Virus record (IMG/VR): IMGVR_UViG_2690316086_000003
Coordinates: 1-13,866 of that record
Reading direction: 5' to 3' (one strand)
Length of the DNA stretch: 13,866 nucleotides
Origin: a virus
Lineage: Duplodnaviria; Heunggongvirae; Uroviricota; Caudoviricetes
A model generated the notes under the pieces. That model ran no database searches and was not told the origin of the DNA. It worked only from the letters and a program-made list of their open reading frames with translations. Both the position numbers and the translations under genes were made by a program. Shown here piece after piece: positions 1 through 13,866 of this stretch; positions within the stretch are counted from its first letter, which is position 1, and each line of letters starts with the position of its first letter.

Positions 1-539
1 TTACATTTATGCTTAACCCACCCGATGGCATGCAGCTTAAGCTCCGGATACATGGCGTTAACTTCTGGCATTTTCATCAACGCTTCAACGATATGTCCGT
101 CGAATGTTGCCATGTCTTCCTGCAACAATTCCTGTGCGCTAATCACCATATCAACGGTGATGTTTTCACATGTGTCGAACTTAACCATGACAGCGTTCTG
201 TACTTCAGGGGCCAGCTTGTCAAAAGTGACGTTCATCGGATCGGATTCAGTCTCAACCGGGACAAAAGAAGCAGACTCCTCATCCCAGCGGTTTTCCTGC
301 ATATATTCAGCATCCCATGAATCGAGGGCAGGGCGGGGTATGCCAGGTTTATCCTCGCAGACAATAAATTTATAAGCGCAGTCCTGAGCAGCCGGATAAT
401 GTTCCAGGAACTGCCAGTGAAATTTTGCTCGAGCACGGCGTTCGTCGCCAGCTTCAATGGCTGTGGCTACAGCCACAGCGCCTTCTTCCCTTGTTGCCAG
501 TTCGTCAGGAATAGCGGCGCAAATAAAGACTTTACTCAT
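1..539 (-). CDS. hypothetical acidic phage early-region protein; 3' end lies beyond the window start
   Basis: Hand translation of the minus strand from ATG (complement of 537-539) gives MSKVFICAAIPDELATREEGAVAVATAIEAGDERRARAKF... and runs to position 1 with no stop. GAGG lies about 9 nt upstream of the ATG. Absent from the ORF track because it has no in-window stop. The plus-strand ORFs 9..320 and 25..375 are antisense to it. Confidence 0.6.
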   Translation of the reverse strand, partial: MSKVFICAAIPDELATREEGAVAVATAIEAGDERRARAKFHWQFLEHYPAAQDCAYKFIVCEDKPGIPRPALDSWDAEYMQENRWDEESASFVPVETESDPMNVTFDKLAPEVQNAVMVKFDTCENITVDMVISAQELLQEDMATFDGHIVEALMKMPEVNAMYPELKLHAIGWVKHKC

Positions 540-634
540 TTTGTTTTAACCTCATGACAGATTTAAGGATGAATAAATCCCTGCCATTGCTGGCATTTTT
601 AATCCGTTGGTATGGCGTTAATATGGCTGGAGGT

Positions 635-823
635 TTATCCAGCCGGCGTTTCGTTATTCAGGTACAGCAATACTTTTTTTAACGGGAGGCATTCACCGGG
701 GATTTTTTGTTCGTCCCTTACCTGAATGCAGGATGACTTACTGTCATAAATTCCGGTAATCACATTTTGTGGCTCACCCGTTATAAGAAAAACGGTCATC
801 ACCAGTGCAAACGCTGAAGTCAC
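635..823 (-). CDS. small hypothetical membrane protein (62 aa), translationally coupled to the upstream gene
   Basis: GTG start overlaps the upstream stop (GTGA). The N-terminal segment SAFALVMTVFLITG is hydrophobic, consistent with one transmembrane helix or signal anchor. No homology recognised. Confidence 0.35.
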   Translation of the reverse strand: MTSAFALVMTVFLITGEPQNVITGIYDSKSSCIQVRDEQKIPGECLPLKKVLLYLNNETPAG

Positions 824-1008
824 TGCTGTTCTCCGATAATACCAAGTTCAAGAAGGGCAATTCTGGAAAGTATGGAATTATCATTGAGAAGATAAGGTTC
901 ATATTTTCTCATCTTAATGGCATCTTCAGTAAACTCCCGGTTACTGAGCAGAACACCAATATCAAAACAACCTTCAGACGTATTAACGTTTGGTAATAAC
1001 GTTTCCAT
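820..1008 (-). CDS. small hypothetical protein (62 aa), first of two coupled small genes
   Basis: ATG at 1008-1006 (minus) is preceded by GAGGA with a 7-nt spacer. Product METLLPNVNTSEGCFDIGVLLSNREFTEDAIKMRKYEPYLLNDNSILSRIALLELGIIGEQQ. The longer 97-aa version in the ORF track starts at a GTG with no RBS. The stop TGA overlaps the GTG of the next gene. Confidence 0.4.
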   Translation of the reverse strand: METLLPNVNTSEGCFDIGVLLSNREFTEDAIKMRKYEPYLLNDNSILSRIALLELGIIGEQQ

Positions 1009-1575
1009 TATCGCGTCCTCAACAATGAATTTTGTGATGCAGTGCCTGGTGCCTCCAGGTGACGTTAACCAGTTAACAATTAACGCCGGATACAGAGAAT
1101 CCACCCATAACACTGTTTTTGGTTTTAACTGTTCCGCGTGCGCATAGCCGCATTCACCGCATCACAAAATTCACTTTAAAAAGGGCGGCAGAGCAGCCAC
1201 GGAGTAAAACTGATACCGCCAAACGTCACCAGAAAATTGATAACAGAGGGCGTTGCAGCGGGGTTGTCACTTAAGCGTATGGTCAACCTGACAACCCGGT
1301 GTCCTCAACGGGGAAGAAATAACCCCGCCATACTTACCGCCGCGCCATTTCGCGGAGTGCCACAACCGGAAGCGCACGGTCGACGAAAATTTAACGACAG
1401 GCTATCTATGAACCAGCAACCTCGCCGTGCGCTTTCGCGTTATGCTCTGACTTTTCAGAGAAATATCCTTTCAGTAAACTGTCAGTGCCGGATGTTCACC
1501 CGTGTCCGGCGCACGCACTCCACTTTACCCGTGGAGAACTCCTTAATTACCAACCTTAGCTTCGTTGGTTAGCTA

Positions 1576-1794
1576 TTAACGCGGGTATGTAATCATGCTG
1601 GCAATGCTTAATGCCGCTGCTTTTTCCAGATTGGTGATATCCTGCTCCAGAGCGGACAGATTTTCAGCCTGCTTAGCCCTGGCTTCATTGGCCCATTTCA
1701 GATCCTGCGCTGCATTAATTTTCTGGTGCATCCACTCATAAAGTTCATCATCGGTATAGTCTGGCGCGATGATGACGGGTTCTCGTTTCTGCAT
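1576..1794 (-). CDS. small hypothetical early-left operon protein (72 aa)
   Basis: ORF-track entry MQKREPVIIAPDYTDDELYEWMHQKINAAQDLKW...; ATG preceded by GAGGA with a 6-nt spacer. It lies in the same leftward operon as the two small genes upstream of it. Confidence 0.55.
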   Translation of the reverse strand: MQKREPVIIAPDYTDDELYEWMHQKINAAQDLKWANEARAKQAENLSALEQDITNLEKAAALSIASMITYPR

Positions 1795-1824
1795 ACTGAT
1801 TCCTCGCGGTGCTGTTTTCGCTTA

Positions 1825-1953
1825 TCAGCCGTTAGATTTTGCCGAGCTGGAAAGCGCCTGTTTAAATTCGCTGAAGCTGAGAGCTTCTTCGCCTTCGGCA
1901 AGGCCTTCGAAGTATTCTTCGTAAGCCTTTTCCATGATTGTGTCGAAATCCAT
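1825..1953 (-). CDS. small hypothetical protein (42 aa), Rac-type YdaF/YdaG-like position
   Basis: Hand translation gives MDFDTIMEKAYEEYFEGLAEGEEALSFSEFKQALSSSAKSNG. AGGTGG sits 5 nt upstream of the ATG, inside the 3' end of the preceding gene. Too short for the ORF track. Confidence 0.45.
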   Translation of the reverse strand: MDFDTIMEKAYEEYFEGLAEGEEALSFSEFKQALSSSAKSNG

Positions 1954-1954
1954 A

Positions 1955-2110
1955 TCACCCACCTGAATTTCTTTCCAGCCAGCGACGCGCTCCAGATTCG
2001 GTTTTAAACGTTTTGCTTTTGGTATACGTCATCGCGGTGAACGTACCGTCCTGGTTGGGGAACACGCCACATACCAGAGATTCGCTGTTGCCAAGATCGA
2101 TAGTATCCAT
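1955..2110 (-). CDS. small hypothetical protein (51 aa), Rac-type YdaF/YdaG-like position
   Basis: Internal ATG of track ORF 1955..2191 with GAGG 5 nt upstream. Product MDTIDLGNSESLVCGVFPNQDGTFTAMTYTKSKTFKTESGARRWLERNSGG. It is the first gene downstream of the leftward promoter next to the repressor gene. Confidence 0.5.
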   Translation of the reverse strand: MDTIDLGNSESLVCGVFPNQDGTFTAMTYTKSKTFKTESGARRWLERNSGG

Positions 2111-2291
2111 GCTGACCTCATTTCCCCTTAACGCCGGGGTAGCGGAACAAAAACCTGCTGCATAGTTATTAAAGTTGAACCCTGCCGTCATGTTCTTACG
2201 CCTCGGGCTGGCTACTTAACCCCTGACCACTGCCTGGTAACTCGAGGTATTGCCCTGTATTGTGTGGGACGGGATGGGTTGGTATGGGAAA

Positions 2292-2357
2292 ACTATAGGA
2301 AATGCCTAATTACTTGTCAATAGGCTATGCCTAATAATTTGGGCGCGACCTAATAGG
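2292..2357 (-). promoter_or_regulatory. pL-like leftward sigma70 promoter with repressor operator inverted repeats
   Basis: On the minus strand: -35 TTGACA (complement of 2315-2320), 17-nt spacer, -10 TATAGT (complement of 2292-2297). Inverted repeats TAGGA-aat-GCCTA (2296-2308), TAGGC-tat-GCCTA (2321-2333) and ACCTA-a-TAGGT (2347-2357) overlap or flank the promoter. Confidence 0.5.
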
Positions 2358-2428
2358 TGATGGTTTGTGGGAGAGGTAGTAGGAGTTAACTAACGGGAAC
2401 TAGGAATTTCCCGTCGGACCATATAAGT

Positions 2429-2905
2429 TTAAGTTCCTGTCTTGGTGATGTTCTGGCTTTTCCGTTTTGATTCTTGATTTTTCAGATAGTTAGCTACCTT
2501 CATTTCCATTGCGGCAATGTAGGCGCGAACGTCATGATCAACCCAACTAGGCTCCGTAGCATTTCCAGATAAGAGGAAAGCCACAATTGCTCTTTTTTCA
2601 TCAGAGGCGGCTTGATAAAGGCTGTTTATGTCTAAAAGTTCACTTTTTGTATCTGAAGTGGATGGGGTTGGTATGGGGTATTCGTTAAGCCCCCAATGCT
2701 CTGGACCAACCACATCAGAAAAGAAACGCCATAGTTCTGGAAGTTTGTCTTTACTTATCGAACCTTTCTTAATCCAGTCATGGATTGATGGTGGTTGGAC
2801 TTTGAAATGACGTGCGATTTCCGCCTTTGATTTGACGGCTCCTGATGCAATTTTTTTGTTAATGGCCTGCTCTATCGCTCGGCCTAAGTCTTTACCACTA
2901 AGCAT
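2429..2905 (-). CDS. racR: prophage repressor, RacR-like (CI-type HTH repressor)
   Basis: 158-aa ORF MLSGKDLGRAIEQAINKKIASGAVKSKAEIARHFKVQPPSIHDWIKKG... with an HTH near residues 24-47. AGGAGA RBS upstream. Divergent from a Cro-like gene. Length and sequence match my memory of Rac prophage RacR. Confidence 0.85.
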   Translation of the reverse strand: MLSGKDLGRAIEQAINKKIASGAVKSKAEIARHFKVQPPSIHDWIKKGSISKDKLPELWRFFSDVVGPEHWGLNEYPIPTPSTSDTKSELLDINSLYQAASDEKRAIVAFLLSGNATEPSWVDHDVRAYIAAMEMKVANYLKNQESKRKSQNITKTGT

Positions 2906-2958
2906 TGCTTAATAGTCTCCTATGCGCATCGCGTTAGGCAATCCCTACTCTCGATGTG

Positions 2959-3002
2959 TTAGGCATAGCCTATTGACAATTGTATTAGGCTAAGCCTAAT
3001 AT
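2959..3002 (+). promoter_or_regulatory. pR-like rightward sigma70 promoter with repressor operator inverted repeats
   Basis: -35 TTGACA (2973-2978), 18-nt spacer, -10 TAATAT (2997-3002). Operator inverted repeats TAGGC-ata-GCCTA (2960-2972) and ATTAGGCT-a-AGCCTAAT (2984-3000). The block 2959-2979 is the exact reverse complement of 2314-2334. Confidence 0.55.
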
Positions 3003-3029
3003 TGTTGCGTGTTTTTTGGAGTTCATTCG

Positions 3030-3353
3030 ATGAAAAAAGATAACTATTCATTCAAACGAGCTTGTGCTGTTGTCGGTGGGCAATCAGCAATGGCTAGGCT
3101 TTTAGGTGTATCTCCTCCAAGCGTAAATCAATGGATCAAAGGTGTACGTCAGTTGCCTGCTGAGAGATGTCCTGCGATTGAACGAGCAACAAAAGGTGGT
3201 GTCCTGTGTGAAGAACTTCGTCCTGATGTTGATTGGACATACTTACGACGCTCGTCATGTTATTCGCAGAATATGTCGATGAAGCAACCAAATGACGAAA
3301 ACGATCATACCCGAAGCATCAAGAGGCAAATGATTCATGAAAATCAAACATGA
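3030..3353 (+). CDS. ydaS: Cro-like HTH regulator, YdaS-like
   Basis: ATG at 3030 with GGAG 8 nt upstream; the track ORF begins at an upstream GTG. HTH segment GGQSAMARLLGVSPPSVNQWIKG. Divergent from the repressor gene, in the Rac-type order racR-ydaS-ydaT. Confidence 0.7.
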   Translation: MKKDNYSFKRACAVVGGQSAMARLLGVSPPSVNQWIKGVRQLPAERCPAIERATKGGVLCEELRPDVDWTYLRRSSCYSQNMSMKQPNDENDHTRSIKRQMIHENQT

Positions 3354-3762
3354 GCACATCCGCATGGCGATGAATGCCTGGGCATACCCTGATGGTGAGA
3401 AAGTTCCTGCAGCTGAAATAGCCCGGACTTATTTCGAACTGGGGATGACGTTCCCTGAACTGTACGACGACAGCCATCCGGAAGCCCTGGCCCGTAATAC
3501 ACAGAAAATTTTCCGTTGGCTGGATAAAGACACCCCTGATGCTGTTGAAAAAATTCAGGCTCTGTTACCGGCGATCGAAAAGGCAATGCCGCCTCTGCTG
3601 GTGGCCCGTATGCGCAGTCACAGCTCTGAGTATTACCGGGAGATTGTCGAACGGCGGGATCGGCTGGTGAAGGATGTCGACGATTTTGTTGCGTCAGCGG
3701 TTGTTTTGTATGACCAGATGAATCGCGGCGGCCCGGCAGGGAATGCTGTGGTGATGCACTAA
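3337..3762 (+). CDS. ydaT: YdaT-like protein (partner of YdaS in Rac-type prophages)
   Basis: ORF of about 140 aa, MKIKHEHIRMAMNAWAYPDGEKVPAAEIARTYFELGMTF..., overlapping the 3' end of the ydaS-like gene by 17 nt. Length and position match YdaT as I recall it. Confidence 0.7.
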   Translation: MKIKHEHIRMAMNAWAYPDGEKVPAAEIARTYFELGMTFPELYDDSHPEALARNTQKIFRWLDKDTPDAVEKIQALLPAIEKAMPPLLVARMRSHSSEYYREIVERRDRLVKDVDDFVASAVVLYDQMNRGGPAGNAVVMH

Positions 3763-3784
3763 AAGCACGGTGTTCGGGGGTTTT

Positions 3785-4747
3785 ATGAGCAGCAAGCTTC
3801 ATGGTCTTGTCTGGGAAGGGTGCGCCTTCACCGGCATGATCTTATCCAGGGTGGCGGTTATGGCCCGTCTTGCAGACTACAGCAATGACGAGGGTGTGTC
3901 ATGGCCTGCCATTGAAACTATCCGGCGTCAGATCGGTGCAAGAAGTGAATCCACAGTGAAATCGGCTATTGCAGAACTGGCGAAAGAGGGCTGGCTGACG
4001 AAGGAAGAGCGTAAGGTCGGTGGGCGTAATGTAAGCAATATCTATCGGCTTAATGTGGAAAAACTCGAAGCAGCAGCTGCGGCGGCGCGTGAGTCATATA
4101 AACCGAAAAGAAAAATTAGCCCGGCAAAAAATGACCAGTTAACAGTTGACCCGTCAAATATTGCCCCCTCAACGGTTGACCCGTCAAATTTTGATGGATC
4201 AACTGTTGATAAAAAACTGCCGATTAGGGGGGCGATGATTGACCCCGATCCGTCAGTATTAAAACCTGATCCGTCAGATAAAAGATCTTCTTGTCCGGAC
4301 GCTTCGCAACCGGACCCGCAGACGGCTGAACAGGATTTTTTAACCCGACACCCTGACGCGGTTGTGTTCAGTGCGAAAAAACGCCAGTGGGGAAGTCAGG
4401 AAGATTTGGTGTGCGCACAGTGGATCTGGGGACGAATCGTGAGTCTTTACGAGCAGGCGGCCAGCTATGATGGCGAGATCACTAGACCGAAAGAACCCAA
4501 CTGGACAGCATGGGCCAATGACGTTCGCACAATGCGGATGCTGGATGGCAGAACTCACAGACAAATTTGTGAAATGTTTGGGCGTCTCCAGCGGGATTCG
4601 TTCTGGGTAAAAAACATCATGAGTCCGGCAAAACTCCGGGAAAAATGGGATGAACTGGTTATCCGCCTGGGGCGTTCGCCTGCGCAGCGTTGCGTGAATC
4701 ACATTTCTGAACCGGACACTGAAATTCCGCCGGGCTTCAGGGGGTAA
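3785..4747 (+). CDS. phage replication initiator, lambda O-like / YdaU-like (N-terminal HTH domain, low-complexity linker, C-terminal domain)
   Basis: ATG at 3785 preceded by a GGGGG run; the track ORF starts at an upstream GTG at 3770. The N-terminal region (...SRVAVMARLADYSNDEGVSWPAIETIRRQIGARSESTVKSAIAELAKEGWLTKE...) looks like a replication-protein HTH. The central linker is encoded by the direct DNA repeats listed below. The position after the cro-like genes matches the replication module. Confidence 0.7.
   Translation: MSSKLHGLVWEGCAFTGMILSRVAVMARLADYSNDEGVSWPAIETIRRQIGARSESTVKSAIAELAKEGWLTKEERKVGGRNVSNIYRLNVEKLEAAAAAARESYKPKRKISPAKNDQLTVDPSNIAPSTVDPSNFDGSTVDKKLPIRGAMIDPDPSVLKPDPSDKRSSCPDASQPDPQTAEQDFLTRHPDAVVFSAKKRQWGSQEDLVCAQWIWGRIVSLYEQAASYDGEITRPKEPNWTAWANDVRTMRMLDGRTHRQICEMFGRLQRDSFWVKNIMSPAKLREKWDELVIRLGRSPAQRCVNHISEPDTEIPPGFRG
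4138..4277. repeat. iteron-like repeat cluster inside the replication-initiator gene (putative ori)
   Basis: Exact 15-bp direct repeat GTTGACCCGTCAAAT at 4145-4159 and 4175-4189, each containing the palindrome TTGAC-cc-GTCAA. Related palindrome TCAAC-t-GTTGA at 4199-4209. GATCCGTCAG repeated at 4247-4256 and 4268-4277. GTTAAC at 4138-4143. Confidence 0.45.
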
Positions 4748-4787
4748 GTGTTAATTTCTGGTCATGAGGTAACTTTCAGGAGGGCTT

Positions 4788-5210
4788 GTGGCAAAAGTTT
4801 TTACACAAGAAGAGCGGGAAAAAATTAAAGGGCAGGTTGTTGAACTCGTACGCCAGAGTGGGCGCGAGACGTTACGACAACTGGAAACTAAAACTGGGGC
4901 AACAAGATATCTGATGAGCGTTCTGGCCAGAGAGCTGGTTGCCAGTGGCGATGTATACAATTCTGGCTACGGGTTATTCCCGTCTGAACAGGCTCGTAAA
5001 GACTGGCAAAATGCCCGCAAAAAACTCTCAAGGGCAAAGCTGAAGAAACCATCTGCGGTTGATCCGGACCTTATCTGGTCATTACCAGATGGCGAAATAC
5101 GCCGCTACGACAGGCGTCTGAACATAATCTGTCTCGAGTGCCGGAAGAGCGAAGTTATGCAGCGCGTACTGGCGTTTTATCAGGGGAATTTTGAGGAGGT
5201 GGTGCGGTGA
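4788..5210 (+). CDS. hypothetical protein (140 aa), replication-module position
   Basis: GTG start with AGGAGG 5 nt upstream. Product MAKVFTQEEREKIKGQVVELVRQSGRETLRQLETKTGATRYL.... Stop overlaps the next start (GTGA). Confidence 0.6.
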   Translation: MAKVFTQEEREKIKGQVVELVRQSGRETLRQLETKTGATRYLMSVLARELVASGDVYNSGYGLFPSEQARKDWQNARKKLSRAKLKKPSAVDPDLIWSLPDGEIRRYDRRLNIICLECRKSEVMQRVLAFYQGNFEEVVR

Positions 5211-5461
5211 GTGAATCAAAATGCCAGGTTAATGGCAACAAGATAGAACCATGTGCAGCACTGGCAAAGTCCCTTGAGCATGATGCTGAATACACGATGC
5301 GAAAAGGTCTGCTGATATACAAAATCTGGAATGAGAGTTTAACTCGCGGTCCTGATTTTGTGATGTTGCGTTCCGGTGAATTTTCTAAATTACCAGTTCG
5401 GGTTTCATTTTGTCCGTTCTGTGGTGAAAGTCTGAAAACGTGGGAGAACAGAAATGAATGA
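5207..5461 (+). CDS. hypothetical small protein (84 aa) with Cys pairs C6/C16 and C69-P-F-C72 (possible zinc ribbon)
   Basis: GTG start overlaps the upstream stop, with GAGGAGG 7 nt upstream. The four Cys are arranged C-x9-C ... C-x2-C. Its 3' end overlaps the next start (ATGAATGA). Confidence 0.55.
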   Translation: MSESKCQVNGNKIEPCAALAKSLEHDAEYTMRKGLLIYKIWNESLTRGPDFVMLRSGEFSKLPVRVSFCPFCGESLKTWENRNE

Positions 5462-5765
5462 AATTAAAGAAATACCAGTAGTACGTGATGAATATGGCTG
5501 CTGGACGCATCCTGAATATGAAAAATTCTGTGACGGTCGGGAATATATTTCAACGGAAGAGTTTAACGCCTGGATGGAGGAAAATAATCTTCAATACGTC
5601 CTCTGCTTCAGAGATGAAGGATGTGCTGACCTTGATGCGTGTGATGCTGATATTTCTGCATGGGAACCGGAACGACCAGAGGGCAATGGATGGTTTATTG
5701 GTTCAATACATGACACCGAAGATGGCCCGGTTTGTGTATGGCTGAGAAATAAGGCCGAAGCATAA
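5454..5765 (+). CDS. hypothetical Cys-rich acidic protein (103 aa)
   Basis: ATG overlaps the preceding stop. Product MNEIKEIPVVRDEYGCWTHPEYEKFCDGREYISTEEF.... It is the last gene before the AT-rich island. Confidence 0.6.
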   Translation: MNEIKEIPVVRDEYGCWTHPEYEKFCDGREYISTEEFNAWMEENNLQYVLCFRDEGCADLDACDADISAWEPERPEGNGWFIGSIHDTEDGPVCVWLRNKAEA

Positions 5766-6070
5766 AGGCTATAAACCGACTAACAACTAAATACTGAAGA
5801 TTTAAATCAGAAACGATTTTTATTAAATCCTTAACCGGAGGGATTCTGCACCCTCAGAACATCAGGAGGCCGTCTGAAAGGGCGGAACAGATAATGCTTA
5901 CGTTGAAACATTTTATCGACATACCAACATGGTTAGCCGTCATTGCTTTTGTTAAAATACACATCCACTTTTCTGTGCAATGTTTAACCACTGGTCATAT
6001 CAAATGGCATTCATGCGAACCATGATATAGAATCATGGCTTGAGAGAGTCGATGAAAGCGCAACTATGGT

Positions 6071-6649
6071 ATGAGAGACATTGATGTAAGAAAGGCTGTG
6101 CATGCCAAGATTCTGAGAGATCATCATAAAGATCCTGACACCCTAATCATTGATGAGTTTACGATGAATCTAGGGGCTAGCAGAGCTGATATAGCAGTGA
6201 TCAATGGGCTTATACATGGTTATGAGTTGAAGAGCAAGAGTGATAACTTGCTCAGATTACCAGCGCAGGTGCAACATTACTCATCAGTGATGGATAAAGT
6301 AACTTTGGTTGTCTCTGATTGCCATCTTTATGATGCTTTAAGCATAGTTCCATCATGGTGGGGGATAAAGCAAGTTACGCAAGGTGCACGGCAAGGTATC
6401 CATTTAAAAACAATTCGAACTAGCAAGTTGAATCCACAAGTGGACAAACTTTCCTTAACAATGCTTCTTTGGAAAGATGAATTGCTTTCCCTATTAAGTG
6501 ATGTAGGGGAGCTACAGAATTTGAAAAATAAACCTAAACGCGTCTTATGGTCAAAACTCGCCAATAGTATGGATGTTGGCGAGCTTCGTGAAGCTGTTCG
6601 AGTTAAACTTAAAGCCCGTAAAGAGTGGCGAGTTGCTCAACAACCTTAG
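6071..6649 (+). CDS. hypothetical protein with PD-(D/E)xK-like nuclease motif; recalled as 'sce7726-family-like'
   Basis: 192-aa ORF with AT-rich codon usage. Motif arrangement E29 (IIDEF), D40 (RADIAVI), E52-L-K54 (GYELKSK), which is the classic order for the restriction-endonuclease-like fold. Family assignment is from memory only. Confidence 0.7.
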   Translation: MRDIDVRKAVHAKILRDHHKDPDTLIIDEFTMNLGASRADIAVINGLIHGYELKSKSDNLLRLPAQVQHYSSVMDKVTLVVSDCHLYDALSIVPSWWGIKQVTQGARQGIHLKTIRTSKLNPQVDKLSLTMLLWKDELLSLLSDVGELQNLKNKPKRVLWSKLANSMDVGELREAVRVKLKARKEWRVAQQP

Positions 6650-7706
6650 TTATGTGATGGTTTTGCCCAATCCTACGCCATACCTCTGGGCTACCAAATT
6701 TATAGTTACCAGAGGGATTGGCTTTGTAGGCTTGATACTCGTTTGCATAATATTCTATGTCTCTATCTCCCGCACAGAATGTAGGCCCTGAATATTCTCG
6801 ATGAGCAAGAATATCCTCACTATGTTTACCATATTGTTCATAACCAAAGCGATTAGCTACTCTTCCTCGAAATACCCAAAAGTCATTATCTCCAGAGTAT
6901 CTGACGCTGGCAGATACGCTAGGGAATCGCGTCGAAAGCCTATTAAAGTCGGGGTGCTGTACTCCATAATCACTATAAATCACATTTCTGGCAAGTTCTT
7001 TTCTATTCATTAAACTCTGCCATAAAATCCACTCGATTCGAGGTTGAGAATATAGACCAACAGAAATATCACTGAGATCTGTAGGAAATGAACCCCCAGA
7101 AAGAATCACTTTTCTGTATTCATTGAGGTGCGCCAGATTGTTTATCAATCCCATTGCCAAAGTATATAGTTCGCCGGAATTAATTTTATCCTCGGTTAAC
7201 TCATCTCTTAAGTCAATAATTATATCAATATTTGATAAAGGAATTCCCAGATGATTAATGTAATGCGTTATTAATTGTGGGTTAACCAGATCTAACGTGG
7301 TTAATCTCAAGCATATTTCATTCTGCATTAATTCATCAATCGCTCTTTTATAGTTAGATGGGCGAGTTGGTGAACTGACAGGAATAACTCTTATCCCCAT
7401 ATCTCTAACTTGATTAACCGCATTTATTATAGGGTAATGATCTTCAGGAGAAATAAAATGCTCTTCAATTAATAATCCATCAATATAAACACCTTGCATA
7501 TCTGAGCAAGATTTTGAGACTTTCTTTCCGAACTCTATAAGAGTCTCGTTATAACTCTTTAAGGCAATACCTGAATCAGGGTCAATTGGCACTGGTTCAA
7601 TTTCGAGTAATGGCAAAATTTTTGATTTCTTTTCAATGGATAGCTGCGATAAAGCTGATAACTCAGAACGTTTCGCTTTCAGAATAGGAATATATGAAAT
7701 TGTCAT
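6609..7706 (-). CDS. hypothetical protein, recalled as 'beta protein / sce7725-family-like' (function unknown)
   Basis: 365-aa ORF, MTISYIPILKAKRSELSALSQLS..., AT-rich, with AAGG about 8 nt upstream of the ATG. Convergent with the 192-aa gene and overlapping its 3' end by 41 bp. The N-terminal Y-x-P-I-L-K-x-K motif matches my recollection of this family. Confidence 0.8.
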   Translation of the reverse strand: MTISYIPILKAKRSELSALSQLSIEKKSKILPLLEIEPVPIDPDSGIALKSYNETLIEFGKKVSKSCSDMQGVYIDGLLIEEHFISPEDHYPIINAVNQVRDMGIRVIPVSSPTRPSNYKRAIDELMQNEICLRLTTLDLVNPQLITHYINHLGIPLSNIDIIIDLRDELTEDKINSGELYTLAMGLINNLAHLNEYRKVILSGGSFPTDLSDISVGLYSQPRIEWILWQSLMNRKELARNVIYSDYGVQHPDFNRLSTRFPSVSASVRYSGDNDFWVFRGRVANRFGYEQYGKHSEDILAHREYSGPTFCAGDRDIEYYANEYQAYKANPSGNYKFGSPEVWRRIGQNHHITKVVEQLATLYGL

Positions 7707-8263
7707 GTTAATACCTTATACAGAATCAATTAACAATTAATGGTTCTTCGGACATTGAAATTTATATCGCAAAAATTGGCAAACTCTCCTCGACTACTCA
7801 CTTGTGGGTATCCTGGCGTAAAAGGAATGACTTGGCAATACCCGGTGTGATCATAAGTCATTGAAAATGATCATTTTTATCAGTCTTTCTTCCATGATGA
7901 ATGCTAATGCCATTTGATTTGTTGAGGTGAAAACTGTTAAAAATCAAAACGATGTAATTGAAATGAACGTTCGGTAGCATTCACGCTTTAAATGTTTCTT
8001 TTGTGCTGATTGGATGAATTTGGGTCACTTATGATGAGAGATGTTGCAGGAAAAGAAGTTGGCATTGATCTATTGGATAGTTAGAATTGCTGCGGGTGCT
8101 TGAGGCTATCTGCCTCAGGTATGAACACCAAAAGGCAGATAGAGAAAAGCCCCAGTTAACATTACGCGTCCGGCAAGACGCTTAACATTAATCTGAGGCC
8201 AATTTCATGCTTTGCACATGTAGGTTAGCCTCTTACGTGCCGAAAGGCAAGGAGAAGCAGGCT

Positions 8264-8419
8264 ATGAAGCAGCAAAAGGCGATGTTAATCGCCCTGATCG
8301 TCATCTGTTTAACCGTCATAGTGACGGCACTGGTAACGAGGAAAGACCTCTGCGAGGTACGAATCCGAACCGGCCAGACGGAGGTCGCTGTCTTCACAGC
8401 TTACGAACCTGAGGAGTAA
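8264..8419 (+). CDS. hokD: Hok/Gef-family small membrane toxin (51 aa)
   Basis: Product MKQQKAMLIALIVICLTVIVTALVTRKDLCEVRIRTGQTEVAVFTAYEPEE, with one transmembrane helix and the LCEVR signature. GGAG lies 9 nt upstream. The track ORF at 8207 is an in-frame upstream extension. The sequence matches HokD/RelF as I recall it. Confidence 0.8.
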   Translation: MKQQKAMLIALIVICLTVIVTALVTRKDLCEVRIRTGQTEVAVFTAYEPEE

Positions 8420-8487
8420 GAGACCAGGCGAGGGAGAAATCCCTCGCCACCTCTGATGAGTCAGGCATCCTCAACGCACCCGCACTT

Positions 8488-8515
8488 AACCCGCTTCGGC
8501 GGGTTTTGTTTTTTC
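8488..8515 (+). terminator. rho-independent terminator downstream of hok
   Basis: Stem AACCCGC (8488-8494), loop TTCG, stem GCGGGTT (8499-8505), then a T-rich run TTTTGTTTTTT. The hairpin GGCGAGGGA-gaaa-TCCCTCGCC at 8427-8448 lies just upstream. Confidence 0.7.
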
Positions 8516-8586
8516 CTGGCATTCTGGTTTACAATTCGCACGTCAGCCTGAACACCTGACACCTGCTGCGCCAGCAGAGAAAACAG

Positions 8587-8859
8587 ATGGTGCACAAAAC
8601 CAAATTTCACAATTCTGATACCGACCTTGCCATCCGGCATGGGCGGCGTTCACACGCATTTAAAACCGACTGGTACCAACACCCATCATGTACTGAAGAA
8701 CAGGCCGAATGGCTAATTCATAACTACCGCAGACGCGGATACGAGATTAAGAAAGCCCTCAGCCTCGATTATCGTCACTGGATAATCTATGTCAGGCTCC
8801 CTTATTCCGAACGCTCACCGCGCCCATCCCGCACATACCAGCAACGGATCTGGAGGTAA
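8587..8859 (+). CDS. hypothetical protein (90 aa), Qin-type Rem-like position
   Basis: ATG at 8587. Its stop TAA (8857-8859) lies inside the RBS-to-start region of the DUF968 gene. It sits between hok and the DUF968 gene, like rem in the Qin prophage as I recall it. No confident homology. Confidence 0.5.
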   Translation: MVHKTKFHNSDTDLAIRHGRRSHAFKTDWYQHPSCTEEQAEWLIHNYRRRGYEIKKALSLDYRHWIIYVRLPYSERSPRPSRTYQQRIWR

Positions 8860-8860
8860 C

Positions 8861-9910
8861 GTGCGGATATTACTTCGACCTGTTCTGGTACCGGAACTCG
8901 GGCTGGTGGTCCTTAGGCCGGGCCGTGAATCCATGCAAGTATTTCATAACCCTCGAGTGCTGGTGGAGCCTGAACCGAAAAGCATGCGCGGTCTGCCGTC
9001 CGGAGTCGTCCCTGCCGTTCGCCAGCCGCTGGCGGAGGATAAATCATTTCTGCCATTTTTCAGCGATGAGCGGGTGATTCGTGCTGCTGGCGGCGCTGGG
9101 GCACTGTCTGACTGGCTGTTGCGTCATGTCAAATCCTGCCAGTGGCCTCATGGTGACTATCATCACAGTGAAATCGTCATACATCGTTACGGTACCGGCG
9201 CGATGGTGTTGTGCTGGCACTGCGACAACCAGTTGCGTGACCAGACATCCGAATCACTCGGGCAACTTGCTCATCAAAACCTGTCAGCATGGATGATTGA
9301 CGTCATACGCCATGCAATGAATGGCACGCAGGAGCGGGAATTGTCGCTGGCTGAATTATCCTGGTGGGCGGTCTGCAATCAGGTGGCGGACGCGCTTCCG
9401 GAGGCAGTATTACGTCGTTCTCTGGGGTTACGTGCGGAAAAAATCCGCTCCTTGTACCGCGAAAGCGACATCGTACCGGGAGAGCAGACCGCCATCAGCA
9501 TACTGAAACAGCGCACAAAAAATCTTGCGCCGCTGCCTCACGCCCACCAGCAACAGAACCCACCACAGGAAAAGACGGTGGTCAGCATTGCCGTTGATCC
9601 TGAGTCTCCGGAATCTTTCATGAAACGACCTAAACGTCGCCGCTGGGTTAACGAGAAATACACACGCTGGGTGAAGACTCAGCCGTGTGCGTGTTGTGGT
9701 AAGCCAGCCGACGATCCCCATCACCTGATTGGTCATGGTCAGGGCGGAATGGGGACAAAATCTCACGATATTTTCACGCTACCGCTGTGTCGGGAGCATC
9801 ACAACGAGCTTCATGCGGATCCGCTGGCGTTCGAAGAAAAGCATGGTTCTCAGGTTGATTTAATTTTTCGTTTTCTTGATCACGCCTTTGCAACTGGCGT
9901 GCTTGGGTAA
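8861..9910 (+). CDS. DUF968-type prophage protein (YdfU-like) with C-terminal Cys/His cluster
   Basis: GTG at 8861 with GGAGG 4 nt upstream; the track ORF 8789..9910 extends further upstream in the same frame. C-terminus ...QPCACCGKPADDPHHLIGHGQGGMGTKSHDIFTLPLCREHHNELH is an HNH-like or zinc-binding motif. Confidence 0.7.
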   Translation: MRILLRPVLVPELGLVVLRPGRESMQVFHNPRVLVEPEPKSMRGLPSGVVPAVRQPLAEDKSFLPFFSDERVIRAAGGAGALSDWLLRHVKSCQWPHGDYHHSEIVIHRYGTGAMVLCWHCDNQLRDQTSESLGQLAHQNLSAWMIDVIRHAMNGTQERELSLAELSWWAVCNQVADALPEAVLRRSLGLRAEKIRSLYRESDIVPGEQTAISILKQRTKNLAPLPHAHQQQNPPQEKTVVSIAVDPESPESFMKRPKRRRWVNEKYTRWVKTQPCACCGKPADDPHHLIGHGQGGMGTKSHDIFTLPLCREHHNELHADPLAFEEKHGSQVDLIFRFLDHAFATGVLG

Positions 9911-9922
9911 AAGAGGTGACTG

Positions 9923-10282
9923 ATGCTCATAGATTTGGTTTTACCTTACCCGCCGACGGTGAACACTTACTGGCGACGCCGTGGCAGCACATATTTTATC
10001 TCGGAGGAGGGAAAGCGTTATCGCCGGGCTGTGGCGCTTATTGTTCGCCAGCAGCGGCTGAAATTAAGCCTGTCCGGAAGGCTGGCGATAAAGATTATTG
10101 CAGAGCCACCGGATAAGCGCCGTCGTGATCTGGACAATATCCTGAAAGCACCGCTGGATGCGCTGACGCATGCCGGACTTCTCATAGACGACGAGCAGTT
10201 TGATGAAATCAATATTGTGCGCGGTCAGCTCGTTTCTGGTGGGCGGCTGGGCGTGAAGATTTACAAAATTGAAAGTGAGTGA
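9923..10282 (+). CDS. rusA: RusA-type Holliday junction resolvase
   Basis: 119-aa ORF MLIDLVLPYPPTVNTYWRRRG...PPDKRRRDLDNILKAPLDALTHAGLLIDDEQ.... The RRRDLDN and DALT motifs resemble RusA. AAGAGG RBS with a 6-nt spacer. Confidence 0.8.
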   Translation: MLIDLVLPYPPTVNTYWRRRGSTYFISEEGKRYRRAVALIVRQQRLKLSLSGRLAIKIIAEPPDKRRRDLDNILKAPLDALTHAGLLIDDEQFDEINIVRGQLVSGGRLGVKIYKIESE

Positions 10283-10290
10283 GCATAAAT

Positions 10291-10845
10291 ATGATATACC
10301 CGGAAATTACAGGCAAAAGCGGTGAGCATTTACGCCTGAAAACGCTGGAAAGTGTCTGGATCCAGGGGAAACTGCGTATGTGGGGGCGTTGGTCGTATAT
10401 TGGCGACGGTAAGACGGGAAATATGTTCAACCAATTACTGACCTCTAAAAAGCTGACAAAAACGGCAATTAACGAGGCGCTCCGGAGGATGAAAAAAGCG
10501 GGTCTGGACAAACCTGAACTTGAGGCTTTTTTGCGGGATATGATCAACGGCAATCAAAAAAGCTGGCTGGCACATTGTACCGATTCAGAGGCGTTAATAA
10601 TCGACAGGGTTATTGGTGAAGTACTGGCAGGTTATCCCGGGCTGCTCAATGTTCTGAGTCAGCGTTATGTGGGGCGGGGGATGACTAAGCGCAAAATGGC
10701 TGAACTGCTGAATGATGCACATCCGGAATGGAGTTTAAGAACCTGTGAAAGACGCATTGAGCATTGGCTAAAGGTGGCAGAATTTATTTTGTACAAACCA
10801 ATGGTTATGGCTTTTGGTATAGAGAAAAAAGTTATTGCTTTTTGA
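10291..10845 (+). CDS. putative late-gene antiterminator Q-like protein
   Basis: ATG at 10291; the alternative GTG at 10279 overlaps the rusA stop. Position after rusA and just before a short terminated leader. Loose resemblance to small Q/QuuD-type proteins (an MWGRWSY-type segment and basic C-terminal helices), from memory. Confidence 0.5.
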   Translation: MIYPEITGKSGEHLRLKTLESVWIQGKLRMWGRWSYIGDGKTGNMFNQLLTSKKLTKTAINEALRRMKKAGLDKPELEAFLRDMINGNQKSWLAHCTDSEALIIDRVIGEVLAGYPGLLNVLSQRYVGRGMTKRKMAELLNDAHPEWSLRTCERRIEHWLKVAEFILYKPMVMAFGIEKKVIAF

Positions 10846-10922
10846 CGTAAAAACTGCTTCAATTCCGGTAAGCTTCGCAAAGCTGTACCGCGAGGCGAAT
10901 AGCAGACATGGACATTTGAAAG

Positions 10923-10947
10923 AGCCCGCTTTTTGCGGGTTTTTTTA
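10923..10947 (+). terminator. rho-independent terminator (tR'-like) downstream of the Q-like gene
   Basis: AGCCCGC-ttttt-GCGGGT hairpin followed by a run of 7 T. It lies about 80 nt after the Q-like stop, as expected for a late-promoter leader. Confidence 0.65.
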
Positions 10948-11068
10948 TGACTGAAAAACGGCACGGGGCGTTAAATGCGCTGGTGGTTGCGAATACCGGT
11001 CTTTCTGCTTACTGGCTTTTTGGACAAGAGTTATTGGTATGTCACGTTAACCAAAAGGGAAAAAAGAC

Positions 11069-11266
11069 ATGCTAAAACAGCAGGATATGACAGAAACCGC
11101 CAGAGTGGTGTTTAATGAATTAAGCGTTACCGACCCGGCGACAGTCGGGGAGATTGCGCAGAATACTTACCTTTCACGCGAACGCTGCCAGTTAATACTG
11201 ACCCAGCTTGTTATGGCGGGTCTGGCAGACTATCAGTTCGGTTGTTACAGACGCCTTCCGCAGTGA
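11069..11266 (+). CDS. small winged-helix/HTH-like protein (65 aa)
   Basis: AAGGGA upstream of the ATG. The segment TVGEIAQNTYLSRERCQLILTQLVMAGLAD looks like an HTH. The stop sits in the loop of a terminator hairpin. Confidence 0.5.
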   Translation: MLKQQDMTETARVVFNELSVTDPATVGEIAQNTYLSRERCQLILTQLVMAGLADYQFGCYRRLPQ

Positions 11267-11276
11267 AGGCTTTTTT
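11253..11276 (+). terminator. rho-independent terminator
   Basis: GCCTTC (11253-11258), loop CGCAGT, GAAGGC (11265-11270), followed by TTTTTTATTT. Confidence 0.6.
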
Positions 11277-11416
11277 ATTTGTGGTAAATGGGCGGCTGGT
11301 GGGTGTTAGGGGCACCTACCAGCCATCTGCTCATGCGTTGGGTTCACAAGCAAACCTCAGGCCCACTGCTTTGCGCAAAAGCAGAATGAGCCTATCAGAG
11401 ACAGGCTTAATGATCC

Positions 11417-12493
11417 ATGCTTAATACTGTAAAAATATCCAGTTGTGAGTTAATCAACGCTGATTGCCTGGAATTTATCCAGACCTTACCGGAAAACTCT
11501 GTCGATCTGATAGTCACAGACCCGCCATACTTTAAAGTGAAGCCCGAGGGCTGGGATAACCAGTGGAAGGGCGACGATGATTACCTGAAGTGGCTGGACC
11601 AGTGTCTGGCGCAGTTCTGGCGGGTGCTGAAACCTGCCGGAAGTCTTTACCTGTTCTGTGGCCATCGCCTGGCATCTGACATTGAAATCATGATGCGTGA
11701 ACGCTTCAATGTGCTGAACCATATTATCTGGGCGAAGCCGTCCGGACGCTGGAACGGGTGCAACAAGGAAAGCCTGCGGGCGTATTTTCCGGCCACAGAA
11801 CGCATTCTGTTCGCGGAACATTATCAGGGGCCGTATCGTCCGAAAGATGATGGCGATGAGGCGAAGGGCAGGGCACTGAAACAGCATGTGATGGCCCCGC
11901 TGATTTCTTACTTTCGTGATGCGCGTGCTGCTCTTGGGATAACGGCAAAACAGATTGCAGATGCCACAGGAAAGAAAAACATGGTGTCGCACTGGTTCAG
12001 TGCCAGTCAGTGGCAGCTACCGAACGAAAGCGATTATCTGAAATTACAGTCGCTGTTTGCCCGGGTGGCAGAAGAGAAACATCAGCGGGGAGAACTGGAA
12101 AAGTCCCATTACCAACTGGTCAGCACATACAGTGAGCTGAACCGGCAGTACATGGAACTGCTGAGTGAATATAAAAATTTGCGGCGGTATTTCGGTGTGA
12201 CGGTGCAGGTGCCGTACACCGATGTGTGGACGCATAAACCGGTGCAGTACTATCCAGGGAAACATCCGTGCGAAAAACCGGCAGAAATGCTGCGGCAGAT
12301 AATCTGCGCGAGCAGTCGTCCGGGTGACCTGGTGGCGGATTTTTTCATGGGTTCTGGCTCAACCATAAAAGCAGCTATGGCGCTCGGGCGTCGTGCAACT
12401 GGTGTTGAACTGGAGGCAGAACGTTTTGCGCAGACCGTTAAGGAGATTAGTCACATCCTTACATGCTCAATTGATGACGGGAAGGATGGATAA
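11417..12493 (+). CDS. orphan DNA N6-adenine methyltransferase (beta-class, DPPY motif) with a central inserted domain
   Basis: 358-aa ORF. N-terminal motif IV ...VDLIVTDPPYF..., C-terminal motif I ...DLVADFFMGSGSTIKAAMALGRRATGVELE.... An insert of about 150 aa lies between them. No adjacent restriction endonuclease gene is recognisable. Confidence 0.85.
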   Translation: MLNTVKISSCELINADCLEFIQTLPENSVDLIVTDPPYFKVKPEGWDNQWKGDDDYLKWLDQCLAQFWRVLKPAGSLYLFCGHRLASDIEIMMRERFNVLNHIIWAKPSGRWNGCNKESLRAYFPATERILFAEHYQGPYRPKDDGDEAKGRALKQHVMAPLISYFRDARAALGITAKQIADATGKKNMVSHWFSASQWQLPNESDYLKLQSLFARVAEEKHQRGELEKSHYQLVSTYSELNRQYMELLSEYKNLRRYFGVTVQVPYTDVWTHKPVQYYPGKHPCEKPAEMLRQIICASSRPGDLVADFFMGSGSTIKAAMALGRRATGVELEAERFAQTVKEISHILTCSIDDGKDG

Positions 12494-13715
12494 AGATATG
12501 GTCAGTTCAGGCTGTGAAGCAAGTAGACAGATAAGGCTGCAATAAAAACTGACAATAGTAAAATAGCTTTTTCCCAGGTAGTCATGAATACGATCTCTTA
12601 AAGCGCCCGCTGATACCAGCGGGCAATACATACTGGCATTAATGTTAAGTTCAGGGATAATTCATCGTATTTTGTGGTACGACGCTATCAATATTAATAA
12701 ACAGTATTTTTCATGTAAAATTTCTGTTTTTTTGATCTGATTCTCGTTTCCTGGGTTATGATGTTGTTGTGAACCATGCTGTTGAATGATAATGTTCGGG
12801 TATAAAATTGTTGCTGATATGTAGCGCAGTGAGCAGGTGGTATTTCTGTTGCTGAGTGTACGGATACAGTGCTTCCCTCCCTCAGCGGGGGGGCAGGTGT
12901 GCTGTGGTTTTAGAGACACCGGAAACGAGAATGATGCGGGTTTGCTGGTGCCGGGATAGAGTCGCCGGAGGTCATGACATAGAGCAAAAAAGGAATGTGC
13001 ATGCAAATACACACCTCTTCGGAGAGCTCTTCTTTATATGGATGAGCCTCAAGGTCAATAGTTTATCTGTTATGTATTCATATGTTGTTACTTATATAAT
13101 CCATACGGGCATATCATCAGTACACACATACTATTATGGCATTTTATTTTTGTTTTAACTGAATTCCCGGGGCACTCTTTTTGATTTCTGATAAGGAACC
13201 AGAATTTTCTGTTAAATGGTGTCACGTTGTAAATGGTTAATGGAAGCAGCTTATTATCCATAATCACACCTGAGTTAACAGGTGTGAGAATACTTCCGGG
13301 TGGCAGGAACACATCTGACTGATACCAGATTATCAACTTTATTTTACACCATACAGTTGAAAACGTTATTCCGCTTGATGGGCATATCACTGTGTCAATA
13401 ACTATCCATTCCATCTTTTAACCTTCTCGGTACACATTGCTTTCGATTGTTTTGCTAAAAATCATAGTCAATAAATCAGTGTAACTCATTGAAAAAGATC
13501 GTCTTCTTTGTCTTCCTGGGGTTTTCTTTTCTAATTTTGTATCACTTTGGTTCAAGTTGTTTCATTTTTTTGTAATACAAATTAGCAGGATGAGCGGGAA
13601 TATAAAAAAATCGGATGTTTTTGTAATGGATATTATTTTTTTGTAAAATAATGTATTTTTATTTAAATCTCTATCAGAAAAGAATTTATTGTTCCTTTAT
13701 ATGGTGGAAAAGGTC

Positions 13716-13866
13716 ATGGTATTTAAACACTACGATGTGGTCAGGGCGGCGTCGCCGTCAGATCTTGCGGAAAAGCTGACACAAAAACTGAAGGAGGGGT
13801 GGCAGCCATTTGGCAGCCCGGTGGCCATCACGCCTTATACTCTGATGCAGGCCATTGCGGCGGAAG
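13716..13866 (+). CDS. hypothetical phage protein, 5' part (continues beyond the window end)
   Basis: ATG at 13716 with GGTGG 8 nt upstream, after a very AT-rich promoter-like region. Translation MVFKHYDVVRAASPSDLAEKLTQKLKEGWQPFGSPVAITPYTLMQAIAAE... has no stop before the window end. Confidence 0.5.
   Translation, partial: MVFKHYDVVRAASPSDLAEKLTQKLKEGWQPFGSPVAITPYTLMQAIAAE

Follow-up and report, generated by a model that had tools for sequence, protein, structure and literature searches.

A Rac-type lambdoid immunity region in an Escherichia coli prophage, with probable RacR operator pairs interleaved with outward-facing promoters on both sides of racR

Gene content of the locus

The window, meaning the whole 13,866-nt stretch of DNA analysed here, is an E. 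coli lambdoid prophage that carries a Rac-type immunity region comprising racR, a ydaS-like gene and a ydaT-like gene. The repressor gene racR lies on the minus strand (2429-2905) and encodes a protein of 158 amino acids that is 92% identical to K-12 RacR, and the racR region has a 100% DNA match to E. coli DEC9B, in which it is annotated as RacR. On its right, a ydaS-like gene, the Cro analogue (3030-3353, plus strand; Pfam YdaS_toxin, 3.8e-30, and P22_Cro, 1e-8), is followed by a ydaT-like gene, the CII analogue (3337-3762, plus strand; Pfam YdaT_toxin, 8.2e-11), and then by further genes annotated as helix-turn-helix and DUF977 genes, which are putative replication genes. A cII-like role has been described for YdaT (PMC11879457). 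On its left, the first gene is a DUF1391 gene of the YdfA/YdaF-like type according to Pfam (1955-2110, minus strand), after which the annotation gives ydfB, ydfC, the DicF RNA and dicB, and then exonuclease, excisionase and integrase genes. Rfam places the DicF RNA of this leftward operon at 1183-1234 on the minus strand (75 bits) and a sok antitoxin RNA at 8094-8269 on the plus strand (119 bits). The co-occurrence of racR, a YdaS/Cro-like gene, a YdaT-like gene and the leftward operon thus identifies a Rac-type lambdoid immunity region.

Palindromic operators and the 21-bp inverted repeat

When one mismatch is allowed, the 13.9-kb window contains five copies of the palindrome TAGGC-N3-GCCTA, and all five fall in the two regions that flank racR. 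This compares with an expectation of 0.2, and five or more copies were found in none of 200 shuffles. The left side has two sites: OL1 (TAGGAAATGCCTA, 2296-2308), with one mismatch, extends over the spacer into the first 2 bp of the -10 element of the leftward promoter (pL), and OL2 (TAGGCTATGCCTA, 2321-2333) has a perfect core. The right side has three sites and one degenerate site. OR1 (TAGGCTAAGCCTA, 2986-2998) overlaps the spacer and the first 2 bp of the -10 element of the rightward promoter (pR, or PydaS) and is the core of a perfect 17-bp palindrome at 2984-3000; OR2 (TAGGCATAGCCTA, 2960-2972) abuts the pR -35 element; the OR3-like site (TAGGCAATCCCTA, 2935-2947), with one mismatch, lies in the racR promoter region; and the degenerate operator (TAAGCATTGCTTA, 2899-2911), which lies across the racR start codon, is the ATG-overlapping operator already in print (PMC9638921). 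The operators are 25-26 bp apart from centre to centre. No consensus site for a third left operator occurs at the expected 25-bp step beyond OL2. About 26 bp beyond OL2 lies a palindrome (ACCTAATAGGT, 2348-2358) whose half-sites face outward and which is confined to E. coli-type loci.

The sequence TTGTCAATAGGCTATGCCTAA at 2314-2334, which includes OL2, recurs as its exact reverse complement at 2959-2979, which includes OR2. These perfect 21-bp arms constitute the longest perfect non-overlapping inverted repeat of the window, the maximum in 100 shuffles being 11-15 bp. A chance origin of the repeat and of the palindrome cluster is rejected by the shuffles (100 for the repeat and 200 for the palindromes). 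The composition of the 21-mer is T-TAGGC-N3-GCCTA-TTGACA-A, in which 17 of the 21 positions belong to a half-site, the flanking T or the -35 hexamer, and four are free (the N3 and the last A). The 21-bp repeat is operator 2 together with the -35 hexamer, present on both sides of racR, and the arms match perfectly because 17 of their 21 positions are fixed by function, so that shared function suffices.

Outward-facing promoters

A consensus search for promoters over 1900-3400 returned two sites only, one on each strand, and both face away from racR. The pL-like promoter on the minus strand consists of a -35 element, TTGACA (2315-2320), which directly abuts OL2, and a -10 element, TATAGT (2292-2297), separated by a 17-nt spacer; it scores 11/12, with a predicted start at about 2285. 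On the plus strand, pR has the -35 element TTGACA (2973-2978), identical to that of the mapped K-12 PydaS (PMC9638921), and the -10 element TAATAT (2997-3002), with an 18-nt spacer, one base longer than that on the left, a score of 10/12 and a predicted start at about 3009-3010. The sequence-only reading had described a perfect 21-bp inverted repeat around the repressor gene, each copy carrying a TAGGC-N3-GCCTA palindrome and an outward-facing TTGACA, with a second palindrome over each -10 element and spacer. All of this is borne out: both arms are exact and exceed every shuffle, the cores lie at 2321-2333 and 2960-2972, the second palindromes are those at 2296-2308 (one mismatch) and 2984-3000 (perfect over 17 bp), and the scan recovered exactly the two promoters proposed.

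The predicted pL leader of about 175 nt (2111-2285, minus strand) has a conserved counterpart in K-12 Rac. Its first 40 nt (2246-2285, minus strand) contain 17 C and 4 G; this C-rich segment resembles a Rho loading site and may be linked to the known Rho silencing of Rac. A structured or known RNA in the left leader was rejected, since no Rfam family matches there and the leader folds no better than its shuffles (z = +1.41). Just 3' of racR, a hairpin with the stem CGGGAA/TTCCCG (2394-2413, minus strand) is a possible weak terminator, for which the terminator scan made no call; K-12 has ACGGAA/TTCCGT at the same position, the stem being kept despite the changed sequence.

Published evidence from K-12 Rac

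The right side of the locus has been characterized in K-12 Rac, where RacR has been shown to bind the right-hand palindromes and to repress the mapped ydaS promoter. Three GCCTAA/TTAGGC repeats between racR and ydaS have been reported, together with three RacR-DNA complexes in EMSA, ChIP-qPCR enrichment at the intergenic region and repression of a reporter (Krishnamurthi 2017, PMC5700373). Primer extension subsequently gave a single ydaS start with the promoter TTGACA/TAATAT, whose activity is abolished by a -10 mutation, and DNase I footprints of RacR showed the ydaS promoter to be protected first, at the lowest protein concentration, yielding the consensus (T/A)TAGGC-n3-GCCTA(T/A), one of the operators lying across the racR ATG (Wisniewska 2022, PMC9638921). 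A further study counted four operators, found RacR to be octameric in solution by size-exclusion chromatography, and proposed that a RacR octamer occupies the four sites between racR and ydaS (PMC11014345). PydaS is reported to have low activity in vivo, also when RacR is absent (PMC11879457), and consensus hexamers are therefore no guarantee of activity.

The right side of the window aligns with that of K-12 at 93% mean column identity; the half-sites and the two hexamers are all identical, and what varies is the N3 spacers and the linkers. Each of the sites at 2986, 2960, 2935 and 2899 has an aligned K-12 counterpart and matches the published consensus as well as the published positions relative to racR and ydaS; those at 2935-2947 and 2899-2911 (degenerate) go beyond the first description of the locus. 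This alignment means that the right half and the motif are already known, and the earlier remark that the operator sequences appeared undescribed does not hold, given that both the consensus and the GCCTAA/TTAGGC repeats are in print. The operator sequences are not described in the Jobling 2018 letter.

On the left side, lowering RacR raises ydaG, ydaF, kilR, racC and other leftward genes 40-70-fold (PMC6765115). According to one model, kil is silenced by Rho-dependent termination, inside racR, of read-through from the racR promoter, and not by a repressed pL (PMC4150792). The RacR/Rac literature examined contains no description of a Rac left operator, although an earlier description is possible; ydaG, ydaF, kilR and sieB are unmentioned in PMC9638921, and the word "loop" is unmentioned in PMC11014345.

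The left unit across the RacR family

The left unit was compared among 230 loci that encode RacR relatives, representing 52 distinct proteins that are 65-100% identical to the window RacR over the N-terminal 77 residues and derive from Escherichia, Mixta, Proteus, a Klebsiella phage, Achromobacter and other sources. A first scan of viral contigs gave near-identical E. coli loci only, and diverged queries were needed to widen the set. Residues 1-77 of RacR are highly conserved, with 35 invariant columns, and the proposed recognition helix varies at one residue only, H42 versus Y42, either variant being found with identical half-sites. Exactly one operator pair, with its members always 25 bp apart, lies 3' of the repressor gene for 49 of the 52 repressors; the other three (L010, L012 and L014) have no recognisable downstream pair within about 2.6-2.9 kb. 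The start-codon operator is likewise kept, as TAGGCnATGCTTA at position -6, throughout the family.

The conserved left layout consists of aT-TAGGC-N3-GCCTA, TTGACA, six free bases, TAGGC-N3-nCCTA and a -10 element. The junction at which the operator abuts the -35 element (GCCTATTGAC) is present in 48 of the 49 left units, and a TAnnnT -10 element at a 17-nt spacer in all 49 (TAATAT in 20, TATAGT in 17); the N3 and linker bases vary freely and carry almost no information. The pair is always directed away from the repressor gene and lies 71-2739 nt past its stop codon, a distance that varies with the intervening cargo. Many lineages have a GC-rich hairpin with a T-run 15-20 bp upstream of the pair, a sign that the repressor transcript ends there and that a new unit starts. 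Intrinsic terminators 15-45 nt upstream of the left operator pair were seen in L016, L146-L158 and L210-L221, which are Klebsiella-type and Achromobacter-type loci.

Where lambda has rexAB, between repressor gene and left operator, other lineages carry cargo, as at L016 3649-4803, L219 4640-6654, L148 5575-7175 and L149 5157-6995. In Klebsiella phage KpF5 it encodes an HSDR_N-domain protein, in L219 an IS interrupts this same gene, and elsewhere there are unknown ORFs; PADLOC gave no convincing match to defence genes for this cargo. In Achromobacter-type and other loci, the RacR DNA-binding domain is fused to a Peptidase_S24 domain of the LexA/CI type (L011 3001-4101 and L229 1209-1919). These repressors have unchanged operators and the same left and right layout; within a single specificity class, therefore, the C-terminal domain has been exchanged. 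The window RacR itself has no Pfam match and lacks the S24 self-cleavage domain, which is typical, though not universal, of lambda-type repressors. One 5.2-kb contig labelled as a Candidatus Nanosynbacter metagenome-assembled genome (L005, JARKOR010000130.1) encodes a RacR 92% identical to that of the window, has K-12-Rac-like operators and is probably mis-binned Escherichia DNA. The family-wide layout offers a simple signature for the early left promoter and for a lysogen-expressed cargo slot in RacR-type prophages.

K-12 Rac itself has the left unit of the window. In a three-way alignment with K-12 Rac and K-12 Qin, the window has its left unit and about 150 nt of leader in common with Rac, as far as 2123-2148; beyond this it follows Qin (ydfA-type genes), whereas K-12 Rac has ydaG. 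The junction sequence, TCCCCTTAACGCCGGGGTAGCGGAAC at 2123-2148, is common to the window prophage, K-12 Rac and K-12 Qin. The partner switch at this point, Rac-like upstream and Qin-like downstream, resembles a boundary of mosaic recombination situated just ahead of the first leftward gene. Since the left unit and leader are inherited with racR and not with the downstream genes, they are part of the racR module, as in classical immunity regions.

Interpretation and alternative explanations

Taken together, these observations favour, with a probability of roughly 0.88, a Rac-type lambdoid immunity region in which RacR operator pairs are interleaved with outward promoters on both sides of racR. 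The sequence-only reading had likewise proposed an oL/pL and oR/pR analogue built from one promoter-operator block, a proposal now supported by the K-12 experiments on the right and by conservation and expression on the left. The assignment of the left unit as a RacR-repressed promoter-operator is supported by family conservation, by the mosaic structure and by the 40-70-fold rise of the leftward genes, from which it is inferred.

RacR would act as a CI-like repressor whose dimers recognise the 13-bp palindrome TAGGC-N3-GCCTA. On each flank of racR, a pair of palindromes is interleaved with a predicted strong sigma-70 promoter that fires outward, the promoter-distal site abutting the -35 element (GCCTA|TTGACA) and the promoter-proximal site covering the spacer and the start of the -10 element. 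Because the palindromes overlap both early promoters, bound RacR would block RNA polymerase at each; on the left, RacR dimers are presumed to bind the two sites cooperatively and so to block a strong leftward promoter. When free, pR would drive the cro-like ydaS, the cII-like ydaT and the replication genes, and pL would drive DUF1391, ydfB, ydfC, DicF, dicB and the exonuclease, excisionase and integrase genes. The sites at 2935-2947 and at the racR ATG overlie the predicted racR promoters and would serve autoregulation.

It is possible, though somewhat doubtful, that the RacR octamer, instead of occupying the four sites between racR and ydaS, connects the left pair (2296-2333) with the right pair (2960-2998) and so forms a loop of about 640 bp around racR, in the manner of lambda CI at OL and OR. 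In that case, the left unit would be needed for tight silencing of ydaS/ydaT and for racR autoregulation, and RacR at the left promoter, not Rho alone, would be the primary block on the toxic leftward genes, namely kilR in K-12 and dicB and DicF in the window. The left-right spacing in the family ranges from 611 to 3881 bp, and a conserved helical phasing between left and right operators was rejected, none being seen among the family loci; variable spacing of this kind neither supports nor excludes looping.

The left unit could alternatively be a mere auxiliary docking site from which RacR loops to the right operator, the leftward genes being expressed by read-through from the racR promoter. 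This is improbable, even though RacR is octameric in solution (PMC11014345) and the Rho study attributes kil expression to racR-promoter read-through that is halted inside racR (PMC4150792): the -35 and -10 elements with their 17-nt spacer are as conserved as the half-sites across 49 units from several genera, the left promoter scores 11/12 in the scan, and in many lineages terminators stand immediately upstream of the left unit, so that read-through cannot feed the downstream genes there.

The chance that the palindromes are mainly sites of the Cro-like YdaS, and not of RacR, is very small. RacR itself footprints and shifts the repeats, and the motif follows the conserved RacR N-terminal domain between genera. 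YdaS has been reported to repress itself and to compete with RacR for the intergenic operators (PMC9638921, PMC11014345), and the footprints of YdaS and PaaR2 overlap in CP-933P (PMC8630535), but the sharing of sites by both proteins is expected in a lambda-type switch and is an addition to RacR binding, not an alternative to it. YdaS probably uses the same operator sites as RacR.

The perfection of the repeat was examined in the 217 loci that have both a left and a right unit. Among 43 distinct left/right 21-mer combinations, one is perfect and 42 have 1-7 differences; left and right 21-mers match exactly in 113 of the 217 loci, which are highly redundant E. coli prophages, and K-12 Rac has a 20/21 repeat whose sole difference is one N3 base. 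Recent gene conversion or duplication, or the termini of a mobile racR cassette, rather than functional selection, would be in keeping with the identity seen in those redundant prophages but is a highly improbable source of the perfect repeat and was rejected, inasmuch as merely four of the 21 positions are without operator or -35 constraint, nearly all distinct combinations are mismatched, left/right similarity ends where the functional block ends, and the racR locus shows no target-site duplication and no transposase.

Significance and comparison with known systems

The layout is that of textbook lambda-type immunity, and the motif, the right promoter and RacR binding have already been published for K-12 Rac. 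The new biology gained from the finding is small, and its residual value is practical. Models of RacR action in K-12 Rac use the racR-ydaS intergenic region only, and the left unit is worth including when the stoichiometry of the RacR octamer, the lethality of RacR loss and the silencing of kilR/dicB are interpreted.

The region resembles lambda in having outward promoters, multipartite operators on both sides, cro- and cII-like neighbours and modular inheritance. As in lambda, the repressor gene lies between two outward early promoters, neighbouring palindromic operators cover the -35 and -10 elements on both sides with extra sites at the repressor promoter, a cro-like and then a cII-like gene follow on the right, and the Peptidase_S24 domain of CI is present in some RacR relatives. 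In contrast to lambda, the operator has a 13-bp core instead of 17 bp, the left side has two sites instead of three, the C-terminal domain of E. coli RacR is not S24, the left-right distance is about 640 bp instead of about 2.3 kb, and no N-type antiterminator gene was identified.

K-12 Rac is the closest relative: it shares the repressor (92%), the half-sites, the PydaS -35 and -10 elements, the ATG operator and the left unit (20/21 of the repeat), and it differs in the N3 spacers and linkers. Its left-promoter genes are ydaG, ydaF and kilR, whereas those of the window are Qin-like (DUF1391, ydfB, ydfC, DicF and dicB), and the K-12 Rac literature examined describes the intergenic operators only, the left unit being absent from it. 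With the DicA/dicB promoter region of Qin, the window shares the downstream operon from the junction on (DUF1391/ydfA, ydfB, ydfC, DicF and dicB); upstream of the junction, however, the promoter, operator and leader are unrelated, and the Qin repressor is DicA.

CP-933P (PaaR2/PL933P/PR933P; Jurenas 2021, PMC8630535) has similar operators and an octameric repressor, and differs in that its repressor is another protein, its operator consists of GTTTAGTAA-type repeats, and a toxin-antitoxin pair lies between its repressor gene and its left promoter. Its left promoter has been found and tested, with hexamers identical to those of the right promoter (PMC8630535). Only the left unit of Rac seems to lack a published description, and it is the expected counterpart of this tested element of CP-933P.

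Follow-up and report, generated by a model that had tools for sequence, protein, structure and literature searches.

Short repeats were noticed inside the gene of an O-like replication protein of a lambdoid prophage, and they raise the question of whether this prophage carries its replication origin within its own initiator gene or whether the repeats have another role, or none, at the level of the DNA. The window, i.e. the whole stretch of 13,866 nucleotides that was analysed, comes from a Rac/Qin-like prophage of E. coli O103. We consider it likely that the segment ~4132-4292 is the replication origin of this prophage, located inside the initiator gene as in lambda. A lambda-type in-gene iteron origin had been proposed in an earlier note on this DNA, and that reading was supported by all computational tests that could be run: the identity of the gene, the position of the array, the conservation of the nucleotides and the occurrence of module-specific repeats. 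The integrase gene is frameshifted and the prophage is defective according to its annotation, so that productive firing of the candidate origin may never happen in the host strain.

Gene order and domains of the initiator

The relevant genes and the domains of the initiator are listed below, with the supporting source given between brackets.

2429-2905, minus strand: racR-like repressor gene (annotation)
2973-3002, plus strand: predicted pR-like sigma-70 promoter, TTGACA-18-TAATAT (consensus match 10/12)
3030-3353, plus strand: ydaS, Cro-like (annotation and profile matches; PMC8630535)
3337-3762, plus strand: ydaT, CII-like (annotation and profile matches; PMC8630535)
3785-4747, plus strand: O-like replication initiator gene, intact ORF of 320 aa (phrog_391, Pfam HTH_36, WP_032229337.1)
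3785-4099, plus strand: predicted winged-helix DNA-binding N-domain, aa 1-105, the presumed iteron reader (Pfam HTH_36 at aa 25-71; AF2)
4103-4291, plus strand: region coding for the predicted disordered linker, aa 107-169, which holds all repeat units (AF2 pLDDT <50)
4316-4675, plus strand: C-terminal domain, aa 178-297 (BLASTP to lambda O and phi80 gp15)
4682-4744, plus strand: predicted disordered C-terminal tail AQRCVNHISEPDTEIPPGFRG (match to the extreme C-terminus of host DnaT)

The promoter-like site sits between the racR-like repressor gene and ydaS, at the start of the rightward operon, and the predicted promoter would drive transcription through the candidate origin. The initiator gene is placed in this rightward early operon, 3' of the repressor-controlled promoter-like site and with ydaS and ydaT directly 5' (the order of lambda cro-cII-O), and is followed by a DUF977/Ren-like gene. 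The order of repressor, cro-like, cII-like, O-like and Ren-like genes is that of lambda minus P: a P-type helicase loader gene adjacent to the initiator is absent in the window. The Rfam scan recovered no RNA family in or near the candidate origin (its only matches, DicF and sok, lie in other parts of the window), and a terminator-like hairpin at 4138-4121 on the minus strand is no more than chance expects. DnaA-box-like matches over the whole window (44 versus 31 ± 6 expected) are not enriched beyond chance; one perfect relaxed DnaA box lies at 4054-4062.

The initiator matches the phrog_391 family 'replication initiation O-like' (1.5e-114). Its N-domain scored 27.9 bits with Pfam HTH_36, gave a weak match to DnaD_N (E = 0.005, below cut-off) and gave no match to Phage_rep_O (PF04492), the N-domain family of lambda O. 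The AF2 model of this domain consists of helices and a beta-hairpin wing (pLDDT 72-88), and Foldseek ranked dimeric wHTH regulators highest, with E-values that are weak (on the whole model 1.8e-3 or worse), a result that supports a winged-helix fold for the modelled domain and no specific family. BLASTP showed homology of the C-domain with its counterparts in lambda O (39% identity over 119 aa, E = 5e-26) and phi80 gp15 (36% identity, E = 5e-26). The likeness to lambda O holds for the C-domain and for the position of the array, and does not extend to the Pfam family of the N-domain or to a following P-type loader gene. The HTH_36 N-domain and the missing loader gene make the initiator a mosaic relative of lambda O and not a copy.

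Repeat units and candidate unwinding region

The exact 15-mer GTTGACCCGTCAAAT that had been reported earlier was recovered twice, 30 bp apart (4145-4159 and 4175-4189), both copies containing the palindrome TTGAC-CC-GTCAA, and likewise the two copies of GATCCGTCAG (4247-4256 and 4268-4277); the repeats indeed encode the linker peptide (TVDPSN..TVDPSN..DPDPSV..KPDPSD). The 'mirrored' TCAAC-T-GTTGA is present (4199-4209), although it is really the junction that ends unit 5, and the cluster lies where it had been placed but spans ~4132-4292 instead of 4138-4277. In total the linker DNA contains seven in-frame units with the core TGAY-NN-RTCA (starts at 4132, 4147, 4162, 4177, 4192, 4246 and 4267), arranged as follows.

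4132-4201, plus strand: distal array, units 1-5, exact 15-bp period (repeat searches)
4132, plus strand: unit 1 of the distal array, core TGACCAGTTA
4147, plus strand: unit 2 of the distal array, core TGACCCGTCA
4162, plus strand: unit 3 of the distal array, core TGCCCCCTCA
4177, plus strand: unit 4 of the distal array, core TGACCCGTCA
4192, plus strand: unit 5 of the distal array, core TGATGGATCA, GG replacing CC
4246-4276, plus strand: two proximal units, 21 bp apart, CGATCCGTCA (4246) and TGATCCGTCA (4267), with a Dam GATC in each
4253-4292, plus strand: candidate DNA-unwinding region, 68% A+T (least stable 40-mer)

The allele of the window has degenerate forms of units 1 and 3, which is why only two perfect copies had been noticed at first. 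Among 80 nearly identical copies in IMG/VR, most have C at 4137 (77/80) and A at 4164 (67/80), and these majority alleles restore a better unit 1 and unit 3 (TGACCCGTTA and TGACCCCTCA); with 28 variable sites the 80 copies hold too little diversity for a polymorphism-based test of constraint. The clustering of the units exceeds chance. All five matches to TGAYCCGTCA (at most one mismatch, both strands of the 13.9-kb window) fall within 4147-4276, and the core TGAC-NN-GTCA (at most one arm mismatch) occurs four times inside 150 bp, whereas of 1000 random sequences from a first-order Markov model none reached four matches in 150 bp and six reached three. The location of the units in DNA that encodes a predicted disordered linker explains how an array of binding sites and an open reading frame can coexist. 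Dam sites are conserved in both proximal units.

The stability scan covered the initiator gene and 300 bp on each side. The least stable 40-mer overlaps the proximal units, as it does in most homologues, and in the protein alignment (A1) it coincides with the position of the A+T-rich segment of ori-lambda. We infer origin activity that would involve binding by the N-domain, unwinding and helicase recruitment, as follows. Once the RacR-like repressor is relieved, transcription from the pR-like promoter would make the initiator and cross the origin; the winged-helix N-domain would then bind the dyad units, probably as dimers (five at the 15-bp period plus the two proximal ones), and the bound units would form an O-some-like nucleoprotein complex. 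Such a complex would destabilise the adjoining A+T-richer stretch 4253-4292, and the lambda-O-like C-domain and the DnaT-like tail would recruit the host helicase machinery; a phage P-type loader gene is absent. The half-site centres of the 10-bp palindrome are separated by ~6 bp, a short distance for a classical winged-helix dimer, and a binding register GTCA-N5-TGAC that spans the unit junctions is equally possible as TGAC-N2-GTCA.

The layout is shared with ori-lambda and with the origin in phi80 gene 15: dyad-symmetric repeats lie in the initiator ORF right after the N-terminal DNA-binding domain (from nt 348 to 492 of the window gene, 349 to 433 of lambda O and 365 to 441 of phi80 gp15, the latter two being annotated sites), followed by an A-rich, less stable segment (in the window the candidate unwinding region, which overlaps the proximal units) and then by the homologous C-domain. 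The differences with lambda concern the 10-bp core and 15-bp in-frame period of five distal and two proximal units (lambda: four iterons of ~18-19 bp, 20-24 bp apart), the weaker A+T-rich part (68% versus 79%) and the C-terminus, which is DnaT-like and not ...TDWIYGVDL. In the Stx phages 933W and P27, with six iterons in gene O, the number of iterons also varies within the O gene, similar to the 15-bp steps of the window family, and the extra iterons add residues in a tolerant part of the O protein (PMC7466680); these phages have a true lambda-type O and its iterons, whereas the window family has another N-domain and another iteron sequence.

Conservation of the units and alternative explanations

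We compared 13 diverged homologues from Escherichia, Shigella, Klebsiella, Citrobacter, Yersinia and Erwinia. Their N-terminal halves (aa 1-170) are 44-56% identical within the phage set. Information content in the arms TGA..TCA is 1.0-1.9 bits per position and the central bases of the core vary (CC, GC, AC, GG), so that P, A, T or G is encoded; the proximal units are the most conserved linker DNA. The constraint includes synonymous positions. Serine is encoded by TCA in 101 of 175 linker codons versus 37 of 265 elsewhere (Fisher 4e-22), and in the window gene by itself in 7 of 10 versus 1 of 18 (p = 7e-4), a non-circular test in that all Ser codons of linker nt 289-510 were counted. Similarly, a T precedes 66 of the 116 Asp codons of the linker versus 55 of 161 elsewhere (p = 2e-4). 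The repeats are thus conserved as nucleotides, wobble positions included, while the peptide varies, which is the reverse of the pattern that the earlier note had named as speaking against an origin. In close relatives the array length differs in steps of 15 bp (8, 10 and 11 units in L101, L102 and L098, respectively). Core variants among the homologues include TGACNNGTCA versus CTGGACGTCCAG, the latter being the distal core of a more diverged relative (L109) in which the two proximal GATCCRTCAGTA units are unchanged; a factor other than the N-domain may thus be what constrains the proximal pair.

Where homologues combine the common C-domain with another N-domain, the same place is taken by a different family of dyad-symmetric repeats: five repeats of 23 nt in L004 (CATCGGGTCAAAATGACACGATG), at least six of 23 nt in L010, and three to four of ~24 nt in L011, in which a true lambda-O-family N-domain (Phage_rep_O, 2.7e-34) is fused to the same type of C-domain. 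Each of the five N-domain types (window, L004, L010, L011 and lambda O) has its own repeat family, and no cross-occurrence of motifs between the types was found beyond chance-level short-core matches in L010 and lambda O. Judged from these sequences, the repeat appears to switch along with the N-domain as a specificity module, part of which is to be expected simply because the two are physically linked. A mosaic junction lies directly after the units. The upstream neighbours vary across loci (YdaT, Rha or others), as do the downstream ones (DUF977, DnaC-like, methylase or PerC-like), while N-domain and units stay together, which makes these neighbours unlikely binders.

The repeats could in principle have arisen merely by slippage in a disordered linker of low complexity and be peptide repeats (D-x-S-N/K) without a DNA function. 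Fifteen bp equal exactly five codons, every unit is in one reading frame, the linker is predicted to be disordered, copy number differs by 15-bp steps in close relatives, and a duplication carries the codon choice along with the peptide. Nevertheless, we regard this explanation as very unlikely, for what is conserved is the DNA palindrome, with fixed arms around a variable middle residue; TCA serine codons are retained across lineages as divergent as those compared above, and the wobble T before GAY is enriched. Moreover, at the same site the homologues with other N-domains carry repeats with a 23-bp period, which is no multiple of three and cannot represent peptide repeats, and the experimentally defined iterons of lambda and phi80 are found there as well (PMC7466680).

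There is similarly little probability, in our estimate, that the initiator-bound units merely regulate (by autorepression, titration or handcuffing) and that unwinding and helicase loading take place elsewhere in the prophage. The A+T-rich element is weak (68%), control roles are known as well for iterons in plasmids and in V. cholerae chromosome II (PMC3401445), and the extra iterons of the Stx phages are weakly bound, yet required for replication (PMC7466680). Against this, the 13.9-kb window holds no second cluster of units (6 scattered matches versus ~5 expected) and the layout is collinear with ori-lambda, with the candidate unwinding region at the place of the A-rich segment that adjoins the lambda iterons on their 3' side; besides, control and origin roles can coexist. 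Least probable of the three is binding of the units, or at least of the two GATC-bearing proximal ones, by something other than the N-domain (a host factor such as SeqA at the Dam sites, or another phage protein), for which one may cite GATCCRTCAGTA and its partner being unaltered in L109 despite the changed distal core, the four GATC sites in 4197-4287 (Poisson p = 1.8e-4, uncorrected), the two to four GATC in the linker of each of the 13 homologues, the Dam-type methylase gene directly after the initiator gene in many relatives and the influence of SeqA on replication of lambdoid Stx-phage replicons (PMC7466680), but the TGAY-NN-RTCA core fits the proximal units too, the units persist while neighbouring phage genes change, the essential iterons of lambda are the two adjoining its A+T-rich region (PMC7466680), and Dam/SeqA control would supplement initiator binding and not replace it.

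Related systems, distribution and the DnaT-like tail

An origin within the gene of its own initiator, the reading that we prefer for the window, is also found outside the lambdoid phages. In SPP1, oriL lies in gene 38, so that the direct repeats bound by the replisome organiser G38P are in its own gene, beside an A+T-rich unwinding element (PMC6316719); the weak, below-cut-off DnaD_N match of the window N-domain is a further likeness to G38P. SPP1 differs in having a Gram-positive host, proteins unrelated in sequence, a loader and a helicase of its own (gp39, gp40) and a second origin, oriR. The K-12 Rac prophage shares the racR, ydaS, ydaT type of immunity region and has a ydaU-ydaV module instead; its oriJ was considered as the same element and rejected, because YdaU, whose partner YdaV is DnaC-like, is a DUF1376 protein and thus belongs to a different initiator family. 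An origin of the iteron-plasmid type (RepA, pi, TrfA), with intergenic iterons of ~17-22 bp at ~22-bp (two-turn) spacing and DnaA boxes, disagrees with the 15-bp period, the location of the repeats within an ORF and the lack of DnaA-box enrichment.

The window type of initiator is present in 1518 of the 5426 complete E. coli genomes, O157:H7 and O104:H4 strains included, and also in phages that infect Shigella (SfII, SfIV), Klebsiella, Citrobacter and Yersinia. The PGAP label for the gene in the prophage is just 'helix-turn-helix domain-containing protein', several phage records name the homologue replication protein O or primosomal protein, and none of the loci fetched has an annotated origin or initiator-binding site. 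The literature searched contained no description of an origin for this initiator family and no experimental binding or origin activity for any member of its N-domain family; iterons are not discussed in the papers that deal with the Stx-phage 'Eru' types and with CP-933P. Circular extrachromosomal records exist in which an initiator of the window type is the only visible replication gene. One of these, the 16-kb circular 'plasmid' pZ1322PEC0161-2, was set aside as weak evidence of autonomous replication, as the initiator ORF is frameshifted in the record. The arrangement itself is well known, and the version in the window is a variant without prior characterisation; since the principle is textbook lambda biology, the finding brings no new concept. 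The origin and the consensus of the binding site should nonetheless improve the annotation of prophages and aid the reading of local over-replication after induction (lateral transduction, dosage of prophage-borne genes). The short palindromic core, the 15-bp period and the natural variation in copy number also provide a defined system to study the coexistence of an origin and a reading frame.

The tail of the initiator is identical to the extreme C-terminus of host DnaT at 14 of 21 positions, end-to-end, ends in IPPGFRG, and is predicted by AF2 to be disordered, like a short docking motif. The combination of an HTH_36 N-domain and a C-terminal DnaT motif (PDB 2ru8_A) has been noted before for DopC, a domesticated O-like protein of Cellvibrionales and Oceanospirillales that was reported to lack iteron-like repeats and not to be located at a replication origin (PMC5509034), whereas the window gene has a full array and resides in a prophage. 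Since this architecture is known from DopC, only a mechanism for the tail would be new, and the available text of the DnaT structure papers does not state a role for the last ~20 residues of DnaT. As a tentative and rather doubtful proposal, the origin may fire without a loader, the DnaT-like tail (IPPGFRG) plugging it into the PriA/PriB/DnaT-DnaB-DnaC primosome pathway of the host, and may depend on Dam methylation and SeqA via the two invariant GATC-bearing proximal units. In the loci examined, a DnaT-like tail and an adjacent P-type loader gene are mutually exclusive, and P-like genes follow only the tail-less relatives.

Domain structure of the initiator and repeat units in its gene

A sequence identical to that of the window is found in the chromosome of E. 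coli O103 strain ML775 (NZ_CP193495.1), and the window lies within a Rac/Qin-like lambdoid prophage that is inserted beside tRNA-Ser/mtfA. The prophage is probably defective because its integrase is annotated as frameshifted (positions 2757-3807 of L001, the record of the same prophage, outside the window). The ORF of the O-like initiator is intact despite the frameshifted integrase and its 90%-identity cluster comprises 3163 member sequences. The gene order is as follows:

Genes and promoter around the initiator gene
2429-2905, minus strand: racR-like repressor gene
2973-3002: pR-like promoter
3030-3353: ydaS, Cro-like
3337-3762: ydaT, CII-like
3785-4747, plus strand: initiator, 320 aa, labelled 'helix-turn-helix domain-containing protein'
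4788-5210: DUF977/Ren-like gene

The initiator matches PHROG 391 ('replication initiation O-like') at 1.5e-114 and contains Pfam domain HTH_36 at aa 25-71. In an AlphaFold2 model made from 30 homologues, residues 1-105 form a winged-helix N-domain (pLDDT 72-88) whose wing is a beta-hairpin at aa 71-89. A disordered linker (aa 107-169, pLDDT <50) connects it to a confidently modelled C-domain (aa 178-297), and residues 298-320 make up a disordered tail. The top PDB matches recovered with Foldseek were dimeric winged-helix regulators (PaaX, MarR, PadR), with weak E-values. Both lambda O (39% identity, E = 5e-26) and phi80 gp15 (36% identity, E = 5e-26) have C-domains homologous to that of the initiator. 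Judged by this combination of an O-like C-domain with an unlike N-domain, the gene is a mosaic that is related to O but has a non-homologous, predicted DNA-binding module.

The repeats described in the earlier note were all recovered: two exact copies of the 15-mer GTTGACCCGTCAAAT (starting at 4145 and 4175), each enclosing the palindrome TTGAC-CC-GTCAA, TCAAC-T-GTTGA at 4199-4209 and two copies of GATCCGTCAG at 4247 and 4268. Comparison with relatives revealed the actual layout, which is seven units in a single reading frame (xxT GAY NNN TCA), all contained in the DNA that codes for the disordered linker:

Start positions of the unit cores
Units 1-5, exact 15-bp period: 4132, 4147, 4162, 4177, 4192
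Units 6-7: 4246, 4267

With one mismatch allowed, TGAYCCGTCA occurs five times in the window, always within 4147-4276, and the four matches to the family-level core TGAC-NN-GTCA within 150 bp were equalled by none of 1000 random sequences. The window allele has degenerate versions of units 1 and 3; the majority bases among 80 near-identical IMG/VR copies, C at 4137 and A at 4164, restore TGACCCGTTA and TGACCCCTCA. The window thus carries minority bases at 4137 (A, 3/80 copies) and 4164 (C, 13/80 copies), which weaken these two units and change P to Q and D to A in the protein.

Conservation of the units and their association with the N-domain

We compared 13 homologues that share the N-domain type of the window: E. 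coli variants (88-94% DNA identity), phage or prophage loci with N-terminal halves (aa 1-170) 44-56% identical to that of the window (Shigella SfIV type, three Klebsiella phages, Citrobacter phiNP, Yersinia YeP1, Escherichia phage LLS and phiP27), and Erwinia tracheiphila (62% identical). All 13 contain 6-11 units, of which 4-8 follow the 15-bp period and, after a gap of 33-54 bp, another 2-3 lie 21-24 bp apart. The arms T G A ... T C A are near-invariant (1.0-1.9 bits) while the central bases vary (CC, GC, AC, GG), and with them the encoded residue (P, A, T or G). When all Ser codons of linker nt 289-510 were counted, a procedure unaffected by the choice of units, TCA accounted for 101 of 175 in the homologue set, compared with 37 of 265 Ser codons outside the linker (Fisher 4e-22), and in the window alone for 7 of 10 compared with 1 of 18 (p = 7e-4). 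Similarly, the wobble base preceding Asp codons was T in 66/116 cases versus 55/161 (p = 2e-4). The earlier note had named a protein linker conserved without its nucleotides as evidence against an origin; we observed the opposite, the arms being kept while the residue varies.

Among close relatives the number of units differs (8, 10 and 11 in L101, L102 and L098, which are Klebsiella and Escherichia phages), and the E. coli variants L094-L096 show a 15-bp deletion relative to the window. The array grows or shrinks in whole 5-codon steps.

Genes with the same C-domain and other N-domains carry different repeat families at the equivalent place:

Repeat families in genes with other N-domains
E. 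albertii and relatives (L004): 5 x 23 nt, CATCGGGTCAAAATGACACGATG
Citrobacter (L010): at least 6 x 23 nt, AGAATGCGGAACCACCGCAAAC
Rahnella (L011): 3-4 x ~24 nt, GTGTCACTACCGTAGTGACA

As 23 nt is not a multiple of three, repetition of a peptide cannot account for arrays with that period. The Rahnella protein has a genuine Pfam Phage_rep_O domain at its N-terminus (2.7e-34). Between gene types no cross-occurrence of the repeat families was found beyond short TGAC-NN-GTCA core matches, the extra ones being limited to L010 and lambda O and no more frequent than chance could explain. The N-domain of the window is, together with its units, joined to three C-domains (lambda-O-like, Phg_2220_C and phiP27 type) and adjoins differing neighbour genes across loci, with a recombination junction directly 3' of the units. 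The co-variation of N-domain and repeats is supportive rather than decisive evidence for a specificity module, because physical linkage alone would yield some.

A putative origin within the initiator gene

The array starts at gene nt 348, as compared to O gene nt 349-433 for the four annotated iterons of lambda and gene 15 nt 365-441 for the four annotated gp15 sites of phi80 (both GenBank). Within the gene and 300 bp on each side, the least stable 40-mer is 4253-4292 (68% A+T); in 10 of the 13 homologues its counterpart is the least or second-least stable stretch. In lambda an A-rich segment (79% A+T) lies 3' of the iterons, and 4253-4292 coincides with it in the protein alignment of the initiator with lambda O (K-R/K-x-S-S anchor). 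Phi80 also has CAGTATTAAAAGATCTTCGTCCG in common with the window's CAGTATTAAAA...GATAAAAGATCTTCTTGTCCG.

Gene position, DNA-level conservation, module-specific repeats and C-domain homology to lambda O support the reading, already proposed in the earlier note, of an in-gene prophage origin, and we consider it likely that the units constitute such an origin, built of predicted initiator-binding iterons. Upon derepression, rightward transcription would make the initiator and traverse the origin, the winged-helix domain would bind the dyad-symmetric units to form a higher-order complex, the neighbouring A+T-richer stretch would open, and C-domain and tail would recruit the helicase. In TGAC-NN-GTCA a distance of only ~6 bp separates the centres of the half-sites; an alternative predicted binding register is GTCA-N5-TGAC, spanning the unit junctions.

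Origins inside O genes, in which an A+T-rich tract comes after the iterons, are textbook knowledge for lambda and Stx phages (PMC7466680), and SPP1 oriL lies likewise within gene 38 (PMC6316719). For the HTH_36-type initiator, no description of the origin was found in the literature, and a study of prophage CP-933P names the gene merely 'a homolog of the o gene' (PMC8630535).

A circular record of 15,977 bp deposited as an E. coli plasmid (NZ_CP148542.1) covers only the early-right and lysis part of a prophage of this kind, including the initiator type of the window, its ORF frameshifted in the record, and a DnaC-like gene. No recognised plasmid replicon was found in it, and it may be a circle that carries the origin and was excised or over-replicated, or else an artefact of assembly.

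DnaT-like tail, Dam sites and other elements

Two side leads beside the proposed origin, DnaT-tail mimicry and Dam/SeqA control, are the more novel possibilities. The last 21 residues of the initiator, AQRCVNHISEPDTEIPPGFRG (aa 300-320, window 4682-4744), align end to end with the very C-terminus of DnaT from E. coli (14/21 identical; matching structures: PDB 2ru8, 6aep, 9zbt). The tail ...VNHISEPDTEIPPGFRG is a copy of the last residues of this host protein (primosomal protein 1). Among the 107 best-ranked homologues with a length of 270 aa or more, IPxGFRG occurs in 44 and the variant ...SGFRS/T in 7. In the window the gene after the initiator is neither P-type nor DnaC-type. Across the loci examined, the gene next to an initiator with a DnaT-like tail is Ren-like, PerC-like, a methylase gene or DnaC-like, and never P-like; initiators with a W-x-G tail (lambda, phi80, Erwinia, Rahnella) directly precede a P-like loader gene. 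Loader-independent helicase recruitment via mimicry of DnaT is thereby raised as a possibility. The combination of HTH_36 and DnaT motif was noted before in the domesticated DopC, whose authors inferred from the lack of iterons that dopC has ceased to be an origin (PMC5509034); no defined function for the DnaT tail was found in the literature searched.

In L109, a more diverged relative (circular 44-kb Klebsiella phage record), the 15-bp period is kept with core CTGGACGTCCAG and the two proximal GATCCRTCAGTA units are unchanged. The proximal pair may be under extra constraint, as it is unchanged where the distal core differs. Four Dam GATC sites occur within 91 bp (4197-4287), two of them inside the proximal GATCCGTCAG units; the latter sites (21-24 bp apart) are kept in nearly all homologues (L002-L003, L094-L105) and also in L109 despite its altered distal core. 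Many relatives encode a Dam-type methylase directly 3' of the initiator gene. The conserved sites and the adjoining methylase gene suggest that the origin could be controlled by methylation or SeqA at the proximal units.

A perfect match to a relaxed DnaA-box consensus (TTTTCCACA) is located ~70 bp upstream of the array (4054-4062, minus strand); it is probably due to chance, since such matches are not enriched over the window as a whole. Further downstream a convergent pair is formed by sce7726/'cll' (6071-6649, plus strand) and a Beta protein (6609-7706, minus strand; Pfam PF14350). The pair matches the PADLOC models cll and PD-Lambda-2_C and is probably an anti-phage defence moron within the prophage. 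Rfam identified two RNAs: DicF sRNA at 1183-1234 (minus strand, 75 bits) and, at 8094-8269 (plus strand, 119 bits), the sok antitoxin RNA of a hokD locus.

Follow-up and report, generated by a model that had tools for sequence, protein, structure and literature searches.

The AT-rich insert of the Rac-type prophage described here carries two convergent genes, encoding a predicted nuclease of the sce7726/P4 cII family and a TIM-barrel protein of the β family, and this pair is, as judged from homology, the conserved core of two experimentally validated anti-phage systems, P4 gop-β-cII and PD-λ-2. What is new is the stripped-down two-gene form, which stands without Gop, HigB and the Xre-peptidase and is still unnamed. 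A defence-type reading is supported by homology and genomic context, and we estimate the probability to be about one half that the island is a self-contained two-gene anti-phage module of the superinfection-exclusion or abortive-infection type, a bare 'β-cII core' carried as prophage cargo. The initial annotation had proposed an undescribed defence-type system. The defence-type part of this proposal agrees with our results, the word 'undescribed' does not, because the genes are covered by PGAP names, Pfam families and PADLOC HMMs, and the pair was annotated by the depositors of phage Rac-SA53.

The island and its prophage setting

The features of the window, i.e. of the whole stretch of 13,866 nucleotides that was analysed, are the following:

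5216..8081, no strand: variable accessory slot of a Rac-type prophage, from the DUF977 gene to hok/sok (blastn against four prophages with other cargo)
~5886-8081, no strand: part of the slot specific for the β/cII pair (blastn comparison)
5886..6070, plus strand: non-coding leader of the nuclease gene, without ORF >45 aa
6071..6649, plus strand: gene of the 192-aa predicted Mg-dependent PD-(D/E)xK nuclease, sce7726 / P4 cII family (E29, D40, E52-x-K54, Q66; helical C-terminal half)
6609..6649, no strand: antisense overlap of both 3' ends, 41 nt (from the ORF coordinates)
6609..7706, minus strand: gene of the 365-aa Beta_protein TIM barrel, P4 β / PD-λ-2 component C family (PF14350)
7707..8081, minus strand: non-coding, AT-rich leader of the β gene (35% GC; 0.352), without ORF >43 aa

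The insert (window ~5886-8081, 2.2 kb) has 38% GC compared with ~50% in the Rac-type E. coli prophage. The AT-richness claimed from inspection of the letters was borne out by computation: the GC content is 0.384 for 5766-8206 and 0.379 for 5920-8081, versus 0.486 (2429-5206) and 0.512 (8421-12493) in the flanks, and the GC3 values of the 192-aa and the 365-aa gene (0.36 and 0.30, respectively) are lower than those of the backbone genes (0.48-0.57). The ORF scan was in agreement with the presence of two genes only, the island and its non-coding flanks containing no other ORFs >45 aa than 6071-6649 (plus strand, 192 aa) and 6609-7706 (minus strand, 365 aa). The remaining ORFs (<=78 aa) all fall within these two genes, and a search for a third gene among ORFs of >=20 aa found none in either flank.

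In blastn comparisons the homology to four prophages with other cargo ended at 5192-5215 and restarted exactly at 8082. The slot that varies between prophages thus starts at ~5216 on the left and includes two small genes at 5207-5765; the sole block that it has in common with the prophages carrying other cargo is a 64-bp sequence at 5822-5885. The sequence 8082-8206, which follows the sharp junction seen in the four comparator prophages, is the conserved hok/sok module (Rfam places sok at 8094-8269). The flanks 5766-6070 and 7707-8206 are non-coding, as initially described, and the right one belongs to the island only up to 8081. In other E. coli genomes the slot between DUF977 and hok/sok holds SIR2, QueH, methyltransferase, DUF7167 and other genes, and in another prophage a SIR2-family gene sits between DUF977 and hokD, in accordance with the suggestion that the genes occupy a variable prophage slot. 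The full island was found in only 93 of the 5426 complete E. coli genomes, its flanks in thousands, and its copies in the STEC genomes listed share 99.8-100% identity. In Shiga-toxin-producing E. coli (STEC; O26, O103, O111) it indicates a prophage slot for cargo that could influence which phages superinfect these strains.

The leader of the nuclease gene contains a weak sigma-70-like site (6004-6033, ATGGCA-18-TAGAAT), a kind of site that was not enriched over shuffled sequences. The promoter scan showed no enrichment over shuffles, and on the minus strand neither a consensus promoter nor a convincing promoter for β was found. The only Rfam matches were sok and DicF, both outside of the gene pair. 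In phage Rac-SA53 an IS1 element is inserted in the leader of the nuclease gene, flanked by the target duplication AAACATTT.

The two proteins

The 192-aa protein matches the NCBIfam model sce7726_fam (NF033832) over positions 1-183 of 184 with an E-value of 1.7e-56 and 191.1 bits (cut-off 70), and it is also matched by the PADLOC HMM 'cll' (E 2.4e-28). The current Pfam name of the family is Phage_P4_cII (PF26915), and the PGAP name of the gene is 'sce7726 family protein'. The predicted PD-(D/E)xK-like motif was confirmed: E29, D40, E52 and K54 are invariant in an alignment of 41 sequences, Q66 belongs to the same invariant set, and the αβββαβ core fold of PD-(D/E)xK nucleases, with the acidic/Lys catalytic motif on the central strands, could be assigned with confidence. 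The same catalytic residues (E/D/ExK/Q) are retained in P4 cII. The family comprises ~3,400 clusters at 50% identity (E up to 1e-10).

The 365-aa protein, called 'beta family protein' by PGAP, matches over its full length the Pfam family Beta_protein (PF14350, E 3.8e-52) and the two PADLOC PD-Lambda-2_C HMMs (PDLC03983, E 1.8e-41; PDLC03984, E 1.7e-38), and the P4-specific PADLOC 'beta' HMM gave an E-value of only 2e-4. Nine invariant polar residues, K12, E15, D76, R115, R134, D165, R223, D246 and R269, are located at or just after the C-terminal ends of the strands, i.e. on the canonical active-site face of the TIM barrel; R240, R344 and H351 are also invariant. The fold itself indicated no specific function. 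The depositors of Rac-SA53 annotated the two proteins as 'CII phage-like protein' and 'beta'.

The families named in the initial annotation were sce7726 and β/sce7725. The first and the β assignment proved correct, membership in sce7725 had to be rejected: the sce7725 model (NF033831) matched only residues 5-39 of the 365-aa protein with an E-value of 0.1 and 12.3 bits (cut-off 60). The β genes of the Sorangium and Nannocystis loci also fall short of this model.

The overlap and the distribution of the pair

The convergent genes share 41 nt at their 3' ends, where the codons of nuclease residues K181-P192 and the stop codon lie opposite the codons of β residues Q354-L365 and the stop codon. 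In all paired loci the genes are oriented tail-to-tail, and all overlaps found are 2 mod 3 in length, that is, they use a single antisense frame. The distance between a conserved lysine codon of the nuclease gene and the invariant histidine codon of the β gene is fixed at 45 nt in 57 of 68 loci. That one antisense frame and this register are kept over a range that extends from Enterobacteria to CPR bacteria and actinophages is unusual in itself. A search for a terminator or a structured RNA in the overlap found neither (fold z-scores -0.2 to -1.4). We infer that the overlap is regulatory.

A convergent β gene was present in 77 of 80 genomic loci collected with the nuclease as seed. These represent more than ten phyla, among them Pseudomonadota, Myxococcota, Acidobacteriota, Bacillota, Actinomycetota, Chloroflexota, CPR and Melainabacteria. 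Conversely, the nuclease was found in 49 of 52 β-seeded viral contigs, a sample which, being seeded with alignment A3, is biased towards the β subfamily of the window, and about half of which consists of near-identical E. coli prophage copies; in the wider β alignment (A4) conservation was nowhere high enough for a scan of the collection. Both genes are annotated as overlapping in 18 of 24 plasmid records, and at least 450 species representatives carry the core. The distance matrices of the two proteins correlate (Mantel r 0.77, a value reached by none of 2000 permutations).

Phmmer detected no homologue of P4 Gop in the window, in the 80 genomic or in the 52 viral loci. Upstream of β, no more than 14 loci have PD-λ-2 B and nine have PD-λ-2 A, a close upstream neighbour on the β strand is missing for 46 of 64 β genes, and all-against-all clustering of the neighbours in the 80 loci yielded the HigB/Xre-peptidase pair as the only recurrent partner, present in a minority of the loci. 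The bare pair, without Gop or HigB/Xre-peptidase, is thus the usual form of the family.

The genomic positions of the pair are diverse. A second E. coli variant is located between Rz and Nu1 of another prophage, a third one in an element with a P4-α-like primase, where its neighbours are Abi_2, Fic and HNH genes. The pair of the Gordonia phages is framed by a HicAB toxin-antitoxin pair and a tyrosine integrase gene, the latter being ~1 kb upstream of β with three small ORFs in between. Integrases, primases, Kiwa, Mza, dCTPase and dGTPase are among the immediate neighbours in other loci, and some loci border on housekeeping genes, mnmE and rpoD for example. In Myxococcus phage Mx4 and in a Xenorhabdus locus (L014) the nuclease gene occurs alone, without β but with its catalytic residues intact. 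Literature searches found sce7726 mentioned in genome-description papers only and nothing on PF14350, the family names retrieving only unrelated TGF-β and importin papers.

Proposed function and alternatives

In the mechanism that we propose the β TIM barrel would be the sensing or regulating part, with the conserved site on top of the barrel binding or converting a small ligand or a cue from the phage, and the cII/sce7726 PD-(D/E)xK nuclease would be the effector, cutting nucleic acid once licensed. Each gene would be expressed from its own leader. Convergent transcription without a terminator between the genes would make the mRNAs complementary at their 3' ends, which probably couples the expression levels and keeps the pair inseparable. 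We infer both that the pair can defend alone and which protein is sensor and which executor. In each of the two validated relatives there is a further, toxic component, Gop or PD-λ-2 B, which may be the actual executioner, so that the bare pair might be unable to kill. The solo nuclease genes of Mx4 and L014 argue against a simple pair of nuclease toxin and β antitoxin.

A broader reading, which we put forward only tentatively, is that the β-nuclease pair is an ancient autonomous two-gene immune module, spread over more than ten bacterial phyla together with their phages and plasmids, in which β would act as a general, ligand-binding or catalytic sensor of infection, and the executioners (nuclease, Gop, HigB/Xre-peptidase) would have been bolted on to it. 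The fixed-register overlap would then be a conserved regulatory device that adjusts the ratio of sensor to effector, either because the transcripts are antisense to each other or by transcriptional interference, and gop-β-cII and PD-λ-2 would be decorated versions of one larger unnamed family.

It is also conceivable, but in our view unlikely, that the pair serves the mobile element in a non-immune way, either for addiction or stabilisation or through a part in the phage life cycle (lysogeny control, DNA processing or repair like that by MmcB-like nucleases). The historical name cII was given to a P4 gene whose region has been called non-essential, Gop and β were interpreted as a toxin-antitoxin pair (Rousset et al. 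2022), one public source calls a homologue 'DNA repair protein MmcB-like', the solo nuclease gene of Mx4 belongs to a series of genes of one direction whose products are all annotated as hypothetical, and genes made inseparable by a fixed overlap would suit a selfish addiction module too. However, the three different positions that the pair has in E. coli elements are all cargo slots outside the core, its occurrence on plasmids and at chromosomal sites without phage context shows that it is not tied to one step of a life cycle, and its relatives confer measurable phage protection.

Restriction-modification-like logic, with the β enzyme modifying a nucleic acid or nucleotide and thereby marking self DNA, and the PD-(D/E)xK protein restricting unmarked incoming DNA, appears improbable to us; many type II R-M operons have a similar convergent layout. 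We consider it very improbable that the island derives by decay from a three-gene gop-β-cII or PD-λ-2 locus and, having lost the toxin, is now inert. Such decay would account for the missing Gop, PD-λ-2 A and PD-λ-2 B and for the IS1 element beside the pair in Rac-SA53, but both ORFs are intact and have kept all family-invariant residues, the island is almost unchanged among the STEC genomes, and most loci across the phyla have the two-gene form, Gop being confined to P4. If the bare pair defends alone, as the two-gene module reading implies, a sizeable family would be added to the defence catalogues, a minimal two-protein model would become available for what the β TIM barrel senses, and the keeping of cII beside gop-β in P4 would be explained.

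Comparison with known systems

Type II R-M systems with convergent genes resemble the pair in being tail-to-tail two-gene mobile modules that combine the PD-(D/E)xK endonuclease fold with a second enzyme-like protein. They differ in that the partner in the window is a TIM barrel, not a SAM-dependent methyltransferase, and is not known to have modification activity; nothing points to a recognition domain. As to the NCBIfam sce7725/sce7726 pair, which takes its names from neighbouring genes of Sorangium cellulosum, the 192-aa protein belongs to sce7726_fam over its full length, whereas its partner is outside sce7725_fam.

For the P4-type system, phenotypes have been reported for the three-gene form only: P4 gop-β-cII ('Rst_gop_beta_cll' in DefenseFinder/PADLOC) confers protection from λ and P1 (PMC9122126), and a phage accessory gene can trigger it to kill the cell (bioRxiv 10.1101/2023.04.06.535777). 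It contains both the β (PF14350) and the cII (sce7726 / PF26915) family, in P4 too the two genes are convergent, and the system is likewise mobile-element cargo located in a hotspot. In contrast, the window lacks gop, which encodes a 133-aa protein with two TM segments reported to be toxic without β (Rousset et al. 2022); no flanking ORF exceeds 45 aa and phmmer found no match. P4 cII has 264 aa, with a C-terminal extension of ~80 aa, versus 192 aa in the window, and in P4 the cII and β genes do not overlap but are separated by a 27-bp gap with an annotated terminator. The proteins are also distant, the window β being barely matched by the P4-type HMM and the cII region being 28% identical over residues 22-127.

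PD-λ-2 consists of the HigB-like A, the Xre-M78-peptidase B and the β-like C component (Vassallo et al. 2022), and component C is needed for defence against λvir (PMC9519451). The PD-Lambda-2_C HMMs are the best PADLOC matches of the window β, and the same convergent, overlapping sce7726 gene often comes after PD-λ-2-type operons in nature (L023, L156). The window differs in having neither component A, a HigB-family toxin (no such ORF, and no PADLOC match of the island proteins), nor component B, an Xre HTH fused to an M78/ImmA peptidase. PD-λ-2 as published was defined and tested as three genes, without a nuclease. The protecting clone reached at most 396 bp past these genes, which leaves no room for an intact cII-like gene in convergent orientation, thus β-dependent defence can work without the nuclease.

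The DefenseFinder and PADLOC models for gop_beta_cll and PD-Lambda-2 have three mandatory genes each, and neither would be expected to fire with one or two of the three components. These two systems, catalogued separately, have a common core which the detection tools would be expected to miss when it stands alone, and which is far more widespread than either named system.

Prophage context and limits of the island

The window is part of a Rac/Qin-type lambdoid prophage of E. coli. Its two-gene region is 100% identical to that of E. coli O103 strain ML775 and 99.7% identical to that of phage Rac-SA53, whose depositors annotated the two genes as 'CII phage-like protein' and 'beta'. The PGAP gene order in the identical region is dicB, ydfC, racR, an HTH gene, a YdaT-family gene, a replication gene and DUF977, then two small hypothetical genes, 'sce7726 family protein', 'beta family protein' and hokD, followed by DUF968, RusA, DUF1133, a DNA methyltransferase and iraM. 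The AT-rich character proposed in the initial annotation was confirmed: GC content is 0.384 (5766-8206) or 0.379 (5920-8081) versus 0.486 and 0.512 in the backbone on either side, and GC3 is 0.36 in the nuclease gene and 0.30 in the β gene versus 0.48-0.57 in backbone genes. The proposed two-gene content was also correct, as these are the only non-nested ORFs longer than 45 aa in the island, and its flanks contain none of that size. The genes are convergent and their 3' ends have 41 nt in common.

Features of the island and its right border
6071-6649, plus strand: gene of the predicted PD-(D/E)xK nuclease (sce7726, cII), 192 aa, ORF scan
6609-7706, minus strand: β gene, 365 aa, ORF scan
8059-8087: strong promoter-like site
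8082-8419: hok/sok type I toxin-antitoxin module, sharp junction with the island at 8082
8094-8269: sok (Rfam)
8264-8419: hokD

The boundaries were set by comparison with four prophages bearing other cargo, to which homology stops at 5192-5215 and restarts exactly at 8082. The AT-rich cargo thus stands, its assumed limits (5766-8206) do not, and the end of the presumed non-coding right flank (8082-8206) is hok/sok. A 64-bp block at 5822-5885 (~94% identical) recurs in the other-cargo prophages L005 and L094, with different DNA on either side; it may mark the edge of a module or a recombination joint, or act as a terminator.

The interval from DUF977 to hokD is occupied in other E. coli prophages by QueH, a SIR2-family protein, methyltransferases, an α/β hydrolase, or DUF7167, DUF4014 and DUF551 genes, in agreement with the idea of a variable insertion. 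Because a SIR2-family gene sits in exactly this slot in E. coli EC23HZZ201 (locus L095, 1340-2299), the comparison suggests that Rac/Qin-type prophages have a small hotspot for defence genes or cargo here. Of 5426 complete E. coli genomes, 93 have the whole island; among the matches listed these are mostly STEC O26, O103 and O111. Matches to parts of the query, in essence to the hok/sok flank, extend to 4232 genomes.

In Rac-SA53 (L158) an IS1 (1650-2415) lies in the leader that precedes the nuclease gene, with an 8-bp duplication (AAACATTT), and could silence or drive that gene. A pair 100% identical to that of the window is found on the 171-kb plasmid-classed E. coli record CP061267.1 (36334-37428); this record may be a phage-plasmid, or a chromosomal contig that was misassigned. 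Elsewhere in the window, the DicF antisense RNA (1183-1234, minus strand; Rfam, 75 bits) is accompanied by the Qin/Rac division-inhibition cluster (dicB, ydfC and related genes), which is located upstream of the racR-type repressor. There is an orphan DNA methyltransferase gene downstream of the Q-like gene (11417-12493), and a second AT-rich stretch (13000-13866, GC 0.33-0.37) includes iraM on the minus strand.

The pair is a conserved unit

A scan with the nuclease alignment, one genome per species, gave 450 relatives, from which the 80 best loci were retained. These span Gamma-, Alpha- and Betaproteobacteria, Myxococcota, Acidobacteriota, Bacillota, Actinomycetota, Chloroflexota, CPR (Saccharimonadia, Komeilibacteria), Gastranaerophilales, Armatimonadota, Gemmatimonadota and Thermodesulfobacteriota. 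Among these best 80 of 450, a convergent β gene lies directly downstream of the nuclease gene in 77, and two of the three loci without β stop at a contig edge. The reciprocal, β-seeded scan of IMG/VR found 52 loci, about half of them near-identical E. coli prophage copies; 49 have a convergent overlapping nuclease gene, one is rearranged and the other two are truncated at contig ends. On plasmids an overlapping sce7726 gene is annotated in 18 of 24 records with β (e.g. in Rhizobium lentis and Bacillus mycoides). The Gordonia phages Powerball and DumpsterDude bear the same pair, flanked in Powerball by a tyrosine integrase gene (~1 kb upstream of β, with three small ORFs between) and a HicAB pair. 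Rz and Nu1 flank a second E. coli variant, and a third is located in a P4-α-type primase element, adjoining Abi_2, Fic and HNH genes. Distance matrices computed for nuclease and β are correlated (Mantel r 0.77, reached by none of 2000 permutations), to which shared phylogeny would contribute.

MAGs labelled Bordetella parapertussis, Bradyrhizobium and Afipia (L024-L029, L033) contain an identical pair locus with identical flanks; they probably derive from one organism, or from a common contaminant that was binned under several names.

The 3' ends overlap in a fixed antisense register

The 3' ends overlap in 66 of 68 non-identical loci, by 11-158 nt (median 53), and the overlap length is 2 mod 3 in every overlapping locus, which corresponds to a single relative antisense frame. 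The rule also holds for 49 of 49 viral loci, Powerball (89 nt) and RefSeq-annotated plasmid pairs (47 and 32 nt). With alignment columns as anchors, the distance between the codons of the conserved Lys in the C-terminal L-K-x-R of the nuclease and of the invariant His of β (H351) is exactly 45 nt in 57 of 68 loci, independently of overlap length; in the other overlapping loci it differs from 45 nt by multiples of 3. The conserved C-terminal segments of both proteins are therefore encoded by the two strands of one DNA segment, and this register has been maintained across phyla. We found no terminator or unusual RNA structure in the overlap, so 3'-terminal complementarity of the two mRNAs is expected. 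The overlap may have a regulatory role; alternatively, it could simply be a ratchet, impossible to undo without damage to both proteins.

Partner genes and solo nucleases

A homologue of P4 Gop was found in none of the 80 genomic and none of the 52 viral loci. Neighbour clustering of the 80 loci identified a single recurrent partner, upstream of β: a ~400-aa protein encoded on the same strand in 14 loci, which is PD-Lambda-2_B (E 1.8e-150). In nine loci it is preceded by a ~110-aa protein, PD-Lambda-2_A / HigB (E 9.6e-41). Natural PD-λ-2-type operons are thus often four-gene, with the convergent nuclease last. No close ORF lies upstream on the same strand in 46 of 64 β genes. With Gop missing and the PD-λ-2 A/B partners in the minority, the window has the majority form, the bare core of β and nuclease. 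Other immediate neighbours are mixed (integrases, primases, Rz, DUF3800), with single matches to Kiwa, Mza, dCTPase, dGTPase, type III methyltransferase and PDC, and a few pair loci border housekeeping genes such as mnmE and rpoD.

The PD-λ-2 clone tested earlier (ECOR42; genes 229385-232009, insert 228989-232396) extends at most 396 bp past the genes, whereas an intact convergent nuclease gene requires ~540 bp, so the published phenotype was independent of the nuclease.

Plasmids of Acinetobacter and Paraburkholderia (L153, L154) carry HigB and ImmA/IrrE (PD-λ-2 A/B-like) genes with no β or sce7726 gene, which makes the toxin-antitoxin genes and the β-nuclease genes separable modules. In plasmid pAC1633-1 (NZ_CP059301.1, ~70.5-83 kb; L155) an NDM-1 region separates an ImmA/IrrE (PD-λ-2 B-like) gene (70522-71766) from a truncated β (matching residues 103-364) and a sce7726 gene (~82.2-82.9 kb); this arrangement looks like the insertion of a carbapenemase transposon into a four-gene locus of the PD-λ-2 type.

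Solo sce7726-family nucleases, with no β nearby, occur in Myxococcus phage Mx4 (L003, 3992-4561) and Xenorhabdus koppenhoeferi (L014, 6001-6567). The Mx4 protein, the only solo copy aligned, has intact catalytic residues, and the Xenorhabdus one gave a full-length tblastn match (58% identity).

Discussion

The initial annotation regarded the pair as an undescribed defence-type system. Homology and context agree with a defence-type function, but the families have already been described. The gop-β-cII system was shown to protect against λ and P1 by Rousset et al. 2022 (PMC9122126), who also state, after Ghisotti 1990, that Gop is toxic without β. Cell death via gop-β-cII is triggered by orf184, a phage accessory gene located in the accessory region that also contains ral (2023 preprint, bioRxiv 10.1101/2023.04.06.535777). 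In PD-λ-2, A is HigB-like and neutralises B, an Xre-peptidase toxic alone, whereas C, 'related to a P4 phage antitoxin', is needed for defence against λvir and not for neutralisation (Vassallo et al. 2022, PMC9519451). Our literature search found the sce7726/β pair treated as a system nowhere.

The best-supported reading, to which we assign a probability of about 0.5, is that the pair is an autonomous defence module, in which β would sense or regulate and the nuclease would execute. It is favoured by the existence of validated relatives, by intact active sites, by strict pairing and by a context that is mobile or variable. It is weakened by the fact that the phenotypes on record belong to larger relatives and not to the two-gene form, that both validated relatives have an extra toxin, and that PD-λ-2 defence worked without the nuclease. 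A further point against it is the solo nucleases of Mx4 and Xenorhabdus, which speak against a plain toxin-antitoxin relation between nuclease and β. A function of the mobile element outside immunity, either addiction or DNA processing in its life cycle, is a less likely alternative. A scheme resembling restriction-modification, with β as the modifying enzyme, seems to us rather improbable. An inert remnant is very improbable, because the pair is so well conserved.

Residues 5-39 of β, with the motif Y-x-P-x-L-K-x-K-x-x-E, are the sole part weakly matching NCBIfam sce7725_fam (E 0.1), and this sequence similarity hints at a distant sister relationship between the sce7725 proteins and the β TIM barrels.

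One of the most interesting by-products of this work is the overlap itself, which spans phyla and keeps a fixed antisense register. The other is that gop-β-cII and PD-λ-2 are united around one core. In P4 the gene order is gop (+), β (+), cII (-), with β and cII convergent like the pair in the window, and the module of the window is the bare β-cII core common to the two systems.

Follow-up and report, generated by a model that had tools for sequence, protein, structure and literature searches.

A two-gene cassette of a cII/sce7726-family protein with a nuclease fold and a convergent Beta partner, the common core of gop-beta-cII and PD-lambda-2 type loci, in a Rac-type prophage

The satellite phage P4 carries a three-gene system, gop-beta-cII, that protects against phages lambda and P1 and in which gop and beta are regarded as a probable toxin-antitoxin pair (Rousset et al. 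2022, PMC9122126). Gop is toxic and Beta neutralises this toxicity; the protection has been demonstrated for the three-gene P4 system only (PMC9122126). A second system, PD-lambda-2, is composed of a HigB-like protein (A), an Xre-peptidase (B) and a Beta-family protein (C) (Vassallo et al. 2022, PMC9519451). Protein B is toxic and is neutralised by A, while C is dispensable for neutralisation and required for defence (PMC9519451). The toxic components demonstrated in these systems are Gop and the Xre-peptidase, not cII (PMC9122126, PMC9519451).

The stretch of DNA analysed here (the window, 13,866 nt) represents the early part of a Rac-type prophage found in Shiga-toxigenic E. coli; E. coli O103 ML775 and phage Rac-SA53 match it with 100% identity. 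Annotated genes of the window include racR, ydaS/ydaT-like genes, replication genes, hokD, DUF968, RusA, DUF1133 (Q-like), a DNA methyltransferase and iraM. The cassette under study and its immediate surroundings consist of the following features.

5886..8081: low-GC variable cargo slot between replication-module genes and hokD/sok, with only the two-gene cassette inside
6004..6033, + strand: sigma-70-like promoter candidate ATGGCA-18-TAGAAT, about 38 nt before the ATG of the next gene, matching the consensus at 9 of 12 positions
6071..6649, + strand: gene of the sce7726 / Phage_P4_cII-family protein, ATG to TAG, 192 aa
residues ~1-125 of the 192-aa protein: predicted PD-(D/E)xK nuclease core with E29, D40, E52-x-K54 and Q66-x3-Y70
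residues ~126-182 of the 192-aa protein: C-terminal helical domain
6609..7706, - strand: Beta-family gene, 365 aa, predicted TIM barrel, the sole other gene of the island
6609..6649, both strands: antiparallel overlap of the two 3' coding ends, 41 nt, coding for L180-P192 of the 192-aa protein and T353-L365 of Beta
8059-8087: good sigma-70-like site TTGGCA-17-TAGAAT
8094-8269: sok, Rfam match of 119 bits, directly right of the cassette
8264-8419: hokD type I toxin gene as annotated, contained in a longer ORF at 8207-8419

The start of the 6071..6649 ORF is the same in RefSeq, in the E. coli O103 chromosome identical to the window. The number of promoter-like sites in the cassette region is not above that found in shuffled sequence, which makes the promoter evidence weak.

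Sequence comparison places the 192-aa protein in an already named family, phage P4 cII / sce7726. It scores 191.1 bits against NCBIfam NF033832 (sce7726_fam; cutoff 70) over residues 1-184 of 192, matches the PADLOC model 'cll', which stands for the cII part of gop-beta-cII, at 2.4e-28, and is also matched by PHROG 984. Pfam PF26915 (Phage_P4_cII) is assigned in precomputed tables to 120 of 120 listed homologues. Phage P4 cII itself (264 aa) reaches 151 bits on NF033832, so it belongs to the sce7726 family, and in a tblastn comparison it is 28% identical to query residues 22-127. A word-indexed search returned 302 homologues, all of them called 'sce7726 family protein' where they are named, and an exhaustive profile search among 1.84 billion representatives brought up 5,443 clusters at E<=1e-3, of which 1,283 also pass E<=1e-30. 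Our literature search on the nuclease and Beta families found annotation mentions and no mechanism, nor did it find an enzymatic or phenotypic result for a nuclease function of any sce7726 member.

The partner, the 365-aa protein, matches Pfam Beta_protein (PF14350) at 3.8e-52. The window thus shares with P4 gop-beta-cII both protein families and the convergent arrangement of the cII-like and beta genes. The differences are several. The window protein has 192 aa compared with 264 aa in P4 cII; the window genes overlap by 41 nt, whereas those of P4 are separated by a 27-nt gap that holds an annotated terminator; the host element is a lambdoid Rac-type prophage instead of a satellite; and the window Beta is nearer to PD-lambda-2 than to P4 in PADLOC models (PD-Lambda-2_C 1.8e-41, P4 'beta' 2e-4). 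The window has no gop, and the ORFs in the space upstream of beta (7707-8206) do not exceed 43 aa. Of the PD-lambda-2 genes only C, the Beta gene common to both, is present: neither HigB/DUF6932 nor an Xre-HTH/M78 peptidase is found upstream of beta.

Genome loci were collected through the nuclease (450 matches), and the 80 that were kept come from Proteobacteria, Acidobacteriota, Myxococcota, Firmicutes, Actinobacteria, Chloroflexota, CPR and Gastranaerophilales. In 77 of the 80, a convergent Beta-family ORF lies directly downstream, and two of the three exceptions are contig ends. Viral contigs found the other way round, through Beta, carry the convergent nuclease gene in 53 of 58 cases; the five exceptions have truncated Beta genes, contig ends or an insertion. 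Many of the viral loci are near-identical copies of the window cassette, so they are not all independent. The pair is also present on plasmids of Agrobacterium, Rhizobium, Rhodococcus, Bacillus and Acinetobacter, and in Gordonia phage Powerball, where gp32/gp33 overlap by 89 nt.

An overlap of the two genes is present in 77 of 80 pairs, with lengths of 11-158 nt that are all 2 mod 3, and the same holds for the 53 of 53 pairs on viral contigs. The two C-termini, encoded on opposite strands of one piece of DNA, have thus retained their frames relative to each other in many phyla. Separated genes occur only in P4, L013 and L014. A scan for intrinsic terminators found no such site in or beside the 6609-6649 overlap. 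Being convergent, the two genes are not co-transcribed, unlike genes in the type II toxin-antitoxin layout. Obligate pairing and frame-locked overlap are properties of the cassette across phyla.

Some loci deviate from this layout. L012 (6001-7810, Xenorhabdus koppenhoeferi) is the sole locus with room downstream and no Beta gene; after its sce7726 gene, the same strand carries one ORF with a Ser/Thr protein-kinase domain (165 aa) and one for a PP2C phosphatase (241 aa). In several copies (L117, 4001-6530; L119; L149; L150) the nuclease gene is intact beside a truncated or interrupted Beta gene. L117 contains an insert of ~1.2 kb, with the nuclease gene then on the same strand, and the Beta genes of L149 and L150 code for 234 and 299 aa, respectively.

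No universal third gene was found among the loci. Gop is absent from all 80 of them, and a phmmer search with P4 Gop found P4 alone. An Xre-HTH/M78-peptidase gene abuts or slightly overlaps the beta start in about 12-15 of the 80 loci, according to naive ORF calls, and nine of these Xre-peptidase loci also have a HigB_toxin gene. Twelve of the nearest neighbours match PADLOC PD-Lambda-2_B (down to 6e-159). A PD-lambda-2 type operon followed by a convergent Phage_P4_cII gene was identified in 12 of 70 distinct loci (L021, L038, L042, L044, L048, L058, L059, L074, L076, L077, L080 and L083). Three further loci were picked through the Xre-peptidase (L151-L153, from Pseudomonas, Chromobacterium and Halomonas), and in each of them the Xre-peptidase is accompanied by Beta and a convergent Phage_P4_cII gene. 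HigB is replaced by DUF6932 in two of these loci, and the remaining one has no called gene ahead of the Xre-peptidase; the first gene of PD-lambda-2 type operons thus alternates between HigB and DUF6932.

Because P4 has the Beta and cII pair and PD-lambda-2 type loci end in a convergent Phage_P4_cII gene, this pair is the common core of gop-beta-cII and PD-lambda-2 type loci. As a rule, loci of the PD-lambda-2 type thus have four genes, the fourth being the convergent nuclease gene, whereas the published definition consists of three genes and has no cII-like nuclease. Most enterobacterial relatives of the window cassette are bare two-gene modules with neither gop nor the Xre-peptidase.

The original prediction derived a PD-(D/E)xK nuclease from the residues of the 192-aa protein, namely E29 in IIDEF, D40 in RADIAVI and E52-L-K54 in GYELKSK. 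These placements are correct, as is the spacing of 11 residues between D40 and E52. The motif itself turned out to be poor evidence. In 20,000 shuffles of the 192-aa protein, the loose form D-x8-20-[DE]-x-K arose in 74%, and in 44% together with an upstream E; the exact spacing was seen in 0.15% and the extended E..D..ExK..QxxxY pattern in 0.65%. The motif was dropped as evidence standing by itself, and since it is weak in this respect, the case for a nuclease must rest on conservation and fold. On these two grounds the assignment stands.

In an alignment of 41 homologues (down to 46% identity), E29, D40, E52 and K54 are invariant. A wider alignment was made of the query and its best 150 representatives (n=151), which are 32-49% identical to the query. 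Here E29, E52 and K54 are each conserved in 151 of 151 sequences and D40 in 150 of 151, so the possibility that the motif residues vary among homologues, under which the original prediction would have fallen, was not borne out. D58, R62, Q66, E137 and R183 are likewise found in 151 of 151 sequences and Y70 in 145 of 151. Q66 and Y70 form a QxxxY element (Q66-x3-Y70), missed earlier, that extends the motif set. The order E, D, ExK, QxxxY is the motif set of RecB-like nucleases, of the RecB, Cas4 and lambda exonuclease type. The active site is the most strictly conserved part of the whole protein. The conservation of E29, D40, E52, K54, Q66 and Y70 in distant representatives places the nuclease motif above chance, and the predicted fold adds to this.

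An AlphaFold2 model of the 192-aa protein, built on the 41-sequence alignment, has a pLDDT of 94.3 and a pTM of 0.89. Its elements are helices in 3-20, strands 25-32, 37-44 and 48-54, helix 63-73 and strand 76-82, followed by two further strands and the helical domain 126-182. The alpha-beta-beta-beta-alpha-beta core, whose lack would have counted against a PD-(D/E)xK enzyme, is thus present in the model, and the beta-strand-like flanks proposed for the motif residues are confirmed, with E29, D40 and E52/K54 on the three consecutive strands. The closest structural match of the model is the MmcB-like protein SPO1766 (3dnx), with YaeQ, SfsA, Bax1, FAN1, Vsr and many type II restriction enzymes at lower rank; Foldseek was far less sensitive, with SfsA as its top match (E 0.011). 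Sequence and profile searches of the PDB with the nuclease gave chance matches only (TAF1 bromodomains), and no solved structure of a family member is present there. A Pfam scan, with a set that did not contain the PF26915 model, returned nothing at E<=1. Neither RecB-like profiles (PDDEXK_1, Cas4, YqaJ) nor the MmcB-like one (DUF1052) were matched in sequence-profile comparisons (Pfam at E<=1, PDB). The likeness to RecB-like nuclease domains is therefore confined to fold and motif order, and from MmcB-like / DUF1052 proteins (3dnx, SPO1766) the 192-aa protein is further set apart by its extra C-terminal helical domain (~126-182). We regard the fold and family assignment as nearly certain, and consider real nuclease activity of the protein quite probable.

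The historical name 'cII', along with some annotations as 'regulatory protein', implies a regulator. Some PD-(D/E)xK proteins that keep their catalytic residues do act as DNA-binding regulators, and the 192-aa protein might be a non-catalytic regulator of lysogeny or of Beta expression, in which the nuclease-like fold only binds DNA. Yet inactivated nuclease folds normally lose their catalytic residues, while E29, D40, E52, K54 and Q66 are kept here in 150-151 of 151 sequences despite 32-49% identity to the query. The family is, moreover, not confined to temperate phages: it is widespread on the chromosomes and plasmids of bacteria from many phyla, and occurs there with Beta. The 'cII' phenotype of P4 speaks against a regulator as well: Ghisotti and co-workers in 1990 reportedly found that a mutation in the P4 cII terminator had a temperature-sensitive phenotype, which is said to have been attributed to reduced beta expression and not to loss of a regulator. 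We consider a regulator of this kind improbable and continue with the 192-aa protein as a putative nuclease.

The model of Beta is a TIM barrel (pLDDT 92.3). Residues Y5, K12, E15, D76, R115, R134, D165, R223, R240, D246, R269, Y270, R344 and H351 are invariant, and with Asp, Arg, Lys, Tyr and His fixed in the modelled barrel, Beta looks enzyme-like and could therefore itself be the effector. A reading built on this would have Beta, or Gop or HigB/Xre-peptidase in the larger versions, as the effector, and the cII-like nuclease in an auxiliary role, as a regulator of Beta expression via convergent transcription, a processing enzyme or an antitoxin-like protein. It agrees with the proteins demonstrated to be toxic, Gop and PD-lambda-2 B, and with the requirement of Beta for PD-lambda-2 defence (PMC9122126, PMC9519451). 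It also agrees with the extent of the PD-lambda-2 clone: by the coordinates in the paper's supplement, the clone stops 396 nt past the Beta stop codon, and a whole cII-like gene needs 529-544 nt past this codon in related loci. Because the clone is too short for it, an intact nuclease gene was probably absent and probably not needed for PD-lambda-2 defence, if the layout in ECOR42 (QOYB01000002) is that of the related loci. Against this reading, the bare two-gene form, which makes up the majority of enterobacterial loci, has no other toxin, and the strictest conservation in the nuclease protein falls on its active site. The nuclease is also much better conserved than Beta (40-55% compared with 25-29% identity to the window proteins across the loci). 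We rate an auxiliary nuclease as unlikely, though well worth considering, and keep the nuclease as the candidate effector.

The same difference in conservation bears on a restriction-modification-like scheme, in which Beta, remotely similar to DNA/tRNA transglycosylases, would mark self DNA and the nuclease would cleave unmarked DNA. Restriction-modification systems combine a fast-evolving nuclease with a slowly evolving modification enzyme, and here the slowly evolving partner is the nuclease. In the fold comparison of Beta, the top matches were Obc1, MTHFR and Kce, and DpdA/TGT scored no better than dozens of unrelated TIM barrels, so that the transglycosylase likeness is generic. Neutralisation of Gop toxicity by Beta in P4 also fits poorly with a DNA-modifying role (PMC9122126). 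Such a scheme appears decidedly improbable to us, and the marking of self DNA is not part of the explanation that we favour.

The genomic setting of the cassette is that of replaceable cargo. Its GC content is 0.34-0.42 and that of the flanks about 0.5. The match of other E. coli prophages to the window stops at ~5885 and resumes at ~8082, and in other E. coli the slot holds DUF551, DUF4014, DUF7167 or a SAM-dependent methyltransferase instead. Among 5426 complete E. coli genomes, window positions 5207-8640 are covered to at least 80% in 77 and positions 5766-8206 in 93. Lambdoid prophages carry other E. coli pairs, whose nucleases are 52-54% identical to that of the window, at a second classical site for cargo, between lysis and terminase genes, and a chromosomal copy adjoins McrBC and Mrr, or a type I restriction-modification system. 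The 128 nearest large neighbours (70 distinct loci) include matches to MzaA, KwaB, dCTPase, dGTPase, type III methyltransferase, DitA, BrxH, PbeA, DrmD and HmaA, as well as integrases and P4-type primase domains. This defence-gene neighbourhood was counted without a matched background, so it is suggestive and not a measure of enrichment.

The setting weighs on yet another reading, in which the protein is an MmcB-like recombination or repair nuclease that serves the prophage's own DNA metabolism and not defence. The closest structural match is MmcB-like, one homologue bears the database name 'DNA repair protein MmcB-like', the Gordonia phage copy is annotated 'exonuclease', and in the window the cassette lies between replication genes and RusA. 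This reading accords badly with a low-GC slot of exchangeable content, with the transcription of Beta against the flanking prophage genes, which are annotated on the + strand, and with the occurrence of the cassette at lysis/terminase moron sites, in chromosomal defence islands and on plasmids. The related systems, furthermore, were experimentally selected for phage defence (PMC9519451, PMC9122126). A role in the DNA metabolism of the prophage seems very improbable in view of these points. We know of no MmcB-like protein paired with a Beta-family gene.

We propose that the two-gene cassette is a stand-alone anti-phage module with the nuclease as its probable effector, an overall explanation that we find moderately probable on the present comparisons. 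A defence function of the bare Beta and nuclease pair, taken for itself, is at least as likely, whereas for the effector role of the nuclease, which the original prediction had called likely, we see roughly even chances. In this proposal, licensing would allow the nuclease to cut nucleic acid (most likely DNA), and Beta, which evolves faster, would be the controlling or sensing partner. Convergent, overlapping transcription would couple expression of the two genes, each depending on the other, for which the terminator mutation in P4 cII would be a precedent.

A more far-reaching version of the proposal sees Beta and the cII-like nuclease as an ancient, self-sufficient two-gene core, to which Gop and HigB-or-DUF6932/Xre-peptidase would be interchangeable front-end add-ons; the PD-lambda-2 definition would then miss a fourth, nuclease gene, and the antisense coupling would be part of the trigger. 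The core would comprise ~5,400 clusters (50% identity) in many phyla, phages and plasmids, with an overlap locked before the phyla diverged. Taken as a whole, this version is tentative, and we would put it somewhat short of even.

The protein family, the partner family and the defence phenotype of the three-gene relative are already known, so the cassette is not a new kind of system. Our literature search did not find the family explicitly assigned as PD-(D/E)xK/RecB-like on the strength of an invariant active site, the two-gene form without gop described as the common state, the antiparallel overlap with its locked frame, or a link of gop-beta-cII and PD-lambda-2 through a shared Beta and cII core and not through gop or HigB. 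For mechanistic work on both of these experimental anti-phage systems, the shared core offers a catalytic handle (D40A, K54A). Prophages of Shiga-toxigenic E. coli have the core by itself, as do many other bacteria, and defence-finder rules that require gop or HigB/Xre-peptidase, as the published three-gene definitions suggest, probably miss the bare pair. For a defence system, the conserved tail-to-tail overlap is an unusual arrangement; it points to antisense control. Should the two-gene form not be a defence system, a clean annotation would still be gained for a 'hypothetical' family of several thousand clusters.

Several other features were observed in the window and in related prophages. 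In the dicB/ydfC region, a DicF antisense RNA (Rfam RF00039, 75 bits) is located at 1183-1234 on the - strand. In the immunity region (2429-3762), racR (2429-2905, - strand) faces genes for a YdaS-like HTH protein (3009-3353) and a YdaT-family 'toxin' (3337-3762), according to the RefSeq annotation. The late region contains a stand-alone DNA methyltransferase gene (11417-12493, + strand, 358 aa) with no adjoining nuclease gene annotated. In L145 (1332-3146), a lambdoid prophage with the cassette at the lysis/terminase junction, the Q antiterminator gene is followed by a gene for a 604-aa DUF7380 + EMARD_N protein, which may be another cargo or defence gene.

Follow-up and report, generated by a model that had tools for sequence, protein, structure and literature searches.

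The question raised by this locus is what a 365-aa open reading frame (ORF) carried by a prophage encodes, and whether it forms a functional unit with the small gene that faces it. The stretch of DNA analysed (the window) is 13,866 nucleotides long, and an earlier note, made from its letters alone, had recorded at 6609-7706 a 'beta/sce7725-like' protein of unknown function, recognised by its N-terminus. The ORF listing of the window showed that these positions correspond exactly to a 365-aa ORF on the minus strand, the translation of which begins MTISYIPILKAKRSELSALS, as had been quoted; the plus-strand reading of the same segment is riddled with stops. A Shine-Dalgarno-like AAGG, read from the sequence, lies 7 nt 5' of the ATG (7717-7714).

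A profile-HMM search assigned the protein to the beta family over its full length. It matches the Pfam model Beta_protein (PF14350) with 178.3 bits (E=3.8e-52), residues 5-356 aligning to positions 1-341 of the 342 in the profile; for scale, the gathering score of this model is 27 bits, and the beta protein of satellite phage P4, which is the prototype of the family, scores 191 bits. BLASTP aligned it with P4 beta over the full length at 23% identity (E=1e-8). The PADLOC models for PD-Lambda-2_C also cover the full length (PDLC03983, E=1.8e-41), and the P4-specific PADLOC 'beta' model matches the N-terminus only (residues 4-40, 2e-4). The family is large, with 4402 cluster representatives at 50% identity recovered by profile search (E<=1e-3). 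Because of the full-length PF14350 match and the size of this family, the ORF, judged by its sequence, is a real gene and not a chance ORF; it is referred to as beta hereafter. The second half of the proposed label did not survive. Against the NCBIfam model sce7725_fam (NF033831), beta scores 12.3 bits (E=0.1), over residues 5-39 only, against a curated cut-off of 60 bits, and it is therefore not a member of that family; an HMM search at E<=0.01 gave no sce7725_fam match for it. The same weak N-terminal match was found in 7 of 18 beta proteins, and what the two families share at their start is a Y-x-P-x-L-K-x-K-x-x-E motif. Since the match is confined to the N-terminus and recurs in this way, sce7725 is at most a remote relative.

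The facing gene encodes the small nuclease-like partner of 192 aa that the earlier note had named. It matches the NCBIfam model sce7726_fam with 191 bits (E=1.7e-56; cut-off, 70 bits), is labelled PF26915 (Phage_P4_cII) in the protein database and shares 28% identity with P4 cII (E=2e-17), a protein that RefSeq names 'sce7726 family protein'; we refer to it as cII. The protein has a restriction-endonuclease-like alpha/beta core with a conserved D...(D/E)xK, which places it in the PD-(D/E)XK superfamily, and the motif residues E29/D40/E52-x-K54 are invariant. An extra helical domain is present at the C-terminus (residues ~126-181). A sequence-profile search against PDB chains gave no match for cII, and its best structural match is the MmcB-like protein SPO1766 (PDB 3dnx).

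The two genes converge, beta on the minus strand and cII on the plus strand, with an overlap of 41 nt at their 3' ends. The earlier note was silent on the opposite strands, the convergence and the overlap; the pair is not a co-directional operon. We clustered beta proteins at 90% identity, which gave 28 lineages, and the pair was convergent with an overlap of 20-59 nt in 27 of them. The phyla that carry it are Pseudomonadota, Bacillota, Actinomycetota and Acidobacteriota, and the lone exception to the overlap is P4, in which the genes are separated by a 27-nt gap with a terminator. A genome-contig scan with an alignment of the closer beta relatives yielded nine genome loci (Samsonia, Cedecea, Xenorhabdus, Phytobacter, Rahnella, Photorhabdus, Aeromonas, a Bryobacteraceae MAG and the actinomycete Hamadaea), all of which carry the pair. 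The same layout was seen in a second E. coli variant located between Rz and Nu1 of lambdoid prophages, in an Acinetobacter prophage-like region, on a Paenibacillus chromosome, in two metagenomic lineages, on a Bacillus mycoides plasmid and in 49 further viral and metagenomic contigs. Of the 28 plasmid matches of beta, 19 overlap an annotated sce7726 gene, and the plasmid carriers include rhizobial, Rhodococcus and Bacillus plasmids. Thus, the expectation that the larger protein usually sits next to a small partner agrees with the gene-neighbourhood data: beta homologues are syntenic with the small family in every cII-type locus examined, and no other conserved neighbour was found within +/-3.5 kb of the pair. 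A second beta context also exists, in which a gene of ~430 aa of the XRE family lies directly upstream and co-directional and cII is lacking; these XRE-type loci correspond to PD-lambda-2.

Pairwise identities of beta and of cII are strongly correlated (r=0.94), which indicates that the two are inherited as a unit. Beta diverges faster; for example, the two E. coli variants share 29% identity in beta versus 53% in cII, and the values are 25% versus 48% for Acinetobacter and 21% versus 38% for Bacillus. In the overlapping lineages, the overlap lengths are all 2 mod 3. Because shifts of a stop codon alter the overlap in steps of 3 only, this constancy shows the overlapped arrangement to be ancestral and never lost. 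We considered the constant phase as a sign of selection or of antisense regulation and rejected it as such, as common descent explains it equally well. A terminator scan predicted no terminator-like site between beta and cII; its one weak site, no more than chance would give, falls within the beta gene. As the tails of the genes overlap, a terminator would not fit between them, and the two mRNAs must be partly complementary, each running antisense into the other gene; a coupling of beta and cII by antisense or transcriptional interference is plausible from this layout.

We then delimited the segment that carries the pair (Table 1). Homology of the flanks across thousands of E. coli genomes ends at ~5895 and resumes at ~8082, and the whole cassette segment between these points occurs in only 77-93 of 5426 E. 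coli genomes. Its GC content is 34-42%, versus ~50% in the flanks, and the same slot is filled by different cargo in other prophages. An E. coli O103 chromosome matches the window at 100% identity, and the window represents a Rac/Qin-type lambdoid prophage (racR, a ydaT-like gene, replication genes, hokD, DUF968, rusA and a Q-region); the beta-cII pair is cargo in a prophage of Shiga toxin-producing E. coli (STEC). The cassette sits between the replication genes and hokD, and its right edge abuts hok/sok, with the Rfam sok match at 8094-8269 just beyond it. Nucleotide homology to other Enterobacterales modules begins at the cII ATG and stops at the beta ATG, which argues that the mobile unit consists of the two ORFs alone.

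Table 1. Positions in the window of the beta-cII cassette and of the features within it.
Feature	Position	Strand	Basis
AT-rich cargo cassette (moron), 2.2 kb, approximate limits	5896..8081	.	flank homology breaks and GC
13-nt perfect inverted repeat AATGCCATTTGAT, left copy, 60 nt upstream of cII; overlaps the -35 of a promoter-like site (6004-6033)	5999..6011	-	repeat search
cII/sce7726-family gene, 192 aa, PD-(D/E)XK nuclease-like partner	6071..6649	+	ORF, family match
Antisense overlap of the beta and cII 3' ends, 41 nt; beta residues 353-365 opposite cII residues 180-192	6609..6649	.	coordinates
beta gene, 365 aa, Beta_protein family (PF14350), predicted TIM barrel	6609..7706	-	ORF, family match
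Upstream region of beta, ORF-free, AT-rich, presumed promoter and leader	7707..8081	-	no ORF >=60 aa, no gop-like ORF
13-nt inverted repeat, right copy; lies 200 nt upstream of beta and is oriented to that gene as the left copy is to cII	7906..7918	+	repeat search

No gop-like ORF and no other ORF of at least 60 aa was found in 7707-8206, the short ORFs upstream of beta look spurious, and no convincing sigma-70 or other consensus promoter was called in the region upstream of beta. In phage Tritos, an ImmA/IrrE gene lies near the corresponding region, without a link to any beta gene. In the window, the 13-nt inverted repeat exceeds chance significantly (0.04 matches expected; two copies in 0 of 200 shuffles), yet it is not conserved beyond near-identical E. 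coli copies, and we do not claim a functional role for it.

The location of the cassette bears on two alternatives to a defence function. It adjoins the replication and nin-type region of the prophage, as might be expected if the pair served the carrier phage itself, in lysogeny control, recombination or repair; the name cII, the annotations 'regulatory protein' and 'MmcB-like DNA repair protein' in some records and the structural match to 3dnx point in the same direction. We nevertheless regard such a phage-intrinsic regulatory or DNA-processing role as very unlikely, given that the cassette is rare among E. coli genomes and its flanks are widespread, that the pair occupies differing slots in different prophages and is found on the rhizobial, Rhodococcus and Bacillus plasmids as well, and that gop-beta-cII is described as non-essential in P4 (PMC9122126). 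The second alternative is a pure addiction or stabilisation module, in which cII would be a toxin and beta its antitoxin, or the reverse, and the pair would maintain the prophage or plasmid with no dedicated anti-phage role. The cassette does adjoin hok/sok, another addiction module, the pair does occur on large plasmids, and its tail-to-tail antisense overlap may recall RNA-controlled toxin systems. In P4, moreover, Gop and beta act as a toxin-antitoxin pair, Gop being toxic without beta (Ghisotti 1990, as relayed by Rousset 2022, PMC9122126). However, both characterised beta-containing systems give phage resistance (PMC9122126, PMC9519451), and beta is a large protein with an enzyme-like conserved pocket, unlike typical labile antitoxins. 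A role limited to addiction is thus unlikely in our judgement; addiction and defence are also not mutually exclusive.

Structure prediction, one of the checks that the earlier note had proposed, confidently modelled beta as a TIM barrel, an assignment that rests on a (beta/alpha)8-type alternation together with structural matches to TIM barrels. Fold searches returned generic TIM barrels only, with no specific structural relative, and the beta profile gave a single, insignificant match by sequence against the PDB (E=0.2). No metabolic enzyme family was matched, and we regard the idea of an ordinary metabolic TIM-barrel enzyme that lies in the prophage by chance as effectively excluded. In an alignment of sequences down to 21-27% identity, the polar residues E15, D76, R115, R134, D165, D246 and H351 are invariant, and K12, R223, R269 and R344 are invariant except in P4. 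The C-terminal ends of the strands are the usual catalytic face of TIM barrels, and most of the invariant residues of beta would lie at or just after these ends in the predicted strands, their placement following from the topology. The model therefore suggests an invariant charged pocket that may bind or turn over an anionic ligand.

A further alternative is a restriction-modification-like system, whereby beta would modify host DNA or the nucleotide pool as a TGT/DpdA-like TIM barrel, cII would cut unmodified incoming DNA, and the convergent layout would serve timing, as in many type II restriction-modification systems. The transglycosylase lead, which came from matches of beta to DpdA and Cap10, was rejected as non-specific by rank, Z and identity; for example, DpdA ranked 8 in a field of hundreds of generic TIM barrels whose Z was similar, and its identity was 11%. 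Genes for 7-deazaguanine synthesis and other partners were not found nearby. A DNA-modifying beta is also a poor fit to what its relatives do: P4 beta neutralises Gop, which is small and for which a membrane-spanning segment is predicted, and component C of PD-lambda-2 works together with an Xre-peptidase. We consider this reading improbable.

The family had been described as functionally uncharacterised. At the level of whole systems this is no longer so, as homologues belong to P4 gop-beta-cII (PMC9122126) and to PD-lambda-2 (PMC9519451); the literature found gives no mechanism for either system. Neither a two-gene beta-cII module nor a biochemical activity of beta or cII was described in any paper that our literature search retrieved, and for sce7726 the search returned genome annotations only. 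A defence paper that came up under 'beta family protein' concerns an unrelated 2TM-beta effector and was set aside.

On balance, the pair is probably an autonomous two-gene, gop-less relative of P4 gop-beta-cII, with cII as the effector and beta as a sensor or regulator; what we infer is that the pair acts in defence, that beta and cII divide the roles in this way and that antisense regulation links them. Superinfecting phages would be kept out by the cassette, through abortive infection or nuclease attack. The cII-type nuclease would be the effector, a likely role because its nuclease active site is conserved, and beta would sense infection through its conserved charged pocket and its faster-evolving surface and would restrain or license the nuclease, while the overlapping mRNAs would couple the expression of the two genes. 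The earlier note had suggested that beta could be the sensor or regulator of the nuclease-like protein, and, as far as comparison of sequences goes, this suggestion is consistent with published work and with the faster evolution of beta. It is favoured because beta is common to three architectures with different toxic partners, because it is needed for defence, and not for neutralisation, in PD-lambda-2 (PMC9519451), and because it evolves faster than cII and has an invariant charged pocket. Against the defence reading, the known toxin of P4 is Gop, which is missing in the window.

A bolder version can be offered only tentatively, as we think it rather less than likely. It holds that two-gene beta-cII is the ancestral, autonomous form of an immune module and that beta is a new TIM-barrel immune sensor or enzyme, which would gate cII, Gop (in P4) or the Xre-peptidase (in PD-lambda-2) by binding or converting a nucleic acid or a phosphorylated ligand. 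The phase-locked overlap would then serve as an obligatory antisense circuit controlling how much of each partner is made relative to the other.

The locus matters because two E. coli anti-phage systems that have been validated by experiment, gop-beta-cII and PD-lambda-2, each include a beta-family protein, and the pair moves the focus to a PD-(D/E)XK nuclease and to a TIM barrel whose charged pocket is invariant. As a compact, native STEC prophage cassette of 2.2 kb, it makes the mechanism directly testable, and the count of prophage-encoded immunity in pathogenic E. coli is too low if the cassette is active. Its ancient, constant-phase, tail-to-tail overlap also makes it well suited to a clean test of whether antisense coupling operates in a defence module.

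Among known systems, we first compared the cassette with gop-beta-cII ('gop_beta_cll' in DefenseFinder and PADLOC), which protects E. coli against lambda and P1 (Rousset 2022, PMC9122126). The trigger of its toxicity is orf184, a phage gene (Silas et al., bioRxiv 10.1101/2023.04.06.535777). In P4 (NC_001609), gop (247-648) and beta (651-1718) are on the plus strand, and a convergent cII (1746-2540) is on the minus strand. Both loci have beta and cII homologues that are adjacent and convergent, and both are cargo of an E. coli mobile element. They differ in several respects. The window lacks gop, the gene of the known toxin, and a tblastn search of the window with P4 Gop returned noise only (best E=0.33 over 7 aa). 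The cassette lies in a lambdoid prophage by hok/sok, whereas the P4 system lies in the P4 satellite hotspot, next to cos/int. cII is 192 aa in the window, without a C-terminal extension, and 264 aa in P4; the genes overlap by 41 nt in the window but are separated by the terminator-containing gap in P4; and the window proteins are only distantly related to the P4 pair. The literature found gives no dissection of the role of cII in P4 defence. Across the lineages, a co-directional ORF directly upstream of beta is missing in most, Gop is present in P4 only, and one metagenomic lineage has an ORF of 200-237 aa that abuts beta. From these comparisons, the conserved unit is beta plus cII, and Gop, to which the only known toxic activity belongs, looks like an add-on of the P4 lineage.

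PD-lambda-2 is a validated anti-phage system composed of a HigB-like A, an Xre-peptidase B and a beta-like C (Vassallo 2022, PMC9519451), in which B is toxic and is neutralised by A (PMC9519451). The component C models cover the window beta, as noted above; however, the XRE gene of PD-lambda-2 is co-directional and upstream and cII is absent, whereas the partner in the window is a convergent nuclease. No HigB-like or Xre-peptidase gene was found by the window beta in the upstream ORFs, in the RefSeq annotation of the identical locus or by PADLOC on the neighbours. The P4 beta model of PADLOC reaches the N-terminus only, and, on the PADLOC matches obtained, current defence finders would not recognise the cassette as a complete gop-beta-cII or PD-lambda-2 system. 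With the sce7725/sce7726 pair (NF033831/NF033832), it clearly shares the partner, but its beta falls outside sce7725_fam.

Unlike SPO1766 and other PD-(D/E)XK nucleases, cII is paired with beta and has an added C-terminal helical domain. Convergent type II restriction-modification pairs resemble the cassette by analogy only, as two facing genes of a selfish or defence module, one of which encodes a PD-(D/E)XK nuclease; beta, in contrast, is not a methyltransferase, has no SAM-binding motifs and, to our knowledge, has no modification activity. Taken together, the beta and cII families and their link to defence are already known, and what is added here is the minimal architecture, the overlap conserved across phyla and the two folds.

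The prophage slot that holds the beta-cII pair in the window, flanked by the replication genes on one side and hokD on the other, is a variable cargo site (5766-8206 of the window, compared with other prophages, H65-H71 and L073). In the other E. coli prophages, this slot holds DUF551, DUF4014 or DUF7167 genes, or a methyltransferase, and the cargo of phage Tritos at this site is a hypothetical gene of 445 aa. The right cassette boundary is directly abutted by a hok/sok type I toxin-antitoxin locus (8094-8419). Beta and cII are each preceded by one copy of a perfect inverted repeat, AATGCCATTTGAT, for which 0.04 matches are expected by chance; the longer match extends over 16 nt at 94%. The repeat is restricted to near-identical E. 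coli copies of the beta-cII cassette.

Elsewhere in the window, the DicF antisense sRNA adjoins dicB, as expected of a Qin/Rac-type prophage. The prophage DNA methyltransferase, beside which the RefSeq annotation shows no restriction gene, is probably either an orphan methylase or an anti-restriction one.

E. coli contigs L012-L014 carry a second beta/cII variant, located in a prophage slot other than that of the window pair and flanked by the lysis gene Rz and the terminase gene Nu1. Compared to the window pair, its cII is 53% and its beta 29% identical. In one viral contig (L053), two beta fragments lie on opposite strands on either side of an intact cII, probably because an inversion or rearrangement broke up the module. 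In one metagenomic lineage (L019/L020), a gene without a Pfam match stops 3 nt short of the start codon of beta and would encode 237 aa if the first in-frame start codon were used; this gene could represent a third, non-gop component.

Coordinates of features in the window and in the retrieved loci
Feature	Location	Strand	Evidence or remark
DicF antisense sRNA	window 1183-1234	-	Rfam, 75 bits
Inverted repeat, 13 nt	window 5999-6011, 7906-7918
sok	window 8094-8269		Rfam, 119 bits
hokD CDS	window 8264-8419
DNA methyltransferase, 358 aa	window 11417-12493	+	PADLOC MTase_II, 3e-160
Second variant, gene pair	L012 3134-3754, 3696-4763	+, -	overlap 59 nt
Split beta and intact cII	L053 4001-4699, 5958-6530, 6496-6897	+, +, -
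Gene upstream of beta, 200 aa	L019/L020 2395-2997	+
XRE-family gene, ~430 aa	L021 2207-3535
XRE-family gene, ~430 aa	L022 2185-3468

On roseobacter and Rhizobium plasmids (L021 and L022), beta is preceded by an XRE-family gene and cII is absent; the L021 locus adjoins a HipA toxin gene and a cluster of AAA/UvrD-like genes. This combination of an XRE gene and beta without cII is the architecture of the PD-lambda-2 type of anti-phage system.

Follow-up and report, generated by a model that had tools for sequence, protein, structure and literature searches.

Two anti-phage systems are the closest described relatives of the gene pair analyzed here. The gop-beta-cII locus of the satellite phage P4 belongs to the non-essential cargo of a mobile element, with gop and beta encoded on one strand, gop upstream of beta, and cII encoded on the other strand, convergent with beta, a layout that has been known since 1990 (Ghisotti et al., 1990). 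This locus defends against lambda and P1 (Rousset et al., 2022, PMC9122126), and expression of the phage gene orf184 alone activates the toxicity of gop-beta-cII (bioRxiv 10.1101/2023.04.06.535777). Both protection and toxicity that is neutralized by beta are on record for gop-beta-cII of P4 and ECOR59 only, and the known P4 toxin is gop, not cII. The second system, PD-lambda-2, was published as three co-directional genes, namely a HigB-like gene A and an Xre-peptidase gene B that lie upstream of C, a beta homologue; B is toxic when overexpressed and is neutralized by A, whereas C is required for defence (Vassallo et al., 2022, PMC9519451). The families of the two genes, the part played by related loci in defence and the convergence of beta and cII in P4 are already on record. 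We found no paper on a conserved overlap of the two convergent genes in a fixed register, on a core shared by gop-beta-cII and PD-lambda-2-type loci or on a stand-alone two-gene form, and the literature on sce7726, PF14350 and Rac-SA53 contained nothing about an overlap.

Convergent overlaps account for about 7% of the gene overlaps in prokaryotes, and long examples that seem genuine are few and for the most part kept only among very close species (PMC2478687). The commonest phase of natural convergent overlaps, once the 4-nt cases are set aside, is reported to be "phase 1".

The window (the whole stretch of 13,866 nucleotides of viral DNA that was analyzed) contains one such tail-to-tail pair, the features of which are collected in Table 1. 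According to the list of open reading frames (ORFs), the two ORFs share 41 nt at their 3' ends, with the stop codon of the plus-strand gene (TAG, 6647-6649) and that of the minus-strand gene (6609-6611) both inside the shared stretch, and from the coordinates the codon positions are paired 1:1, 2:3 and 3:2, that is, in phase 1. The overlap reported in the first-pass annotation was confirmed by RefSeq/PGAP, which places two coding sequences with identical ends in the chromosome of Escherichia coli O103 strain ML775.

Table 1. Positions in the window of the gene pair, its shared 3' ends and the surrounding island
Feature	Position	Strand	Remarks
Low-GC cargo island with the pair	5900..8081		approximate limits, from GC profile and homology breaks
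Promoter-like site, ATGGCA-18-TAGAAT	6004..6033	+	38 nt upstream of the sce7726 start; consensus match only
sce7726-family / Phage_P4_cII gene, predicted PD-(D/E)xK nuclease-like	6071..6649	+	192 aa
Stem-loop, 13-bp stem, 11-nt loop, then UUUUGACC	6554..6586	-	inverted repeat; candidate 3' end or terminator of the beta mRNA
Dual-coding stretch	6609..6649	both	sce7726 residues 180-192 and stop; beta residues 353-365 and stop
Beta_protein family gene, TIM-barrel fold, homologue of P4 beta and PD-lambda-2C	6609..7706	-	365 aa
Conserved core of shared coding	6621..6631		11 nt; W186-R187 versus beta L359-A360-T361-L362

The plus-strand protein matches the NCBIfam family NF033832 (sce7726_fam) over profile positions 1-183 of 184 (E = 1.7e-56; 191.1 bits, cut-off 70) and is assigned by PADLOC to the component "cll" of gop-beta-cII (2.4e-28). 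There was no match in the local copy of Pfam, and homologues of the protein bear the precomputed assignment PF26915 (Phage_P4_cII). Its fold has the restriction-endonuclease-like alpha/beta core by which the PD-(D/E)xK superfamily is recognized, and D40, E52 and K54 are invariant in an alignment of 18 sequences down to 46% identity, these residues being assigned to the catalytic strands by reading of the sequence, without superposition of structures. Accordingly, the first-pass description of an "effector" is reasonable for this gene, the product of which appears to be PD-(D/E)xK nuclease-like. The family ends in an invariant L-K-x-R-x-x-W-R motif, represented in the window protein by L180-K181-x-R183-x-x-W186-R187, and this motif sits within the overlap.

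The minus-strand protein matches Pfam PF14350 (Beta_protein) over profile positions 1-341 of 342 (E = 3.8e-52; 178.3 bits, threshold 27). In PADLOC it was recognized as PD-Lambda-2_C at 1.8e-41 and only weakly by the "beta" model (2e-4), so that the PD-lambda-2C models fit the window protein better than the model of P4 beta does. The predicted structure (pLDDT 91.6, pTM 0.92) is a TIM barrel with generic structural neighbours only, and, given the many invariant polar residues in the alignment of homologues, beta looks like an enzyme. The overlap encodes part of the long terminal helix (residues 340-362), the end of which is conserved as W-x-x-[VI]-x-x-N-H-H-x-x-x-V-x-Q-L-[AS]-x-L. An assignment of beta to the NCBIfam family sce7725 was considered and rejected: five diverse beta proteins gave no match, and the window protein matched at its N-terminus only, with E = 0.1. 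Sequence searches against solved structures yielded nothing significant for either protein of the pair.

In the window, the two genes make up a cargo island by themselves. The GC content of the island is 33-42%, versus about 50% in the flanks, and homology to other Rac-like phages, which carry different cargo at this position, breaks after about 5822-5900 and returns at about 8082; on these grounds the pair is horizontally acquired, and its first-pass designation as an island holds. The island is placed between the block of replication genes and hok/sok (8094-8419) of a Rac-like E. coli prophage, and IS1 and IS1203 insertions flank it, leaving both genes intact. The island contains neither a third gene (ORFs at 7707-8200, upstream of beta, do not exceed 43 aa) nor an RNA known to Rfam. 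A tblastn search of the window with P4 gop gave chance matches only (E >= 0.33), and there are no homologues of PD-lambda-2 A (HigB-like) or B (Xre-M78 peptidase) in the window. In the deposited annotation of the phage Rac-SA53, the same two genes are named "CII phage-like protein" and "beta". The 3.2-kb stretch 5400-8600 is 100% identical to the Rac-like prophage in the ML775 chromosome, 83 records match at 99% or more, and at least 80% of this stretch is present in 91 of the 5426 complete E. coli genomes (about 1.7%), with carriers belonging mainly to Shiga-toxin-associated serogroups such as O103 and O111. The stand-alone pair also occupies a second prophage site in E. coli, between Rz and Nu1.

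Compared with P4, the window pair shares the two families (Beta_protein and sce7726), the convergent orientation of beta and cII and the status of non-essential cargo. The differences are that the window lacks gop, that P4 cII is longer (264 aa; about 28% identical to the window protein over the core) and that the two P4 genes are separated by a 27-nt gap with an annotated terminator, in contrast to the 41-nt overlap in the window. The likeness to PD-lambda-2 lies in C; A and B, which precede C in that system, are missing from the window, and a convergent nuclease gene is missing from the published list of PD-lambda-2 genes.

Relatives of the pair were surveyed in 80 loci retrieved from species-representative genomes by means of an sce7726 alignment, in two actinophages, P4 and the window itself, in 80 viral contigs and in three P4-like satellites, with additional look-ups that started from beta homologues, from a second E. 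coli type of sce7726 and from PD-lambda-2B homologues; the ORFs were identified by profiles iterated on the loci. The genome loci come from Enterobacterales, Vibrionaceae, Alpha- and Betaproteobacteria, Xanthomonadales, Myxococcota, Acidobacteriota, Firmicutes, Chloroflexota, Patescibacteria, Gastranaerophilales, Armatimonadota, Gemmatimonadota and KSB1. This is a large family: clustering at 50% identity gives 5358 representatives. In every one of the 172 loci that contain both genes (81/81, 84/84 and 7/7), the two genes are convergent, and this arrangement spans more than a dozen phyla, although many loci are related via horizontal transfer and the counts are not counts of independent events. 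The 3' ends overlap in 165 of the 172 loci (about 96%), by 11-167 nt, and all overlap lengths are 2 mod 3; the viral contigs include many nearly identical E. coli prophages, and 74 distinct junction sequences are represented in the diverse set. In the remaining seven loci, the genes are separated by a gap; these loci belong to the P4 clade (26-27 nt), Xenorhabdus (39 nt) and Photobacterium (14 nt, in both the genome and the viral sets). Three loci possess the nuclease gene without beta, and contig ends truncate a further two. The overlap in the window is therefore the local copy of an ancient, family-wide architecture, tail to tail in one fixed register. The comparison of homologous pairs proposed in the first-pass annotation thus has a uniform outcome, and its view of convergence as a departure from an expected co-directional layout does not hold: convergence is the norm of the family and had already been annotated for beta and cII of P4.

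The shared coding has a short conserved core. TGG CGA, the codons of W186 and R187 (6626-6631), lie opposite CTC GCC ACT, the codons of L359, A360 and T361 of beta (L359-L362 occupy 6621-6632), and the codon of the tryptophan and that of the leucine in the beta "QL" are found at a fixed offset of +4 nt in 71 of 81 diverse loci. In the set of 62 unique sequences, 59 have TGG for the tryptophan, and for the arginine 38 have CGA and 17 have AGA (55/62 together), with A at the wobble position in 61. The third base of the Arg187 codon is A because it is also the second position of the codon for a hydrophobic residue of beta; conversely, beta residue 360 is Ala or Ser because the opposite codon starts with C or A. 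In a clade of 20 enterobacterial sequences, third-position entropy at synonymous codons drops only in the overlap, to 0.35 and 0.00 in sce7726 residues 181-192 versus a gene mean of 1.13, and to 0.54 versus 1.18 in beta residues 361-365. No constraint on synonymous sites, which would be a sign of a conserved RNA element, was detected outside the overlap in this clade. The overlap truly codes for both proteins, is real and ancient, and is far beyond chance expectation. Like the convergent overlaps of earlier surveys (Rogozin et al., 2002; Palleja et al., 2008, PMC2478687), it is tail to tail, in phase 1 and independent of the annotation of start codons. In contrast to the long cases in the latter survey, which are mostly confined to close species, overlaps of this type have a register that is preserved in more than a dozen phyla, and they involve invariant residues of both proteins.

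Outside the 11-nt core, the tails vary in length, and the overlap is longer at higher GC content (rho 0.40, p = 2e-4). A variable length that tracks GC content fits neutral tails, which would drift with the availability of stop codons. About ten loci contain insertions of 24-40 nt that part the conserved cores, and the genes in these loci are still convergent. Given that the P4 clade has lost the overlap and that P4 gop-beta-cII nevertheless defends, the overlap is not required for function.

We favour, with a probability of roughly 55%, the explanation that shared codons lock in an ancestral overlap, that antisense effects are a by-product, that the trigger acts at the level of proteins and that the island is most likely a defence or abortive-infection module. 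Once the Trp-Arg of the nuclease-like protein and the Leu-Ala/Ser of the terminal helix of beta came to be encoded by the same nucleotides, the overlap would have been locked in. Because invariant residues share nucleotides, the genes can be separated only via duplication of the segment, an event that would have happened only a few times. Antisense effects would then contribute at most some tuning of basal levels, and the phage trigger would most likely be sensed at the protein level. A counter-point is that the lineages in which the overlap is broken all remain convergent, within 40 nt, which still allows for selection on convergent transcription.

The possibility that follows from this counter-point is that the overlap has been kept as a selected regulatory switch, with convergent transcription controlling the nuclease gene. 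Polymerase collisions or cleavage of the RNA duplex by RNase III would allow transcription of beta to keep the nuclease gene repressed, or the other way round, until infection or read-through from the lytic operon of the prophage tips the balance. Some antisense overlap is unavoidable. As claimed in the first-pass annotation, each mRNA must reach into the partner gene, so that the two are complementary over 41 nt or more; each gene must have its own outward promoter, and if both are expressed, convergent transcription and RNA duplexes must occur. Promoter-like sites were no commoner in the scan than in shuffled sequence, and the consensus matches are weak. Cis-antisense pairing needs no conservation of sequence, so comparative data cannot reveal whether it is used.

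Similar arrangements are found in type I toxin-antitoxin loci with convergent RNAs that overlap at the 3' ends, such as txpA/RatA and bsrG/SR4 of Bacillus subtilis, in which duplex formation leads to degradation of the toxin mRNA. If both genes are transcribed, the window pair would resemble these in having convergent units with complementary 3' ends, which the coding overlap guarantees; it differs in that both transcripts would encode conserved proteins. The hok/sok locus beside the island is also a classical type I system, but one with a 5'-end overlap.

The RNA features of the junction bear on the same possibility. The assertion that no terminator can lie between the two genes is correct insofar as none fits between the two stops, and incorrect insofar as a terminator can sit within the partner coding sequence: the stem-loop in Table 1, which lies within the sce7726 coding sequence, starts 23 nt past the beta stop, and the stem is followed by UUUU. 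The predicted RNA fold of the minus strand of 6480-6620 has z = -3.1. In 74 distinct loci, the stretch of 90 nt that follows the beta stop has a mean z (relative to shuffled sequence) of -1.21, with 30% below -2, compared with about -0.1 and 5-7% in controls taken as antisense regions from gene interiors (p = 5.5e-6), whereas the 90 nt after the sce7726 stop fold like the controls. This excess of structure hints at a functional 3' end of the beta transcript inside the partner gene and would suit a switch. A consensus scan of 5700-8300 found no canonical intrinsic terminator near either stop, and the hairpins are not followed by a consistent U-tract across loci, the crude best-hairpin scan, which missed the 13-bp stem of the window, being used for this last point only. 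Terminator-like sites show no excess after the sce7726 stop (4 of 81 loci versus 7% of control windows), an observation in favour of a switch, and are commoner after the beta stop (20/81), although many of those loci are redundant.

Two further observations are compatible with a selected switch, namely the convergence of all 172 pairs, which persists within 40 nt even where shared coding is broken, and the orientation in both E. coli prophage contexts, where the nuclease gene runs along the flanking phage operon and beta against it. On the other side, the P4 clade has an annotated terminator between the two genes and P4 gop-beta-cII is protective all the same; a single phage protein triggers gop-beta-cII, which suggests that sensing occurs at the level of proteins; the length of the overlap is highly variable and follows GC content; and a conserved orientation is normal for gene pairs that are transferred as one unit. 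On balance, we regard a selected switch as possible but doubtful. Its broader version, in which a mutual antisense or interference switch of two coding mRNAs has been selected across more than a dozen phyla, in gop-beta-cII, in PD-lambda-2-type loci and in the stand-alone pair, with the nuclease gene as an overlooked fourth component of the PD-lambda-2 type, appears somewhat less probable still.

Selection for linkage or compactness is the next alternative: a shared 3' end would make the two genes inseparable and the module small, favouring co-transfer of an effector with its guard. Indeed, the two genes always move together, whether in prophage cargo sites, satellites or genomic islands, next to varied accessory genes, and solo nuclease genes are rare (about three loci). 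However, 11 shared nucleotides add almost nothing beyond adjacency, and the lineages that escaped the overlap retain adjacency without it. Although sequence data cannot separate this proposal from the locking of the overlap by shared codons, we deem it improbable. Finally, the notion that there is no true overlap, whether because a sequencing error or frameshift moved a stop, as the first-pass annotation had allowed, or because one of the ORFs is not a gene, is refuted: both ORFs match curated families end to end, an independent complete genome has the identical sequence and annotation, the sequence is matched at 99% or more by 83 records, homologues across many genera have their stops at the corresponding position, and 192 and 365 aa are typical lengths among homologues in dozens of genera.

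The survey also changes the outline of the known systems. Homologues of PD-lambda-2 A and B are located upstream of beta in 14 of the 80 genome loci, and in these PD-lambda-2-type operons of other bacteria a convergent, overlapping sce7726 gene is present as it is in the window; in four loci reached via three PD-lambda-2B homologues, the sce7726 gene overlaps beta by 155-158 nt. In one of the latter (L175), the sce7726 gene was missed by one gene caller. The ECOR42 clone of PD-lambda-2 ran only 396 nt past C, so a complete sce7726 gene could not have been part of it. The absence of the nuclease gene from the three-gene definition of PD-lambda-2 is likely to be an annotation gap, the gene being easily missed. 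The 120 proteins listed in the search for homologues of PD-lambda-2B included no E. coli entry, and pairs of HigB and Xre-peptidase without beta also exist, as indicated by plasmid matches.

The pair of beta and the convergent sce7726 gene is the conserved core of both gop-beta-cII and PD-lambda-2-type loci, two experimentally supported anti-phage systems. The resulting picture is modular: the core of beta and a convergent nuclease-like protein is accompanied upstream by gop, by HigB with Xre-peptidase or by no partner at all. The island in the window probably acts as a prophage-borne abortive-infection or defence module, in which, by analogy, the role of effector would fall to the nuclease-like protein and that of partner or guard to beta.

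Given that convergent overlaps kept beyond close species are rare (PMC2478687), and that in this family invariant residues of unrelated proteins share nucleotides, the overlap is a clean natural model of how shared coding constrains evolution. The layout also offers a testable question, namely, whether convergent transcription regulates a defence module. For the biology of these elements, the finding ties gop-beta-cII, PD-lambda-2 and the stand-alone pair to one core, a TIM-barrel protein with a convergently encoded nuclease-like protein.

A search started from the B protein (Xre-M78 peptidase) of the anti-phage system PD-lambda-2 led to the loci L174-L177. All PD-lambda-2-type operons found in this manner, which encode the HigB-like protein, the Xre-M78 peptidase and Beta, contain an additional, fourth gene of the sce7726/Phage_P4_cII type that is convergent with the Beta gene and overlaps it by 155-158 nt. 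In L175, this gene had been missed by the JGI gene caller. PD-lambda-2 as published (PMC9519451) consists of three genes, and its ECOR42 clone extends only 396 nt beyond the C gene.

L089 contains the pair in a second E. coli version, whose nuclease-like protein shows ~54% identity and whose genes overlap by 59 nt. This pair occupies another cargo site, with the lysis gene Rz on one side and the terminase gene Nu1 on the other; as in the window, the nuclease gene follows the direction of the phage operon and beta is opposed to it. Genes of the sce7726 type without beta are included in the table.

Features of the window and of related loci
Feature	Locus	Position	Strand	Remarks
Stem-loop, 13-bp stem then UUUU	window	6554-6586	-	z = -3.1
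hok/sok type I toxin-antitoxin locus	window	8094-8419		directly adjoins island
sok	window	8094-8269		Rfam
hokD CDS	window	8264-8419		
DicF RNA	window	1183-1234	-	
racR repressor gene	window	2429-2905	-	
Prophage DNA methyltransferase gene	window	11417-12493		downstream
iraM	window	13088-13414	-	downstream
sce7726/Phage_P4_cII gene	L174	5694-6266	-	
sce7726/Phage_P4_cII gene	L175	3750-4322	-	
sce7726/Phage_P4_cII gene	L176	5756-6328	-	
sce7726/Phage_P4_cII gene	L177	5761-6354	-	
Second E. coli type of pair	L089	3134-4763		lambdoid prophage cargo
sce7726-like gene without beta	L005	2992-3561		Myxococcus phage Mx4, adjoins RusA-like gene
sce7726-like gene without beta	L006	2935-3528		Bacillus phage vB_BceM_WH1
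sce7726-like gene without beta	L017	4001-4567		Xenorhabdus koppenhoeferi
IS1203	L007	3442-4655		upstream of beta, beside hok, E. coli O111 strains
IS1	L008	1016-1781		~166 nt upstream of nuclease gene, phage Rac-SA53

Within the overlap, Arg187 of the nuclease-like protein is encoded by CGA (window 6629-6631), a rare codon in E. coli. Among the 62 unique sequences of the relatives, 55 have CGA or AGA at this codon, since the base in its third position also serves as second base of the beta Leu359 codon. In L018, L019, L020-L023 and L035, the conserved cores of the two genes have been parted by an insertion of 24-40 nt, and in L020-L023 the tails still overlap, by 11 nt; no clear trace of the duplication expected from core separation was detected in any of these loci. 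Identical copies of the pair occur in assemblies assigned to unrelated taxa in L027-L032 and L036 (Bordetella MAG, Bradyrhizobium, Afipia) and in L075 (Nocardiopsis versus Stenotrophomonas). Contamination or very recent transfer is the suggested cause, and the locus counts therefore exceed the number of independent events.

In a comparison of 74 loci, the 90-nt stretch past the beta stop shows more structure than control regions do (p = 5.5e-6). The stem-loop of the window begins 23 nt past this stop, inside the nuclease coding sequence, and very strong GC-rich hairpins are found at the equivalent position in L041, L045, L056, L062, L068, L069 and L085.

Both genes remain intact despite the insertion of IS1203 in the O111 strains and of IS1 in Rac-SA53. 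The joint presence of DicF, racR, dicB, ydfC and ydaT-like genes in the window confirms a Rac/Qin-type immunity region. Because hok/sok directly adjoins the island, this prophage has two toxin-type modules of antisense geometry side by side.

What the first reader, a model, noticed from the sequence alone, without database searches (positions are those of the whole stretch)
8101..8515. Hok-family toxin locus with 5' and 3' mRNA fold elements directly abutting the island
The 51-aa product is a Hok/Gef-type membrane toxin. Upstream, overlapping alternative hairpins (TGAGGC-tatct-GCCTCA at 8101-8117; CTATCTGCC at 8106-8114 pairing with GGCAGATAG at 8134-8142) resemble the metastable 5' structures of hok mRNAs. 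Downstream, a 9-bp hairpin (8427-8448) and a terminator (8488-8515) resemble the fold-back 3' end. A direct repeat TTAACATTA (8155-8163 and 8182-8190) flanks a small hairpin in the leader. No relBE-like genes precede it, so this copy may be independently regulated by a Sok-like antisense RNA.
Basis: partly seen in the sequence, partly recalled or inferred. Interest (0 to 1): 0.45.

Follow-up and report, generated by a model that had tools for sequence, protein, structure and literature searches.

The report
Complete prophage hokD/sok toxin-antitoxin locus
This is an ordinary, already-described prophage "host-killing" toxin gene (hokD, a close relative of the tested hokW-sokW) with all its RNA control elements intact, including the small antisense RNA gene that keeps the toxin switched off.

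Summary
Window 8059-8515 is a complete hok/mok/sok type I toxin-antitoxin locus in a Rac/Qin-type lambdoid prophage, 100% identical to E. coli O103 ML775. The 51-aa toxin (8264-8419) carries the same protein accession as K-12 HokD/RelF. The leader matches Rfam RF01794 at 119 bits against a threshold of 59. The locus is 93% identical to mokW/hokW/sokW of phages 933W and VT2-Sakai, which was shown experimentally to be a working Sok-controlled system. Transferring that annotation places Sok at 8145-8215 on the minus strand. Its -10 (TAACCT, 8227-8222) is the element whose mutation abolished sokW function. The "direct repeat" TTAACATTA is the two arms of Sok's terminator stem. K-12 hokD is a truncated version that keeps only 14 nt upstream of the ATG. 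At least 80% of the locus occurs in 3828 of 5426 complete E. coli genomes. One unplanned observation deserves follow-up: a 23-nt hypervariable block (8199-8221) encoding Sok's 5' tail and its target-hairpin top.

The parts
8059..8087 (+). hok/mok mRNA promoter: -35 TTGGCA (8059-8064), 17-nt spacer, -10 TAGAAT (8082-8087)
   Evidence: This is the only sigma-70-like site in 7950-8650, matching 10 of 12 positions. TAGAAT is near-invariant across 147 related loci. TTG-type -35 hexamers sit at the same 17-nt spacing in most of the different upstream contexts. Homology with other loci begins at 8082.
8094..8513 (+). Full-length hok mRNA (inferred +1 about 8094, ending after the terminator)
   Evidence: The Rfam RF01794 match starts at 8094. 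The promoter spacing fits this start. MFE is -174.7 kcal/mol, z=-8.1. The ends were not mapped experimentally.
8094..8106 (+). tac (translational activator element) at the 5' end of the mRNA
   Evidence: It pairs with fbi in the full-length fold and with 8147-8153 in the truncated fold. The motif GGGTGCTTGAGGCT is found in 147 of 154 related loci.
8096..8122 (+).
   Evidence: -17.6 kcal/mol, z=-4.4. It is 100% paired across 66 unique loci, and the variable positions 8113, 8117 and 8120 change only between G-C, G-U and A-U pairs.
8133..8153 (+).
   Evidence: The Rfam consensus structure includes this stem. The 8094-8153 fold is -28.3 kcal/mol, z=-5.4. It is 93.9% paired across 66 loci, with an A-U to G-C double change at 8108:8140 in 4 loci. 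In the full-length fold 8149-8153 pairs with the mok SD instead.
8145..8215 (-). Sok antisense RNA gene (71 nt, coordinates transferred from annotated sokW)
   Evidence: sokW is annotated as a misc_RNA at L003/L004 1563-1633(-). It was mapped through alignment A2, using mokW 1625 to 8207 and hokW 1682 to 8264 as anchors. The 78-nt minus-strand fold is -31.9 kcal/mol, z=-4.7. PMC8621323 reports a 71-nt sokW detected by Northern blot.
8222..8250 (-). Sok promoter: -35 TTGCCT (8250-8245), 17-nt spacer, -10 TAACCT (8227-8222)
   Evidence: Read directly from the minus strand. It falls below the simple scan's threshold. The sequence is identical to hokW-sokW. Primers YO-421/422 of PMC8621323 mutate exactly this -10 (TAACCTA to GAGCCGG), and that mutation abolished sokW's antitoxin activity.
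8153..8195 (-).
   Evidence: -16.2 kcal/mol on the minus strand (z=-4.05) against -10.4 on the plus strand, because G.U pairs in Sok are C.A mismatches in the mRNA. The columns are 99.6% paired read as Sok and 83.3% read as mRNA. The short-hairpin alleles show compensatory changes at 8155:8193, 8157:8190 and 8158:8189.
8195..8198 (+). mok Shine-Dalgarno (GAGG), 8 nt upstream of the mok ATG
   Evidence: Seen directly in the sequence. It is invariant across 66 loci (pi=0). In the full-length fold it is sequestered by 8149-8153.
8207..8419 (+). mok ORF (70 aa), here an in-frame N-terminal extension of Hok
   Evidence: Listed as an ORF. The same start position is annotated as mokW in 933W and VT2-Sakai. 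The ATG is conserved in 137 of 138 loci.
8195..8233 (+). Sok-target hairpin (GAGGC...GCCUC) carrying the mok SD and AUG; its upper stem and loop form the hypervariable block 8199-8221
   Evidence: This is the third hairpin of the Rfam model. Seventeen of the 18 distinct 8194-8236 segments fold into a hairpin of -11.5 to -15.5 kcal/mol; one singleton folds at -9.6. Block pi is 0.303, against 0.012 at hok third-codon positions.
8264..8419 (+). hok (hokD) toxin ORF, 51 aa, with SD AGGAG at 8250-8254
   Evidence: PF01848 E=1.2e-23. The identical genome annotates it as hokD with protein WP_000813254.1, the same accession as K-12-lineage HokD.
8427..8448 (+). 3'-UTR 9-bp hairpin (candidate barrier to, or end-point of, 3' processing)
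   Evidence: Perfect inverted repeat I6. The helix region is 98.5% paired, with A-U, G-U and G-C all seen at 8431:8444. Its role is inferred.
8469..8484 (+). fbi (fold-back inhibitory element), pairing with the mRNA 5' end
   Evidence: 8476-8484 is 9/9 complementary to 8091-8099, and 8457-8474 is 78% complementary to 8100-8117 (I5 and I2). Twelve tac-fbi pairs appear in the MFE. They are 100% paired in 66 loci, with two G-C to G-U changes.
8488..8515 (+). Rho-independent terminator of the hok mRNA
   Evidence: A 7-bp stem (5 G-C), 4-nt loop and T-run; it is the only terminator-like site in the region. Homology with most related loci ends at about 8508-8513.

Best explanation
Window 8059-8515 is a complete hok/mok/sok type I toxin-antitoxin module. 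It is the full-length form of hokD and a close allele of phage hokW-sokW. It sits in the nin region of a Rac/Qin-type lambdoid prophage, between a two-gene accessory island and rem/ydfU. The inferred mechanism follows the Gerdes model. A promoter at 8059-8087 makes a roughly 420-nt mRNA. While it is being made, the 5' tac element is trapped in a metastable hairpin (8096-8122). In the finished RNA, tac pairs with fbi (8469-8484) near the 3' end. The GCCCC box (8149-8153) then sequesters the mok ribosome-binding site, so the RNA is stable but silent. Slow 3' trimming removes fbi. Tac then refolds onto 8133-8153, which frees the mok SD/AUG in a hairpin (8195-8233) that is also the Sok target. A constitutive but unstable 71-nt antisense RNA, Sok (8215 to 8145, minus strand), pairs there. 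This blocks mok translation, and hence translation of Hok (here the same reading frame as mok; coupled translation in the R1 model), and triggers RNase III cleavage. If Sok transcription stops through prophage loss, prophage induction or host transcription shut-off, Sok decays. The processed mRNA is then translated and the 51-aa Hok peptide depolarises the inner membrane. What is shown here is the presence, arrangement, conservation and covariation of every sequence element, and near-identity to a tested locus. What is inferred is transcription, 3' processing, Sok instability and toxicity of this particular copy.
For: The Hok/Gef domain matches at E=1.2e-23. The protein accession is identical to K-12 HokD, and the HokD CDS was toxic when expressed (bioRxiv 10.1101/2025.08.07.668861). 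Rfam RF01794 covers 8094-8269 end to end (model positions 1-157 of 157) at 119.1 bits, E=3e-27. Window 8082-8491 is 93.4% identical to mokW/hokW/sokW of VT2-Sakai and 933W, where sokW is annotated as a 71-nt minus-strand RNA. PMC8621323 shows that HokW is toxic and that sokW from its own promoter neutralises it. It also shows dependence on RNase III and Hfq, and that sokW disappears and HokW appears after mitomycin C. The sokW -10 mutated in that study is identical in the window. Tac-fbi pairing appears in the MFE (z=-8.1) and is 100% maintained in 66 unique loci. The tac-stem and the metastable hairpin are both maintained, and every substitution is compatible with both folds. Predicted folds reproduce the switch of 8147-8153 from the mok SD to tac when the 3' end is removed. 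The Sok stem is more stable on the Sok strand and shows compensatory changes. The mok ATG is conserved in 137 of 138 loci. At least 80% of the locus occurs in 3828 of 5426 complete E. coli genomes.
Against: There are no expression data for this copy. The Sok -10 (TAACCT) matches only 3 of 6 consensus positions and the generic promoter scan missed it. According to the preprint's summary of earlier work, native chromosomal hokA, hokB and hokC loci did not mediate post-segregational killing. The MFE of the truncated RNA beyond the 5' domain is not a reliable model and does not cleanly show an open mok SD. The window has a private C-to-T change at 8120, which weakens one metastable-hairpin pair to G.U. 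HokW differs from this Hok at 4 C-terminal residues, and hokW lacks this locus's terminator, so function is transferred by homology and not by identity.
Confidence: 0.9

Rival explanations
1. The locus is structurally complete but is a functionally silent relic, as earlier work proposed for chromosomal hok loci. On this reading Sok or hok is not expressed at useful levels, and the sequence persists only by hitch-hiking in prophages.
For: The preprint summarises earlier work in which native chromosomal hokA, hokB and hokC loci gave no post-segregational killing and no rifampicin activation. The K-12 copy of this same gene has lost its whole leader. The Sok -10 is a weak 3-of-6 match.
Against: All ORFs and RNA elements are intact. 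Substitutions across 66 unique loci preserve pairing in three mutually exclusive helices, which indicates ongoing purifying selection on RNA structure. The mok ATG, the Sok +1 and the -10 stay invariant inside an otherwise hypervariable block. The 93%-identical hokW-sokW, with an identical Sok promoter, is functional.
Confidence: 0.08
2. The TTAACATTA...TTAACATTA unit (8156-8190) is the footprint of a small insertion with a 9-bp target duplication that interrupts the sok gene, leaving hok without a working antitoxin.
For: It is an exact 9-nt direct repeat spaced 26 nt apart. Rfam aligns 16 nt here as an insertion relative to its consensus. One allele class (PPompW-type) and the other hok families have a hairpin about 21 nt shorter at this position.
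Against: The unit folds into one continuous 18-bp stem on the Sok strand (-16.2 kcal/mol, z=-4.05). It is present in the functional hokW-sokW and lies inside the annotated 71-nt sokW. It is 99.6% paired across loci. The short and long versions also differ in their flanks, so they are not related by a simple insertion. At most this explains the evolutionary origin of a longer Sok stem, not an inactivation.
Confidence: 0.03
3. Hok expression here is driven mainly by read-through transcription from the neighbouring prophage or island genes, as in the K-12 relB-relE-hokD arrangement. The Sok-like features would then be vestigial.
For: In K-12, hokD sits directly behind relBE with only 14 nt of its own leader. 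Prophage early-region transcription runs in the + direction through this region.
Against: The gene immediately upstream (Beta protein, 6609-7706) is on the opposite strand. The locus has its own 10-of-12 promoter positioned to start at the conserved tac 5' end, which must be a free 5' end for the tac-fbi logic. The -10 TAGAAT is near-invariant across different upstream contexts.
Confidence: 0.04

Closest known systems
hokW-sokW (mokW/hokW/sokW) of Stx2 phages 933W and VT2-Sakai (Sp5), characterised in PMC8621323
   Same: It is 93.4% identical over window 8082-8491. It has the same tac, tac-stem, long Sok hairpin, Sok promoter (identical from 8216 to 8250), mok start, hok SD, 3' hairpin and fbi. 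Sok length and position transfer directly. Both are prophage-borne.
   Different: Seven substitutions fall in the 21 nt that encode Sok's 5' tail (GGCCAATTTCATGCTTTGCAC against GGCTCAATCCATGCTGAACAC). Hok differs at 4 C-terminal residues (TAYEPEE against VDYESEK). hokW lacks the window's terminator 8488-8505. The phage position also differs: hokW lies near the right end of a Stx phage beside a YgiW-like gene, whereas this copy lies in the nin region before rem/ydfU.
hokD (relF) of E. coli K-12 Qin prophage
   Same: The Hok protein has the identical accession, WP_000813254.1. It is 98.1% identical over window 8250-8513. The downstream synteny (rem, ydfU/DUF968) is the same.
   Different: K-12 keeps only 14 nt upstream of the ATG. 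The promoter, tac, ucb, Sok gene and mok start are replaced by relB-relE. The window copy is the complete, autonomously regulated form.
hok/sok (parB) of plasmid R1, the paradigm of the family
   Same: The set and order of elements is the same: tac, metastable hairpin, ucb, Sok gene antisense to the mok translation-initiation region, mok overlapping hok, fbi, and a 3' end that must be processed (definitions from PMC9841398; Rfam match).
   Different: The Hok sequence is divergent; HokW, a close relative of this Hok, is 44% identical to R1 Hok. In the window mok is in frame with hok. My recollection, not checked here, is that R1 mok is in a different frame. The Sok stem is longer here. The locus is prophage-borne rather than plasmid-borne.

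Membership tests
[quoted passage not shown] | Small hydrophobic Hok/Gef toxin ORF (about 50 aa, Pfam PF01848) | tested here: met
   The 51-aa ORF at 8264-8419 scores 82.9 bits against a cut-off of 22, E=1.2e-23. NCBI annotates it as hokD.
[quoted passage not shown] | mok reading frame that starts upstream of hok, overlaps it and has its own SD | tested here: met
   ORF 8207-8419 with GAGG at 8195-8198. It is homologous to annotated mokW. The ATG is conserved in 137 of 138 loci.
[quoted passage not shown] | cis-encoded antisense Sok RNA gene with its own promoter and terminator, complementary to the mok translation-initiation region | tested here: met
   At sequence level, -35 TTGCCT, a 17-nt spacer and -10 TAACCT are followed by a 71-nt unit ending in a stem-loop plus GGGGCUUUU. 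The promoter is identical to the experimentally mutated sokW promoter. Expression itself was not tested.
[quoted passage not shown] | Long-range tac-fbi pairing between the 5' and 3' ends of the full-length mRNA | tested here: met
   8091-8099 and 8476-8484 are 9/9 complementary. Twelve pairs appear in the MFE, z=-8.1. They are 100% paired in 66 loci.
[quoted passage not shown] | Alternative tac-ucb stem in the 3'-truncated mRNA, and sequestration of the mok SD by ucb in the full-length mRNA | tested here: met
   The Rfam consensus stem is present. The fold has z=-5.4. Pair 8108:8140 covaries A-U to G-C. In predicted folds, 8149-8153 pairs with the mok SD in the full-length RNA and 8147-8153 pairs with tac in the truncated RNA. 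These are predictions only.
[quoted passage not shown] | Metastable 5' hairpin in the nascent transcript (tac paired with the adjacent downstream segment) | tested here: met
   8096-8122 folds at -17.6 kcal/mol, z=-4.4. It is 100% paired in 66 loci.
[quoted passage not shown] | Slow 3' processing of the mRNA, short Sok half-life and RNase III cleavage of the duplex | not testable with these tools
   This needs RNA work. RNase III and Hfq dependence were shown for the homologous hokW-sokW (PMC8621323).
[quoted passage not shown] | Toxicity of Hok and its neutralisation by Sok | not testable with these tools
   The literature covers only the identical HokD CDS and the 93%-identical hokW-sokW locus.
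Rfam RF01794 ('sok', in fact the hok mRNA leader) | Score at or above the gathering threshold over the full model | tested here: met
   119.1 bits against 59, model positions 1-157 of 157, + strand, 8094-8269.

The most novel reading that the evidence does not exclude
The 23-nt block 8199-8221 encodes Sok nucleotides 2-16, the short segment just upstream of Sok's start, and the top of the Sok-target hairpin in the mRNA. It may be a specificity determinant under diversifying or balancing selection. On this reading the many hokD/hokW-type copies that co-reside in one E. coli genome (median 2, up to 11) would each answer only to their own Sok. That would resemble how antisense-RNA loops set plasmid incompatibility groups or how Sib RNAs discriminate among ibs targets. 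The evidence does not exclude this. There are 24 discrete alleles among 138 loci. Block diversity is 25 times that of hok third-codon positions, while the start codon, Sok +1 and -10 stay fixed. The hairpin is preserved in nearly every allele. Cognate 20-nt duplexes average -35.5 kcal/mol against -17.5 for non-cognate pairs. Alleles also swap on flanks that are more than 99% identical. I found no description of this in the papers I could search.
Probability: 0.3. Interest if true: 0.5.

Novelty: already known. Interest (0 to 1): 0.15.

Why it matters
As a finding it mainly confirms a correct annotation: a known prophage type I toxin-antitoxin module in its complete form. That has some practical use. 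This strain's hokD, unlike the K-12 reference copy, carries its own promoter, Sok gene and fold-back switch. It should therefore be treated as a potentially active killer or lysis-timing module when the prophage is induced or lost, as was shown for hokW-sokW. The side observation could matter more. If the hypervariable Sok 5'-tail/target-loop block sets specificity, it would explain how E. coli tolerates many near-identical hok/sok copies without cross-regulation. It would also supply a natural set of orthogonal antisense/target pairs.

Tried and rejected
(1) I looked for hokW in the early region of Sakai Sp5, in an unannotated gap at L002 13117-13569. Alignment showed no homology. The locus lies near the other end of the phage and was recovered through the phage collection instead. 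(2) I scanned genome contigs with the 14-mer GGGTGCTTGAGGCT. Only a handful of enterobacterial loci were real. (3) I tested whether co-resident copies carry different block alleles. Only 4 same-isolate pairs were available. Three of the 4 differ, but 90% of random pairs differ too, so the test has no power. (4) The generic promoter scan did not find the Sok promoter. It was identified by reading the minus strand and by homology to the mutated sokW -10. (5) I folded the UACG (Tyr47) region as a possible TadA-type editing hairpin. The predicted structure is only -0.6 kcal/mol in the window, so I did not pursue it. (6) The MFE of the 3'-truncated mRNA reproduces the tac-stem, but the remainder of that fold is not trustworthy, and I draw no conclusion about a dcb element. 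(7) I considered and rejected the idea that the TTAACATTA repeat marks an inactivating insertion (see rival explanations).
Full report
**What is in the sequence**

The window is a Rac/Qin-type lambdoid prophage. Around the finding (window 8060-8560) it is 100% identical to the chromosome of E. coli O103 strain ML775 (H1). That record's annotation covers the whole window. It lists dicB, ydfC, ydfB, racR, ydaS/ydaT-like genes and replication genes. These are followed by a convergent pair, an sce7726-family protein and a beta-family protein. Then come hokD, a hypothetical protein, a DUF968 (ydfU-like) gene, rusA and later genes. Rfam also finds DicF at 1183-1234 on the minus strand. The first TTAACATTA copy is at 8156-8164, and the hok ORF is 8264-8419. 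My first attempt with 8265 as the start failed, and the corrected run is.

**The toxin**

The 51-aa product matches Pfam Hok/Gef at E=1.2e-23. In ML775 the protein is WP_000813254.1, the same accession as HokD in a K-12-lineage strain. The toxin is therefore identical to HokD/RelF. The HokD coding sequence was one of the toxic positive controls in a recent Hok survey (bioRxiv 10.1101/2025.08.07.668861). A 70-aa ORF starting at ATG 8207 reads in frame into hok. It corresponds to the annotated mokW of phages 933W and VT2-Sakai.

**The mRNA switch**

The element definitions used here come from PMC9841398.

- **Promoter and start.** A sigma-70-type promoter, TTGGCA-17-TAGAAT at 8059-8087, is the only promoter-like site in 7950-8650. 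It would start transcription near 8094, where the Rfam RF01794 match begins (8094-8269, 119.1 bits against a gathering score of 59, full model length). That Rfam family is named "sok", but it matches the plus strand. Its consensus structure is the 5' domain of the hok mRNA, not the antisense RNA.
- **Metastable hairpin.** This fits the metastable structure in which tac pairs with the segment immediately downstream.
- **Fold-back element.** The full 422-nt transcript folds with its first 12 nt paired to 8469-8481 (z=-8.1). Separately, 8091-8099 is perfectly complementary to 8476-8484. This is the fold-back inhibitory element.
- **The switch.** In the full-length fold, the mok Shine-Dalgarno (GAGG, 8195-8198) is paired with GCCCC at 8149-8153. 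When the 3' end is removed in silico, 8147-8153 pairs with tac instead. This reproduces the published logic for the ucb/anti-SD box. I do not trust the rest of the truncated fold.

**The antisense RNA**

The locus is 93.4% identical over 8082-8491 to VT2-Sakai and 933W, where mokW, hokW and a 71-nt minus-strand sokW are annotated. Transferring coordinates through the alignment places Sok at window 8145-8215 on the minus strand. Upstream on that strand are -35 TTGCCT (8250-8245), a 17-nt spacer and -10 TAACCT (8227-8222). Six nucleotides then separate the -10 from the start at G8215.

The generic scan missed this promoter because the -10 matches only 3 of 6 consensus positions. The sequence from 8216 to 8250 is nevertheless identical to hokW-sokW. 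Takada et al. (PMC8621323) showed four things:

- HokW is toxic.
- sokW from its own promoter neutralises it, and promoter mutations abolish that protection.
- The system depends on RNase III and Hfq.
- sokW disappears and HokW appears after mitomycin C.

Their mutagenesis primers YO-421/422 convert TAGGTTA to CCGGCTC on the plus strand. On the Sok strand this is TAACCTA to GAGCCGG, which is exactly this -10. Their sokW Northern probe covers Sok's first 30 nt.

**The "direct repeat"**

TTAACATTA...TTAACATTA and the small hairpin between the copies form one long stem-loop at 8153-8195. It is clearly more stable on the minus strand (-16.2 kcal/mol, z=-4.05) than on the plus strand (-10.4). The reason is that the two A/C oppositions in the mRNA are G.U pairs in Sok. 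On the Sok strand the stem is followed by GGGGCUUUU. This matches my recollection of the R1 Sok 3' end, which I did not check with a tool. It is therefore Sok's terminator stem.

**Comparative support**

Two IMG/VR searches, one with this Hok and one with HokW, returned 159 distinct loci.

- Of 154 usable loci, 147 carry the tac motif and so have the full leader.
- In an alignment of 66 unique full-length loci, tac-fbi is 100% paired.
- The metastable hairpin is also 100% paired.
- The tac-stem is 93.9% paired, with an A-U to G-C double change at 8108:8140.
- The variable positions 8113 and 8117 change only in ways compatible with both alternative helices.
- The Sok stem columns are 99.6% paired when read as Sok and 83.3% when read as mRNA.
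- A short-hairpin allele class (PPompW type) has compensatory changes at three base pairs.
- A few loci from other genera (Citrobacter, Rahnella and others) show the same layout with short Sok hairpins, and an E. albertii hokD copy carries the long one.

**Relation to K-12 hokD**

K-12-lineage genomes match the window only from 8250 onward (H26-H28). There relB-relE abut hokD, and the same rem/ydfU genes follow. The window copy is thus the complete, autonomously regulated form of a gene whose reference copy is truncated. It is also the common form. At least 80% of 8060-8560 is present in 3828 of 5426 complete E. coli genomes, with a median of 2 and a maximum of 11 places per genome.

**Verdict on the finding**

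Whether this particular copy is expressed and toxic remains inferred.

**Noticed beyond the finding**

Within the otherwise near-invariant locus, positions 8199-8221 are hypervariable. Mean pairwise diversity among the 66 unique loci is 0.303. It is 0.012 at hok third-codon positions, 0.064 in the rest of the leader and 0.062 in the 3' UTR (profile). One caveat applies: these loci were selected for an identical Hok protein, which depresses CDS diversity.

Inside the block, the mok ATG (8207-8209), the Sok start (8215-8216) and four of the six -10 positions are invariant. There are 24 discrete alleles among 138 loci, and the window's allele occurs 11 times. Major alleles differ at 4-10 of 20 positions. 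Seventeen of the 18 distinct 8194-8236 segments fold into a target hairpin of -11.5 to -15.5 kcal/mol, and one singleton folds at -9.6. Duplexes between Sok's first 20 nt and the target average -35.5 kcal/mol for cognate pairs and -17.5 for non-cognate pairs.

Four loci share the window's island-side flank at more than 99% identity. Three of them carry 9-12 differences packed into 8201-8224. Allele exchange or rapid diversification is therefore localised to this block. It encodes Sok's single-stranded 5' tail and the top of its target hairpin, so it is a candidate specificity determinant.

Two things weaken this reading. The remaining roughly 50 nt of Sok are invariant and complementary to all alleles. 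My same-genome test also had no power. I found no discussion of this block in the searchable literature. The 2025-26 Hok survey explicitly left Sok and mRNA elements aside.

**Other side observations**

- mok takes three forms among alleles: in-frame (113 loci), a 19-aa ORF ending at an ATGA overlap with hok (14), and a 68-aa +1-frame ORF (10).
- The island proteins match PADLOC models: PD-Lambda-2_C for the Beta protein (E=1.8e-41) and "cll" for the sce7726-family protein.
- Homology with most other hok loci begins at 8082, between the -35 and the -10. The -35 therefore belongs to the variable flank, yet a TTG-type hexamer is kept at the same spacing in most contexts.

Noticed in passing
window 8199-8221 (both strands); related loci L007-L086 and L207-L285: A hypervariable 23-nt block lies inside an otherwise near-invariant hokD/hokW locus. 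Its pi is 0.30 against 0.012 at hok third-codon positions. There are 24 discrete alleles in 138 loci. The mok ATG, Sok +1 and -10 are invariant within it, and the target hairpin is preserved in nearly every allele. Alleles differ on flanks that are more than 99% identical. The block encodes Sok's 5' tail and the top of its target hairpin, so it may determine Sok/hok specificity.
   Followed up: partly
window 6071-6649 (+) and 6609-7706 (-): The 'island' abutting hok is a convergent, slightly overlapping gene pair. One gene is an sce7726-family protein (NF033832, 191 bits; PADLOC 'cll', E=2e-28). The other is a Pfam Beta_protein (PF14350, E=4e-52) that matches PADLOC PD-Lambda-2_C (E=1.8e-41). 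This looks like a candidate anti-phage defence moron next to the toxin-antitoxin locus.
   Followed up: partly
window 1183-1234 (-): A full-length DicF sRNA is present (Rfam RF00039, 75 bits against a threshold of 48). It is consistent with the Qin/Rac-type dicB region annotated in the identical genome.
   Followed up: no
window 8120: The window (and the identical ML775 genome) has T where all 65 other unique related loci have C. This turns the G8098:C8120 pair of the metastable hairpin into G.U. It also creates a U-A pair at 8120:8127 in the tac-stem fold, where the others have a C.A mismatch.
   Followed up: partly
window 8207-8263 and related loci: mok has three architectures among otherwise similar loci. 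It is an in-frame N-terminal extension of Hok in 113 loci, including the window. It is a 19-aa ORF whose stop overlaps the hok start (ATGA) in 14 loci. It is a 68-aa ORF in another frame in 10 P1-like loci. The start position is conserved but the product is not.
   Followed up: partly
window 8082 (junction) and 8508-8513: Homology with most other hok loci starts between the -35 and -10 of the hok promoter and ends at the terminator. The module therefore sits between variable flanks, and at least five different upstream contexts were seen. Most contexts supply a TTG-type -35 at the same 17-nt spacing.
   Followed up: partly
window 8094-8269 (+): Rfam RF01794 is named 'sok antitoxin' but matches the hok-mRNA strand, and its consensus structure is the mRNA 5' domain (tac-stem, Sok-complement hairpin, target hairpin). 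The real Sok gene is on the opposite strand. Automated annotation from this model would therefore give the wrong strand.
   Followed up: yes
window 8402-8405: Tyr47 is encoded by UAC followed by G, within UUACGAA. From my own knowledge this resembles the tRNA-Arg anticodon loop that TadA targets; I did not check it with a tool. The Hok survey preprint says hokD mRNA undergoes A-to-I recoding of this type to create the second cysteine. The motif is invariant in 66 loci, but the local hairpin predicted here is weak at -0.6 kcal/mol.
   Followed up: partly
window 8461-8640 (-) and 8587-8859 (+): The identical genome annotates two 'hypothetical protein' ORFs here. The minus-strand one (59 aa) overlaps the hok fbi and terminator and is probably spurious. 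The plus-strand one (90 aa) occupies the position of rem in K-12 but has no Pfam or NCBIfam hit.
   Followed up: no

Follow-up and report, generated by a model that had tools for sequence, protein, structure and literature searches.

What is a DNA methyltransferase gene doing immediately beyond a phage antiterminator gene, behind two transcription terminators, and how might its expression be controlled? The window considered here, a stretch of 13,866 nucleotides, poses this question in a region that we assign to a Rac-like lambdoid prophage of E. coli O103, as the promoter-proximal part of its late operon. A preliminary description, made from the letters alone, had seen there a terminator-bracketed moron, comprising a small HTH-like protein and an orphan adenine methyltransferase with a large central insert. 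The features discussed below are collected in Table 1.

Table 1. Positions in the window of the genes, terminators and leader RNA elements discussed in the text
Feature	Position	Strand	Evidence or remark
Q-like late antiterminator gene, DUF1133 type	10279..10845 (RefSeq start 10291)	+	Pfam, PHROG, RefSeq
Q-proximal leader ending in intrinsic terminator t1	10846..10947; hairpin 10917-10947 including U tract	+	
ORF for 65-aa winged-helix-like protein, phiP27 L23 homologue	11069..11266	+	PHROG_331
Terminator t2, 6-bp G+C-rich stem then TTTTTTATTT	11253..11280	+	Terminator scan
Structured leader RNA of the methyltransferase gene, 136 nt	11281..11416	+	Covariance model, covariation
Invariant AUGGGC	11288-11293	+	
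Hairpin P2	11294-11324	+	
P3 strands	11326-11331 and 11349-11354	+	
S4 strands enclosing hairpin h	11359-11366 and 11386-11393; h 11366-11384	+	
Segment just 5' of the ATG	11404-11416	+	Complementary to 11341-11354
Orphan beta-class N6-adenine DNA methyltransferase gene, M.EcoGII family, 358 aa	11417..12493	+	PF01555
G+C-rich hairpin GCCCGCUG-AUAC-CAGCGGGC 3' of the methyltransferase gene	12605..12624	.	Fold, inverted repeat I10

The Q-like ORF matches DUF1133 (E = 3.7e-105), Phage_antitermQ (PF06530; 33.1 bits, cut-off 26) and the PHROG_753 family of 'anti-termination protein Q-like' sequences (E = 5.8e-81), and is labelled in RefSeq as a DUF1133 family protein. Q, the cassette and the holin and lysozyme genes all lie on one strand; downstream of the cassette come a minus-strand iraM gene and then nanS-p and the lysis genes. 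A terminator had been proposed after Q at 10923-10947, and it proves to be a strong one: t1 is a 13-bp hairpin running into a U7 tract, with a folding energy of -18.2 kcal/mol (z = -4.68) that none of 200 shuffled sequences equalled, and it ends 102 nt past the Q stop codon. In phiP27, in an Stx2a phage and in a Rosenbergiella prophage the stem is built of other sequences but the structure is kept, whilst DNA homology to Stx phages of other Q types begins inside t1 itself, at ~10935. The Q-proximal leader is positionally equivalent to the short transcript made between pR' and tR'. Its best Rfam match is isrK (RF01394), with 19.8 bits at 10872-10945 against a gathering score of 50, and membership of the IsrK family was rejected on this score; as several unrelated sRNA models score alike, the match mostly reflects the terminator hairpin.

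A scan for promoters of the consensus type found no sigma-70-like promoter on the + strand between 10200 and 12600, nor in the homologous Rosenbergiella locus, which has the same Q family. Neither pR' nor qut was located by the consensus scan or by manual comparison with the Rosenbergiella homologue, the latter giving only non-canonical spacings. A short GCTGTAYC stretch common to the two loci was seen by eye.

The 65-aa ORF of the preliminary description is also present; it matches PHROG_331 (E = 2.8e-37) and has a GGGA Shine-Dalgarno-like sequence upstream. Similarity of its product to winged-helix proteins is slight. The protein itself matches TrmB with E = 0.0044 (17.3 bits, under the cut-off of 25.6), its homologues (n = 22) match DprA_WH in 18 cases (best E = 3.3e-6), TrmB in 11 and HTH_20 in eight, all weakly, and a profile search of the PDB returned winged-helix matches that were marginal only. 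The top PDB profile match, to the neck region of a lectin, was rejected as an artefact of repeats. A homologue of the small protein is encoded 5' of the methyltransferase gene in about 30 of 43 genome loci and is missing from about a quarter.

The stop codon of the small ORF lies inside the stem of t2 (11253-11270). Taken alone, t2 is within chance: its fold centroid has an energy of -8.9 kcal/mol (z = -0.24) and the terminator scan returned four terminator-like sites where 3.4 were expected. What makes it credible is solely that other genera keep the hairpin by compensatory changes (GCCTTC/GAAGGC, GCCTCC/GGAGGC, GCTGCC/GGCAGT and CCTCGC/GCGGGG); a hairpin is present at this position whichever gene sits upstream. 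Of the second terminator in the preliminary description there remains, then, a hairpin conserved by compensation, which would not by itself stand out from chance. Both terminators identified lie 5' of the methyltransferase gene. The only hairpin 3' of that gene (-17.4 kcal/mol, z = -3.67) has no U tract on the + strand and is not clearly a terminator for the cassette.

The cassette is a widespread two-gene unit consisting of the small winged-helix protein and an M.EcoGII-family methyltransferase. The leader and methyltransferase stretch is found in 2039 of 5426 complete E. coli genomes (~38%), with up to six copies in each, and the leader is found in many other Enterobacterales as well. The cassette is shared among phages with different Q genes, and blocks of homology start and stop sharply at its borders. 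That the position after Q is a slot for cargo, as had been suggested, is well illustrated by phiP27 and Stx2a phages, where tRNA genes and stx come after the identical cassette. The reported absence of a restriction partner was likewise confirmed: the annotated neighbours (the 65-aa ORF, iraM and a gene for a SASA esterase) include no endonuclease, PADLOC matches the methyltransferase alone, and the enzyme is an orphan.

The methyltransferase matches PF01555 over residues 29-340 (E = 5.6e-43) and contains DPPY at residues 35-38 (nt 11519-11530) and FMGSG at residues 310-314 (FxGxG, nt 12344-12358), in agreement with its first description as a DPPY-type adenine methyltransferase. PADLOC assigns it to MTase_II (3e-160) and RefSeq calls it simply 'DNA-methyltransferase'. 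The order of motifs is that of the beta class, with DPPY N-terminal, the target-recognition domain central (~nt 11819-12196 including the linker) and FxGxG C-terminal. Judged by its sequence, the enzyme is not novel but a close copy of the characterised M.EcoGII, with which it shares ~92% of residues over 349 aa (321 identities in 350 aligned positions, the published sequence having been taken from a slightly noisy machine-read copy). The alignment is ungapped over residues 120-270, the high identity extends through residues 135-260 and the central region is at least 90% identical. The last ~12 residues differ from those of M.EcoGII and the Stx-phage copies because homology ends at ~12435-12444.

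M.EcoGII is a non-specific, prophage-borne enzyme that is silent in its host and harmful if constitutively expressed, and phage 1720a-02 has been named as the bearer of a very similar enzyme (PMC5778455). All reconstructed ancestors that were tested methylate both DNA and RNA, and retention of non-specificity was shown for Anc291 and SUPREM (PMC11551740); one of the tested ancestors is just 66% identical to the window enzyme. Homologues at 92-93% amino-acid similarity are classed as 'nonspecific' in REBASE-based typing, and in the O111 lysogen 95JB1, with two homologues aboard, no extra methylated motifs were detected (PMC6602927). By analogy with M.EcoGII and the bracketing ancestors, the window enzyme is predicted to methylate adenine in any context. 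Comparing the methylomes of a lysogen and a cured strain, which had been proposed as a way of finding a target motif, would be expected to give a blank result because M.EcoGI/M.EcoGII homologues gave no methylation signal in lysogens.

These comparisons also account for the large central insert, which might otherwise have pointed to an unusual site-specific orphan whose novel inserted domain directs it to a new target motif or lets it act epigenetically in the lysogen. The extra length is real: the region from DPPY to FMGSG exceeds its counterpart in the Pfam model, and in solved beta-class enzymes such as the 249-aa homologue 9c3u, by ~93 residues. It has no sequence match to any solved structure, and M.PflMI, the closest site-specific relative, is predicted to share the target-recognition fold. 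Nevertheless, we regard a site-specific enzyme as most improbable. The central region, at least 90% identical to that of an enzyme acting in any context, corresponds by alignment to the target-recognition domain and charged linker of the M.EcoGII family, a domain for which a fold of four bundled helices with an HTH has been published; conservation runs through the whole length of the family alignment, with no insertion peculiar to the window copy; and homologues leave no methylation signal in lysogens. The insert is thus an ordinary target-recognition arrangement of a characterised enzyme, an outcome that the preliminary description had named as one that would count against its reading. An AlphaFold2 model built from a shallow 13-sequence alignment of close homologues had a mean pLDDT of 45, too low to serve for a fold search, and agrees with the published model only in the all-helical secondary structure of residues 146-255.

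If the enzyme is familiar, the 136 nt that separate t2 from its start codon are not so easily placed. No Shine-Dalgarno sequence precedes the ATG. Between genera of the Enterobacterales this leader is 84.8% identical, compared with 72.1% for the coding sequence, and E. coli-type leaders are nearly identical to each other. A covariance model, R1, has a single match in the window (127.6 bits, E = 4.5e-33), and in 66 of 98 sources it matches once, immediately before the ATG. Compensatory changes are seen in 24 of 33 leader pairs on the covariance-model alignment, and 87.8% of leader cells are paired as against 30-36% in slid controls, the leader sequences being phylogenetically related, so that shuffle controls overstate significance. 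The A7 alignment was fitted to the structure under test; covariation is also supported on an unbiased MAFFT alignment. In a more distant clade the sequences of the hairpins have been almost wholly replaced with pairing kept, both sides having changed in 11 of 13 pairs of P2 and in all six pairs of P3. G-U pairs exceed A-C mismatches by 66 to 4 in P2 and by 44 to 8 in S1, and a + strand transcript is therefore indicated; in P3, A-C mismatches exceed G-U pairs (37 versus 9). In a test of covariation that needs no alignment, duplex energies in P2 are -21.1 kcal/mol for cognate and -14.0 kcal/mol for non-cognate strands, an informative size of effect. Permutation counts for cognate versus non-cognate duplex energies were discarded, as a negative-control pairing also beat all permutations. 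Pairing of the leader with the start region, at 67.7% paired versus 16-49% in controls, is modestly supported.

The leader persists where other genes replace the small ORF. Among 121 viral instances with enough downstream DNA, the methyltransferase gene nearly always follows, and in nearly all the leader stands at a fixed spacing of +128 to +130 to the ATG, the exceptions being a handful of truncated or disrupted copies. Four loci have just the first ~50 nt of the leader, fused to an unrelated 237-aa ORF. A sister clade of M.EcoGII-family enzymes has a second, unrelated structured leader.

Because 1-nt indels occur in it, the leader is not coding. Such indels shift the frame of a 60-aa ORF (11242-11424), which was rejected as coding, and that of a candidate leader peptide starting from the invariant AUG/GUG of AUGGGC, which was rejected also for want of a Shine-Dalgarno sequence; the AUGGGC frame meets a stop after seven codons in most relatives (a UAG in the P2 loop), and runs for ~34 codons in the window and longer elsewhere. 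A search of Rfam 15 (4227 families) gave nothing at the gathering threshold in the window, no + strand match at E ≤ 5 for 11267-11416 and nothing at E ≤ 0.1 for 17 related loci. An incomplete search of the literature, and so weak evidence of absence, found nothing on M.EcoGII with a leader, riboswitch or untranslated region. The leader appears to be a strongly covarying, uncatalogued candidate regulatory RNA.

Within this leader the preliminary description had reported a perfect 12-mer palindrome, CTTTGCGCAAAG. This is absent: positions 11369-11380 read CTTTGCGCAAAA, with one mismatch, and the perfect palindrome is the 10-mer TTTGCGCAAA (11370-11379), which forms the apex of hairpin h, CUGCUUUGCGCAAAAGCAG. 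In relatives the arms change together (GCUUU/AAAGC, GCUGA/ACAGC, CGCGA/UCGCG), and on this comparative evidence the palindrome is the tip of a covarying RNA hairpin, unlike a fixed protein operator.

The same observation weighs against the conserved stretch being a DNA operator or promoter to which the winged-helix protein binds at the palindrome in the manner of a C protein. Controller proteins encoded 5' of methyltransferase genes are a known arrangement, a winged-helix-like gene lies directly upstream in most loci, and the window has a perfect 10-bp palindrome. An operator is nonetheless quite unlikely, as the leader stays the same at loci that lack the small gene or have another in its stead, the arms co-vary as in an RNA stem, the strong asymmetry of G-U over A-C indicates a single transcribed strand, and no promoter was found. 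About equally improbable is a true moron, in which the cassette has a promoter to itself that is active in the lysogen, with the leader as the 5' UTR of an independent transcript, outside the Q-dependent one. The sharp homology borders at its edges and its recombination among phages with different Q genes would suit a moron, as would the failure to locate pR'; but no sigma-70-like promoter was seen on the + strand in the scanned part of the window or in the Rosenbergiella homologue, in every context a terminator stands directly 5' of the leader, the gene itself has no U-tract terminator after it and homologous enzymes are silent in lysogens. In its strict sense, of a gene with its own promoter and terminator, the word 'moron' used in the preliminary description does not fit. 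Finally, recent horizontal spread of a single DNA segment might have conserved a leader without function. The cassette is certainly mobile and very common, with near-identical E. coli-type leaders, but across genera the adjoining coding sequence has fallen to 72% identity with the leader at 85%, and the distant clade has kept the pairing of P2 and P3 despite replaced hairpin sequences, which makes this explanation highly unlikely.

As a whole, we hold it likely that the locus is a late-operon cassette in which an M.EcoGII-type enzyme is gated by Q and the leader serves as a translational gate. In the lysogen, transcripts starting 3' of Q would end at t1 and any read-through would end at t2. 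Upon induction, RNA polymerase modified by Q would run past t1 and t2 and transcribe the methyltransferase gene and, beyond it, the lysis genes. Q-dependent late expression had been proposed in the preliminary description and is the best reading, which we infer from the two upstream terminators, the lack of a detectable + strand promoter and the silence of homologues in lysogens. In Stx phages, stx is transcribed from pR' under Q control (PMC7547250). Once made, the enzyme would methylate adenines of replicating phage DNA in any sequence context, and may thereby shield progeny from restriction at most adenine-containing sites, at the cost of sensitivity to m6A-dependent nucleases.

The structured leader before a start codon with no Shine-Dalgarno sequence would add a third lock, proposed because indiscriminate methylation harms the host. 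As modelled, it would fold into three hairpins, with AUGGGC able to pair with two of them, and includes a segment complementary to the bases 5' of the ATG; on these sequence features it probably gates translation of the toxic late gene. More tentative, and in our estimation somewhat short of an even chance, is the proposal that it represents a new class of cis-acting RNA switch gating translation of a toxic non-specific methyltransferase, in which AUGGGC toggles between the 5' strands of P3 and S4. The toggle would release or occlude the segment able to pair beside the start codon. As the hexamer is invariant, covariation cannot test its two pairings. Candidate triggers are a ligand, for example SAM or SAH, RNase III cutting of the ~19-bp helix of S1 and P2, the enzyme itself, or a change in folding kinetics when the RNA is made by Q-modified polymerase.

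The window enzyme itself is no novelty, being a further copy of M.EcoGII, which is already sold as a reagent and used for mapping chromatin and RNA. The anatomy, with two terminators after Q and a structured leader without a ribosome-binding site, offers a testable reason for the silence of the M.EcoGII family in lysogens, which was left as speculation in the original paper (PMC5778455). Since the cassette lies directly 5' of stx in many Stx phages, every toxin-making late transcript must first cross it. If the leader is a switch, it would be an accessible new regulatory RNA and could also serve to control expression of a toxic enzyme; the leader of the sister clade would then mark convergent control of these methyltransferase genes at the RNA level.

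How does this arrangement compare with known systems? M.EcoGII and M.EcoGI of E. coli O104:H4 C227-11 are likewise prophage-borne orphans with the same motif order, target-recognition domain and linker (Murray et al. 2018; PMC5778455), although M.EcoGII has 349 aa whereas the window protein has 358, a different C-terminal tail and an activity that is predicted. Phage 1720a-02 has 92% DNA identity to the cassette, in a match that extends over t1, the small ORF and the leader. In the M.EcoGII literature we found no account of where the gene lies relative to Q, of its two terminators or of a leader RNA. In phiP27 (L23-L24) and in Stx2a, Stx2c and Stx2d phages, terminator, 65-aa ORF, terminator, leader and methyltransferase gene follow one another in the same order and spacing (DNA identity 87-93%). 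There, however, the upstream Q gene is of another family, and beyond the cassette lie tRNA genes and stx, in contrast to the minus-strand iraM, nanS-p and lysis genes of the window.

The pR'-tR' transcripts of lambda (6S RNA) and of Stx phages (StxS) also have an intrinsic terminator within ~100 nt of Q, on its downstream side, that gates all that lies beyond (PMC7547250), but they have no sequence similarity to the window, which adds a second terminator and a structured leader. In the isrK-orf45-anrP region of Salmonella Gifsy-1, a Q-like gene is followed, as in the window, by a short RNA that ends at a terminator and then by a small ORF and a further gene, whose read-through mRNA stays untranslated until its structure is rearranged (PMC4825925); the last gene encodes an antirepressor there and a methyltransferase here. 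Riboswitches, protein-binding leaders and leaders processed by RNase III share with the window a conserved multi-hairpin 5' leader, possible alternative pairings and a start codon lacking a Shine-Dalgarno sequence. The window leader accompanies a single gene family, as autoregulatory or processing leaders more often do than metabolite riboswitches.

The cassette that follows the Q-like gene, comprising terminator 1 (t1), a 65-aa winged-helix-like ORF, terminator 2 (t2), a leader and an M.EcoGII-family adenine methyltransferase gene, is known and very common; what appears not to have been described before is the leader RNA. The window is 100% identical to a Rac-like lambdoid prophage of E. coli O103 strain ML775, where the gene order is DUF968 gene, rusA, Q-like gene, 65-aa ORF, methyltransferase gene, iraM (opposite strand), nanS-p, holin, lysozyme and terminase, the last three lying past the window end. 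Identification of the Q-like gene in the preliminary description is borne out by all three family matches listed below.

Features of the cassette and its surroundings (window coordinates)
Feature	Position	Strand	Basis
Q-like gene	10279-10845	+	DUF1133 (E 3.7e-105), Phage_antitermQ (33.1 bits, cut-off 26) and PHROG_753 matches
t1	10917-10947		
65-aa ORF	11069-11266	+	PHROG_331 match
t2	11253-11280		
Leader	11281-11416	+	
AUGGGC	11288-11293		
P2	11294-11324		
P3	11326-11331, 11349-11354		
S4	11359-11366, 11386-11393		
Hairpin h	11366-11384		
Methyltransferase gene	11417-12493	+	DPPY (residues 35-38) and FMGSG (residues 310-314) motifs
iraM	13088-13414	-	RefSeq name
nanS-p-like gene	start ~13716	+	neighbour of iraM; SASA-family esterase gene

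The slot of the tRNAs and stx in Stx phages is occupied here by minus-strand iraM, whose product is an anti-adapter that stabilises RpoS, and then by the esterase gene. The spacer between the methyltransferase gene and iraM (12494-13087) is A+T-rich with several promoter-like sites on the minus strand. Elsewhere in the window, a convergent overlapping pair, 'sce7726 family' (6071-6649, plus strand) and 'beta family protein' (6609-7706, minus strand), matches the PADLOC models 'cll' (E 2.4e-28) and PD-Lambda-2_C (E 1.8e-41) respectively; the prophage early region may thus hold an anti-phage defence unit in partial or variant form. Two Rfam matches reach the gathering threshold in the window: DicF sRNA (1183-1234, minus strand, 75 bits) and sok antitoxin RNA (8094-8269, plus strand, 119 bits), the latter adjoining hokD (8264-8419). 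Neither is a surprise in a Rac/Qin-like prophage.

DNA searches place the cassette, at 87-93% identity, in phiP27, phage 1720a-02 and many Stx2a, Stx2c and Stx2d phages, where it sits between Q and tRNA-stx; phage 1720a-02 is named in the M.EcoGII paper as bearing a very similar enzyme (PMC5778455). The leader and methyltransferase gene are found together in 2039 of 5426 complete E. coli genomes, and the enzyme family is conserved end to end across Enterobacterales. The preliminary description saw in the methyltransferase a large and unusual central insert. The two conserved blocks are indeed spaced ~93 residues further apart than in the Pfam model or a 249-aa solved homologue, but 321 of 350 residues are identical to M.EcoGII (reference sequence as printed in a later paper), with no gap in the central region. 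The published account of M.EcoGII gives its centre as a target-recognition domain of four helices that includes a helix-turn-helix and is joined by a long charged linker; this domain has no solved relative. The 'insert' is therefore a recognition domain already known from a characterised enzyme, an outcome that the preliminary description itself counted as a refutation, and the claim fails. Structure prediction of the methyltransferase was too poor in quality to inform.

M.EcoGII methylates adenine whatever the surrounding sequence; the enzyme is prophage-encoded, is unexpressed in its own host and slows growth on expression (PMC5778455). Homologues with 92-93% amino-acid similarity are classed as 'nonspecific', and the O111 lysogen that carries them yielded no additional methylated motifs (PMC6602927). 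All reconstructed ancestors tested methylate DNA and RNA, with non-specificity shown to be kept for two (PMC11551740); one active ancestor is only 66% identical to the window enzyme. Non-specific activity is therefore well bracketed for the window methyltransferase, which we infer to be non-specific.

The 65-aa protein belongs to a family of unknown function (PHROG_331) and, with its homologues, gives many matches to winged-helix families, all weak. Its ORF lies 5' of the methyltransferase gene in ~30 of 43 genome loci and ~9/10 of viral instances, and other genes stand in for it at the genome loci that lack it. The protein is thus a common partner of the methyltransferase, though not an obligate one.

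When methyltransferase upstream regions from 40 genera were aligned, ~136 nt 5' of the ATG stood out: between genera, random pairs share 84.8% identity in the leader versus 72.1% in the coding sequence. The leader is kept where other genes replace the 65-aa ORF, and contains 1-nt indels, so is not coding. A pattern scan found at least 120 further copies in viral contigs, the distance to the methyltransferase ATG being 128-130 nt in nearly all those with enough downstream sequence, and in a more distant enzyme clade the leaders are recognisable yet much diverged. No Rfam family matches any leader variant from the window and 17 related loci.

Evidence for structure comes from two kinds of alignment. 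On plain MAFFT alignments, 86-95% of cells pair in the leader helices, against 23-51% with slid partners, and none of 500 shuffles reached the number of double changes seen for S1+S4 or for P1+P3. A covariance model trained on the close leader set gives exactly one window match (127.6 bits) and, in 66 of 98 sources, a single match per locus, which in every case lies on the strand of the gene and ends at the ATG. In its alignment, which was fitted to the structure and hence leans towards it, compensatory changes occur at 24 of 33 pairs (P2 11/13, P3 6/6, hairpin h 4/5, S4 3/7) and 87.8% of cells pair overall, against 30-36% in slid controls. G-U pairs far outnumber A-C in P2 and S1, which fits an RNA read in the gene direction; the bias is opposite in P3. 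The perfect 12-mer palindrome quoted previously is absent, the window sequence differing from it at one position; the perfect palindrome is a 10-mer (11370-11379), and what had been noticed is the tip of hairpin h.

Several relatives carry altered or different leaders. Four viral contigs (L066, L108, L134, L154) keep the 65-aa ORF and t2 but retain the leader no further than its first ~50 nt (AUGGGC and most of P2); the sequence that follows is unrelated and A+T-rich and leads into a 237-aa ORF. A recombination breakpoint therefore lies inside the leader. A third group (L212, L214, L220, L229, L226, L234, L248) has a shortened leader 5' of the methyltransferase gene that keeps AAAUGGA(C/U)GGCUGGUGG..., a P2-like hairpin and CAUUCGCC and diverges beyond; such leaders may reveal which parts are dispensable. 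A sister clade within the same methyltransferase family (L187, L189, L192, L207-L209, L211, L213, L228, L237) has a different conserved leader ~150 nt upstream, GCCUUGAGUACCUGAGACCCA...UGGAGAGGAAGC...variable hairpin...UUCAAGGCUC, then AGGAGA and AUG. It is closed by a long-range helix and contains two hairpins whose sequences vary with pairing preserved; an Rfam search with it gave no match.

P2, P3 and S4 with h are mutually compatible hairpins. Just 5' of P2, the invariant AUGGGC is complementary to the 5' strands of P3 (97% of cells) and S4 (100%), and pairing with either would exclude one hairpin; as AUGGGC never varies, its partners are beyond test by covariation. Two complete leader folds differ by only ~3 kcal/mol on average. 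With moderate support, the P3 loop and 3' strand can pair with bases just 5' of the ATG (e.g. GGUCA with UGAUC). No Shine-Dalgarno sequence precedes the start codon. Together, these features suggest a translational gate; that the leader is a switch is a tentative reading, which we place somewhat below an even chance.

Both terminators of the preliminary description stand, on different grounds. t1, a hairpin of 13 bp that leads into a run of seven U (-18.2 kcal/mol, z -4.68; 0 of 200 shuffles fold as well), was missed by the terminator scan, presumably because the scan's stem extension consumes the U tract. t2, which the scan found, is weak by itself (centroid -8.9 kcal/mol, z -0.24) and is accepted only because a hairpin at this exact position persists in other genera through compensatory changes, regardless of the preceding gene. 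A consensus scan of the plus strand from 10200 to 12600 found no sigma-70-type promoter, and neither a consensus scan of the window nor manual comparison with a Rosenbergiella homologue found pR'. Were a transcript to start near 10872, a weak candidate for its promoter would be the pair TTGCTT (10835-10840) and TTCAAT (10858-10863), with 17 nt between them.

From strand and gene order, promoter absence, the terminators, the precedent of stx, transcribed from pR' under Q control (PMC7547250), and the reported silence of methyltransferase homologues in lysogens (PMC5778455; PMC6602927), we propose that methyltransferase expression is Q-dependent. Three layers of control would then bear on a harmful late gene: t1 after Q, t2 after the 65-aa ORF, and the leader. 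The Q-proximal leader (10872-10945, plus strand) matches the isrK model over its full length at 19.8 bits, far below the gathering score of 50, and the cassette is no relative of the Gifsy-1 isrK locus by sequence. That locus is nevertheless its nearest functional analogue: downstream of a Q-like gene it has a short, terminated RNA, then a small ORF and a read-through mRNA that is locked at the level of translation (PMC4825925).
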